63,258 nt of DNA, filler included, from Olpidium bornovanus S191 (GCA_017911155.1; 29 parts of 29 records of this genome joined end to end with filler, not necessarily neighbours in it), one strand, 5' to 3'. Numbered from the whole stretch's first letter, positions 1 through 63,258 are shown. Notes: generated by a model from the sequence alone, not told the origin. Translations and numbers: made by a program.

Positions 1-1160
1 CATGTACTATGAGAGGTATGGACATCCAATAAGGACGCACGAGTCTGATCAATAATGCATAGTCGTGAACAAAAAATACACTGCGGAGCTACTCAAGGAA
101 GGGGTCCACATAAATCAACCGTTCGAGACACACCTCAGCAAATCAGCATTGCTGAAAGTATCAACAGTACACCTGAAAGCGAAGCAAAAGCCACAATGAT
201 GACGTGTAATTTGCCGCAGGAGCGGTGGGACGATGTTTTTAGGGAAGAAGACGGGTTCGCAGCATCAGTGCCGAGACACCCGGCAGGCAAACCAGACCCT
301 TGAGTTCCGACAAAGCGGAGACAGGGAAATCACGACTCTCAAATTCCACCACTCTACTGTAATTTCCAAATAGGGCATATGAGAATCCCAAAATCGCCGT
401 GACTGGGTGGTTCGACAAAGCTCAAATAAGTGTGCTGAACCTTAACGCGACCGCAAAGCGGCAGAACGAGCAACGACAAGCGGAAGGAGCAACACAGGTA
501 GCTGTGAAGAGGACGGAAATAAAAACGGAGGAGCCTGTGCGATGATGGCCGTGTCGGAGTTGGGAATTGCCACGGATGCCGAACCGGTGGAAGTTGCTGC
601 CGTCCCACAAGCAGAGAAACCGGGGAGGTGTATGTCAATGCCGAAGAGGTGGAGACGCTTGAGGCAGGTGTAGCGGCCGAGAGACGCGACTGAAATGTCC
701 GGGTGCTTGGAGCTGTCGCAGCTGCAATCGGTCGCACGGCCGCCGAACTCGAGGGCGAGGACGAGAAACCGCAGGCATTAAGTCGCCGAAAACAGCAGGC
801 CTTGCGGTAGAACGGGGTAACGCGAGATGACGTCATCAAACCGTGACCGGCGGGTGGGCGGTTGGTTCGTGCTTGCCGAAGAACTTCCTCCGGAAACGCC
901 CAAACCAGAGGGATCCGAAAAACGACGGACATTGAGCGAGCGCGAGGCCTGGAACCATTGGCAGATTGCGTGTGGCCAGCGCCGCCGGCACTTTTTTTAT
1001 ACAGCCTGCCTGCTTTTTTCGCCTCCTTCTCGCGGGTTGCCCGGCCGTCGGGCGCCCGGGCGCAAACCTTTTCCCCCTCCCCCAACCAGCCGTCCGTTGC
1101 CCCCCCCGCCATCCCCCTGTTCATCACACCTCGCCCCCTCCCTCGCACCCGGTCACCGTC

Positions 1161-2438
1161 ATGATCAGCTTGCCGTCCCCGTGCCAGAAGCAGAAGCCGA
1201 AGGCCGCAGACACGCGGCCAGCGGCGGCGGCAGCCGTGCCCGCCCAGCAGATTTCCGCCATCAAGTTCGGCGACACCACCCGCCCGGCCTCGTACCTGTC
1301 GACGGTGGCGGCAGACTTCCCCGACACCGCCGCCGACCGGGAAAGCCGGCGGGCGGCGGCGGCGGCGGCGTCCGGGGACGCCCGGAGAAACAAGCAGGTC
1401 CGATCAAAGTCCGGGGTCGGCCTCGGGTGCGGCGAGTCCGGGCCGGCGAGCTGGGAGAGCACCAGCAAGAGGGACTACTACGCCCCGCAGCCGCCGGACG
1501 CCGGGGAGAGACCGGGAGAACCGCCGACATTGCAGCCGCCGCCGCCCGGCGCCGAGAAAGGGGCCAGGTCGAGGCCGGACCCGTGGAAAAAGAGGGCCGG
1601 CTCGACGTGGGAAGACAGGTATCGGAACACCGCCAGCGACCTGCCGATCGACCGACTGCACTTCCCTCCGTGCGCCAAGAAGACCACGACGGCCGAAGAC
1701 TACGAGGACCCGAAGAAGCTGGCGGCCGCGGGCGAGCAGGCCGCGGTCGCGGACAACTTAGGGCCGTCGTCTTCCGCCGGGCCGCCGAAGAGGAGCGAGC
1801 GGCTCGCGCGGCTGCACCTGTTCAGCCTCGACCCGGCGTCCACGATCCCGCTGGCGCCGTCGAACATCCCGCTCGGGGACCGGGAAAAGGAGCCCATCGG
1901 CGAAAGCGTCGCCAAATTGTCGTTCAGCCGTGGCGCCGTAACCGGCGGGCGGCGGGAGGGACCCGAGGCGATTGCGCACTACGGGCGGCCGAAGGGGGCG
2001 AGCGACGAGGTCATGTTCGGGGCGGACTCGCGGGGCGAGTGCGCCCGGGAAGGTCTGGTGACCGAGGCGGCGGCGACCTACGTGGCGCTGGACATCCCGC
2101 CGGACGTGATGATTCCCGGCCGGCAGGCGGACCCCGTGGGGAAGCCGGACGCCTTGCGGTCGATCTCGCACATTCGGCTCGGCGACCCAAACGAGCACGA
2201 CCTGGACACCGTCACTCGGCACGACTTCACCCTGGGATCGCGACGGCCGTTCGGGCCGCATCCCCGGCCACGGCGCAACCCTCTCGTCGGCGTTGACCCG
2301 GCCAGCCTGGGCGCGCGCGGGGCGTTACAAAACACTCACCGGTCTACCGCCGCCGCCGCCGCCGCCGAACGCCCGCAGAGCAGCAGCAGCGCCGGCTCCC
2401 GCGAGCCCGCCGCCCGCACCGGCCGCGAATCTGCCGGC

Positions 2439-2470
<32 letters not shown>

Positions 2471-3296
2471 TGCGGCGCCCACGCTCGGAGAGCGCCTGGC
2501 GCAGGAGGCGCAGCGCGGCATGTCCCACGCGAGGATGCAGGCGTCCTCCGTGCCGTTCGGCGACCGGAAGTTCGACTCGTACGAAACGACGACGTCCTCG
2601 TACCACCGCGCGGATTTCCGGACGCTCGCGCCGCCGAGGGCGGACCCCGCGTGGCGAACCCGGAGCCACTTCACGCTCGGGCTGCGGCCCGAGGAGGAAG
2701 ACCGCGTCGCCGGCTGGGGCGAGGCGGGGCAGCGCCTCGCCCGGGAGAGTCCGCGGGCAGGCGGCCCCGTCGCCGCGGAGCTGTCGGCCACTGCGTTCCC
2801 CGCCGCCGCGCACTACACCACGACTTCCTCCCGGACGTACCGGCCGCACAAGCCACCGCCGTTCGTGCACCGCCACGACCAGCACCCGACCGCCCAGCTG
2901 CTGGCCGACGCGAACATCGAGCACGACCCGATATCGAAGGCGGCGGACCTCCAGAGGCGGTCGACGACCGTCACGCGGGCGTGCTTCGCTCCTCCCGGGC
3001 CGGGCGCCGGACCGGCGGCGATGGCGCCGCACATTTCCACGCGGTCCAAAGATCTCATCACCGGCTCGCTGCGCGTCCCGCCGTGGATGGGGTTCCCTGC
3101 GAGGGAAGGGTTTCGCGGCGACCGCTGGGGCTTGAAGTTTGAGGCCGACGCGGCCGGCGGGACGGCGAAGGCCGCCGTCGGCATCGACCGCGCGCTGGGG
3201 GACTCGGTCGTGTTCGGCGACCCGGACAAGGAGCGCAACCACTTGACGACTTACATGAAGAGTTACGAGCCCGTGGCCGTCGCGAGCCAATCATAG
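1161..3296 (+). CDS. Repeat-containing putative ciliary microtubule inner protein, SAXO5/TEX45-like (about 711 aa if unspliced)
   Basis: ATG at 1161 in the long ORF 966..3296, TAG at 3294-3296. A motif S-x-[IVF]-x-[FL]-G-(D)-x(5-12)-[ST]-[TV]-x4-[YF] recurs, e.g. SAIKFGDTTRPASYLSTVAADF, SHIRLGDPNEHDLDTVTRHDF, SSVPFGDRKFDSYETTTSSY, DSVVFGDPDKERNHLTTYMKSY. Family assignment is by recalled motif resemblance. Confidence 0.6.
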
Positions 3297-3429
3297 ATTA
3301 TCATTACTCACTTTTGCCGAGCATTTATTTTTGTCGGAACGTCCGCGTTTACGGCGTTCGAATGGGTGCCGTTCCTTCCCCTTCTCCTCGCGTCCGGCCC
3401 TTTCATAAAGCAGCACGCCGGGCGCGTTT

Positions 3430-3462
<33 letters not shown>

Positions 3463-3481
3463 GTTGTTTTTTTTTTTTTAA

Positions 3482-3581
3482 NNNNNNNNNNNNNNNNNNN
3501 NNNNNNNNNNNNNNNNNNNNNNNNNTTAATTAATTAANNNNNNNNNNNNNNNNNNNNNNNNNNNNNNNNNNNNNNNNNNNN
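3482..3581. other. Artificial contig spacer N44-TTAATTAATTAA-N44 (first of 28)
   Basis: Identical 100-nt spacers start at 3482, 5708, 7421, 11252, 12597, 15603, 17448, 19626, 21420, 22744, 27498, 29886, 31944, 34893, 36375, 37912, 39031, 40901, 42179, 43291, 44562, 45791, 47478, 49359, 50926, 55150, 59497 and 61685. TTAATTAATTAA puts a stop in all six frames. Confidence 0.99.
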
Positions 3582-4507
3582 AAGGGTAAAACCACAGCAC
3601 CTCAAACGCGTCGAGTGAGGTTTGCGCTGGCGGAGTTGACAAGTCAACGGACCGGTGGTTGCTAATGACGCGTTCAGTTGCGGAATTCGCCGCCGCCGCA
3701 TGTTTTGTTTTTTTTGCAATTTTGCCTCAGTGCGGGATCAGCCACCCGCAACCACTACTACTGGCTTGCGGCGGGCGGAGGGGGGGGGTGTGCCAAGATC
3801 ATGGCTGTTAGGTAACTTCCAGTGGGGCGGGGAATTCGGTGAGGTCTTTTCTCCGCCCGGCGAGGTCTGTTCCTCCCGGGACCCATGAAGCCCGCATTTC
3901 GTCGGGACGCGCTTCGGATGTCGCGTTTCCTGCGGGTTTTCCTCGTCGACAGGCCGCCGTCGTGTCGTCGCTGTGGTTGCTTCTCCGAATTTCAAAAATA
4001 ATAATCATAATAATCATAATAATAATAATAATAAAGTCGAGAAAAAAAACGGAATTTTTCTTTTCCTGTAGAATGACGCTGACGGCAAGAGGTGACGGCA
4101 TGTGCAGGAAGGGATTACAGTTTAGGTCGGGATAAGAGAAAGACGTGCGTGAGAGACGCACGAGGGAACGAGGGAGAGAGAGAGAGAAAAAGAAGAGAGA
4201 GAGAGAGAGAACGAGAAAAAGAGAGAGAAAGAGAGAGATAGAGAGAGATAGAGATAGAGAGCAAAAAGCTCCTTTCTCTCCGTTTCTTTCCTCATTCTCC
4301 TCCTCTTCTTTCTCCTTCTCCTCCTCCTCTTCTTTCCTCCTCCTTCTCCTCCGGTGCACCGGCCCCCTGCGGGCAAACAAGAAAAAGGATCTCAGATTAC
4401 TCTCCCCCCGCCCCACCCCCTTTCCCGAACGCGCCCGGGAAACGCGTGGTCCCCCTGACCGGCCCACGGCCCCCGACGCCCTCGGTCTTCTCACACGTCA
4501 CACGGCA

Positions 4508-5707
4508 ATGCAGCTGTCGGAGTGGCCGGCAGCCGCTCCGCTCGACCCGTCGCAGGCCGCGTCGTCGGATGGCGTCGCCCGTGCCGGCGCGAGCTCACGG
4601 GCTGTTGCCGCCGCCGACCCGGCTGTCCCCGGCAACGGCCTTCGCAGGCCGCAGACGAAGAGCCTGCAGTTCGAGGGCCAGCAGCTGGCCGCGTGCGGAG
4701 CAAAGGGCTCGCCGACGCCGGTCAGGAAGAACCTGCTGCAGGGCGCGGTCGGTCCTGCAGCGCAGTCGGGCGGCCTGCAGAAGATCAAGCCCGTCAGCCG
4801 CCTTAGCACCCGGGCGAGGAGCGCCATGGCGAAGCGGCCCCACGGCATCGCAGGCTTGGCGGACCCGACGATCCCCTCGCCGGCCGACGAGCGCGACCCC
4901 GCCGCACCACCGCCGCCGCTGCGCGCCCGGCCGCAGTCTGCGATGCCGGTCTTCGGTCCCTGTAGGGAGGCTCCCGCCCGGCCGCGAACCGGCTTTCCGG
5001 AGGATCCGGGTGCGGCCGCCGAAGGCCAGATACGGGTCGAGGCGGCTGGCGCCGCTGCCGTCCCGCCCGTCAACGTGGCTGCGTTTTGTGGCGGGCGGCT
5101 TTGCGGGCCCCCGGACCCTGCGGTCGCGGCCGAGTCGTCACGGTTCGAGCAGACCGGCAAGCGACGAGATCGCTCGGCGTCGTCCGCGCGCGGCCGGGCG
5201 GACCCGCAGCAGCGCGCACGGCCGCGGTCCGCCTACGTCTCGCAGCCCCGGGCGTTCGTCGACACCTGCCTCCCTCTCCCGCAGAAACTGAGCAGCCACC
5301 TTCCGCCGCACACCCGGGAATGCCCTTTTGGCGCAGCGTCGCACGGGTACTACGCCCGGAAATGCCTGGAAGAATTCGAGCTTGCCTCTCGCAAGCTCCA
5401 CAGGCCGTCGACGGCGCCGTCCAAGGCCTCGCCTTCCTCCACGACACGCCGGCCGAGCAACGGCGGTGCTGTCGGCGGGCCCCGGTACAGCAGCGCCCCG
5501 GGGGTTCCCCGCAACCGGGAACTCGCCGCCCCTCATCGCAGTCGATCTGTGGAGGGGCGAGTGTCCTACGACGACGGGAAGGCGTCACCGTATGCCCGCG
5601 ACCGGAACAGGGCGTTCACCAACCGCGACGTCGCCGAATTGCAGGAGAGCCTCGCGAAGCTTACCGACGAGGATTGCAGAGCCGATGATATCCGGCAGAC
5701 GGTCATG
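4508..5707 (+). CDS. Unknown low-complexity protein, 3' partial
   Basis: ATG CAG CTG at 4508 in ORF 4145..5755, downstream of GA and CT microsatellites; open to the contig end. Ala/Pro/Ser/Arg-rich with RPQSA, RPRSA and RPSTA motifs. Confidence 0.6.
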
Positions 5708-5884
5708 NNNNNNNNNNNNNNNNNNNNNNNNNNNNNNNNNNNNNNNNNNNNTTAATTAATTAANNNNNNNNNNNNNNNNNNNNNNNNNNNNNNNNNNNNN
5801 NNNNNNNAAAAAAAAAAAAAAAAGAGAGCGGGGGCACAGAAAAAAAAAGAGAGAGGGAGGGAGAGAGAGGGAGAGAGGGAGAGA

Positions 5885-5926
<42 letters not shown>

Positions 5927-6019
5927 GAGAGAAAGAGAGAGCAAAACCCGTTTTGATGCGCCCCGCACGGAGCTCCCGTACCACGTTCCGCAAGACACGC
6001 CCACACCGCACCACACACG

Positions 6020-6496
6020 CAAGACATCCAATACGCTGTTGGCGACCACGTCCTCCTTTTCCGCGAAGGCCTCCGGCACGAGGAAAAACTGCTATCCCAA
6101 AAATACGTGGCACCCTATGTTGGGCTTTTTCTTGTCAACGACAAAGACGAAAAGGACAACTACACACTGGCACTTCCTCTGCCCTTCGCCCAGATCCACC
6201 CCGTCTTCCACGTCTCGCTCCTGCGGAAGTATGAGGAACCCGGCAAAGGAAAGAAGGTCAGCCGGCCGCTCTCCGAGAACGACGAGTACGAGGTGGAAGC
6301 GGTAATTGGGAAGCGTATTCGGCGCGCAAAACAACAATACCTCGTCCTTTGGCTTGGCTACGACTGGTCCGAAGCCACCTGGGAGGATGAGGAAAACCTC
6401 ATCAATGACCAAGGCGCCGTCGCTGAATACCTTGACCGCAATCCCGATCAGCTCCTCACCTCAAACAAGCGTCGTCGTCGCCAAGTGCTCAGCTGA
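6020..6496 (+). mobile_element. Ty3/Gypsy chromovirus pol C-terminus (integrase C-terminal domain plus chromodomain)
   Basis: QYAVGDHVLL...KYVAPYVG...IHPVFHVSLLRKY followed by EYEVEAVIGKR...QYLVLWLGYDWSEATWEDEENL. The frame is intact from about 6020 to TGA 6496; upstream is (GA)n, so the element is truncated. Confidence 0.92.
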
Positions 6497-7420
6497 TTCC
6501 ACGACGCCCGAGGCTTCGCCCTTGTCATCACCCAAGAGCTCAGAGTGCCTGAGAACGTCTTCAGCGCCTCCAGGCTCAGAGCGCCGAAGACCCGGCGCAG
6601 GTCCGAAACCTCTGGTCGTCACAAACGACCAAAGACGCCGCGGAGTCGCGTGAGCCATCGTCAGGCGGCCCTCATGGCCCTCCGGGAGGTCCATTACGGC
6701 CGTCCCATGCGGTTCTTGTTTGCAAAGAAGAACAGGAGGTTGTCCTCCAGCTTGAAGAACACGCCGCGGGCCGGCAAGACAAATTCGCCTCCAGAAATGC
6801 CTGGCTCCTCCATGCAGAAAGCCAGGCACAGGTGATTGGCGTCACGATCGACGTGCATGCGGGGCTTGAGAACGACGAACAGCAGAGCTTTCGTCAGCCC
6901 CCGCGATCAAAGCGTCGCTAAACTTCACGACATCCTGCGAAGCAGCTCGCTTCATTCCAGCGAACGCGCTGCTGTGCTCAGTGCAGAGACTCGATGAAAA
7001 CCGAATCAAAAACTTGAGGTGTAGTCGCAGATCCCAGTCCACGAAACTGGTCGTTGCTGTCCTGGCCTGGCCGCGCTCGCGTTCGCTTCCCAGGAACGTA
7101 GCGATTTCAGCCTTAGGAACTGGCTGTCGAACCACGAATGTATGCACTGCGCGTTCTGTGATGTTCAAGATTTGTTTAAGGAAGGCATTCCTCTTGTCGT
7201 TTGGCATGCCTTGTGGCAGGCGTGGTGGGTGCCCAGGAGGCGGCGGTGAGACATTCAGGCCTTGTCGACGTTGCTGACAACTTTGCGGCGCACGGGCTGC
7301 AGCACAGTTAATGCAGATATTGCATACCGCAGCGGTCAAGTTCAAGGAACAAGATTCGGTTGGCGGATAATTCCCACTGATGAGCACGGACCTTTCCTCT
7401 TGGTGCCGACTTTGCCTGGG
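6461..7420 (-). pseudogene. Frameshifted 2OG-Fe(II) dioxygenase, TET/JBP-like, 5' partial
   Basis: Joining frames across 1-nt shifts at about 6900 (C5 run on +) and about 6710 gives ...FSDALIAG/LTKALLFVVLKPRMHVDRDANHLCLAFCMEEPGISGGEFVLPARGVFFKLEDNLLFFFANKN/HGTAVMDLPEGHEGRLTMAH. H-V-D lies at 6855-6847, the distal H at 6709-6707 and R at 6667-6665. Confidence 0.75.
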
Positions 7421-7527
7421 NNNNNNNNNNNNNNNNNNNNNNNNNNNNNNNNNNNNNNNNNNNNTTAATTAATTAANNNNNNNNNNNNNNNNNNNNNNNN
7501 NNNNNNNNNNNNNNNNNNNNCATAACC

Positions 7528-7996
7528 TGTTTGAGTTTGGTGTTCCGCCGAAGGTTGGGCGGCGTTATATTATACAGGGGTTTTACGCGTCATAAGGTAC
7601 AACGGGTGCGGGTCGATACATAAGAGAAAAATCTCAACACAATAGAAGAACCCCCCTCCCGCAATATCACCATGCGCGGGAACCCACCGCCAACCACACC
7701 CCCCCCCCTGGTACTGCCCTGCGCGCAACTGCGCGCGCGTACAGAGCCCAGCGTGGGAACCACAACCGCGCTGGAGCAATTGCGTCAGCGGATGAGCAAA
7801 GACCAACTCAAATGGCATCCTGTCTCGCTCGGCCTCGCCGAGCATAAATAGCGCTCGTCTCGCTCCGTAGCTCTGTCCCCTCACCGACTTAACTCAAACC
7901 TAACCGTACTCGTTAGTCCTCGTCACCTTACCTGTAGCATCCAGCGCAGACCTGACGAGGAAGAATAATAGAATGTTCCAACCTAGCCGCAGTACA
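7528..7996. mobile_element. LTR-like repeat, copy 1
   Basis: Starts TGT and ends ACA. Clearly homologous to 10040-10110 and 10720-11094 (shared GCGGGAACCCACCGCCAACCACACC, CATAAATAGCGCTCGTCTCGCTCCGTA, ACCTAGCCGCAG). Preceded by CATAACC, a truncated PBS-like motif. Confidence 0.7.
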
Positions 7997-8755
7997 TCTT
8001 GCTTGCTGTTGAAATTGGCGGGAAAGGGAACAGGAGGCCCCTTCCTGCAGGCCCTCTTTGAGGGTGAGCCTACATCAACGAGAAACGTTTAGCAGAACAT
8101 TTCCACAAATACCCATAAACGTGACTAAGGCTTACTCAGGGATCAGTTCATAAATGTTCTGGAAGTGAGTGACGAAATCCGGTAGGACAAAGGGGCCAAT
8201 GGCTTTGACAAAGACTTCTTGACGCATAGGTGACAGGGTCACGGTCCCACGTCCTTCCCCCGTCCGGGACTTGAAGTGGTTCCGGCGGACGATGTTGACG
8301 ACATCATCAAACTTTGCTTTCAGCCCTGTTGTTAAAAAGCGGCGGTGACTTCACGGTTTGTCGCGCTTTCCCCGCTCCATTGAAGGCATCGAACATACGC
8401 GGTGTGATACCAAGGAAGGTGTCGCCGGCAGCCGTCGAGACAACTTCATCGATCATCTTCACACGCTTCGATGAGGGCTCGGGACATACAAAGCGTCCGC
8501 GACTCATACGCACGGATTTTCCGATCTGAATCGTCAATTCTTCTCCACTGTTGAGTCGACTAATCTCTATGTTGATTCCTCCGGTGTTGAAAGGCCTGCC
8601 CGGGAGGTGGACCTTGGGCTAAGCGCGGCGAGTAACGTTCCGAAATTGCTAAAACTCGAGATAGACCGCGGGAAGAATGAAATGGTCATTGATGTGAATG
8701 CACCATCGGGTGACTGGAGTTATACAAAAAGGAAGCAATCCGGTGACCGACGGTT

Positions 8756-9356
8756 TCAAGCGAAGAATAGACGTTTCAGTTGTGGCCAGGAAATCTCCCC
8801 ATCACCGCGAGCAGCGTGCGCAAACCATAGAGTCTCCGCCGGTCCGGTGAACTTGTTTTCAGCTATGATTACCTGGAGATCCGGAGAGGTACAGGTGATC
8901 CTGAAGTACGTGTCCATTTTATGGATGAACAAACGCAACCTCAGGGCACCACTCTTGCCATCATACTTGTTGATTTCTGAAAGAGCGGAGCGTAGGGAGT
9001 CACGTTGCGAGGCCGTAAATGACGTGTCGTCGGCAAGCCCGAGTGAAGGTTGTCGAGTGACATGGGTTGATTCGTTCGGTCTGCCGGGCTGTGGCGATCC
9101 TGACTCCAATTCCCGAATTCGCCGTTCCTTTCCGCTCATCTACCCGCATGAGGTTTCTCATACGAGCTTCGAGTATTTTGAATTGATCTTCCCGCGTGGC
9201 AGGTGTTCTGCCGATGAAGGGGTCCACCGGGTCAGCAGTTGTAAGTGTTGGTGTGCCTTCAGGAGAGTGAACTTGAAAACGCGTTCCCGAGAAAATCGCC
9301 CCTGGTCCAGGCTCTGATGTGTCCCGGGAAGCAGTTGCCTTTGGGTCCTTGAGCAT
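8756..9356 (-). mobile_element. Degenerate Ty3/Gypsy-type Gag (capsid) remnant
   Basis: INKYDGKSGALRLRLFIHKMDTYF...AENKFTGPAETLWF...ISWPQLKRLFF matches the Ty3 capsid pattern. The N-terminal coiled part (FKILEARMRNL) is in another frame and there is a premature stop. Confidence 0.75.
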
Positions 9357-9518
9357 GACGAGGAAGGGCGGCGAAGCGCAGCTTCGGTTCTCCGGTTCGC
9401 CGAAGGCGAGAGAAGCGGAGAATGGCTGCTGCGGCCGGGACGGCGGAGTTCTCCGGTTCGCCGAAGCGAGAGAGGCGAAGTGAGGGGCTGCGCCGCAGTG
9501 AAGAGCGACTGGAAAGTG

Positions 9519-9900
9519 GCGGAGAGCGGCGCTGCGGAGGAGAGCGGCGCTGCGGAGGAGAGCGGCGCTGCGGAGGAGAGCGGCGCGGCGGAGGAGAGCG
9601 GCGCGGCGGAGGAGAGCGGCGCTGCGGAGGGCGGCGGCAGCGAAGCGCAGCGGCGGCGATGGCGGCGGCGGCGCTGCGGCGGAGAGCGGCGCTGCGGAGG
9701 AGAGCGGCGCTGCGGAGGAGAGCGGCGCTGCGGAGGAGAGCGGCGCTGCGGAGGAGAGCGGCGCTGCGGAGGAGAGCGGCGCTGCGGAGGAGAGCGGCGC
9801 TGCGGAGGGCGGCGGCGAAGCGCAGCATGCGATGGGCAGCGGCGGCGCTGCGGCGGAGAGCGGCGCTGCGGAGGAGAGCGGCGCTGCGGAGAGCGGCGGC
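9519..9900. repeat. 18-bp GC-rich tandem array (GAGCGGCGCTGCGGAGGA)n in blocks
   Basis: The unit is read directly in the sequence and gives the LRSAAL, PPQRRS and CGGERR repeats in the ORF track. Confidence 0.95.
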
Positions 9901-10027
9901 GGCGAAGAGCGGCGGACGAGGACTTCTGCGCTGCGGCGGGCGCGGGTGTGAGGCGGCGGCTGGAGCTCTCCGGATCGCCGGAGCGAGAGAGGCTGTGAGG
10001 GGCGGTGCCGGCCGTCAGAGTCCGGTT

Positions 10028-10039
10028 GGGCTCATAACC
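10028..10039 (-). promoter_or_regulatory. Primer-binding site GGTTATGAGCCC (half-tRNA-iMet type)
   Basis: Directly abuts ...TTCAACA at 10040 on the minus strand. It is complementary to the fungal initiator tRNA anticodon arm GGGCUCAUAACC, as in Ty5 and copia (established). Confidence 0.75.
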
Positions 10040-11094
10040 TGTTGAAGTTGGTTTTACTCGCGCTAAGGCGTGGTATTGTACATGGGGGTTAACGCGTTAT
10101 AAAGGAGAAGGAAACATTAGGGGGTTCCGATCAGCTGTATTTACTGCACGCATCGTATCCTACACTACAATGCCACAGATTTGTTGAAAATCTCCGGTGC
10201 AAAACCGAATTTTTATTTTAGTATCAAATTAGTTACAAATAAGGGTGAAGTGCCTCGTTCACCTTCAGAACAACAAGCAGACGAAGACGGAAATGAGGTT
10301 GAAAAGATCATCGGGCAAAGAAAAAACTAGGACAGGTATGCATTATCTTGTAAAATGGGTTGGATGCTTTGAATCAGAGTCAACCTGGCTTCCAAGATAA
10401 GAGTTAAGGAATGCAAAAAATGTTCCTACAGATTTGAAACCAAGAACAGCAAAGTAAAGAGTAAGTTTATCGATAACAATTTTTCTATCAATAATCCAAT
10501 TGGTCAATTCCTTAATCCTGCATTTTCCTCAATATCTGCGGAACCGCGAACTGTTACTGGAACTATATACTGGAACTGTGTGCTGTGGCACTGCCCTAGC
10601 CCCGACCGTCACCCTACGCCAAGGAGGAAGCCATTAAAGGCGGCGGCGGGCGGGAGGCGGAGGCGGGGACAAGACGGCCTGGGGCCCGACCAATGGGATA
10701 GTCCTCCCCCTCGGAGCCCGCCAATAGAAGAGCCATCCCTCCCGCAATAACGCCACACGCGGGAACCCACCGCCAACCACACCACCCCCCCTGGTAAACG
10801 ATACTGCCCCCGCGCGCAACTGCGCACGAGTACGGAGCCCCGCGTGCGGACCACGACCGCGCGGAGAAGCAACCGCGTCACCGGACGAGCAGGGACCGAC
10901 TCGGACGACGTCCTGCCCCGATCGGTCTCATAGGGCATAAATAGCGCTCGTCTCGCTCCGTAACTCCGCCCCCTCACCTAAGACCCGCAACTCCCCGGTT
11001 CACAGTTCTTTTCCCACTCGCAAGCGCGTCACCTTACCCGTAGCACCCGGACCTGACGTCGCAATAAAAGAGACTTGAACCTAGCCGCAGCACA
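10040..11094. mobile_element. LTR-like repeat, copy 2, interrupted by about 600 bp of other sequence
   Basis: TGTTGAAG start and GCACA end. The two halves align to copy 1 on either side of unrelated sequence at about 10110-10720. Confidence 0.62.
10294..10425 (+). mobile_element. Decayed chromovirus chromodomain remnant
   Basis: EVEKIIGQRK/TRTGMHYLVKWVGCFESESTWLPR*ELRNAKNV with a 1-nt frameshift and a stop. Confidence 0.75.
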
Positions 11095-11111
11095 AACTGG
11101 TACTAGCTGTG

Positions 11112-11158
11112 ACAGGCCAGATACCAGACCTGGGACATAGGTCTGGTACCTGGCCTGT
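11112..11158. repeat. Inverted repeat, 20-bp arms, 7-nt loop
   Basis: ACAGGCCAGATACCAGACCT-GGGACAT-AGGTCTGGTACCTGGCCTGT, one mismatch. Confidence 0.9.
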
Positions 11159-11527
11159 GACACCGGTCATCCAAGCCTTCGTTGTTTGACTTGTAGACAA
11201 GCCAAGCTGGACGACTGGTTTCTGCTCGAAGCACCGAGGCTGCTTTACATGNNNNNNNNNNNNNNNNNNNNNNNNNNNNNNNNNNNNNNNNNNNNTTAAT
11301 TAATTAANNNNNNNNNNNNNNNNNNNNNNNNNNNNNNNNNNNNNNNNNNNNCATGGGTTGTTTAGGCGAGTCGCAAACAGGCTGTTTTTGGTTCACATTT
11401 GGTAAGGATTTCTCTGGGTCTCTCTAGACCAGACAAAAAAGCGGCTCGTGGGGAATGTTTAACTTTTGTTTTGTGCGTCCTGCGAGGTGCACGAGACTTT
11501 GGATGTGGGCGCCAGGAGCACCCCACC

Positions 11528-11579
11528 AAATGTTTCGCCGGATAGGAAAGGCACACCTTTCCTATCCGGCGGAACATTT
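11528..11579. repeat. Inverted repeat, 24-bp arms, 4-nt loop
   Basis: AAATGTTTCGCCGGATAGGAAAGG-CACA-CCTTTCCTATCCGGCGGAACATTT, one T-G pair. Confidence 0.92.
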
Positions 11580-11987
11580 TAGAGTGCGTAGTTTGGAGAC
11601 CCACCTTGGCACGCTGAAAATAAAAAATTCTCGATAGACGAAACGGGGGCTATCCCAAAAAAAAGGGTTTTGCGCAATGCGAGCCACCCGCCCATTCCCG
11701 CGGTTTTCCGGTCGGCCCACTCCATCCACAAATTGCGTTTCGCGAGCAAGCGAGAGATGACATTCGATGAAATGGGGCCCGAGTGGGAGGGCCGTGCAGT
11801 TTCAATTTCGGCGTCGCGGAAAAATGGCAGACGGGAAAACTTCGCGGGATGCAAAAACAAGGGCACCAGAGTTTCAAAACCGGGAGATGGGTTGCGGAAA
11901 TGATTTCGGAGAAATTGCGGCTGCGGTGGGGTGCCAGGGGAGCAAGAGAAGAAAAATTTTCGAGACAAAAAAAGCAGAGGGAAAACC

Positions 11988-12479
11988 CTAGGACCGGAGG
12001 ATTTGCGAGATGTCCTTGACGTCGCCGCCGTGGTAGGCCCCGGGGCCGGCGCCTTTGGACGTGCTGTCCCTTCCGGCCAGGCCGCGGCCCTTGCCCTGCT
12101 CGTCGAAGCGCTGGGCGTGCGTGCCGCGGTACCCCTTGGGGTCGGTGAGGCGGTCGAAGACGTTCTTGTCCGCCGAGGCGGCGGCGCTCCGGGGAGCGCC
12201 CGCTGATTTCGGTGCGGCCTCGCTCTTCGATGCCGGGCGGTCCCGGCTGCCGCCGGCGCGGTTGAGGCTTTTGTTGGAGGAGCGCACGGCCGAGTATTTC
12301 TTCACGGGCGGCTTGTTGTCCAGAGCCTCCGCGGAGTTGCTGACTGCGCGCTTCTGTTTCGACGCCGGGTCGCGGCTGACGATGGTCGACAGGTTCCGGG
12401 TCGCGTCCTCGGCGTCCACTTGGCCCGCCGCGCCGCGTCCGACGCCGTTGTCGTCGAAGCGGGCTTTGTGGGCTCCGGT
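11988..12479 (-). CDS. Terminal exon of a TPPP-like protein with two partial p25alpha motifs
   Basis: CAG acceptor at 12482-12480. Motif 1 is TGAHKARFDDNGVGRGAAG; motif 2 is VFDRLTDPKGYRGTHAQRFDEQGKGRGLAGRD. Stop at 11988. Confidence 0.88.
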   Translation of the reverse strand, partial: TGAHKARFDDNGVGRGAAGQVDAEDATRNLSTIVSRDPASKQKRAVSNSAEALDNKPPVKKYSAVRSSNKSLNRAGGSRDRPASKSEAAPKSAGAPRSAAASADKNVFDRLTDPKGYRGTHAQRFDEQGKGRGLAGRDSTSKGAGPGAYHGGDVKDISQILRS

Positions 12480-12696
12480 CTGCCGGGGGCGACAATCGGC
12501 GGCGGCGGGTGGTTGGGTGGTGGGGTGGGGACGTGCCGGGGGGGGGGGGGGGGGGTGGGGGGGCTTTTTTTTTTTTTTTTTTTTTTTTCCTTAGCGNNNN
12601 NNNNNNNNNNNNNNNNNNNNNNNNNNNNNNNNNNNNNNNNTTAATTAATTAANNNNNNNNNNNNNNNNNNNNNNNNNNNNNNNNNNNNNNNNNNNN

Positions 12697-12733
<37 letters not shown>

Positions 12734-12735
12734 AG

Positions 12736-12779
<44 letters not shown>

Positions 12780-12780
12780 C

Positions 12781-12811
<31 letters not shown>

Positions 12812-12833
12812 AGAAAAAGAAAAGGAGCACGGT

Positions 12834-15602
12834 ATGACGACCGCCGCTGACGCCGTCCTTGCCGGTGCGGGCGCTGCGGGCGCGAAGCGGGAGGCGCGGG
12901 ACGCGGGCGTGGGGGCGCCGGCGGATGCGGAGGCGCAGCTCGGTCGGGCGCGACGCGCGCCGGCCGGTGAGGAGGGGGGGAAGAAGGCGGCGAGCACGGC
13001 CGTCCCGGCGGCGGCGGCCGAAACAAAGGGGCACGTGCGCCCGGCCGCCGACCGGGAGGCCCAGCAACGCGGACGCGTCGTCGCCGGAGCCGCATCCAAG
13101 GATGTGCGCACAGCAGCGGACACGGATGCGGCTCCTCGCGCGGAGGTAAGCGGGGATAAGGGGGAGGTCTGGCGCGCGGGATCGGGCCAGATCGGGGGGC
13201 AGGCGGGGGAGAGGCAGGGGAAGAAGGGGGGGGAAGACGGGGAAAAGGCCGGAGGGAGGGAGAAAGACGCGCTTTTTCGCGGGGATGTGTTGGCGCCGCG
13301 TCGAGAGCTCTCCTCGTTCGTGACGATATTATCCTTGCCGGCAGGCTCCCAAGCAAGGCGATCCCAGCAGTGAGCCCGTGGACGAGCGTGCCGCCGGCGG
13401 GATGAAGGTAAGCGCCGCCAGCAGCGGTATCGGGTTTTGCTCGCTTGGCATCCCGAGGAACACTTTAATTTTTTCAGACCCCCCTCGCCGCCCGCCTCTC
13501 ACTATCGTCGCTGCTCTGATCTGCAGGAGAGAAAGCCGGACGGATTAATTGCTGGAATTTCTGGTAAAAGGCTGAAGGCGAAATCGCGCACGATGACCCG
13601 AAGCGACGACTGCCCGGCCAGCGGCCTGACGGGAAAGACGGTCAGTGGGGAGCTGAACGGAAAACATTCTTGCTGCGCACAGCGGTAACAAGTGTTGCGG
13701 TAGTGTGTTGGCTGACTGCAACTTTTTACCGACGAAGGTTACGAAGCAGGATCGGAAGAAGGAAGATCGCATGGGAACCCCTCCACGTGATGTTGTGCCG
13801 CGTGGCGCGCGCGTCTTCGGCTCGACGGAAGCAAAGCCGGCCGTCGCCGTCGCGGCAGCAAAGAAGCCGGTAAGCTGCGCCGCGGTTTCGTTTGCTGTGC
13901 GGCGAGTGTCTTTTGCGTGCGGGCCGAAAACGTGGACGGTCAGCACCTTCCAGAAGGGCAATCTTCTAACGCCATTATTTGTCCTCCATTTCAGCTCGAC
14001 AACGTAAACACACTCGGCCACGGAACGGCAGCGGACTCCGGCGGACACTGTGCGATGCGCCCCACGGGCCCGGAGACTCGCAGGGAATCTGCTGTAAACG
14101 CGTCTTTGTCCGATTTGCCGTCCCCCCGGGTCGATTCGGTCCATACCGGCCGCCGCGCGTCGACGGAAGCGAAGGTAGGTCGTCAACATAGTGTTATAAT
14201 ATATTATGAATCTCGTCTCATCACCAAATTTGCACGTTCCGCAGCTCGCCATACTCTCTGTCATGGGCGGCAGCATGGACGAGCCGGAAGCGAATTCTGA
14301 AAATATCCAGCGGACCCGCGCCAGGGTCAAAGCGACTAAGAACTCACAGACGGGGCCGGTAAGGCAAATTGGGGAAAGTCGGTTCGCATTCGCTGTTGAG
14401 ATACGCGGGTAGGGAAGCTCACCTGCGTTGCATATCGTCTACGTAAGCTCCCCGAGCACCACACTCACGAGAGCGGCGACAACCGCGGCTCATCACCAGC
14501 TTTGCGCCTGCCGCAGCCCGCCAAATGCTGCGTCACAGGCGGCAACAGCGACGAGCCGGATTCGGATGTTGAAATTACGCAGCGAGCCCGCGCCAGGTCC
14601 AAGGCGGCTAAAAACTCATCGATTGCGGGGATGGTAAGGGAGACTGGAGGAACCCGGTTCGTGTTGACTGTTGAAATACACGGGTAGGAAAGCAAAGCTC
14701 ACCTGTGTTGCATACCGCGTACGTAAGCTCCCCGAGCATCAAACCCACGGTAGCGGCAACGACCACGTTTCATCTCCAGCTCGGCGCCTGCCGCAGCCCG
14801 CCAAACCCTGCATCATGGGCGGCAACAGCGACAAGACGAATGCCGAAATTACACAGCGATTTAGCGCCAGGGCAAAGGCGTCTAAAAACAAACCGATTGC
14901 GGGGCCGGTAAGGGAAACTGGGAAACGTCGGTTCGCACTAACGGTTGAAATACACGAAGAGGAAAGCTCATCCGCGTTGCATTTTGCATTTTGCCTACGG
15001 TAAGCTCCCCGAGCATCACATCCGCTATAGCAGCGACGAACACGGGAGCGCTAGCTCCGTTGAATCACAAATGCGTAGGGCTGCCGGACAAGACGTCGGA
15101 CTGGATATTGACGAGAGCGAGGATCTGCCGGAGCTGGGCAGTGACAATCTTGAAGGCCAGCGGTATCTTCCCACCCCTGTCGTGGAAGCCCTGACGCTCC
15201 CCATCAGCGAAGGCGAAAGAAGGCAGGTAACGGTTGGTAAAGAGGAGTACAATATCATTGGCGGTCCGCTCGGTGAGCTTGATCCGCGCGCCTGCGCCAA
15301 CGGGAAAAGGCGTCCACTTCCTTCCACGGGCATCAGCGGCCATGTGAACTGCCAGCGCGACAGGACGGCGCTCTTGCCTTCGCCGCAGGCGGAGTCGGCG
15401 GACCTCGGAGACGGCTGGGCCGCCAATCCTCGCGTCCACCACATCATCATCCGGCCCCGGGCTTCTTCTGACCTGCCATCCCCATGGCCGTCTGACGACG
15501 AATTTGACCCGAAGTGCGGCTCCAGCCCGAGAGTCGTCGTCGGCCTGGGCGGTCCCACGGCGAAACCCCGCCCCAAGCGGCCGCAGCCTCAGACTCTGAG
15601 GA
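12834..15602 (+). CDS. Unknown multi-exon low-complexity protein with tandemly duplicated exon-intron units, 3' partial
   Basis: ATG 12834 with a GTAAG donor at 13146. GTAAG...GCTCA(C/T)...TAAG introns lie at 14359-14447, 14634-14727 and 14908-15004 and flank phase-0 exons of 186 and 180 nt. No family recognised. Confidence 0.65.
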
Positions 15603-15702
15603 NNNNNNNNNNNNNNNNNNNNNNNNNNNNNNNNNNNNNNNNNNNNTTAATTAATTAANNNNNNNNNNNNNNNNNNNNNNNNNNNNNNNNNNNNNNNNNN
15701 NN

Positions 15703-16929
15703 CATGCTTTTATAAACGAGGCGTTTTGTACTCCGTACCTCTGTGTCCTTCGCCAGATCCAGGACGTGGTCACTGTGAAGCGATGGATCCGACGAGGTTG
15801 CGTCCGCATATGACGCTGGCGCACTAAACGGCGGGGCGTATTCCTGAACATTCCGTCTGAAAGGCAGCTTTTCGCATACCGGGATCCCTAACCTTTTTTT
15901 CTCTGAAACGCTCTCTTCTAGCACGTTGAAGGGTGTCTCCTGGGGGCCCCCAAAAATGACGAATCCACATCGATAAGTAGCAAATCCCGCCCGAAGGTGT
16001 TTGGTAAAACCCTGCGGCCTTACTTTTTTTTTCATCGTCGCTAGCACTTCGGGGTCTGAACGGCGTGTAAAGAGCTGCAGTGAGCGAAAGAACCGCGATT
16101 ACGATTTCTGCCGTCAACGGCCATACTGCCGCCCTCGACGGCCTCACCAGGCGCACGTTGAAATGCCGCCGTCTGCACATTATTCTCCCCTTCGGCAAGG
16201 TTAATCGCAGGCGACAGGACGTCGTCTCCCTCGTTGAGTTTTTCTTGCAAATGTGCCAGCTCCTTGTCGCGGGTTGCGATAGTTGAGAGCAGATCTTGAA
16301 ACGAGGGCAGCGACTATCAGGAATATAGGGAGAGAACCAGCATTGAGCTTGCGCTGATAGTGGAGCCATGAAAAGCGAGGGTCGGGAACCCACCTCCAGT
16401 CCTTCTGCACCAAAAGCGGTTTCTTCAATCGGCCAATTCGCCTGCACCTCCTCCAGTTTTTCGGCGTCTTCGTCGTCGTCATCCTCGATTTCCACGTTAG
16501 ACATCGCGCTGTCTACACCGAAGTCGTCCTGCCGCCCGAACCAGAGCACGTTGGTTCCTTCCTGCTCAATATTTGCGCCGCCTGGTACGTCCTATCTTGC
16601 CGGCAGGATACGGCTGGGGGTACGCACATCGATGTCTCCTGCGGCAAGCTCCTTGCGAATCTCTTCTGACAGGTCAAACGACTACCATCAACGAGGCATC
16701 GTCCGAGTAAGCTTTTTGGCATGCAGATGCGGCGTATACGTGGCAAGAGTACCTGGTCGTCCGAGGCAAGGCCATCCGGCGTGGGCGCCAAAAAAACCGC
16801 CGGAAGAAGCTGGCCGTCTGAAAAAGCTGCGGCTGCGTCATCGCCAGATTCTATTACACAGGGAGGCCTTCTCCGATCTGCTCCCACTCGCCAAGCGGCG
16901 AGTTCGCCGCCGCCTAAGCTTGCAGCCAT
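15703..16929 (-). CDS. Probable unidentified multi-exon coding fragment
   Basis: Protein-like segments in several minus frames (LSEEIRKELAAGDIDV, VEIEDDDDEDAEKLEEVQANW, EYAPPFSAPASYADA). Exon structure and family are unresolved. Confidence 0.35.
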
Positions 16930-17581
16930 AAGCTGTTCCTACGTCGCGCCGTTTGGAAATCAGCGGCCGTTGGACGCCCGCCTCCTCTATCCTGATCTGC
17001 CTGCCTCTCTCCCTGTCTCTCTCGCTCTCCCTAACTCTCTCTCTCTCTCTCCCCCCCGGCCCTCGGCTGGACCAGTGTGTGCGAGTGTGTGAGTGCGCGC
17101 GCGAATGTGTTTTGTCCGAGTGCGTGTGCGCGTGCGTGTTTGTCTGAGTGGCGCGAGTGTCAGTCCGTGTGTGCATTGCTGCATTTGTGCTCGACCCGAT
17201 TGCAAATGTTTATGGGTGAATTGCACCTCCCCCCGCCCCTCCTCCCTCCCCCCTCTGACATTGAACCCTAGTAGGTGAACATTCGGGCGCTGCCGCCTTT
17301 GTGCTGGGCTTCTTTGAAAAGGCCTCTTCAAGAGCGGTAGGACCTGGGTCAATCAGGAGACACAGTTCAACGCAACGTCGTACGTCCGGAACCACGCGCG
17401 GCACCAGGCGGACAAGCACAACTGCTGCGGAATTTTCGGCGCCATGCNNNNNNNNNNNNNNNNNNNNNNNNNNNNNNNNNNNNNNNNNNNNTTAATTAAT
17501 TAANNNNNNNNNNNNNNNNNNNNNNNNNNNNNNNNNNNNNNNNNNNNCATGCTGCTAGGAAATCGGCACGCGCAGGCTTAC

Positions 17582-19136
17582 GTCGTCCGCCAAGATCCCG
17601 CCAAAAAATTGCTCAGGTTGGCACGATTTTTCGCCCGTTACATTGTTAACGTAGACGCCCGGTTCGTCTTTCTTGACCTGCCAAAGACTGTTTACTTTGC
17701 TGGTCTCTTCTACGCCAAATGAACTGCACTTCTCTCTCTCCAGCATAAAATAGAGCGCTTGCTTCTGATGTCTGTACAATCTGGAAAGGAGCCTGTGATC
17801 TGCGCAAGACCGGGGTCACAATCGTCGTACGCACGCTGCCGACAGTCTACTTGGCGAATCTGAGAGCCAACAGACCTGGTTGTACTTCCGGCAGATTATC
17901 CGGACTCTGAAGGGAGGCGAACAGCGACTCTATCTGTGATTTCGCGTCTCTGCCTTGTGTCCGCATGGGTAGCCGGCCGACTGCGGGTGGCGGGCGGAGA
18001 GCGTTCACGTCGACACTAAAGTGCTTGTGAAGATTGAGATACCGGAAACGCGGGTTGGGCTGCAGCGGGTCCACGATCTGGATTCTGTTCGCTGCGAAGG
18101 AGTTTGAAACCGTTTCCGCCGTCCGCATTGGGCCGTACAGGGTGACGTGCAGGGCGGCGACGAATTGCTAGAAGTCAACGAGTAAAAGTAAGCGATTGGA
18201 CTCCACAAGTTCATGGCCCGAGCCGTGGGCATACCGTATCCGCGGTACGCGGAATACAAGCTTCAACATCGATCAACTTGGCGGCGATTAACCCCGCAAG
18301 TACTGGTCCAGCTGTGTTCATATCGACATATCCAATCTACGTATAACGCCCCTCCCCTCCCTGTCAGCGCGCACTTCCCTTGCATCCTCGCGGCAAACAT
18401 GACGCGTACCGGCCGACCTCCAGGTTGTTCAACGCGAATAGCTACAAGATGTAAAGAACCGTGAGACGAGCCGTACGACATACCCGTCAAAGAAACTTCC
18501 GCGACACGCAAATCACGACAGACCAGGCATTCCGCCCGGGAACCATGTGCGTTCCTCCAGAACGAGGCGCACCGGCTCTTCTCCTTCCCGTGTGGTAAAC
18601 TTGAGAGGCGCATGTACCAGCACGTGCGTCTTGATGATTCCAAAGCAAACGGGTTTGTTCGTAGCCACTTCGTCAACGTAGACATCGTCGCTCGAGTCCA
18701 CTTCGTCGGTCAGGTCAATTACCCCGCTCGTGCTCGGCACGCTCGGCTGCCCGGCGCCGCTCCAACCCTGCGCGGGGAAACCCCACAGCGGGCCCGTGAA
18801 GGCGAGTCGCTCCACGGAGTTCGACGTCGGTGCATCGGGGTAGACCTTCCTCCTCTTCAGGCTGGGAGATTGCGTCTCTTCGGACTCTGTGTCCGTCAGG
18901 TCGATGATTTCTCTGTGGGCGGTCGTCGGCAATCCACCGCCAGAGCCGCCGGTGCTGCCGGCGATGTCCGCAAGAAGGACCGAGGAAAAATTTTGAGGGA
19001 CAATGTTTGCTTCGTCGGCGTCTCGGACAGCCCGCGCGGACGCTTCGGTCTCCGCAAAGGCGAGAGCCGTGGCGTCGGTGATGACCAAGCGAGTCGCGCC
19101 GTCGCGCTTTTGCGCGCCCGCCGCGCTGGTCGCCAT
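17582..19136 (-). CDS. SNF2-family DNA-dependent ATPase, HLTF/RAD5-like, N-terminal part
   Basis: ATG 19136; PVCFGIIKTHV (HIRAN-like start); Q-motif YRHQKQALYFMLERE...SLWQ...YVNNVTGEK...GGILADD, then a GTAAG donor at 17581 just before the Walker A. Confidence 0.88.
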
Positions 19137-19726
19137 TTGTTTCTCTCTTCCGCCGGCGCCGGGGAAGTACGTGGGTGGAGGGCCGGCGGGGCCGCTGGGT
19201 TTGGGTGTGGGGGAAAGAGTTAGGGTTAAGAACCTCCCCGCCTTCCCCCGCAAATCACGTGACGATGGGGTCACGCCTATGTATCCCGCCGGCAAAAGCA
19301 AAATTGGCGCGGTTAACACACCCAAGGCCGCATCGCCTTGTCCACCCGGCATCATCGTCGCACAACACCCGACCGCCGCCATCGCTCTTCGGCTTGACGC
19401 CCAATGTCTGCCAGCGGCCAATCTGCTTCAATCTCCGCTGCCGCTGGGCGCCGCGCGTTACGCCTCACTCAGTCGATGACTGCCTGGCTCGGCCGCAACC
19501 TGTGGACAACCGCCGGGCTTCCGATGGCGAAGAACTTGCCCCGAAGGTCAGTTGCGCCCGTGTGAAACAAAACGGCTTTCGCACTTTGCTTCCTGTTGAG
19601 CTCTCACCGCAAGGTGACAACATGCNNNNNNNNNNNNNNNNNNNNNNNNNNNNNNNNNNNNNNNNNNNNTTAATTAATTAANNNNNNNNNNNNNNNNNNN
19701 NNNNNNNNNNNNNNNNNNNNNNNNNC

Positions 19727-19885
19727 ATGCAGCAAGGGGGGAAATCGAAGGATCCCGACCTTCAGCTCGTAACCAAACATTTTCTCTTGTTGTTGCAGAC
19801 CCGCAAAATACGCGTGCACGCTGCATACTTGCCTGGCAACCAGAACAGACTTGCCGATCGCGACAGCCGCCGTCTCGCAACCTCC
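19727..19885 (+). mobile_element. RNase H C-terminus of a DIRS/Ngaro-type (tyrosine recombinase) retrotransposon
   Basis: QQGGKSKDPDLQLVTKHFLLLLQTRKIRVHAAYLPGNQNRLADRDSR fits the DIRS RNase H pattern GG...L...I...A.YLPG..N..AD..SR. Confidence 0.7.
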
Positions 19886-33659: not shown

Positions 33660-33985
33660 TGCTGGTACGGGAAGTGCAACGCCGCCAGCGCCGGGGACGA
33701 CAACGCGGGCGAGAACGCGGACGACATGGACGGGCTCGGCTGGCTCATGGCGGCGTCCGACGGGCGGTGGTGGCGCGCGACGACGCCGTGCTGCTGGTGC
33801 TGGTACTGGTGCTGCTGCTGATGGTGCGCGTGGTGATGCGGAGCGTCCCGGACGGCCGCGGACGCGGCCGGCGCGCCGCCGTCGGGACCTGCGTCGCCGG
33901 CGCGCGAGGCGGCGGCGGCGGCGGCGGCTGGCGCCGCATCGGCAGCCGCCGCTCCGGCCGCCTCGCTCGTGTTCCCGGTTGCCAT
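32221..33985 (-). CDS. TAO3: Cell morphogenesis protein Tao3/Pag1/Mor2 (Furry family), first two exons
   Basis: ATG 33985. TPAEYTLHTLFSEFYKEAEAKL, then the intron 32680-32388, then PDITSVLGPGVDPSFDTLLKSLGAIARHRPKPVIDAVMLWRKGKS. Confidence 0.88.
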
Positions 33986-36900
33986 CGGAAACTCACGGTC
34001 CGCGCGACGGACGACACCGCGATGACGAACGATATGAGGATGACGGTGTGCGCGGGGAAGCGTCCGTCGAGTGGGCGAGGACGCCCGGCGCGCATCACCC
34101 GCCTCCCCCACACCCGCCGTGCCCACGAACGCGTTCTCCGCACGCGCTCTCGCCGCACTCGCTCGGCTTTCCCCGGCAACCCCCGCCGCGCGATCCGCGG
34201 AGAGACGGGGAGAGGTCGCCGCGGACGAGCACACACACTCTTTCTCTCTGTTTTCTGCTCCTGTGCGGAGGTGGGCCGCCGCGAAGGGTGGGCGGAAGGA
34301 GGGGAAGTGCAGAAAATGAAGGGCAGCTGCGGACGCTTCCCGGCCCCGCCTTCCCCAGGCCGTAGTTGAGGTCACCCCCGTCCAGCAACCCCATACAGAA
34401 AGGGCACTGGCGCAGGCGGCTCGGATGCAAAACAGACACGGAAAAAAGCTTCTCGTACCGTTCGCAGACTACCGGGCGAGAGCCAGCCGGGCAGTCCGCA
34501 CGCGCCGCCGGGCCATCTTGAATATACGCCTCTGCTAAATCGCCCGTCTTTCGGGTTAGCGTCAGGCTGGCACCAGCGATCCAGCCGCCCGTCAGGTTCT
34601 CATATGCCTTCCCCCTTCCTTAACGGGGAACCGCCTGTGGACCAGCGCTGTGGAAACAAATCCGAAATAGGCGTGGTAAAGCAGCGGCGAATCTCCAAGA
34701 AAACCGAGCATGAATTTCCCAGAGTGGGCTTATTTCCCGAAATTGGAAGTGCTCTAATGACGGGTACCTGACATGGAGTTGGAGTGGCCCTGTCACCAAC
34801 ATCCCTGGCCACGTGATGTCTTCGTCGTGAGGGCTTCGGCGTAGACAGTCTTCCCTTTTTCCTGCCACTCCCGATTCAGAACTCAGAACACANNNNNNNN
34901 NNNNNNNNNNNNNNNNNNNNNNNNNNNNNNNNNNNNTTAATTAATTAANNNNNNNNNNNNNNNNNNNNNNNNNNNNNNNNNNNNNNNNNNNNACGCGCAC
35001 CGCTCTCGGCCGCCCCTTCCGTCGAGCGGCTCGAGGAGCACCGTGAAAGTCGGAACGTGGCCACAGAACCGCCCCTTGAACGAACGGTTTATGACTGCAG
35101 CAGCATACACATGTAAAAAAGATTGGGAATTCTGAGGACGCTGGGCTAGTGATACAGATTTCCGACATGTTTACTCAAGGGTAACCGATAACAGGTGAGC
35201 TAAACCTACCAGTTATAGTATGTCTACATTTAAATGCATTATTCATCCGGGCTCGACAGCGAGCGCGCTGCGTTACACGGAGATTCCACGGCTGCTTTTT
35301 ACGCGAATTCATACACCGCCTCTTCGCACCCGGGCGGGCTGGGTTCGCGCGTCCCCGCAAGAGTTTAGAATACCCGGGACGTCGACTTGCAAGCAGTGGA
35401 TCTCAGCTTGCACCGCAACCAACCGGCCAGAAACAAAAGACGAGATAGTAACGCGGGAGGGGGGGAAGGGGGCAGTGACACCAAGGTATGAATTAAATTG
35501 GGGTATGGGAAGAGTAGGTGGAAAGGTTGATGGATGAATTCCCGGCAGCGAAAATCGACACAACCAACTGACTCAGAGTCGTCGGGAAGGTCCCGGCAGC
35601 GTACGCACAAAAAAAAGACAATTCGTATGAAACTGCGGGTTTCAGGGAAAGAGTTTACACGCGCAGAATTTTTGCCGACACGGGGCCATCTGCTCCCGGC
35701 CTTTTGTTGATTTCCTGCCGGATCTACGGGGGGACGAAAGGGGGTTCGCGCATGCTGTGGCTCAGCCGCCCTGCCACCGCCCCCCCTCCCACTTTTGTGG
35801 GCGTTGCGGCGAAAAGTTCCTCTGCGTTGTATTCGATATCGGAACAACGGTACTACTTAGGTACGCACAGCCGGAACACCCCCACCATCGAGCGAGAGTT
35901 TGAGACGCACCCAATGCTAAGGAAGGGTAAAACGTGAGAGTGAAATGGGGGAGAAAAAATGGAAGAGAACCATTTGCACGATGGCAAAGGACCCATCCGA
36001 CCGCCTTCCGTCATCTGACTTCATCGTGTTGGCTCTTTCCCTAATCCTGAATGGCGAGCGAACTTGCAACGGATGTTAGCGTGCCGAGCTCGGAGTCATC
36101 CGGTTGAGACTGAGGCCGTCACGGAAAATGACGTACGCGATATACGGCGGGCCTTTAGTAGATTCATCAGCCAGGTTATGCGGCGACGGCACGGCTTGGA
36201 CGACGATTCGATTGTCTGCTACGCGTTCGCGGACGCAGAGATGGCGATTTCCACATGTTTATTGCGCGTCGATCCGCGTCGATCCATCCGCGCGTCACAG
36301 GCCACCGCACGCCCGCCCGCGAGCCAAATCCCGCGCGTTCATCGGGGCAGCTCGCCGGCGCCGGATCGCGCGGCNNNNNNNNNNNNNNNNNNNNNNNNNN
36401 NNNNNNNNNNNNNNNNNNTTAATTAATTAANNNNNNNNNNNNNNNNNNNNNNNNNNNNNNNNNNNNNNNNNNNNACGCTGCCGCTTGGGCCGGTGCTCTC
36501 GCTCTCCTCGCCCCGGCCGGATGCCGGGGCAGCGCGCTCCCACCCCCGCACCTCACGTAGGATCCGCCTCCCAAGGTTTGTCAGATAGGCCCCCGTCTCC
36601 CTCCCACTCCCGCACGCCTCCCCGCACACCCCGGCACACCCCCGCACACCTCTCCACATCCTCATCCCTCACATCATGCCTCTCCCCTCACTCCGCTCCC
36701 CTCCCCTCTCCCGAACTCGCTCCTTTCTTTACTCCCATCCTCACTTTCAGCCGTCTCAACCCTCCTCTCGCCATCCCTTCGCCTCCACAGACACCAATGT
36801 ACTTATGTACTTACTTATATAGCGGCCATTCTTTCCGAACGTTACCAACTTAACCCCTCCTCCTCCTCCAACCCCCTCCTACATCGCGCGCACCCGCCCT

Positions 36901-37233
36901 GATACCGCTGCACAAAATTAGCACAAGCGTGGTTCCGAACAGAGGAATTCACCCTCCACTTTTGAGGCGAAAGGGGCCAATGATCTTGCGCAATTAGCTG
37001 CGCCTTCACCGAAAATCTACAATGCCGCAAACAGGATACATTGCAGAAGCTGCACGTCAAAGGCCCTTTACCCGCCCCGTTGTCCATGGCCAGCGGCAGC
37101 CGGCAGGGCAAAGGCGGTTGTTTTGCGTGTTACAGATTTGGTTCGATTCGGTTTTTTGGGGATTTTTATTCGCGGCTGCCTCTGGTTTCCGGGGAGGCGC
37201 GCGTCTCCGGGTCACGTGCCGGGACGCGCCCCG

Positions 37234-37350
37234 CCGCACCCGCACCCGCACCCGCACCCGCACCCGCACCCGCACCCGCACCCGCACCCGCACCAGCACC
37301 CGCACCCGCACCCGCACCCGCACCCGCACCCGCACCCGCACCCGCACCCG
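37234..37350. repeat. (GCACCC)n hexamer microsatellite
   Basis: About 19 copies with one variant; possibly a coding Pro-Ala run. Confidence 0.95.
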
Positions 37351-38011
37351 CCGGGAACGAGGGCGCTGTGAAAGACGAGGAGGCGCAGGGGGAACGCGGC
37401 CGAAGGGACAAAGGGACCGGTGGCGGCGACGGCGACCCGGCAGGAAGGAGGACGAAGCGGCCGAGGAAAGGAGCAGAGAAAACGGAGACGACTTGCTGGG
37501 GCGGAGGGAACGCGATCAGTGGGTCCGCCCCCCCCCCACCACCACCCAACCCGCTCCGCCCGTTACGCAGAGGGGAGAAGCTGCCCTCGTGGTGTGCCTC
37601 AGTGCGCGGCGCCGGGCCGCTGCGAGCGCTTACGCCACGCCCCCCACCGGTACAGCCTGCCCTGCGCGCGGCCGCTGTTGGTCAGTTGCAGTCGTCCGCC
37701 GATGCTGATCGCGCAAAGCCGAGCTCAAAAAGGTAGCGTGTAAAACCCCCCTGCGCCCGCTCTTCTCCTTCCCCCCACCTGCTTCCGGCGCCGCCCCGCG
37801 CTCGCTGGCCCGCTGGCACGCTTCTCCGTCGGGGTGAGCTGCGCGCCAGGCCCCTTGGTGCCGTTTGCCACAGTCAAAAATACCGGAAGCGCTGTTGTGG
37901 CCTGTTTGAGGNNNNNNNNNNNNNNNNNNNNNNNNNNNNNNNNNNNNNNNNNNNNTTAATTAATTAANNNNNNNNNNNNNNNNNNNNNNNNNNNNNNNNN
38001 NNNNNNNNNNN

Positions 38012-39030
38012 AGCGTTCTCCTCTTCCAAGAGGTCTCCCCAACGGTGGAGAAAGAGTCGACAGAACTCGGTGAAGTTGGGCACCGATCCCGCCAGACTCT
38101 GATACCACGCGGCAGCTTCGTCCACGAGCATGCGAGGCGCTACGGCTACGTTAGCGAGTGTCGGTATGTTGATCTGGGGACATCCGGATAAGCAACAAGG
38201 GAAAGAAACGGAAACGACAAAAAAAAAAAAAAAAAAAAAAAGAGAAAGCGAAGAGCAATTTTTTTTTTCGCACAGCTCCAGCATATATTATCAGAATTTC
38301 AAGTGACGACGTGGGCGAAGCCAGGATAAGGCGGCACCCGCAGAGGAAGGTGGCTGCCCAAATCTGTGGACGCGACGGCGGTGACGACGAACAGAACGGT
38401 GGACGTGCTTCGTGCATGCACAAGGACCATCCTGTTTCCCCCCCCCCCCACCACCCGCGGCCCCGCGGGGAGCCGTGCGAGGAACCGCGGATCTGTGGTT
38501 CAATCAAGTTTCCCGACGGTCGGCGTCGGGGCGGGATGACACTTGCTCCTGGGCCGGTTCACGGTTTTAGTTGGGGGGGTGGGACCGACTGGCCCGGGCG
38601 TATTTCTCGCCCCGGTTGCTGTTCGGGTGGACTTTCGACGTGGCAGGCCGCCCGTGATTTTGAGCATTCCGAAGGCGCGGACCGTCGCAATGCCGCTGTT
38701 TTGGCCGTGGAGCCGGCGGCCTCGCCGGGGACTAGAGTCGCGCGGAAGGCGGCGCCCTGAAACGGCGCTCCGTTGACGGAAAACACGCCGCGCGCTTCCT
38801 GGTCTGGATCTGCGGCTGATTTCTCGATGTGCGTCAGCCATTCCCACAGTCGGTCGTTGTCGCACGGCCCCGCGTTGGGATCGCTGCCCGCTGGCGCCGC
38901 GTGAGGCAGCCAGTTATAGTCTTGTTCATAATAAGCGTGCGCTGATGGCGTTTGCTTTTGCGGCTGCTGCGCTTGCAATGCGCTCAGGTCAGCCAGCTGC
39001 AAAGACAACGTCCTCACTTGGTGCATCATG
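38012..39030 (-). mobile_element. Ty3-type Gag-like remnant in two segments
   Basis: DRLWEWLTHIEK (about 38850-38820) and INIPTLANVAVAPRMLVDEAAAWYQSLAGSVPNFTEFCRLFLHRW (about 38175-38012) resemble Ty3 capsid helices. Confidence 0.55.
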
Positions 39031-39248
39031 NNNNNNNNNNNNNNNNNNNNNNNNNNNNNNNNNNNNNNNNNNNNTTAATTAATTAANNNNNNNNNNNNNN
39101 NNNNNNNNNNNNNNNNNNNNNNNNNNNNNNCAAACTCGTCTTTCACTTCCCGCTGGGTACCAAACTTAAACGGGCAAATTAATTAGAAAAGACGATCGGC
39201 ATTTAAGATGCCAGTTTGCCATTCAGGCAACGCTCAGGGTTTACTTAC

Positions 39249-40559
39249 ATGTATTGCTGGATCGGCCTCAGCGGCGACCGACCTGTTAGGCGAGACGTGG
39301 CGCGCTGCGGTGGGCACAGGTGCCGCCATCCGATAATCCGCACTCTCCGTGTCTACCAAGATGTGGACGTTTTTGTTGTCATCTGTCGACTGCAGTTGGT
39401 TAAAAATGTAATGTACTATCGCCTGCTGGGTATTCGACGTTTGGAGTTTGCGCTTGACGTCTGCTTGCACGCATACGGGCGCGTTCCTATCATTGACCAT
39501 ACGGTCAGAGCAGATGGCGTGCAACTAACCTGGCAGACGACGCAAAATTTCTCTGCATTTACCAGAAAAGTGTTACTACAGCATTTTTGCTGGCTTCTCT
39601 CACGTCTTCGCTCGGATGCTCAAGCAAATTGATTAAGTTTGGCATGTACGGCCGTACTAAAAATCCGGGAATTTGCCTGACACATTGAGTCAGCAAGTGA
39701 ATTGCCTGCATGTAAGAAAAGGATGTTAGAGGATTCTCCACTTGGACAATACCGTGAAAACGGTCGAGATCCTCATGTATAATCCATGCAAACTGCTATC
39801 AGCCCCCGGCTTTCCGTTATCGTTCCCACCTCCTCGTGGACTTTTGCGGATTTGTGACCGAATATCGCGTTCTTAAACGCATCCTCCAGGGATGCGAGCA
39901 GCGTGACTGACGTCGAAACGGTCGCATGGTGCTCCCCCAATGACGAAGATACCAACCAGAACTGTACCAAGACATCACGTGCCAGCTCGCGCGTCCTGTC
40001 GCGCGCGTCGGCCAAGCGGTCTATAACGGGGTGGAGGAGTTGCGGAAGTACGTGGGTTTTTAACATGCCAGGCGCTTCCCGCTGAACTTCGGCCACCAAC
40101 GGCCCGAGAACGGAAATCGCCGCCGTCGACAAGTTCTGATTCGAAGCGTTGACCGGCCGCGTCACGGCGCTGATAAGTTCATGGAGCATGTCAGCCTGGT
40201 TGTTAAAGGAAGAGTAAAGGAAGAGGCGGAAAATTTGAGAACACAACGCGTGGGAGAGGCCTCCGTCTGACGTCTAAGAAGCAAGAGCTTTGAGGTTAAG
40301 AAGCAAGAGCTTTGAGGTCAGGAGTACCTCGAAATGAACAGTCCTCGCCTCCAACGCGTCGCGAAACGCAGAAAGCACTTCCAACTTGTGGCCTACAGGT
40401 GCAAAGAACCGCAAGCGGTCAGTAACCCTCGTGTCGCGCGTACACAGCTGCGCCGTCGCCAGCGCCCTCGTCCAAGAACCCAACAGCCAAGAACTTGGCA
40501 GCGGGGGCCCCACCTGACGCGCTGTGCCTCAGGGTGCGGACGACGTAGTCGAAATCCAT
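39249..40559 (-). CDS. STU1: CLASP/Stu1 microtubule-associated protein, N-terminal TOG exons
   Basis: MDFDYVVRTLRHSAS|GHKLEVL...; DRLADARDRTRELARDVLVQFW; FGHKSAKVHEE; VRPYMPNLINLLEHPSEDVREASKNAVVTLF. GT-AG introns. Confidence 0.85.
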
Positions 40560-42027
40560 GGCGGCGGCCTGGCGCACCCCGTGCTGTCGCCCGTTTCTGC
40601 CGTGCTGTCGCCCTCCCTCTCGCCTCGGACGACTGCGGAAAGTCGCGAGAGGGGGGGGGGGGAAGGGGTGGTGCGCGTTCCGTTAAAAAAGTGGACCCTG
40701 TGAGAGAGAGGGCAGCGGGCCGACGACGAGCACGGAAACGAGCACGTGACTGCCCATTCGGAAAGGGGGGGGGTCTCCATCGAAGCCGACGATCACGTGG
40801 GCCGTCCTGCAATTCACATGTCCACCCCGCCGCGATCCACATGTCCAGCATCCGGAGGCAAGAGGTTGCCACCGCAAATTGTCGTGCGGCGGTGGCACAA
40901 NNNNNNNNNNNNNNNNNNNNNNNNNNNNNNNNNNNNNNNNNNNNTTAATTAATTAANNNNNNNNNNNNNNNNNNNNNNNNNNNNNNNNNNNNNNNNNNNN
41001 CGATGAAGCTGTCGACGCCATTGAGTTAGGGTTAGGGCATTGCCAAATTCTGCGTGTCCGCTGCCGATGATGTCTAAATTGGGTTTCGCTTCTGGCTGAT
41101 TATCTTGCCAGCCCGCCATGCCTTCGCCCCACAGCAGCTCCTTATTTTCTTTTTTTTTTTCCGGCCTTGCTCCAATCGATTAACCCAATCCCGAAGCGCT
41201 GTCTGCCGTGGAATGCAGGGCAATGCCAAACTTAAGTTTATTCATGTAAAAGAAAAATGCCTTGTCAACCGACCAGAGAAACGCCGCAGTTCGTCCGTTT
41301 CGTTTTTGGCCTCTGGCCGACGCGCTTGCAACAAAGTCCAAAGGCGAACATTTTCCGGATGAACGCCTGCAGACCTTTGCTATCGCAGCTGATTCGTTGG
41401 GGGAAGGGGGGGGGGGGGGGGGGGGGTGATAAACCTGCAGGGTCAACCAATTCGGGGCGTTCCCGGTTCTCCAGTTTTTCCCTTCCTTCAAAACGGGCCG
41501 CAGCAGTTTCCTGGTTTTGCTCAACTATCGCAATCGGCACAGGTGTCTTACCGATGGTCCTGGCGCGCTGCTCAACCCGACGGCAGTCGTTTTTGCTTTC
41601 GAGCCAGGAGGAGAAAGGTCAGAGAGACGAAGGGAGGGGGGGAAGGCGGCGTCGCCGACGACCCTCTTCTCTGCCCACAGGTGTCGAAGAGCCACCGCAC
41701 GGCTCGCGGGAGCGAAAAAGGGTGCGCGGGCAACCGGCCTGTGCCAGCGGTTGGGGCGTAGTCTAGGCGCTCCCAACGGCCCGGACCACGAGGCACGGCT
41801 CCCCTTAGCAGTGGCGGGCGCCGCACTTGTTTGCATTTTTTTTGCTTTTGGCGTCGGCAGCGACAAGAACCCCGGGGGGAAGAAGAAGGGGGAACTTCTG
41901 GCGAACAAAGGCAAAAGGGCGCGGCACGGCGGGCCGCGGCGGGCGTCGTCGTTCGTCCGGCGCGTGCGCCGGTGGAGCGGGGCCGCAGCGTTGGAGGGGA
42001 GGGTGGCAGGAGAAGCAAACAACGGCG

Positions 42028-42062
<35 letters not shown>

Positions 42063-42278
42063 CGAAGTCGCGTGCCGGGACGCGCGCCCCGCCCGCGCCG
42101 CCCGCCGGAAACGAGGTCGCTCTGAGAGACCAGGCGCGCGAAGAACTCGGCGGGAGAAGACGAGGAGAAGGACAAGGCNNNNNNNNNNNNNNNNNNNNNN
42201 NNNNNNNNNNNNNNNNNNNNNNTTAATTAATTAANNNNNNNNNNNNNNNNNNNNNNNNNNNNNNNNNNNNNNNNNNNN

Positions 42279-42342
<64 letters not shown>

Positions 42343-42390
42343 GGGTGGAGGGTAGCGATGTTTTGCTTTTTTCTTTTTCTTTGTTGGTCA

Positions 42391-42615
42391 CTACCGGCGG
42401 CGGCGGTGGGGCTCCTCCCGCGGCCGCGGCTGCCGCTCCTCCTGCCCCTCCCGCTCCAACTCCGGCTCCAGCTCGTCTTCGTCGTCTGCGCCGTCCCGCG
42501 CCGCGTCGTCCCTCCTCTTCCTCTTCGCCTCCTCGTCGGTCTTTGCGATCACGCGCTTGATGTCGGGCAGGTCCGCCGCGGCGAACCCGACGGAGGACGG
42601 CGGCCTGCGGAGCAT
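42391..42615 (-). CDS. CDC26: APC/C subunit Cdc26-like small protein (74 aa)
   Basis: The N-terminus MLRRPPSSVGFAAADL resembles Cdc26 MLRR.PT.I.L...DI and is followed by a charged tail. Confidence 0.62.
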   Translation of the reverse strand: MLRRPPSSVGFAAADLPDIKRVIAKTDEEAKRKRRDDAARDGADDEDELEPELEREGQEERQPRPREEPHRRRR

Positions 42616-43222
42616 GCGGTCTTGCCGGCGTGGGGTCGCGGCCGGGTTCGCCGGTGGGCAGTGGGGGCCGCGGTCGGCGGCGGACACAGGGAAGGGCGTG
42701 TGTGCTGCGTGTGTGCGTGCCTGGCGACAGCGGGCGGGCGGCGAGAGGAGTTGGGGAAGCACGCAAAAAGTGGGGGCAGAAGGGCGCGCGCGCTCCTTCG
42801 GCCCCGGCGGTGAGTCTCCGCCGCAAAATCCCCCGCTTCCCCAACCAACCAACCAAAAAAGAAAACAAAAAAAAAAAATTCGACCTCCAACAACGCATCT
42901 TCCGGTTACCCTATCATCCGGCGGTCAATGCAACGGAGGGGAAAACAAGCAGTTTTCAGGTGACGTACGGGTGCGTTTCCGACGACGCCCCCCGTAATCA
43001 AACCTGACTTTGCGTTCAGCAGTGCGCCGTTGCCGCCCCGCCGTTCATGCGCATACAGAAGGCGTTTCGACGGCCGGCGGCGGCGTCTCAGAGCCGCCGG
43101 TCGCGTTCAACTCGGTTGCGGAGCGAGGAAAGAAAATCTTTACGTTCATCATCTGCAGACCTCCGGTGGCATGGTATTTACAAGCAGTTCTGTATGCTAT
43201 GGTGCACGTCCGCGACGAATTT

Positions 43223-43290
43223 CGCTAATTTGGGAGAATTTCTGGAAGCAAAGCGAAAGACACGCTAATCTGGGAGAATTTCTGGAAGCA
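43223..43290. repeat. 40-bp minisatellite cut by the contig end
   Basis: CGCTAAT(T/C)TGGGAGAATTTCTGGAAGCA repeats at 43223 and 43263. Confidence 0.85.
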
Positions 43291-44148
43291 NNNNNNNNNN
43301 NNNNNNNNNNNNNNNNNNNNNNNNNNNNNNNNNNTTAATTAATTAANNNNNNNNNNNNNNNNNNNNNNNNNNNNNNNNNNNNNNNNNNNNCTCTCTCTCT
43401 CTCTCTCTCTCGCGCTCGCTCTCTCTCTCTCTCTCTCTCTCCCCCTCGCTCTCTCTCCCCTTTTTTCTCCTCTCTCTTTCTCTCTCTGTTTCATATTTTC
43501 ATAATTTTTATTTTTGTAGCAGGCCTCTCTGGGAGGCCGGCCTGGCCGGCTTGCCAGGGCCAAAAGCGTCAGGATCCACTGAAGCACAAGCCGACGGATG
43601 GGCCGCATCGTAAAGGTCCAGCCACGACATTTGACATACCGGCACGTATTTAGCATAGACACTACGTATTTTTTTTTGTTGACTTCTTTTTAATGTTATC
43701 ACGCCCTTCCTCCCACCCAAACCCCCCCCCCCCCTCCCCCCCCCAAATACTTTTTTTAGATACCGCGCGCCCGGGCGTCTTTTTTTTTTTTTTTTTTTAC
43801 TTTTCGCATAATATCCTCTTTTTTTTGGACCCGGGGAGCCTTTTCCCTGGTTACCCCCCTCTCCCGGCCACTCTTTCCCCGTCGGTTAAACCCAAGGGTT
43901 TAATTACAGCGGCACCACACATCCACCTCCACCTTTGTATTTTCCTTTTTGTTTGTTTTTTTTTTTTTTTTTTTTTTTTGTTTTCTTTTCCTGTTTACTT
44001 TTCCTATCGCCCAAAACGCCACAACGAAAACAAAATAAAAAAAAGGAAACGGCGCGCGCGACAGAAAACCGACATTTCCGGGTCCGAATGTGGAGAAGCG
44101 ACAAAACAAAACGCACGGCTCGATTCGTCGCAAAAACAAAAAAAAAAA

Positions 44149-44197
<49 letters not shown>

Positions 44198-44297
44198 GCT
44201 TACGCGCACAGCTTGAAGGGGGTTGATTTTTTTTTTTTTTTTTTTTTTTTTCAACCAGACATTGGCCCGGTGATCGCTGGTGCAAAAAAAAAAAAAA

Positions 44298-44561
44298 GCT
44301 TTTGCGACATCTGCATAGCTTACTCGACGGCTCGCAAGCGGCTGCTGCATAGTCACGACGTGGGTAACAGCATTATATTCAGAGCACCGCCCCATTATGA
44401 TGTCTATACGGAGCGGACCCAAAGGGCGGGACAGATCCTGCATGATTGTGTCTGGAAGCTGAACGAGACAATATATAGACTAAAGCAGTCAGCCGGTAAA
44501 TGAAACAAGCAACTGGATACCTAACTACAGTCACTTGATTCCAAGTCAAATTACACAAGAA
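44298..44561 (+). mobile_element. Degenerate Ty1/copia reverse transcriptase remnant
   Basis: CDICIAY...IIFRAPPHY...VWKLNETIYRLKQSAGK*NKQLD resembles the copia RT pattern D...AYL...IYM..P.G...V.KL.K.LYGLKQ...WN. Confidence 0.7.
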
Positions 44562-44661
44562 NNNNNNNNNNNNNNNNNNNNNNNNNNNNNNNNNNNNNNN
44601 NNNNNTTAATTAATTAANNNNNNNNNNNNNNNNNNNNNNNNNNNNNNNNNNNNNNNNNNNN

Positions 44662-44701
<40 letters not shown>

Positions 44702-44811
44702 CCCCCCCCCCCCCCCCCCCCCGCCCCCCCCCCCCCCCCCCCCGCCCGGAAAAAAAAAAAAAAAAAAAAAAAAAAAAACGCCTCCCCCGCCGCCGCTTGT
44801 TCTACCGCAAG

Positions 44812-45292
44812 CAGAACCGGCGCCGCAAACGACGTCCGCGGTCTTCCCAAGAAAGGCGGCGCGGGTCACGGCAACTGGGGCGTCGCGGGCGTCGAGGAAG
44901 CGACGGAGCTCGGTGTCGAAGGGCACACGCAGTACGTTTTTTGACTGCAAAGCGCAGCCGGGAGAACAAGCCGACCGTTTGCTTCGGCGCCCGCTCGAAA
45001 AACCCTAGCGCGACGTAAAAACTTGACGCTCCCGATGGACGGACCTAAAATTCGTCGCGCGGTAACTGCGCATTTTCGGCCGCGGGAAAATACCTCGAAC
45101 GCACGAACACGGGGGCATAAAAAAAAATAAAATGAAACGAACACATAAAGCGTGCGCGGGACCGCCAAGATCGTGATTGACGACGAGAAGGTCGACGAGT
45201 ATCAGACGCACGAACCCCCCAAGAAGATCAACGTCGTCGACTCCGCGGATTTTGAGAAGCTCAAGGGGGCCGCCAACGCCGCGAGCAAATGA
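44812..45292 (+). CDS. Small STF2/TMA10-like (HABP4/PAI-RBP1-related) protein, last two exons
   Basis: RTGAANDVRGLPKKGGAGHGNWG, then an intron, then IVIDDEK...KKINVVDSADFEKLK; TGA 45290-45292. Confidence 0.72.
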
Positions 45293-45365
45293 ACGAGAAG
45301 TCGCAGGTCGGCCAGGATTGCTTCTATGAGAGTTCTTGCTGGAGAGTGAGCGGCTTTGTGGCGTT

Positions 45366-45433
45366 TTAGCTGACGGACTGCGCCTCGTTAGCTGGCGGAT
45401 TAAGCCTCGTTAGCTGACGGACTGCGCCTCGTT
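45366..45433. repeat. 22-bp tandem repeat, 3 copies, downstream of the STF2-like stop
   Basis: TTAGCTGACGGACTGCGCCTCG, TTAGCTGGCGGATTAAGCCTCG, TTAGCTGACGGACTGCGCCTCG. Confidence 0.9.
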
Positions 45434-45890
45434 CCCGCGCAAGAGGAAGTGTGTGTGTGTGGGGGGGGGAGGGGGAATGGGTGGTGGTGGTAGTAGATGA
45501 AAGAGACTGATTCGCCATGATTGATGCGCTTTTACGATGTGTTGTGTCCCGCCTTTCTCACATTAAACGCCGAACGACAACGCGGGCAGCGTACATTGCC
45601 GGTGCCGTTTCTCGGTCGAGCCGGATCGCATGGAACATATTTTCCCATCAGTCTTTCCTACGGCCGTCATCATGGGCGAAAAGTTTGTCGCCACCCGGCG
45701 CCTCGCCCCCCTCATTCGCGGTTTCCTGCGGGATCAACGAGATAGCCGTTCGCGGAGTAGGAATTTTACTTTAGACGGACCTGAGTCGCGNNNNNNNNNN
45801 NNNNNNNNNNNNNNNNNNNNNNNNNNNNNNNNNNTTAATTAATTAANNNNNNNNNNNNNNNNNNNNNNNNNNNNNNNNNNNNNNNNNNNN

Positions 45891-46171
45891 ACAATGCTGC
45901 GCCTGATACGAGGAAGAGCAAGAGAAAAAAAATGCCGTGAGGAATCGGGCGCTCTTAGACCGCCGGCCGTCAGCGGTTCGGGAGAAAATCTTTTTCATTT
46001 CCGTCGCATGTACCCGATGATGCTGTGCGGACCAAAAAGCGTGATATGTTGGTCGGTGCGAGAAAGCCGGGCTGTACCGTCGTCGTCCGCCGTGATGTTG
46101 CCTAGATCGCCGACCTGCTCGATAAAGTAGCGCGGGAGAAAACGGGAGGGGAAAGGGGGGGGGGGGGGGGG

Positions 46172-46206
<35 letters not shown>

Positions 46207-47225
46207 GAATGAGAGGGGTTGAGGGCGCCGGAAAGCAAAACGGAATGAAAAAGGCGTATCGCTGGCCGCTGCTGCCACTCATCCCACTTCCCGAAGACAT
46301 GTCGTCCGAAGGCAAAACTGAGCAGAAGAGCGCAGCTGTTGCCACCCTTGGTTGCCCTCCCTTCCTTTTGCCGAACACCGGCTGCCGGAAGGCACACGGA
46401 GCGAAAAGAACGCAGCTGCCGCCACCCCCTTCCTGGCCCCCTCTCTCCCTCCCGCCCCCCTCTCTCCCTCCCGCCTCCCTCTCTCCCTCTCTCTCCTCCC
46501 CCAATTCCGCGACGTCTGAAACATTTTGAGTGCCGACTCACGTGACGGTCGGGGTCATCGGGGCCTCCGTGCGGCTTGGCGTGGGGGTTGAAGTGGCCGC
46601 CGGCGGAAGTGCAGCCTTGCGGCGGGAATCGGGGTGAGTAGACGGAAAAGCCGTCAAAGGACGGCCTTTTGGTCCCGCCCGCCAGTCGTGGGAAGGTTGG
46701 GGGAGGACAAGACGGCGGGAGGCCCCGGCCGAGAAAGAAGTAAAAAAAAACCAGCCGGGCCGCGGAACTCGCAGAACGCACCGTTCGTGTTGTCGCCGAA
46801 CTCGCTGGGCGGCCGCGAGTGGGCGAAAGCCGCGACAAACAAAAAAAAACGAGGGAAAGCGGCGGGGGCGCCAGCTGAAGTCAACACCGAAGCCAATTAA
46901 GGCCGCGGGAAAGTGGGACGGCGGAGGCCGCGTCGGAGCTCCGGATTTTTTGGACGGAAACGCGGGGGGCGACGTGGCGGTGCGCTCGGCGCAATAGAAG
47001 GAAGGGGGGGGGGGGGGGGGGAAGCAACAGCCGTCGGGGAGGGCTCAACTGGACGTGGAAGCCGTGTTTCCCGGGCGACAGGCCCTGGAAGCGCGCGTCC
47101 ACATTAACCGGATGTTCCTGGGACTCCTGCGTAAAGCGGACGGTGCCCTGGAGATCGCTGTTGCCCTTCAGCACGGCGACGGCGACATACAACGTTGGGC
47201 GGTGAAGGGGAACTTGGACGGACAT
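45891..47225 (-). CDS. SOD1: Cu/Zn superoxide dismutase, 5 exons visible, 3' partial
   Basis: AVAVLKG...HGFHVH|EFGDNTNG|[10 protein letters not shown]...[10 protein letters not shown]|VGDLGNI...HSIIG|RSIV with GT-AG junctions. Confidence 0.97.
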
Positions 47226-48317
47226 GGTTGGGCCAGGCGGGGGGGGGGGAGCAGGGAAGGCCGGAGAGAGAGATCCGAGATTGGTGGGGCGCGTGCGCAC
47301 GGGTGGCGGCCGGCGCGCGGCCGGGAAGGAACAGAAGTGCGGGGAGGGCGACGGCGGGCGAGAGAGCAAATGCGACGGAGGATGCGCGAGGGGGTAAGAA
47401 GGGGGAATGGGGAGGAAGAGCGGGAAGGTGGGAGGGTGTTTAGGGGGGGGGGGGGGGGGGGGGGGGGTTTCTTCCCCNNNNNNNNNNNNNNNNNNNNNNN
47501 NNNNNNNNNNNNNNNNNNNNNTTAATTAATTAANNNNNNNNNNNNNNNNNNNNNNNNNNNNNNNNNNNNNNNNNNNNCATGTATGACAAACGTGCCCATT
47601 CTGTGAAATTGGTTCCTCGTTACCGAACGCTGCGATTGGGCTCATACCGCGGCACGCGGGGGGCTCGGCAGGGTTGTGTCATTGTCAAGTCGTGCGGCTG
47701 GGCCGAGGCGGCAGTTCGGCGCACGGGACGGGGGGGATTGGCAGGAAGCCGGTTTTGGCGGTTCAGCGAGGGCGCTCCAGCCAACGCACAGCCGAGGCCG
47801 CGGCGCAGTCTGGAAGGAGCGAGCGCCCCCGTCTTGGCATTTTCAAAACCCACGCTCCGACAAGAACAGGAGGAGCCAGAGCGTCCATCAACAGGGCGCC
47901 CGACCCAAAGTTGTGCCAACGGTGGCGAAAGACAGAGGCTGGAAGCTAGAGTGCGTGCCTTGACGTGCAGCAAACACACATCGGCAACTTGGTCTGATGA
48001 TATGGTGCCGCCGTGGGCACAGCCGGGTAGAGCCGATGTTTGCGCGGTCGAGAGGCGCTTGTGTGAGCTGGAAGGATCAACGAAGCGTTTAGTTCATCCC
48101 ACGGCAGGGTAGTGTGTCTTACGGCGGCTGCAAAGTTGCGCACGGTCCAGACCAATACTCAGCAGAAACGGTTTCCGGTCACGAACCCCCTGGCCGACGT
48201 CGGAAACTGCCGTTGGCGTAAAAGCATCGGAAATCTCCGTTCCGGTTGTCCTGAAGTGCGAAGTGTTGCTGTCGACGGGGTAAAAGCGCGACAAAACTGT
48301 CCAACTCGCCGCCGGTC

Positions 48318-49358
48318 ATGAGCGACGAGGGGTCACATTCAGACGATTCGGGCGTGGAGGAGATGCTGTATCGCGACCTCGCGGACGCCCACTGTCATCC
48401 GCACGACGACGAGAATGCGCTCCGTGCGCTGCCGGACACAAAATGCCCAAAGATGTGTGTCATGGGGACGCGGCCGGACGACTGGCCTGTTGTCGAGGAC
48501 TTCGTCGCCGCCGCCAGGGAGAAGCACGGCAAGGAGGCGACGCCGTCGTTCGGCCTGCACCCGTGGTTCGCTCACCTCTTTGCGGCTCCCTCAGCGTCCG
48601 GGACAAGCGAGGATGATCACGACCGCGCTGCCGACAAAACCGCGCACTACGCCACCGTCCTGAGAGACGACCGCCGAAAGCAGGACGAAGAAGACGTTTC
48701 GCTGGGCGGCCGGAGTCAACCGGTTTTCGTGCGTGCAGAGGACCTCCCGGAACCAATACCCGCCGACCTCTGGATGCGGCAGCTGCGGGAAGTGCTGCAC
48801 AGAAATCCGGAAGCCGTCCTAGGCGAGATCGGTTTCGACGCGGTGGCCGCTCTGAGGACAGGGCCGTACTGCAAAATCGGTGTCCCCCGTGGGTCGATCA
48901 CGAGTACCTTCTGCTCACTCGACCATCAGAGGGCTATCTTCCGGGCCCAGATGCGCCTCGCGGCAGAATTGCAGCGGCCGGTCTCTATTCATTCCGTGCG
49001 CACGCAGGGCGTGCTGGTCGAAGAGCTGAAGCTGCTCATGGACGAACACCTGGCGTCTTCAGCCGCTGCTGTGGCCTCGGCAAAACGTTTCTCAAGCTCC
49101 GCTGCCGCCATGCCGCCCAGCGTCTGCCTGCATTCATACTCCGGTTCAGCAGAAACAGTCGAATCCCTCGTCAAGATGTTTGAAAAAGCCAAGGGCGGAC
49201 GCCGTTCGAAAAGGGATCAGGCGCGTTTTTGCCCGGAGGATGACGAATCTGAGGGTGATGAATCTCAGGACGATGAAGAGGTCCGTCCGCGGCTTTCCAC
49301 CCCGGAGATATTTTTCTCGCTGTCCACCGCCTTCAGCGGCCGGCTGGCCGCCAAGCGG
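48318..49358 (+). CDS. scn1: TatD-family metallo-hydrolase, Scn1/YMR262W-like, 3' partial
   Basis: DAHCHP, FGLHPWF, LGEIGFD, HQRAIFRAQMRLAAELQRPVSIHSV, LHSYSGS and FFSLS motifs. Confidence 0.9.
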
Positions 49359-50583
49359 NNNNNNNNNNNNNNNNNNNNNNNNNNNNNNNNNNNNNNNNNN
49401 NNTTAATTAATTAANNNNNNNNNNNNNNNNNNNNNNNNNNNNNNNNNNNNNNNNNNNNGACGCGCAAAGAAAGCTCGGCCGCAGCGTGGGGCTTAGAGGG
49501 GCTGGGAGTTTAACGGCGTGGGGGAGGGGCGGGAACAAGTTTTGGCGGAGCTTGGCCAACCGACGGCCAACAGAACATGGAACGAAGGCAAAGGGGCACA
49601 GACAAAAACAGTGCGTGTCCCGCGGTTTCGACCCGAATGGCGGCCCGCACTCTCTCCCCATGCCTCCATTCGCGAACCCGCGGGCCCTTCGACCGACGCG
49701 CGATCTTTCCTGCCGAAAGTGTGCTGTCGATCGAAGCGTTATCCTGGCCCCGGGAGCATGTAATCTTGGCCATCTTCGCGTGGGTCCAGGCCCAACGGCA
49801 TGCAGAGTGCCGATGCCCCGCGGCTTACCCGTTCCCCAGGCAGCGCACCGTCCGCCTTCGCCAGCGTCGTGCGTCGCCGAGCGTCCGGGATGTCGCGCTC
49901 CTTATTCCGGTTTGAAACGGCTGCAGGGCGGGGGAGGACGACCTTTTTGCAGAAAACTCGGGGGGAGGTGGGGGGGGGTGTGGGGGCGGAGGAAAGTATT
50001 GCAAATATAGTAAGAAGAAGAAACCGAAGCCCGCAAACGGAGACGCGGTAAGCCCGAGAGATGAAGAGTAGGAGGGAATCTGTACTCGTAGCGTTCCTTC
50101 TCTAGCGCAGCAAGGCTTAATATATAGGGCGGCGATCTAAGGACTCTACAAAGGAGCAACTGGGGCTAGTCCGCGCAGTGCGTTCTCTGCTCAGCCTCCC
50201 CCTTTCCTCATCTCCATTTATTTCCCCCTTTATCTCTAACAGAAAGGGGAGAGGAAGGGGCGAGGGCGTGCCGTGCTGCGCCCGGCAAACGCTTCCGTCG
50301 GTGCCCAGTATTTGGAGCTGCCGGTGAGGTCTAATGGATGCGGTGGGCATGCGCGGTGCCGTTGAGCGCGGGATGTTTCATAATTTTTATTGGTTTTTGT
50401 TTTCCGTTCTTGCGAGGCCGTCCGTACTCTGCTTAGCAGCAATCAACCGCACACCCGCTCAACCTCTTATGGGTCAGAATCTGGCTGAGAGCGTTGCCAA
50501 AAACCGGGGAAGGTTCTCGTTTGTCGCAAGCGACCCGCATTAATTAGAGAAGTGAGGGGGAGCGGAGAAGGGTGGGGGGGGGG

Positions 50584-50654
<71 letters not shown>

Positions 50655-51025
50655 GCGGCCGACGCGGCTAACCCGCGGCTCGCATATCCTTTTGCAGAAA
50701 CTGTTTTGATGGCTTTATGTCTGGACCGCGCGTTGGAGCGGCTGGTAGGTCATCCCTTTTATTACGCGAGCAATATGGAGTTTACACCAGGAAAGGTACT
50801 ATTGCATGAAAAATTGGGCGCAAACTTCCTGAGTGTTTGTCAGAGGCTGCGTAAACCCCCGCTTTCACCAAGAATGCAAACAAATGTGGGAAAAAGGTGC
50901 AAACGGACTTTTACTTTTGTGACAANNNNNNNNNNNNNNNNNNNNNNNNNNNNNNNNNNNNNNNNNNNNTTAATTAATTAANNNNNNNNNNNNNNNNNNN
51001 NNNNNNNNNNNNNNNNNNNNNNNNN

Positions 51026-52420
51026 CCATGTCGGAAATCAATTCTTCTAAGTCCTTAACCTCTTCATCCTTGTCGGCGACTTCCAAACTGCCGTCCTTGA
51101 CGAGATGGATGCGTCTTCTAAAGATGTCAATAGCCTTCTGAATTTCGCAGATCGCCCTGGCGCCAGCCTGCGGGTCTGGCGTGAACTCGAGAACGTTGGC
51201 GAGCTGGAAGTGGCAAAAGGCAACCTTTCGGTCGGCCTCGCCGTACGCCTGTTGCAGCAGATCAAGGGCACTGCCGAGGTCCGCGACGGCCTCCGAAAAA
51301 TTCTCTGACAAATGATGGATAAAACGAACAGTTCTTATACAGAAGCGTTTAAACGCCACAAGCAGGCAGAAGAATTTCGAATCTTTGCCGCGACTTACCA
51401 GACTCGAGGAGTACGTCGCCGAGAGCTAAGTAAGTCTCGGCAAGCTGCTTCTTGGCAGCCTCGCCCTCCATTCTCGAAAAGATCACGCGGGCGGTGTCGA
51501 GGACCTCCCACGCGATATCCAGATCGTCAGTCCCAGCCTCCTCGGCTCCGTCTTCTTCTTTGGCGCCACCTTCCTCGGTCACTTCCACCTCCTCTTCTGC
51601 TCCCTCCTCCTCCTCCGCCTCATCAGCTTCCTCGTCGCCGTGGAAAACAAAGTGTCCCGACTTCTCCTTCTGCAGAGCGGCCGCGGCGGCCACAGCAGTC
51701 GCGTCGTCGGCAGCGGAGCCGTTGGCATGCGACGTTCCGTCAGCCGAAGACGCGGCGGCCAGCGCCCTCCCCGAGGTTTCCTCGCCAGAATTTTCGCCCA
51801 GCGGCGAGGACCGCGACACCGCGTTGAAGTAAAGCGCCCGGCCGTACATGAGGAGCACGTCAGCGCATTTCGGCGAAAAGGCGCCGTAGGCTTTCTCGCT
51901 GTTGGGAAGGAGAGGAAGGGGGCAAGTCGGCAGCATTTAGAAAGACAGAAGCGACCGCGGGGACGCGCGGGCAAAAAAAAAACGACGTGGGGGCGCGCGT
52001 TTTGGGGGGGGGGGGGGGGGGGGGGGGGGTGGGGGGGGGGGGGGGGGGGGGGGTGTAAGTGGACGGGCGTTGGGCGGTCGAAACGCCGTTTGTGCCCGGC
52101 AATACGAAAGGAGCGGCGGCGGGAGGGGGAGGAGGGGAAGCGTACGGAACGGAAGAGACTTACAGGAGCTCGGCCGCCGTGGAGTACGCCTCCACGGCTT
52201 CGGCGTAATTTTGCACGGACAGAGCGCGCGCCGCGGCGGCCCTCAGCGCAGGGACGCAGTCCAGGGCCTTCTGTTCCGCCTCGGCGCGCGCCTCTTCCGC
52301 CGCGCCGCACGGCGCGGGTTCCGGCTCGGCGGCCTGGAGGACAGGCGCGGCCGTGGGTTGTTTCGGCGCCGCCGGGGCAACGGGCTCCTCCGCGAGGGTC
52401 GCGGGCGAGTCGGTGGTCAT
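51026..52420 (-). CDS. NASP: NASP/Sim3/Hif1 histone chaperone (SHNi-TPR), 3' partial
   Basis: NYAEAVEAYSTAAELL|SEKAYGAFSPKCADVLLMYGRAL, an acidic insert, DDLDIAWEVLDTARVIF...LALGDVLLES|ENFSEAVADL. Confidence 0.95.
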
Positions 52421-52518
52421 GGCTGTTTTCGGCGACCTTTTTCTTTTTTTTTTTTTTTTTTGTCTGAGGAAAGGGGCCGGGGGGGTGGGGGAGGAGCGGC
52501 GGGCATTTTCCCTTTCGG

Positions 52519-52555
<37 letters not shown>

Positions 52556-53697
52556 GGGGGGACTTCCAACCGCTGGTTCCTGTGTTTCCGCGTTCGCAAC
52601 CTTCCCCGCAGGCTCAAGGAGGGTGGTAATGGGCCACACCCGCCCCGCACGGTCACCCCCTCCTGCAGCGTAAATGTCGGCCGGTGCCGACGGCGCAGCA
52701 GACCACAGCAGGCGCCCGCCTCACGCGCGTGGGCTTGCAGTAACCGGCGGGCGATTCACGGATTATGACCGGTGTGCCTTACTCCGGGCGTTCTCGGCCT
52801 GCGTAGTGTGATGTTAGCGCCGCGAGGGGCGCGGCCAGAACCAAAAATCCCTTTCGAACAAGAGGCCCACCGCAGCCCTCCGGCGAACCACCGCGATAAC
52901 GCAGAGGAAAGCGACTTTTTCTTCCATTCCTCTGGGAAAAACCCCGTCTTCTTGCTGTACACTCGCATCCTGCCATGCTCGCGCCTTTCACTTTTCCTTG
53001 GAAGGCGACTCTCTTTCTTAGTCCTTTCCGTTGTGACGCGTAAGGAAGGCCTTTTGTTTTTTATAATGTGCCGAAACGTTCTGGGCAAATCTGAACTGAT
53101 TATTCCTGAAGAACTCAATTAATCTGAAGGCAGGATAAACCAGCAGTTCAGGTTTTGGTGCACCGCATTCCTGAACGGTGGCATCTGAGTTTCAGGGGTT
53201 TCCACAGCACTCCCGTCTGTGGTGGCCAGCCCACGGGAAAGCACCACATTTTTCTCATTTACCACCTGCCTCGATGCTGCCTGAAGAATATAAATCCCCC
53301 CGGTTGATATTCAGATGTGATCCATTCAGAACTCGCAGGGCTAAGACGCAGCACGTTTCCAAAAATTTGGTGCAAAATCTGACCAGCGCACATCGGCCAA
53401 AATCTGGTGTATTTGAAGAATCTGACCAGCGCGTTTCGGCCCAATAAGTCGGATTTGGGCCGGCTGATATCTAACGGTCGGCCAACGGGCCCTTTTGCGC
53501 TCCCTTGCTCACCCTCCTTCCTTTCCATCCACTTTCCTCTGGTTCGGCTGTCGTCGACAGCTTTTTCGTTCGGCAGGAGGTTCGCACACACCCGGCCTGG
53601 GATCCTTTTTCTGTTCTTTCTCCAATTTCCGGTAAACTGGCCGTGTGTCCCTTGCTCTCGTGTCTAATTTCCTCCCAAGAGCGCCGCGTCGACGCTA

Positions 53698-55149
53698 TCA
53701 GAAAAACGACTTGATCGCTTTTTGTTGCGTGGTCGTTCCTGGCTGCTGCCGCTGGGGTTGACGCGCTTCCGAATCGGGGTGCTTGGACAAAATGGTGGGA
53801 ACGTAGGCGCCGCTGGACGCAGACCCCGGTTTGGGCTCTGATCTGGAATCGGTCGGGTTTGGAATCAGGGTCTGCTTCGGGAAGAGGAGAGAAGATTCTT
53901 TGGCGGTAATAGAGGCGGCGGCGGGAAGTTTGGGAGGAAAAGGCGGATTGTCGTTCAGAATAATCGGCTTGGGCGCCGTCGGCGACTTCAGCGTGATGCT
54001 TTCGCCGACTTCCGGGCCACTGGCTGTATTTAAGTAGGCGCGACCCTCCTGTCAGGGAAGACAACGCAAAAAAAGAAAAGGAAATAGACAAAAAGGAACC
54101 ACAGCCGGAACCTAAAACTTCGCTGCCGACTTATCCACCTTTTGCCGCTGTTGCCCCCTGCGGCAAAGCCGCCGGCCGGTCCTTAGCGCCCGCTGCGGGG
54201 GCATTTCTCGCGCCGGGCAATACTGAAGTCGGGGAGCTCGGCGTCGCTAAAGGCGACTTAGGTGAGCCCGTCCCGAAAAAATCATCATCGGATGTTTTGT
54301 CGATCGGAGGTTGCGCGCCCACCGCCGACGGCGAGACAACAGCCGCGTTCTGCGGCTTTGCGCCCGCGGCACCCGTTGGGAGTTTCAAATGCAAACCGGA
54401 AGCTTCGCTCATAAAACTCGACGAGGTTAGTGCTGCAGATGATCTGTCGGCGAGCCAGACCGGTGGGGACGCTGCAGCTCCGGCCGCAATGTTTGAGGCA
54501 GTCGAGGAGATCTGCGACGCGGCGCCCAAGCGCTGGGCTGCACCGCTGTTCCCAGAAGGGACGACATTCGGTGCAGCAGACTGCGTGCTATGAAGCAGAT
54601 GCGCCGCGTCGCCTTTGTCGCCGGTCGTGCTCGCAGAGAGAACTGGGGTCGCCCCGTTTGTCAGGCTCGTGGTTCTCCCAGCACCTCTGACCTTCCCGAA
54701 ATTGAACTGGGGTGCGTAGATCGACGTTTGCGGAACGACACAAACGCCGCTCCCAACCGGTGAAGTATTGTCCGGCAACGACTGCTGCGTTGCGGCCGTA
54801 TCCGCCGCCTTCTTGCAGACGTCGGGAGCAACCGGATCGTTGGGCTCCCTCTTAGGCGTCCTCGTTCTAACCTGCGGCGCCGGCGCCGGTTTGGTCGGGA
54901 ACTGTGCTTCTGTTTCCGATTCGGAGTCTATCAGCTCGCCTGGAGTGGAGGGGCGCGCCCGAGAAGAGTGCCTGGCCTCAAAGTCGGTCGCGATGCCCTC
55001 GCGAGAATTCACGGTTCCGCGCCGGGTTGCAACAGGTTTTGGTCGCAACGTCGCGTCCTTATTACGCGATACTCTGGACGAAGACCGTCCGGCAGCGTTC
55101 ATCTCCGCCGCCTGGCGATTGGCGGAAAATCTTTGCGTTACCAGCATGC
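53698..55149 (-). CDS. Disordered protein C-terminus ending in a PIP-box-like motif, 5' partial
   Basis: ORF 55147..54139 spliced through a phase-1 intron (54138-54024; CTGAC branch point, TACAG acceptor) to an S/P/A/T-rich exon ending QQKAIKSFF-TGA at 53698. Confidence 0.62.
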
Positions 55150-55249
55150 NNNNNNNNNNNNNNNNNNNNNNNNNNNNNNNNNNNNNNNNNNNNTTAATTA
55201 ATTAANNNNNNNNNNNNNNNNNNNNNNNNNNNNNNNNNNNNNNNNNNNN

Positions 55250-57034
55250 ACCGAGACCTTGTGGAACGCGAGCACCGCCAGCGGTTTCGTCGTCTTGGTT
55301 GAGAACAGGCGTACCCTGTCGTCCGTAGGATCTGTCAGTATATCTTCACATCCGCAACACGTTTGACATGAAGCCAGCGCCGTCCATTTCCTTGGCCATT
55401 AATGAACGGGGACCTTTATTTAGACCAAAAACACATGAAAAATAAACATACTTTCCGTCCCATCCGGCCGTAGCAACTATCCGGCCATCGTCGCGCACAC
55501 GGACGTCCGACACACCCATACCCTTCAACCTAATTTCCCGTGGTTCCGGTAGCCCTTCGGGATTCACAGTATTTATTCCCAGGATGACCAGGCGGTTGTC
55601 GGCAGAACCCGAGAAACAAGACCGGCCGTCGCAAGCCAGAGCCATCACTTCATAACGGTGGAGCGTCAATACAGGCAATCGTAAAAAAATGTGTGTAACT
55701 GAGGAGCGCAGTTGTACCTGGTTCAGGATGGCACTTAACCCTCCAGACCAGTTGAATCTCCCCCATGGCCCACGCCGTCGTGCCTTGGCGAGAACCGGGT
55801 TTGAAACGCCACATCACTACGTCACCGATTTCGTAAGCGGTCAGCAGTAACAGGGCGGAGCTACTGTCTGGAACCACCTTGACACTCATGCACATCCCTG
55901 TCCGGCCCGTCCATTTAGCATTCCGGTAAAGCGAACGACGATTAATAAACAGGCACCGACAGACCACTTCTCTTCTTCGCGTCGTCGTCCAAAAATCCGA
56001 TCGGCGACGAAAGCAATCTTGGTTCGAGTGGATCCCAGAGTTCCACCTGGTGCACCGACGTAAATCCGAAACGAATGAATCCCACGGAATGTAAGCCTGC
56101 GTCACACGAAAGAATACGAGATGCCCGGGAAGTATTTACCATATTTGGCTCTTGCAGACTAGGCACCGCTAAGACGAGTGAATGAACCCGCGGGGTAGCT
56201 TCGTCGACATTTTCTACAAGCGAAGTTAGACCGGGGTCCGAATTACCGCCCCCGCGGCCTCCGAAAGGACGGAAATCACGATTGCACACCAGTGTCGAAC
56301 GTCCCCAGGCAGAACCGACAAAAACTGATGTCACTAGTCGGCACCCGAGAGACTGGCGAAGTCGACACCGCTCCATCCTCGGACAGACGCCAAACTCGCA
56401 CCTCGTCGTCCCTGCCTTGTCTGCGAGATTGTCGCCGACTTAGTCGACAAATATATCGGATCGACCGAGCTCCTCGCCGATCGCCGCAAGGCAAGCTCCT
56501 AAAGCGGAACGCGGTGGCTCGCTTCCGACGTACGTGAAGAGGAGCTCGTCAGGGGTGCCGCGAGGAGCCGTCGGTGATGAATCGTTTTCGACGCGCACGG
56601 CGGCAAGCTCCAGCAACGCTTTGGCGTGAGCCTTCCAGCGGACAGTCGTCCGCTTAGTTCTCATGTCCCACACGAAGACGTTTCCGGACGCATCACTATA
56701 ACGCGAAATACCGTCAGGAGGCGAAACGGGGCCCTGTTGGTCGTTCCGCGCACGTTCCAAACTTGCGGCGATGTGTCGCGCGGGGCGAACGTCGGTTTTT
56801 TTATTTTTTTTTCTCGGCCGTTTGTTTCCCGTACCCGGACACCAGGAATCTCGAACCGTGCGCAAAGCACACCGCGGCGACCTCTTCCAGGTGGCCGTGG
56901 AAGGTAAAACCCGGCTGCGGAGGCGGCACGGCGGACGGGGCGGAGAGCAGCTGTGGCCGCGCGCCGGGGAGCAGCGCGACACGGGACCCGGCATCCGCCA
57001 AGACAGCCGTCCTGATGTCCACCTGGCGGCTCAT
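55250..57034 (-). CDS. ASA1: WD40 protein Asa1/GNB1L (ASTRA complex), multi-exon, 3' partial
   Basis: PQPGFTFHGH, SG|DASGNVFVWDMRTKR, QGRDDEVRVW, GMCMSVK, TAYEIGDVVMW, GVSDVRVRDDGRIVATAGWDGK, RVRLFSTKTTKPLAVLAFH. Confidence 0.9.
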
Positions 57035-58516
57035 GGTGTTGTTGTTGCGCATGAAATTCCCCTGGCCGGCGGGGCTAGTGCGCCCGTGCCCTTTTTATCC
57101 GCCGACTTCTCAGCCCACGCACAAACACAGAGCACGCAACCACAAAAGTAAAAACCACACATGTCACGCAGTACGGCGTCGTCATTTCGCCTCCCAGCAC
57201 CGACCTTGCCGCCAGAAAGCAAACCGGTAGCAGCTCATTGTTCACACTGCCGTGCGCTTGGCGCCTCGACATGGCCCGTCCAAGAATTCTGAGATTGTCC
57301 CTTTGTGGCGCCAAGGTGGCGTGAAAGCTAAGTGTGTTTCTTCGGGCGGAAAAAAAATCTCGCGCTCAGTGTGTATGCCTCCCAGGGAAGGTTACAGATC
57401 CTTGCAAACTTTGGCATGCATGGAGCATGCCACAAGAGGTTTCCAACAAAAAGTAGGTTTGTGTGATGGCCCGAGTTGAACCGCCTGAGTGCGACGAGAC
57501 GCCCGGTCCAGGTCACGGGGGATAGACAAAAAGATCTGGCTCTCGAATCCCAGTCAGGTCCTCTTCGAACGCCGGCTTACAGTCTGAAGATCGCCGTCGT
57601 CCTATTCGAGATCCCCTTCTTTTTTTTTTTTTTTTTTTTTTTTTTTTGCCGGCCCACCTCATACCGCAACGCGTCGAATACGCACAAAAGGAAAAAACTT
57701 CCGCTCGGAGAAAGAGAGGGAGAGAGAACGGGCGTGGCCATTGGTCGCAGCTCGTGAAAACAGTCCTGCTGGAATTCTTGTTGTTCCCCGCCGGGATTTG
57801 CGGACGTTGTCGCCGCGGTCGAAGCGGCTGGCCCGTCCGGAGGAGGACAGTTGGCGACGGCGTGTTTGGGCGCGGGAGGCCACGGCGGCGCCAGGCGGTG
57901 CGCCCGCAGCGAGCGCCCGCGACACCAAGAGGCTCGTTCCGAGCCGCCGAGCTCGCGGCGTTGTGCGAATCCGCACCCTTCGCCTTCGGCAACTCGGCAG
58001 CTTTCTTCGAAATCCGCCAAGCGGAAGAGCGCCGGCGCACCACCGCCGGTACGCCGCTTGGTCCGCCGCTGCCTCGCGTCTTGGAGTTGGCGGGCGGAGA
58101 AAGGCACCTCGCGCGGGGTCCTTGTCGCGGGCGGTAGGCGGTGGATGAGCGGAGGGGAACGGAGCCGCGGGCAACAGCCGGTGTCCGTTCGCTTCGCAGA
58201 CATTTTCACCCACGAAAATCTCGGCGCGTCCGCCGCCGGCGTCCAGGAGCTCGCGGCCTGCCGTGGTGGGTGACGTCGAATCCTCGCTCGCAAGCAAAGC
58301 CCACCCCCCCCCCGCCCTTTCCTTCAACATTTCTTCTCCTTGCCACTAGCGGACTCTGCTGGCAGCGCGCTGCTTGGAGGACGGATCTCTGGGGTAGACC
58401 CAGCCAGCCCCGCGATTGAACTCGAACTCGCCCCCAGCCGGCCTGACGCCACTGCCGCCCTTCATCGCCTTGACTGACCTCCAGGGATCGCGCCGCAAGT
58501 TACCCTGAGTTTCCGT

Positions 58517-59496
58517 ATGGACGCACGACCAGAGGAGCTCGCAGCGTTGAAATGCACGCTCGCCGCGGGTCCGCGCCGTCCGGTCTCCCGTTTCTGCAGG
58601 CCGTCCTCGCAAGGCCGCGCTCTCGTCCACGTTGAGTCGTGGGGACCGCGTGCGCAACAATTGCTCTTGAAGGCATGCGGTGAAACGCAGGACTGCTTGG
58701 ATAGGAGGGCCGAGAACGTCGCGTGCGTGCTGGTTTGGTTCGCGTACGAGAAGCAACTACTCCACTCTCCGCAGTCTGATGCTGAGGCAGCAAGGCGTGG
58801 CGGGTTCGACGGACCACTCCAGAGCTCGAATCCGCACGCGGCACTTGCCTGTGAAATCCCAGGGAGGATCGATTTTCTTATAACTGCCGATTGGTCGAAG
58901 CACCGGGACAATCTTTACCTGAGCTGGTAACAAACCCCGCTCCATTTTCGTGACTGAGGGGCGCTTTGGCCTGATTCCTGCCGTGCGTTATGCATTTTGA
59001 CGTTGTGCAGGGCGAAAATGGTGCACACTCTGCTGGTAAACTACCACAAGAACAGCGTAATTTTGACGGTCCTTTCCGTCGTCGGCGGCGCGTTCTCTAC
59101 GCTTGGCAGGCGAAACCGAAAGCACGTGCGTACGTCCATTAGTGCTGCTTGTTTCCGTCGACCGCAGCCGCCGTATCTTTTCGTGTCTGAACCGCCAAAG
59201 AATCTTCCAGGCGTTGCGCGCGGGAATGCTTGCCCTGCAGCAGGTTGCGCTCGCCCGCCGGATGGGCGACGAAGCCCTTGAGAGCAAATGCTGCCTTTAC
59301 TACGCGGAGCACTGCGTGCAGACGGGAAAGTTCGTACGTGCTCGCTCGATCATCGACTGTCAGGCAGAAAAGGCGAAAAGAAGTAGAGACCGCGTGGTAC
59401 GGAATATCTCCAGTTCAGAGATACAACAAGTCGGTTTGTCTAACTTCCGATTGCGATCGTTTTTATTGCGACCGTGCTGTCAAGCTGGAGGACATG
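58517..59496 (+). CDS. DUF4807-like helical protein, multi-exon, 3' partial
   Basis: LTVLSVVGGAFSTLG...AGMLALQQVALARRMGDEALESKCCLYYA recalls the DUF4807 core. Assignment from memory. Confidence 0.55.
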
Positions 59497-59637
59497 NNNN
59501 NNNNNNNNNNNNNNNNNNNNNNNNNNNNNNNNNNNNNNNNTTAATTAATTAANNNNNNNNNNNNNNNNNNNNNNNNNNNNNNNNNNNNNNNNNNNNCGTT
59601 TTTTTATTTATTTTTTTTTTGGTGACCCCACAAATAG

Positions 59638-60191
59638 ATTTTACGGACCGCGAGACGATGAAGAGGGAGATAGCGGAGGGCAAATTCATCGAGTCCGCCG
59701 AGTTTTCCGGGAACATGTACGGTAAGCGCACGTTCAAAAAACCCCGGTTGACCAAGAGCGGGAAACAAAAGCGACCGGAATTGCGACGCGCGCGCGCGCC
59801 AAAGCGAACGCCCCGGGTTTTTGACGGGGTTCGTGCCATCCCCCGTTCAGGAACTTCGATCCAAGCAGTCAGGGACGTCGTGTCCACGGGGCGCATTTGC
59901 ATACTGGACATCGATGCTCAGGGTGTCCGCAGCGTGAAGCGGGCGGCGTTAAACGCGCGGTTCGTTTTCGTCGCTCCGCCGTCTCTCGAGGAGCTGGAGC
60001 GGCGCCTCCGGGGGCGTCACACAGAGAACGAGGAGTCCGTCGCCGCGAGGCTGCGGGCGGCCAGGGAGGAGATCGCCTATTCCAAGGAAAAAGGCGCGCA
60101 CGACGTCATCGTCGTCAACGACGACGTGGACGTCGCGTATGCTAAACTTAAGGAGGCAGTTTTTACATTGGCCGGCGTCCCCCCACCGTAG
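59638..60191 (+). CDS. GUK1: Guanylate kinase, last two exons
   Basis: FIESAEFSGNMYG|TSIQAV...ICILDIDAQGVRSVK...FVAPPSLEELERRLRGRHTE...VIVVNDD; intron 59722-59850. Confidence 0.97.
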
Positions 60192-60480
60192 ATTGGGCCG
60201 TCTCCGTATTTCAAGATAGAGAGCAGTTCGGTTTGAAATTTGCCCACTCCCGCATCCCGTCAACGCAAAACATCATCTCTCTGCTCGAAGAGCCAATGCG
60301 GGTTTTCTTGGAACTTTCCGGGACCTGGAGCAGTTGAAACCGAAAGTCCTGGCCTTCGAAAATCCGAAGAGGTTCTCGAAGCAACGTTCCCCACGACGTA
60401 ATATGGCACCCGCTTGTCGTCTTGTTTCAGTCACGCCCTCTAACATCTATGAAGCGTCGAAAAAAAGTCCCGTCGGGCAG

Positions 60481-61219
60481 CTACTCGGGCTTCCTGGCAA
60501 AGGCGTACTTGGTGCTGAAAGACTGGTCGCATTCGGCGACAGCCGAGCCCAACCCGAAGCCGGCCGACAACAAGATAGGCCACGTGCGCTCTGCGAAAGA
60601 AGAAAGCGCGCCGATCAGGCTTCTTCGACAATGCACTCCCTCCCCTCCCCCCACGCGAACGCCAGAAGGGACGGGACGGGGAAAAACCGGCTCTCTCTCT
60701 ATCTCTTTCTCTCTCTCTCTCTCGCTCTCTTTCTTTCTCTCTTTCTCTCTCGAGGAACGTTTTAAACGCGGAAAGTTGGCCTCGTCTCGCGTACTTCTGA
60801 AGAAAAGCGCAGAGAGGACTACGCCGACGCCGACTCCCGTGGCGGTCCGGACGAAGGCGTTCGAGAAGCATGCATTCCACTTGAGGTTTTGTGCACGGCG
60901 CGGGCGGGGGACAGAAAGAGGTAGGCGCCGGTAGGCATGTTTTCGCGGTCAAAGAGCGAAGGCATTGAGGCGCGGAGGAAACCCCTCCCAACGGAAGGGG
61001 GAAGGGGGGGGTTCAATCGCAGGCGACGATGTAAAACGTGAGGCGCAGCGAAGGGTCAGAAGTCCTTCCCCGCGCAGCGGAAAGGCACGGCGAAAGAAGG
61101 AAAGGGAGAAGGAAACGCAACAACAGGCGAAACAGAGCCCGGAGCGGCCGCACCTTCTGCTGGAGGACGGCCTCGCTGCGCAGCTTGTGCCTGTCCGGCG
61201 CGACCGACGACGGGTCCAT
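60481..61219 (-). CDS. MIC10: MICOS subunit Mic10, complete, 3 exons
   Basis: MDPSSV...SEAVLQQK|WNACFSNAFVRTATGVGVGVVLSALFFR|RTWPILLSAGFGLGSAVAECDQSF; TAG 60483-60481. Confidence 0.95.
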
Positions 61220-61329
61220 CGTCGGGTGAGAACTTGAGAGAGCCCCTTTTGTCGGGCCCCCAGCTTTTTGAAGGGGCCTGGCGTCGCAGCGGGCCGGGGG
61301 AAGCTGCGTGTGCGGGTGGGGACGAGGAA

Positions 61330-61360
<31 letters not shown>

Positions 61361-62160
61361 CGCAGTTTCTGGGGGCGTGTGCGGTGAGGGAGAGCGAGCG
61401 GGATCGGAAGACTTTTTTTTTTCCAAATCGAAGCAGCACGAAACCTCGGCGGAACATCCATCGCCACTTGGCAAAGCCCGCCTCCGGCTGAAGAGCGCAG
61501 CAGGGCTTAGAGGCCGGCCAGAACACAAACATATCCGGCCGCAAAGTCTACACCTCGGTGGACTTTCGCTCCCTCAGAGATGGCACCACGGTTTACCCTA
61601 GGGTTTTGCGTGCGCTGGTCGAACCAGTGCTTAAGTTTGGTGTTTAACCCGACAACGAGAAAAAGAAATAAAAGGAACGCCGCANNNNNNNNNNNNNNNN
61701 NNNNNNNNNNNNNNNNNNNNNNNNNNNNTTAATTAATTAANNNNNNNNNNNNNNNNNNNNNNNNNNNNNNNNNNNNNNNNNNNNAAAAAAAACAAAAAAA
61801 AACAAAAAAAAAACAAAAAAAACAAAAAAAACAAAAAAACAAAAACAAAAAAAACAAAAACAAAAAAAACAAAAAAAACAAAAACAAAAAAAACGAAGGC
61901 GTCTGATCGGTGGCATAGCGGAAATCAATAACGCAATCATTTGCACTTTTGGAATTCGTGATCATTTGTACTTTTTGGGATTCGTGGTTTCAAGGACAGC
62001 GGGGTCGAGCAAACCGCGGTGGCTCTGGAGCCCGCAACGCGGCCGGATAGCGGTTCCGGCGGTTCAATCAGACCCGGGCCGTCAGGGAGTTGTCGCGTGG
62101 CGGGCCCGCCGACGGCGCAAGACACGGAACACCGACCCAAAGTGCAGGAGGGGGTGACCC

Positions 62161-63021
62161 CTAAGCGGGGCGGATCTCGGCCACTTCCGTCTTCAGGACC
62201 TCCGCCTGGATTCCTTTCTCCGCCGCAACGTCGATCGCCGCCTGCAACTCGGAGATCAGCTTGTCGGTCCTGGTCAGCCGCTCCTGTATCAGGCCGATGA
62301 GCTCCCGCTTCCGGGCCTTGAGATCCTCGAGCCGGGCGACGATGGCGTCCACGCGCGGGTCGGCGGCCGCGGCGCTCGCCTTGACGCGCTCCGGCCGCAG
62401 GGCGTCGCCGAGCGCGGCGTTTGCCTGCGCGGCGTCGAGGTCCTCGAGCATCCTGAGGAGGGCCTCGCCGGTTCCGCGCAAGCGAAGCGCGAGGGTGCCG
62501 GCGGCGGCGGCGGCGGCAGGCGGGGGAGGCTCCTCCGCCGCCTTCGCCACAGCGGCGGCCAGGGCGGCCAGCACCCGCCCCGCCTGGGCCTCCGCGGCGC
62601 ACGCCTCGCCGTCCGCGGCGGCGACGGCGGCGAAATTCCTCCTGACGCGGTCCACCGCGGCCGAGAGCAACCTGCACTTGGCGCGCAGGGCCTTTCTCTC
62701 CAGCGAGCGCCGGTGGTCGCGCCGGAGGTACGCGTAGAGGGCGCACGACGCCGCCGCGCAGAGCGCCCCGCCGCCGGCCAGGAGCAGCGCGAGGCGGGGC
62801 CGTCCGCCGCCGCCGCAGCCGCGGCCGGCGGGCGGGGCGGGGGCCTGCGAGCGGAGGAGCAGGGCGGCGGGGGGCGCGACGCCGAACGGCAGGGCGGGGC
62901 GCGAGGAGACGATGCCGGCGGGGGAGGAGGAGGAGGAGAAGGAGGAGGAGGAGGAGGAGGAGATGGAGGCGGCGGCGGCGAGCGCCGAAGCGGCCGGGGC
63001 GAATCCGTAGGGCTGCTGCAT
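62161..63021 (-). CDS. Single-TM protein with C-terminal BAG-like domain (Snl1-like architecture)
   Basis: Hydrophobic LALLLAGGGALCAAASCALYAYL, then GEALLRMLEDLDAAQ...KARKRELIGLIQERLTRTDKL, resembling BAG helices 2-3. Likely ATG 63021 (63117 is the alternative). Confidence 0.55.
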   Translation of the reverse strand: MQQPYGFAPAASALAAAASISSSSSSSFSSSSSPAGIVSSRPALPFGVAPPAALLLRSQAPAPPAGRGCGGGGRPRLALLLAGGGALCAAASCALYAYLRRDHRRSLERKALRAKCRLLSAAVDRVRRNFAAVAAADGEACAAEAQAGRVLAALAAAVAKAAEEPPPPAAAAAAGTLALRLRGTGEALLRMLEDLDAAQANAALGDALRPERVKASAAAADPRVDAIVARLEDLKARKRELIGLIQERLTRTDKLISELQAAIDVAAEKGIQAEVLKTEVAEIRPA

Positions 63022-63258
63022 TTTTCCGGCGCAGCGCTGCCCCAAAAGCCGCCCCCCCTTCGCCCCCCCCCGGGTCGGCGGTGGCGGGTGTGGTGGGACT
63101 TTGCACTGAAAGGCCAAGCGTTTGGGGGGAATCCAGCCAGGGTGACTGGGCCGACTGACTCTCTCTTCTGTTGTCGCCAGCAGCAGAATTTCCCCCCCCG
63201 TCAGTCCCCCCTTTTTTCCCCCCTTTCCCCCCCCCCCTTTCCTTTTTTTTTCTTTTTT

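What the first reader, a model, noticed from the sequence alone, without database searches (positions are those of the whole stretch)
6640..6960. Cryptic TET/JBP-like DNA-base dioxygenase hidden by two compensating frameshifts
Seen in sequence: on the minus strand the ORF track shows two unrelated-looking ORFs in one frame (6842..7387 and 6461..6829). The 190 nt between about 6900 and 6710, read one base off, give MHVDRDANHLCLAFCMEEPGISGGEFVLPARGVFFKLEDNLLFFFANKN. Returning to the first frame gives HGTAVMDLPEGHEGRLTMAH. That supplies the Fe ligands (HxD and distal H), GGxxxLP, and the 2OG-binding R-x-[ST] in the expected order. Established: this pattern fits the TET/JBP clade; fungal TET/JBP genes are known mainly from basidiomycete transposon-linked expansions, and Coprinopsis TET acts on 5mC and 6mA. 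Inference: a zoosporic fungus, from a part of the fungal tree where 6mA is abundant, carries a mobile TET/JBP-like family that may edit DNA methylation. This copy is either a pseudogene or has sequencing errors (one shift is in a G5 run).
Basis: partly seen in the sequence, partly recalled or inferred. Interest (0 to 1): 0.82.

Follow-up and report, generated by a model that had tools for sequence, protein, structure and literature searches.

The report
Retrotransposon-borne TET-like gene, decayed copy
The window holds a broken last exon of a TET/JBP-like DNA-base dioxygenase gene that sits backwards behind the polymerase gene of a gypsy-type LTR retrotransposon, a carrier that a 2025 survey of fungal transposons looked for and did not find.

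Summary
The downstream frameshift is real: the window has one base fewer than every relative between 6715 and 6714.

The upstream "frameshift" is not real. In relatives, PRMH.D is the start of exon 2, directly after a 3' splice site (window AG 6866-6865). Homology to the closest paralogue stops at 6923, inside that intron. The 192-codon ORF further upstream is unrelated to the family's exon 1.

The gene is a two-exon protein of about 320 aa. Both exons align in the same order with a bona fide phage Tet_JBP family. Its only solved-structure match is the algal TET homologue CMD1. Only TET-type Pfam models are hit, all below threshold.

In every copy with readable or gene-called flanks except L006, the gene lies tail-to-tail with the integrase-chromodomain end of a Ty3/gypsy chromovirus pol, with overlapping stop codons. 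These include three decayed Olpidium-type copies (the window among them) and L008, which has an unbroken gag and pol.

The window copy is a dead fragment. It has no exon 1, one frameshift and a truncated pol.

Verdict: TET-like is supported and mobile is supported, but the carrier is an LTR retrotransposon, not a DNA transposon. Not shown: a high-confidence fold, LTRs flanking the gene, or any activity.

The parts
6716..6864 (-). It starts PRMHVDRD. Fe ligands: H at 6855-6853 and D at 6849-6847. GGEFVLP lies at 6792-6772.
   Evidence: Translation. It is 88% identical to Olpidium P0001 and 69% to P0002. It aligns with CMD1 H345/D347 and the identical GGEFVLP.
6714..6715 (-). Frameshift site. 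The window has one base fewer than L001 and L002 here. The exact position is ambiguous by a base or two within AAG/AAC.
   Evidence: Pairwise DNA alignment. All relatives read through in one frame.
6461..6715 (-). It holds the distal Fe-ligand H at 6709-6707 (HGT), R at 6667-6665 and T at 6661-6659 (R-x-T), an acidic tail, and the stop at 6463-6461. The last 36 nt overlap the end of pol on the other strand.
   Evidence: The distal H aligns with CMD1 H397. The R-x-T and HG columns align with phage Tet_JBP.
6865..6923 (-). Remnant of the 3' part of the gene's only intron, including the AG acceptor at 6866-6865 and an 11-nt extra stretch (6877-6867) absent from L001. Homology to the paralogue ends at 6923.
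   Evidence: In L001 the exon 1 end (..VHNDQ) is followed by GTGAG...TGTTAG and then PRMH in phase. L008 shows the same with GT...TTTTGTAG. The intronless L006 reads NYQPKTHQD across the junction.
6924..7420 (-). Unrelated upstream sequence. It carries most of a 192-codon open frame (7420-6845) that runs off the edge of the piece. It is not exon 1 of the TET-like gene and its origin is unknown.
   Evidence: No DNA or protein similarity to any related locus. No Pfam, PDB or protein-database hit.
5990..6496 (+). 3' end of a Ty3/gypsy chromovirus pol. It comprises the integrase C-terminal SH3 (6116-6232), the chromodomain (6287-6439) and the stop at 6494-6496. It is cut off upstream near 5990.
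   Evidence: Pfam PF24626 at E 3.2e-08 and PF00385 at E 2.6e-16. It is 76% identical to the L001 pol end and 54% to the unbroken L004 pol.
5848..5941 (.). (AG)n microsatellite. Together with an A-rich run at the left edge of the piece, it stands where the rest of pol should be.

Best explanation
The window is a decayed fragment of a Ty3/gypsy chromovirus that carries an accessory gene in the opposite orientation, directly behind pol. That gene encodes a TET/JBP-like Fe(II) dioxygenase of about 320 aa.

Gene model, pieced together from relatives: exon 1 is about 186 aa. A single phase-0 intron follows. Exon 2 is about 134 aa and starts P-R-M-H-x-D. Its stop codon overlaps the pol stop.

The window keeps only the last part of the intron and exon 2, with a one-base shortfall at 6715/6714, plus the SH3-chromodomain end of pol. 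Exon 1 is replaced by unrelated DNA from 6924 on.

Inferred mechanism:
- The element is transcribed in the pol sense, so the antisense intron is not spliced out of the genomic RNA and is copied along with it.
- The dioxygenase is made from an antisense, spliced transcript.
- It acts on a methylated base in DNA, most likely 5mC and possibly 6mA or T, so as to counter methylation-based silencing of the element. This is what has been proposed for TET genes carried by fungal DNA transposons.

Shown here: homology, frame, selection, gene structure and linkage to pol. Inferred: that the gene lies inside the LTRs, that it is expressed, and its substrate and biological role.
For: (1) Homologues and frame. 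The frame-B piece finds P0001 (E 9.5e-23) and P0002 (E 3.5e-17) of Olpidium bornovanus, and five more distant clusters. All relatives read HxD...GGxF.LP...HGT...R.T.A in one frame.

(2) Purifying selection in that frame. Ka/Ks is 0.13-0.38, and third-position changes dominate.

(3) TET/JBP type.
- The only PDB hit is the TET homologue CMD1: E 0.17 with the window piece alone and E 0.001 with the family profile. It aligns D349/D350 through H397.
- Pfam hits only PF20515 Tet-like (5 of 7 copies, best E 1.4e-4) and PF12851 Tet_JBP (best E 0.057 over). No AlkB or prolyl-hydroxylase model is hit.
- hhalign against 8 phage Tet_JBP proteins (Pfam-checked): exon 2 gives probability 79%, E 1.6e-5, on template 181-240. 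Exon 1 gives probability 43%, E 2.5e-4, on template 41-155. The two matches are in the same order as the exons.

(4) Gene structure. GT..AG introns are seen in L001 and L008, the same exon 1/exon 2 break with a GT-initial codon after ..YQ in L003, L004 and L011, and an intronless junction in L006.

(5) Linkage to pol. The tail-to-tail arrangement with the chromodomain end of pol occurs in the window, L001, L002, L003, L004, L005 and L008. The P0004 contig has an overlapping opposite-strand gene, but no DNA was available. Exon 2 protein identity among these copies spans about 33-89%.

(6) Intactness. L004 has an unbroken 910-aa pol ORF. L008 has gag plus a 1173-aa pol, followed by the antisense gene.

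(7) Related chromoviruses L009 and L010 hold a different antisense ORF in the same place. In L009 the overlapping contig ends put that place before the next gag start, in the stretch where an LTR would lie; no LTR was delimited there.
Against: - All Pfam scores are below the curated cut-offs (22.4 against 27, and 13.1 against 34.9). Only half-domains could be scanned.
- AlphaFold on exon 2 alone gave pLDDT 43-46, so no fold comparison was possible.
- Exon 1 has no Pfam or PDB hit by itself.
- No contig shows both LTRs around pol plus the TET-like gene. L008 ends inside exon 1.
- Some copies lack a catalytic residue. L002 has S for D, L007 has P for the distal H, and P0003 has Q for R.
- Whether the host has DNA methylation was not examined here.
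Confidence: 0.72

Rival explanations
1. One reading: one long TET/JBP gene (7387..6461) hidden by two compensating frameshifts, with the upstream 181/192-aa ORF as its N-terminal half.
For: The upstream frame is open for 192 codons up to 6845 and overlaps the frame-B ORF.
Against: Relatives have a different, conserved exon 1 that ends ..PPMW...YQ. The upstream ORF shows no similarity to it. DNA homology to the 90.6%-identical paralogue stops at 6923, inside what is intron in L001. The G5 run is unchanged. The upstream ORF has no homologue anywhere that was searched.
Confidence: 0.04
2. The TET-like gene is a host gene, or part of some other repeat, that merely lies next to chromovirus insertions. 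It is not cargo of the retrotransposon.
For: No contig shows LTRs on both sides. The Olpidium-type copies carry only the SH3-chromodomain end of pol (window and L002; L001 runs off its contig). L006 has a different downstream neighbour.
Against: The junction is the same, with overlapping stop codons, in copies from at least four independent data sets. Those copies differ by up to about 60% in protein sequence, and pol and exon 2 diverge together. Independent insertions cannot reproduce that. L008 shows gag, an unbroken pol and the gene in a row.
Confidence: 0.1
3. The protein is a 2OG/Fe(II) or cupin-type double-stranded beta-helix enzyme outside the TET/JBP clade, with a non-DNA substrate.
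For: All family-model scores are below threshold. No confident fold was obtained. The aromatic residue six positions after the Arg, which stacks on the base in TET2, NgTet1 and CMD1, is not evident by simple counting.
Against: Every independent search returns only TET-type relatives: CMD1, PF20515, PF12851 and phage Tet_JBP. The catalytic columns are aligned, and both exons match in the same order. No AlkB, P4H or JmjC model appeared at E up to 10.
Confidence: 0.12
4. Chance ORFs in GC-rich non-coding DNA, such as the untranslated tail or LTR of the retrotransposon.
For: G+C is 56-67% across 6558-6932, which favours long open frames.
Against: There is cross-sample protein conservation with library-wide E-values down to 5e-8 for copies only 42-58% identical, together with Ka/Ks well below 1.
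Confidence: 0.01

Closest known systems
Transposon-borne fungal TET/JBP dioxygenases (AG, PU and PE types on Kyakuja/Dileera/Zisupton, hAT, Harbinger, IS3EU, EnSpm, Plavaka and Helitron elements; Kojima 2025, PMC12730594)
   Same: A TET/JBP-type gene is carried as cargo by a mobile element in a fungus. It is multi-copy and many copies are decayed. The proposed role is escape from methylation-based silencing. PF20515, a Pfam Tet-like 2OG-Fe(II) oxygenase family, is the best Pfam hit.
   Different: The carrier is an LTR retrotransposon, a Ty3/gypsy chromovirus. [quoted passage not shown] The gene is antisense to pol, keeps a spliceosomal intron, and its named relatives are in Olpidium rather than Dikarya. 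Scores against the fungal model stay below its cut-off.
CMD1, the Chlamydomonas reinhardtii TET homologue (PDB 7CY4-7CY8; PMC7854593)
   Same: It is the only solved structure matched by sequence. H345/D347 align with the window's H/D, H397 aligns with the HGT histidine, and the GGEFVLP heptapeptide is identical. An Arg follows the distal His at a similar distance.
   Different: CMD1 is a cellular gene of about 540 aa that adds a glyceryl group from vitamin C to 5mC. Its Trp358 blocks 2OG binding. Here the aligned column is A/V, with a conserved W/F one position later, so the co-substrate cannot be read from the sequence.
Phage Tet_JBP proteins next to ParB-like nuclease genes (Rhodococcus phage Tonitrus gp3, mycobacteriophage KayaCho gp2 and others; one is annotated as thymidine hydroxylase)
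   Same: Both exons align in the same order with this family by profile-profile comparison. This includes the R.E column of exon 1 (template motif PRKP.MRRE) and the W, GG..P.YG, D, HG and R.S/T columns of exon 2. The size is similar, about 290-330 aa.
   Different: They are bacterial-virus genes with only about 18-30% identity over the aligned columns. They have a different genomic partner (ParB and aGPT-Pplase genes) and a presumed thymine substrate.
LTR retrotransposons with an extra antisense ORF between pol and the 3' LTR
   Same: The slot and orientation are the same. The related chromoviruses L009 and L010, found here, carry another conserved antisense ORF there. From my own knowledge, such extra ORFs are described in plant Ty3/gypsy lineages.
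   Different: The cargo here is a recognisable DNA-base dioxygenase rather than an ORF of unknown function.

Membership tests
TET/JBP dioxygenases (Pfam PF12851 Tet_JBP; PF20515 Tet-like 2OG-Fe(II) oxygenase) | Fe(II) facial triad H-x-D ... H in the right order and spacing | tested here: met
   In the window: H 6855-6853, D 6849-6847 and distal H 6709-6707. H is invariant in 8/8 copies, D is present in 7/8 and the distal H in 7/8. They align with CMD1 H345, D347 and H397.
TET/JBP dioxygenases (Pfam PF12851 Tet_JBP; PF20515 Tet-like 2OG-Fe(II) oxygenase) | Score at or above the curated family threshold | tested here: inconclusive
   The best scores are 22.4 bits against 27 (PF20515) and 13.1 bits against 34.9 (PF12851). 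Only exon 2, less than half of the domain, could be scanned as one piece. The window pieces alone give no hit. Even the bona fide phage proteins score below PF12851's cut-off.
TET/JBP dioxygenases (Pfam PF12851 Tet_JBP; PF20515 Tet-like 2OG-Fe(II) oxygenase) | Arg after the distal His that binds the C5 carboxylate of 2OG (R-x-S/T) | tested here: met
   In the window: R 6667-6665 and T 6661-6659, 14 residues after the distal H. R is present in 6/8 copies. It aligns with the R-x-S column of phage Tet_JBP.
TET/JBP dioxygenases (Pfam PF12851 Tet_JBP; PF20515 Tet-like 2OG-Fe(II) oxygenase) | An N-terminal half of the domain that matches the family in order | tested here: inconclusive
   The exon 1 profile against the phage Tet_JBP profile gives probability 43% and E 2.5e-4 over 111 columns, placed just before the exon 2 match. 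There is no Pfam or PDB hit. The window itself lacks exon 1.
TET/JBP dioxygenases (Pfam PF12851 Tet_JBP; PF20515 Tet-like 2OG-Fe(II) oxygenase) | Double-stranded beta-helix fold resembling TET2, NgTet1 or CMD1 | tested here: inconclusive
   AlphaFold on exon 2 alone gave pLDDT 42.6 and 45.8. The tools do not accept the spliced full-length product.
TET/JBP dioxygenases (Pfam PF12851 Tet_JBP; PF20515 Tet-like 2OG-Fe(II) oxygenase) | Oxidation or other modification of a methylated base in DNA | not testable with these tools
   This needs a biochemical assay.
Ty3/gypsy chromovirus (LTR retrotransposon) | pol with RT, RNase H and integrase, ending in a chromodomain | tested here: met
   L004 and L008 have RVT_1, RT_RNaseH, Integrase_H2C2, rve, SH3_Tf2-1 and Chromo. 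The window keeps only SH3_Tf2-1 and Chromo.
Ty3/gypsy chromovirus (LTR retrotransposon) | LTRs with a polypurine tract and a primer-binding site, enclosing the cargo gene | tested here: inconclusive
   L008 has one 374-nt LTR (3800-4173, TGT..ACA). A purine tract precedes it and TGGTAGC.. follows it, before gag. The contig ends inside exon 1, so no 3' LTR is seen beyond the gene. Nothing of this is present in the window.
   The ungapped alignment puts A/V at Trp358 and a conserved W/F at Phe359. CMD1 has two more residues between HxD and GG, so the register is uncertain.
DNA-transposon-borne fungal TET/JBP (KDZ and others) | Adjacent DDE, HUH or KDZ transposase within terminal inverted repeats | tested here: not met
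   No transposase is present in any locus. The neighbour is a retrotransposon pol in the window, L001-L005 and L008.

The most novel reading that the evidence does not exclude
Intact members of this chromovirus lineage are active retrotransposons that bring their own DNA-base-modifying enzyme. Its closest solved relative is CMD1 rather than a plain 5mC oxidase, so the enzyme may write a hypermodified base (CMD1-like chemistry) on the element's DNA instead of simply demethylating it. That would be a retrotransposon-encoded epigenetic counter-defence of a new kind. The more modest version is the first functional TET/JBP-positive retrotransposon with ordinary TET chemistry. I put that at about 0.45.
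Probability: 0.12. Interest if true: 0.9.

Novelty: new variant of a known kind. Interest (0 to 1): 0.68.

Why it matters
TET/JBP genes carried by transposons are thought to let the transposon erase or disguise the methylation mark that silences it. Until now they have been reported only on DNA transposons and Helitrons of Dikarya. The most recent survey stresses that no retrotransposon carries one and speculates about why.

A chromovirus lineage with an antisense, intron-bearing TET-like gene would remove that exception. It would extend transposon-borne TETs to Olpidium, reported as the closest living zoosporic relative of the terrestrial fungi. It would also give a compact natural system in which the chromodomain targets the element to silent chromatin while its cargo may undo the silencing mark.

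The family is missed by standard Pfam annotation, and NCBI gene models join its exon to antisense pol sequence. Similar cargo may therefore be under-reported.

Tried and rejected
- Pfam on the three window pieces separately gave no TET hit. This was expected for short pieces.
- The upstream ORF 7420-6845 had no hit in PDB. It had none among 5.8 billion proteins of 105-336 aa. It had no similarity to the exon 1 profile or to any fetched locus. It remains unexplained.
- A search for full-length annotated homologues of 200-637 aa found only the two Olpidium models.
- A JGI metagenome scan with the exon 2 alignment found nothing. The first attempt failed because the alignment had no conserved stretch.
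- AlphaFold on exon 2 alone, run twice, gave low confidence. No fold search was run because it would be meaningless.
- Exon 1 against Pfam and PDB gave nothing relevant.
- The closest other chromoviruses by pol, L009 and L010 (45% and 44% identity to the L004 pol), do not carry the TET-like gene. They carry a different antisense ORF.
- The organisms behind GCA_040384005.1 and the SRR/ERZ samples could not be identified from the literature library.
- The window piece alone against the phage Tet_JBP profile is weak, at E 0.013 and probability 3%.
- The Ka/Ks control in wrong frames and the L003/L004 pair failed for technical reasons.

Full report
**What is in the window**

The piece (5808-7420) was read on both strands. 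On the minus strand one frame is open from the edge of the piece at 7420 down to 6845. It is open again from 6841 to 6464. The frame one base off is open from 6906 to 6697 and contains the quoted peptide starting MHVDRDANHL.

On the plus strand, 5990-6496 encodes the C-terminal SH3 domain of a Tf2/Ty3-type integrase followed by a chromodomain (PF24626 at E 3.2e-08; PF00385 at E 2.6e-16). This is the 3' end of a Ty3/gypsy chromovirus pol. It is cut off upstream, where an (AG)n microsatellite (5848-5941) and an A-rich edge stand. The pol stop (6494-6496) and the stop of the minus-strand ORF (6463-6461) overlap tail to tail.

**Is the peptide real?**

An exhaustive HMMER search with the 70-aa frame-B piece against 1.84 billion representative proteins gave eight hits, seven of them relevant. 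The eighth is an unrelated 1436-aa repeat protein.
- P0001 is 88% identical (E 9.5e-23) and P0002 is 69% identical (E 3.5e-17). Both are hypothetical proteins of the Olpidium bornovanus metagenome-derived assembly GCA_017911155.1.
- Five shorter proteins come from ENA and Logan assemblies. They are 42-58% identical, with E from 5e-8 to 8e-5.

In the relatives the frame-B segment continues in the same frame into ..HGTA...R.T.A... The DNA alignment with L001 (90.6% identity over window 6923-6060) shows that the window has one base fewer between 6715 and 6714. L002 shows the same.

Differences between copies fall mainly on third codon positions (26/22/59). Ka/Ks is 0.13 against L002, 0.38 against L001 over the whole exon, and 0.18 over its core. 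The downstream frameshift is therefore real, and the reading B-then-A is a sequence that evolved as protein.

**The upstream "frameshift" is an exon boundary**

Homology between the window and L001 begins abruptly at 6923. In L001 a conserved upstream exon ends ..PPLMWTVHNDQ. It is followed by GTGAG...TGTTAG and then, in phase, PRMHVD.

The same exon 1/exon 2 break recurs in L003, L004 and L011 (exon 1 ends ..YQ with a GT-initial codon next), and L008 shows the intron itself, GT...TTTTTTGTAG. L006 has no intron and reads ..NYQPKTHQD.. straight across the junction, which confirms where the splice falls.

In the window the acceptor AG is at 6866-6865. The stretch 6923-6865 is the 3' part of the intron, with 11 extra bases at 6877-6867.

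Upstream of 6923 the window has nothing in common with any related locus, at either the DNA or the protein level. The 192-aa open frame there has no Pfam, PDB or database relative. So the window copy has lost exon 1. There are not two compensating frameshifts.

**The gene model**

L003 and L011 give the longest exon 1. It has a likely start (MVKRDP..) about 24 residues before the start of L003. That makes about 186 aa for exon 1 and about 134 aa for exon 2, or about 320 aa in all. From my own knowledge, this is about the size of NgTet1 (321 aa).

**Is it TET/JBP?**

Conserved columns are H-x-D, GG-x-F-[VI]-x-P, D-N-x-L-F-[WF]-F, H-G-T and R-x-T-[ML]-A.
- Against all PDB sequences, the window piece alone finds only CMD1, the Chlamydomonas TET homologue (E 0.17). 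HVD aligns on H345-L-D347, and the GGEFVLP heptapeptide is identical.
- A profile of seven or eight non-window copies finds only CMD1 at E about 0.001. That alignment runs from D349/D350 to the distal ligand H397 (residue roles from PMC7854593).
- Pfam scans of the individual copies return only two 2OG-oxygenase families, both TET-type. PF20515 is hit by 5 of 7 copies (best E 1.4e-4, 22.4 bits) and PF12851 has best E 0.057. All are below the curated cut-offs, and no AlkB or prolyl-hydroxylase model appears.
- A tblastn against phage genomes gave weak hits. The one with the widest coverage is annotated "Tet-like J-binding protein".
- I collected eight such phage proteins. Most lie next to ParB-like nuclease genes, and two that I scanned hit PF12851 at E 7.7e-8 and 3.2e-5. 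I compared their profile with the family's.
- Exon 2 matches template columns 181-240 (probability 79%, E 1.6e-5). Exon 1 matches columns 41-155 (probability 43%, E 2.5e-4).

The two halves were searched independently and land in the same order on one bona fide Tet_JBP domain. I take TET/JBP-superfamily membership as probable, at about 0.8, but not proven. AlphaFold on exon 2 alone was uninformative (pLDDT 43-46), and the spliced product could not be submitted.

The co-substrate cannot be read from the sequence. The R-x-T is present, but CMD1 also keeps that Arg without using it. The register around CMD1's Trp358 is uncertain by one residue.

**The carrier**

In every copy with readable or gene-called flanks except L006, the gene ends tail-to-tail against the chromodomain end of pol, with overlapping stop codons. 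This holds for the window, L001, L002, L003, L004, L005 and L008. The contig of P0004 has an overlapping opposite-strand gene, but no DNA was available.
- L004 carries an unbroken 910-aa pol ORF with RT, RNase H, integrase, SH3 and chromodomain.
- L008 (GCA_040384005.1, 9.7 kb) shows gag, then a 1173-aa pol, then antisense exon 2, the intron and exon 1 running off the contig.
- The pol end and exon 2 diverge roughly together across copies.
- L008 also has one 374-nt LTR. A purine tract precedes it and a TGGTAGC.. primer-binding site follows it. The 3' LTR beyond the gene is not on the contig.
- The next chromoviruses by pol similarity, L009 and L010, hold a different conserved antisense ORF in the same slot. 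In L009 the overlapping contig ends place that slot before the next gag start, in the stretch where an LTR would lie; no LTR was delimited there.

Taken together, the gene is most likely cargo of the retrotransposon. An intron in an antisense cargo gene is what one expects if the element is copied from its pol-sense RNA.

**State of the copies**

The three Olpidium-type copies are all decayed.
- The window has no exon 1, one frameshift and a truncated pol.
- L001 has a truncated exon 1 and a frameshifted pol.
- L002 has a frameshift in exon 1 and S in place of the D ligand.

The NCBI models P0001 and P0002 join the real exon to antisense pol or to unrelated sequence.

**Comparison with what is known, and novelty**

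Transposon-borne TET/JBP genes are established in Basidiomycota and Pezizomycetes, but only on DNA transposons and Helitrons. [quoted passage not shown]

This family is therefore a new variant of a known kind. The logic is the same, but the carrier is of a new class (an LTR retrotransposon with an antisense, intron-bearing gene). The fungal lineage is new, and the sequences are too divergent for standard annotation. The window itself is only a dead fragment; its value is as a pointer to the family.

**Uncertainties**

Three things are missing: a confident fold, an element with both LTRs around the gene, and any biochemical or expression data. The origin of 6924-7420 is unknown. It could be an insertion into the intron, a rearrangement, or a misassembly of a very fragmented metagenome-derived genome.

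Noticed in passing
window 7420-6845, minus strand: A 192-codon open frame runs off the edge of the piece. It has a CxxCxxC...C cluster and a proline-rich stretch. It has no Pfam, PDB or protein-database relative and no similarity to any related locus. It abuts the intron remnant at 6923, and its origin is unknown.
   Followed up: partly
window 5808-5990: An (AG)n microsatellite (5848-5941) and A/T-rich runs stand where the rest of pol should be. The pol fragment starts only near 5990.
   Followed up: partly
L009 5980-6759 (minus) and L010 6462-7055 (minus): Two chromoviruses, with pol 45% and 44% identical to the L004 pol, carry another antisense ORF (259 and 197 aa, no Pfam hit) in the same slot behind pol. 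By eye the two share motifs such as ..A[LV].PP..R.L.L.RR.. and WLP.D. They are not TET-like.
   Followed up: partly
L008 1-3369 and 4809-8177; 3370-4277: A 3369-nt direct repeat at 100% identity covers part of gag plus most of pol. The first copy breaks off inside integrase and runs into about 430 nt that end in a purine tract and a single LTR (3800-4173). The primer-binding site and gag of the second copy follow. This is either a tandem or internally deleted element, or an assembly artefact. The minus strand of 3370-3790 has an ORF with splice-site-like signals next to the purine tract.
   Followed up: partly
L006 1498-1920 and 1767-2354: This copy lacks the intron (..NYQPKTHQD..) and has a frameshift in exon 1. 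Downstream it is followed by an integrase ORF in the same orientation, not by the usual tail-to-tail pol.
   Followed up: no
L001 860-1627 and L002 1480-4316 (NCBI models KAG5459137.1 and KAG5462590.1): The deposited gene models are chimeras. P0001 joins exon 2 to an antisense translation of the pol SH3-chromodomain region. P0002 joins an unrelated upstream ORF, exon 2 and downstream sequence.
   Followed up: yes
L011 about 378-380: There is an in-frame TAG in exon 1 where the 92%-identical L003 has a Glu residue at the aligned position. Upstream, L011 shows a possible start codon (MVKRDP..).
   Followed up: partly
L012-L019 (phage genomes): The phage Tet_JBP genes next to ParB-like nuclease genes carry varied annotations: queuine tRNA-ribosyltransferase, oxidoreductase, hypothetical protein, thymidine hydroxylase and Tet-like J-binding protein. 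The first of these looks like a mis-annotation.
   Followed up: no
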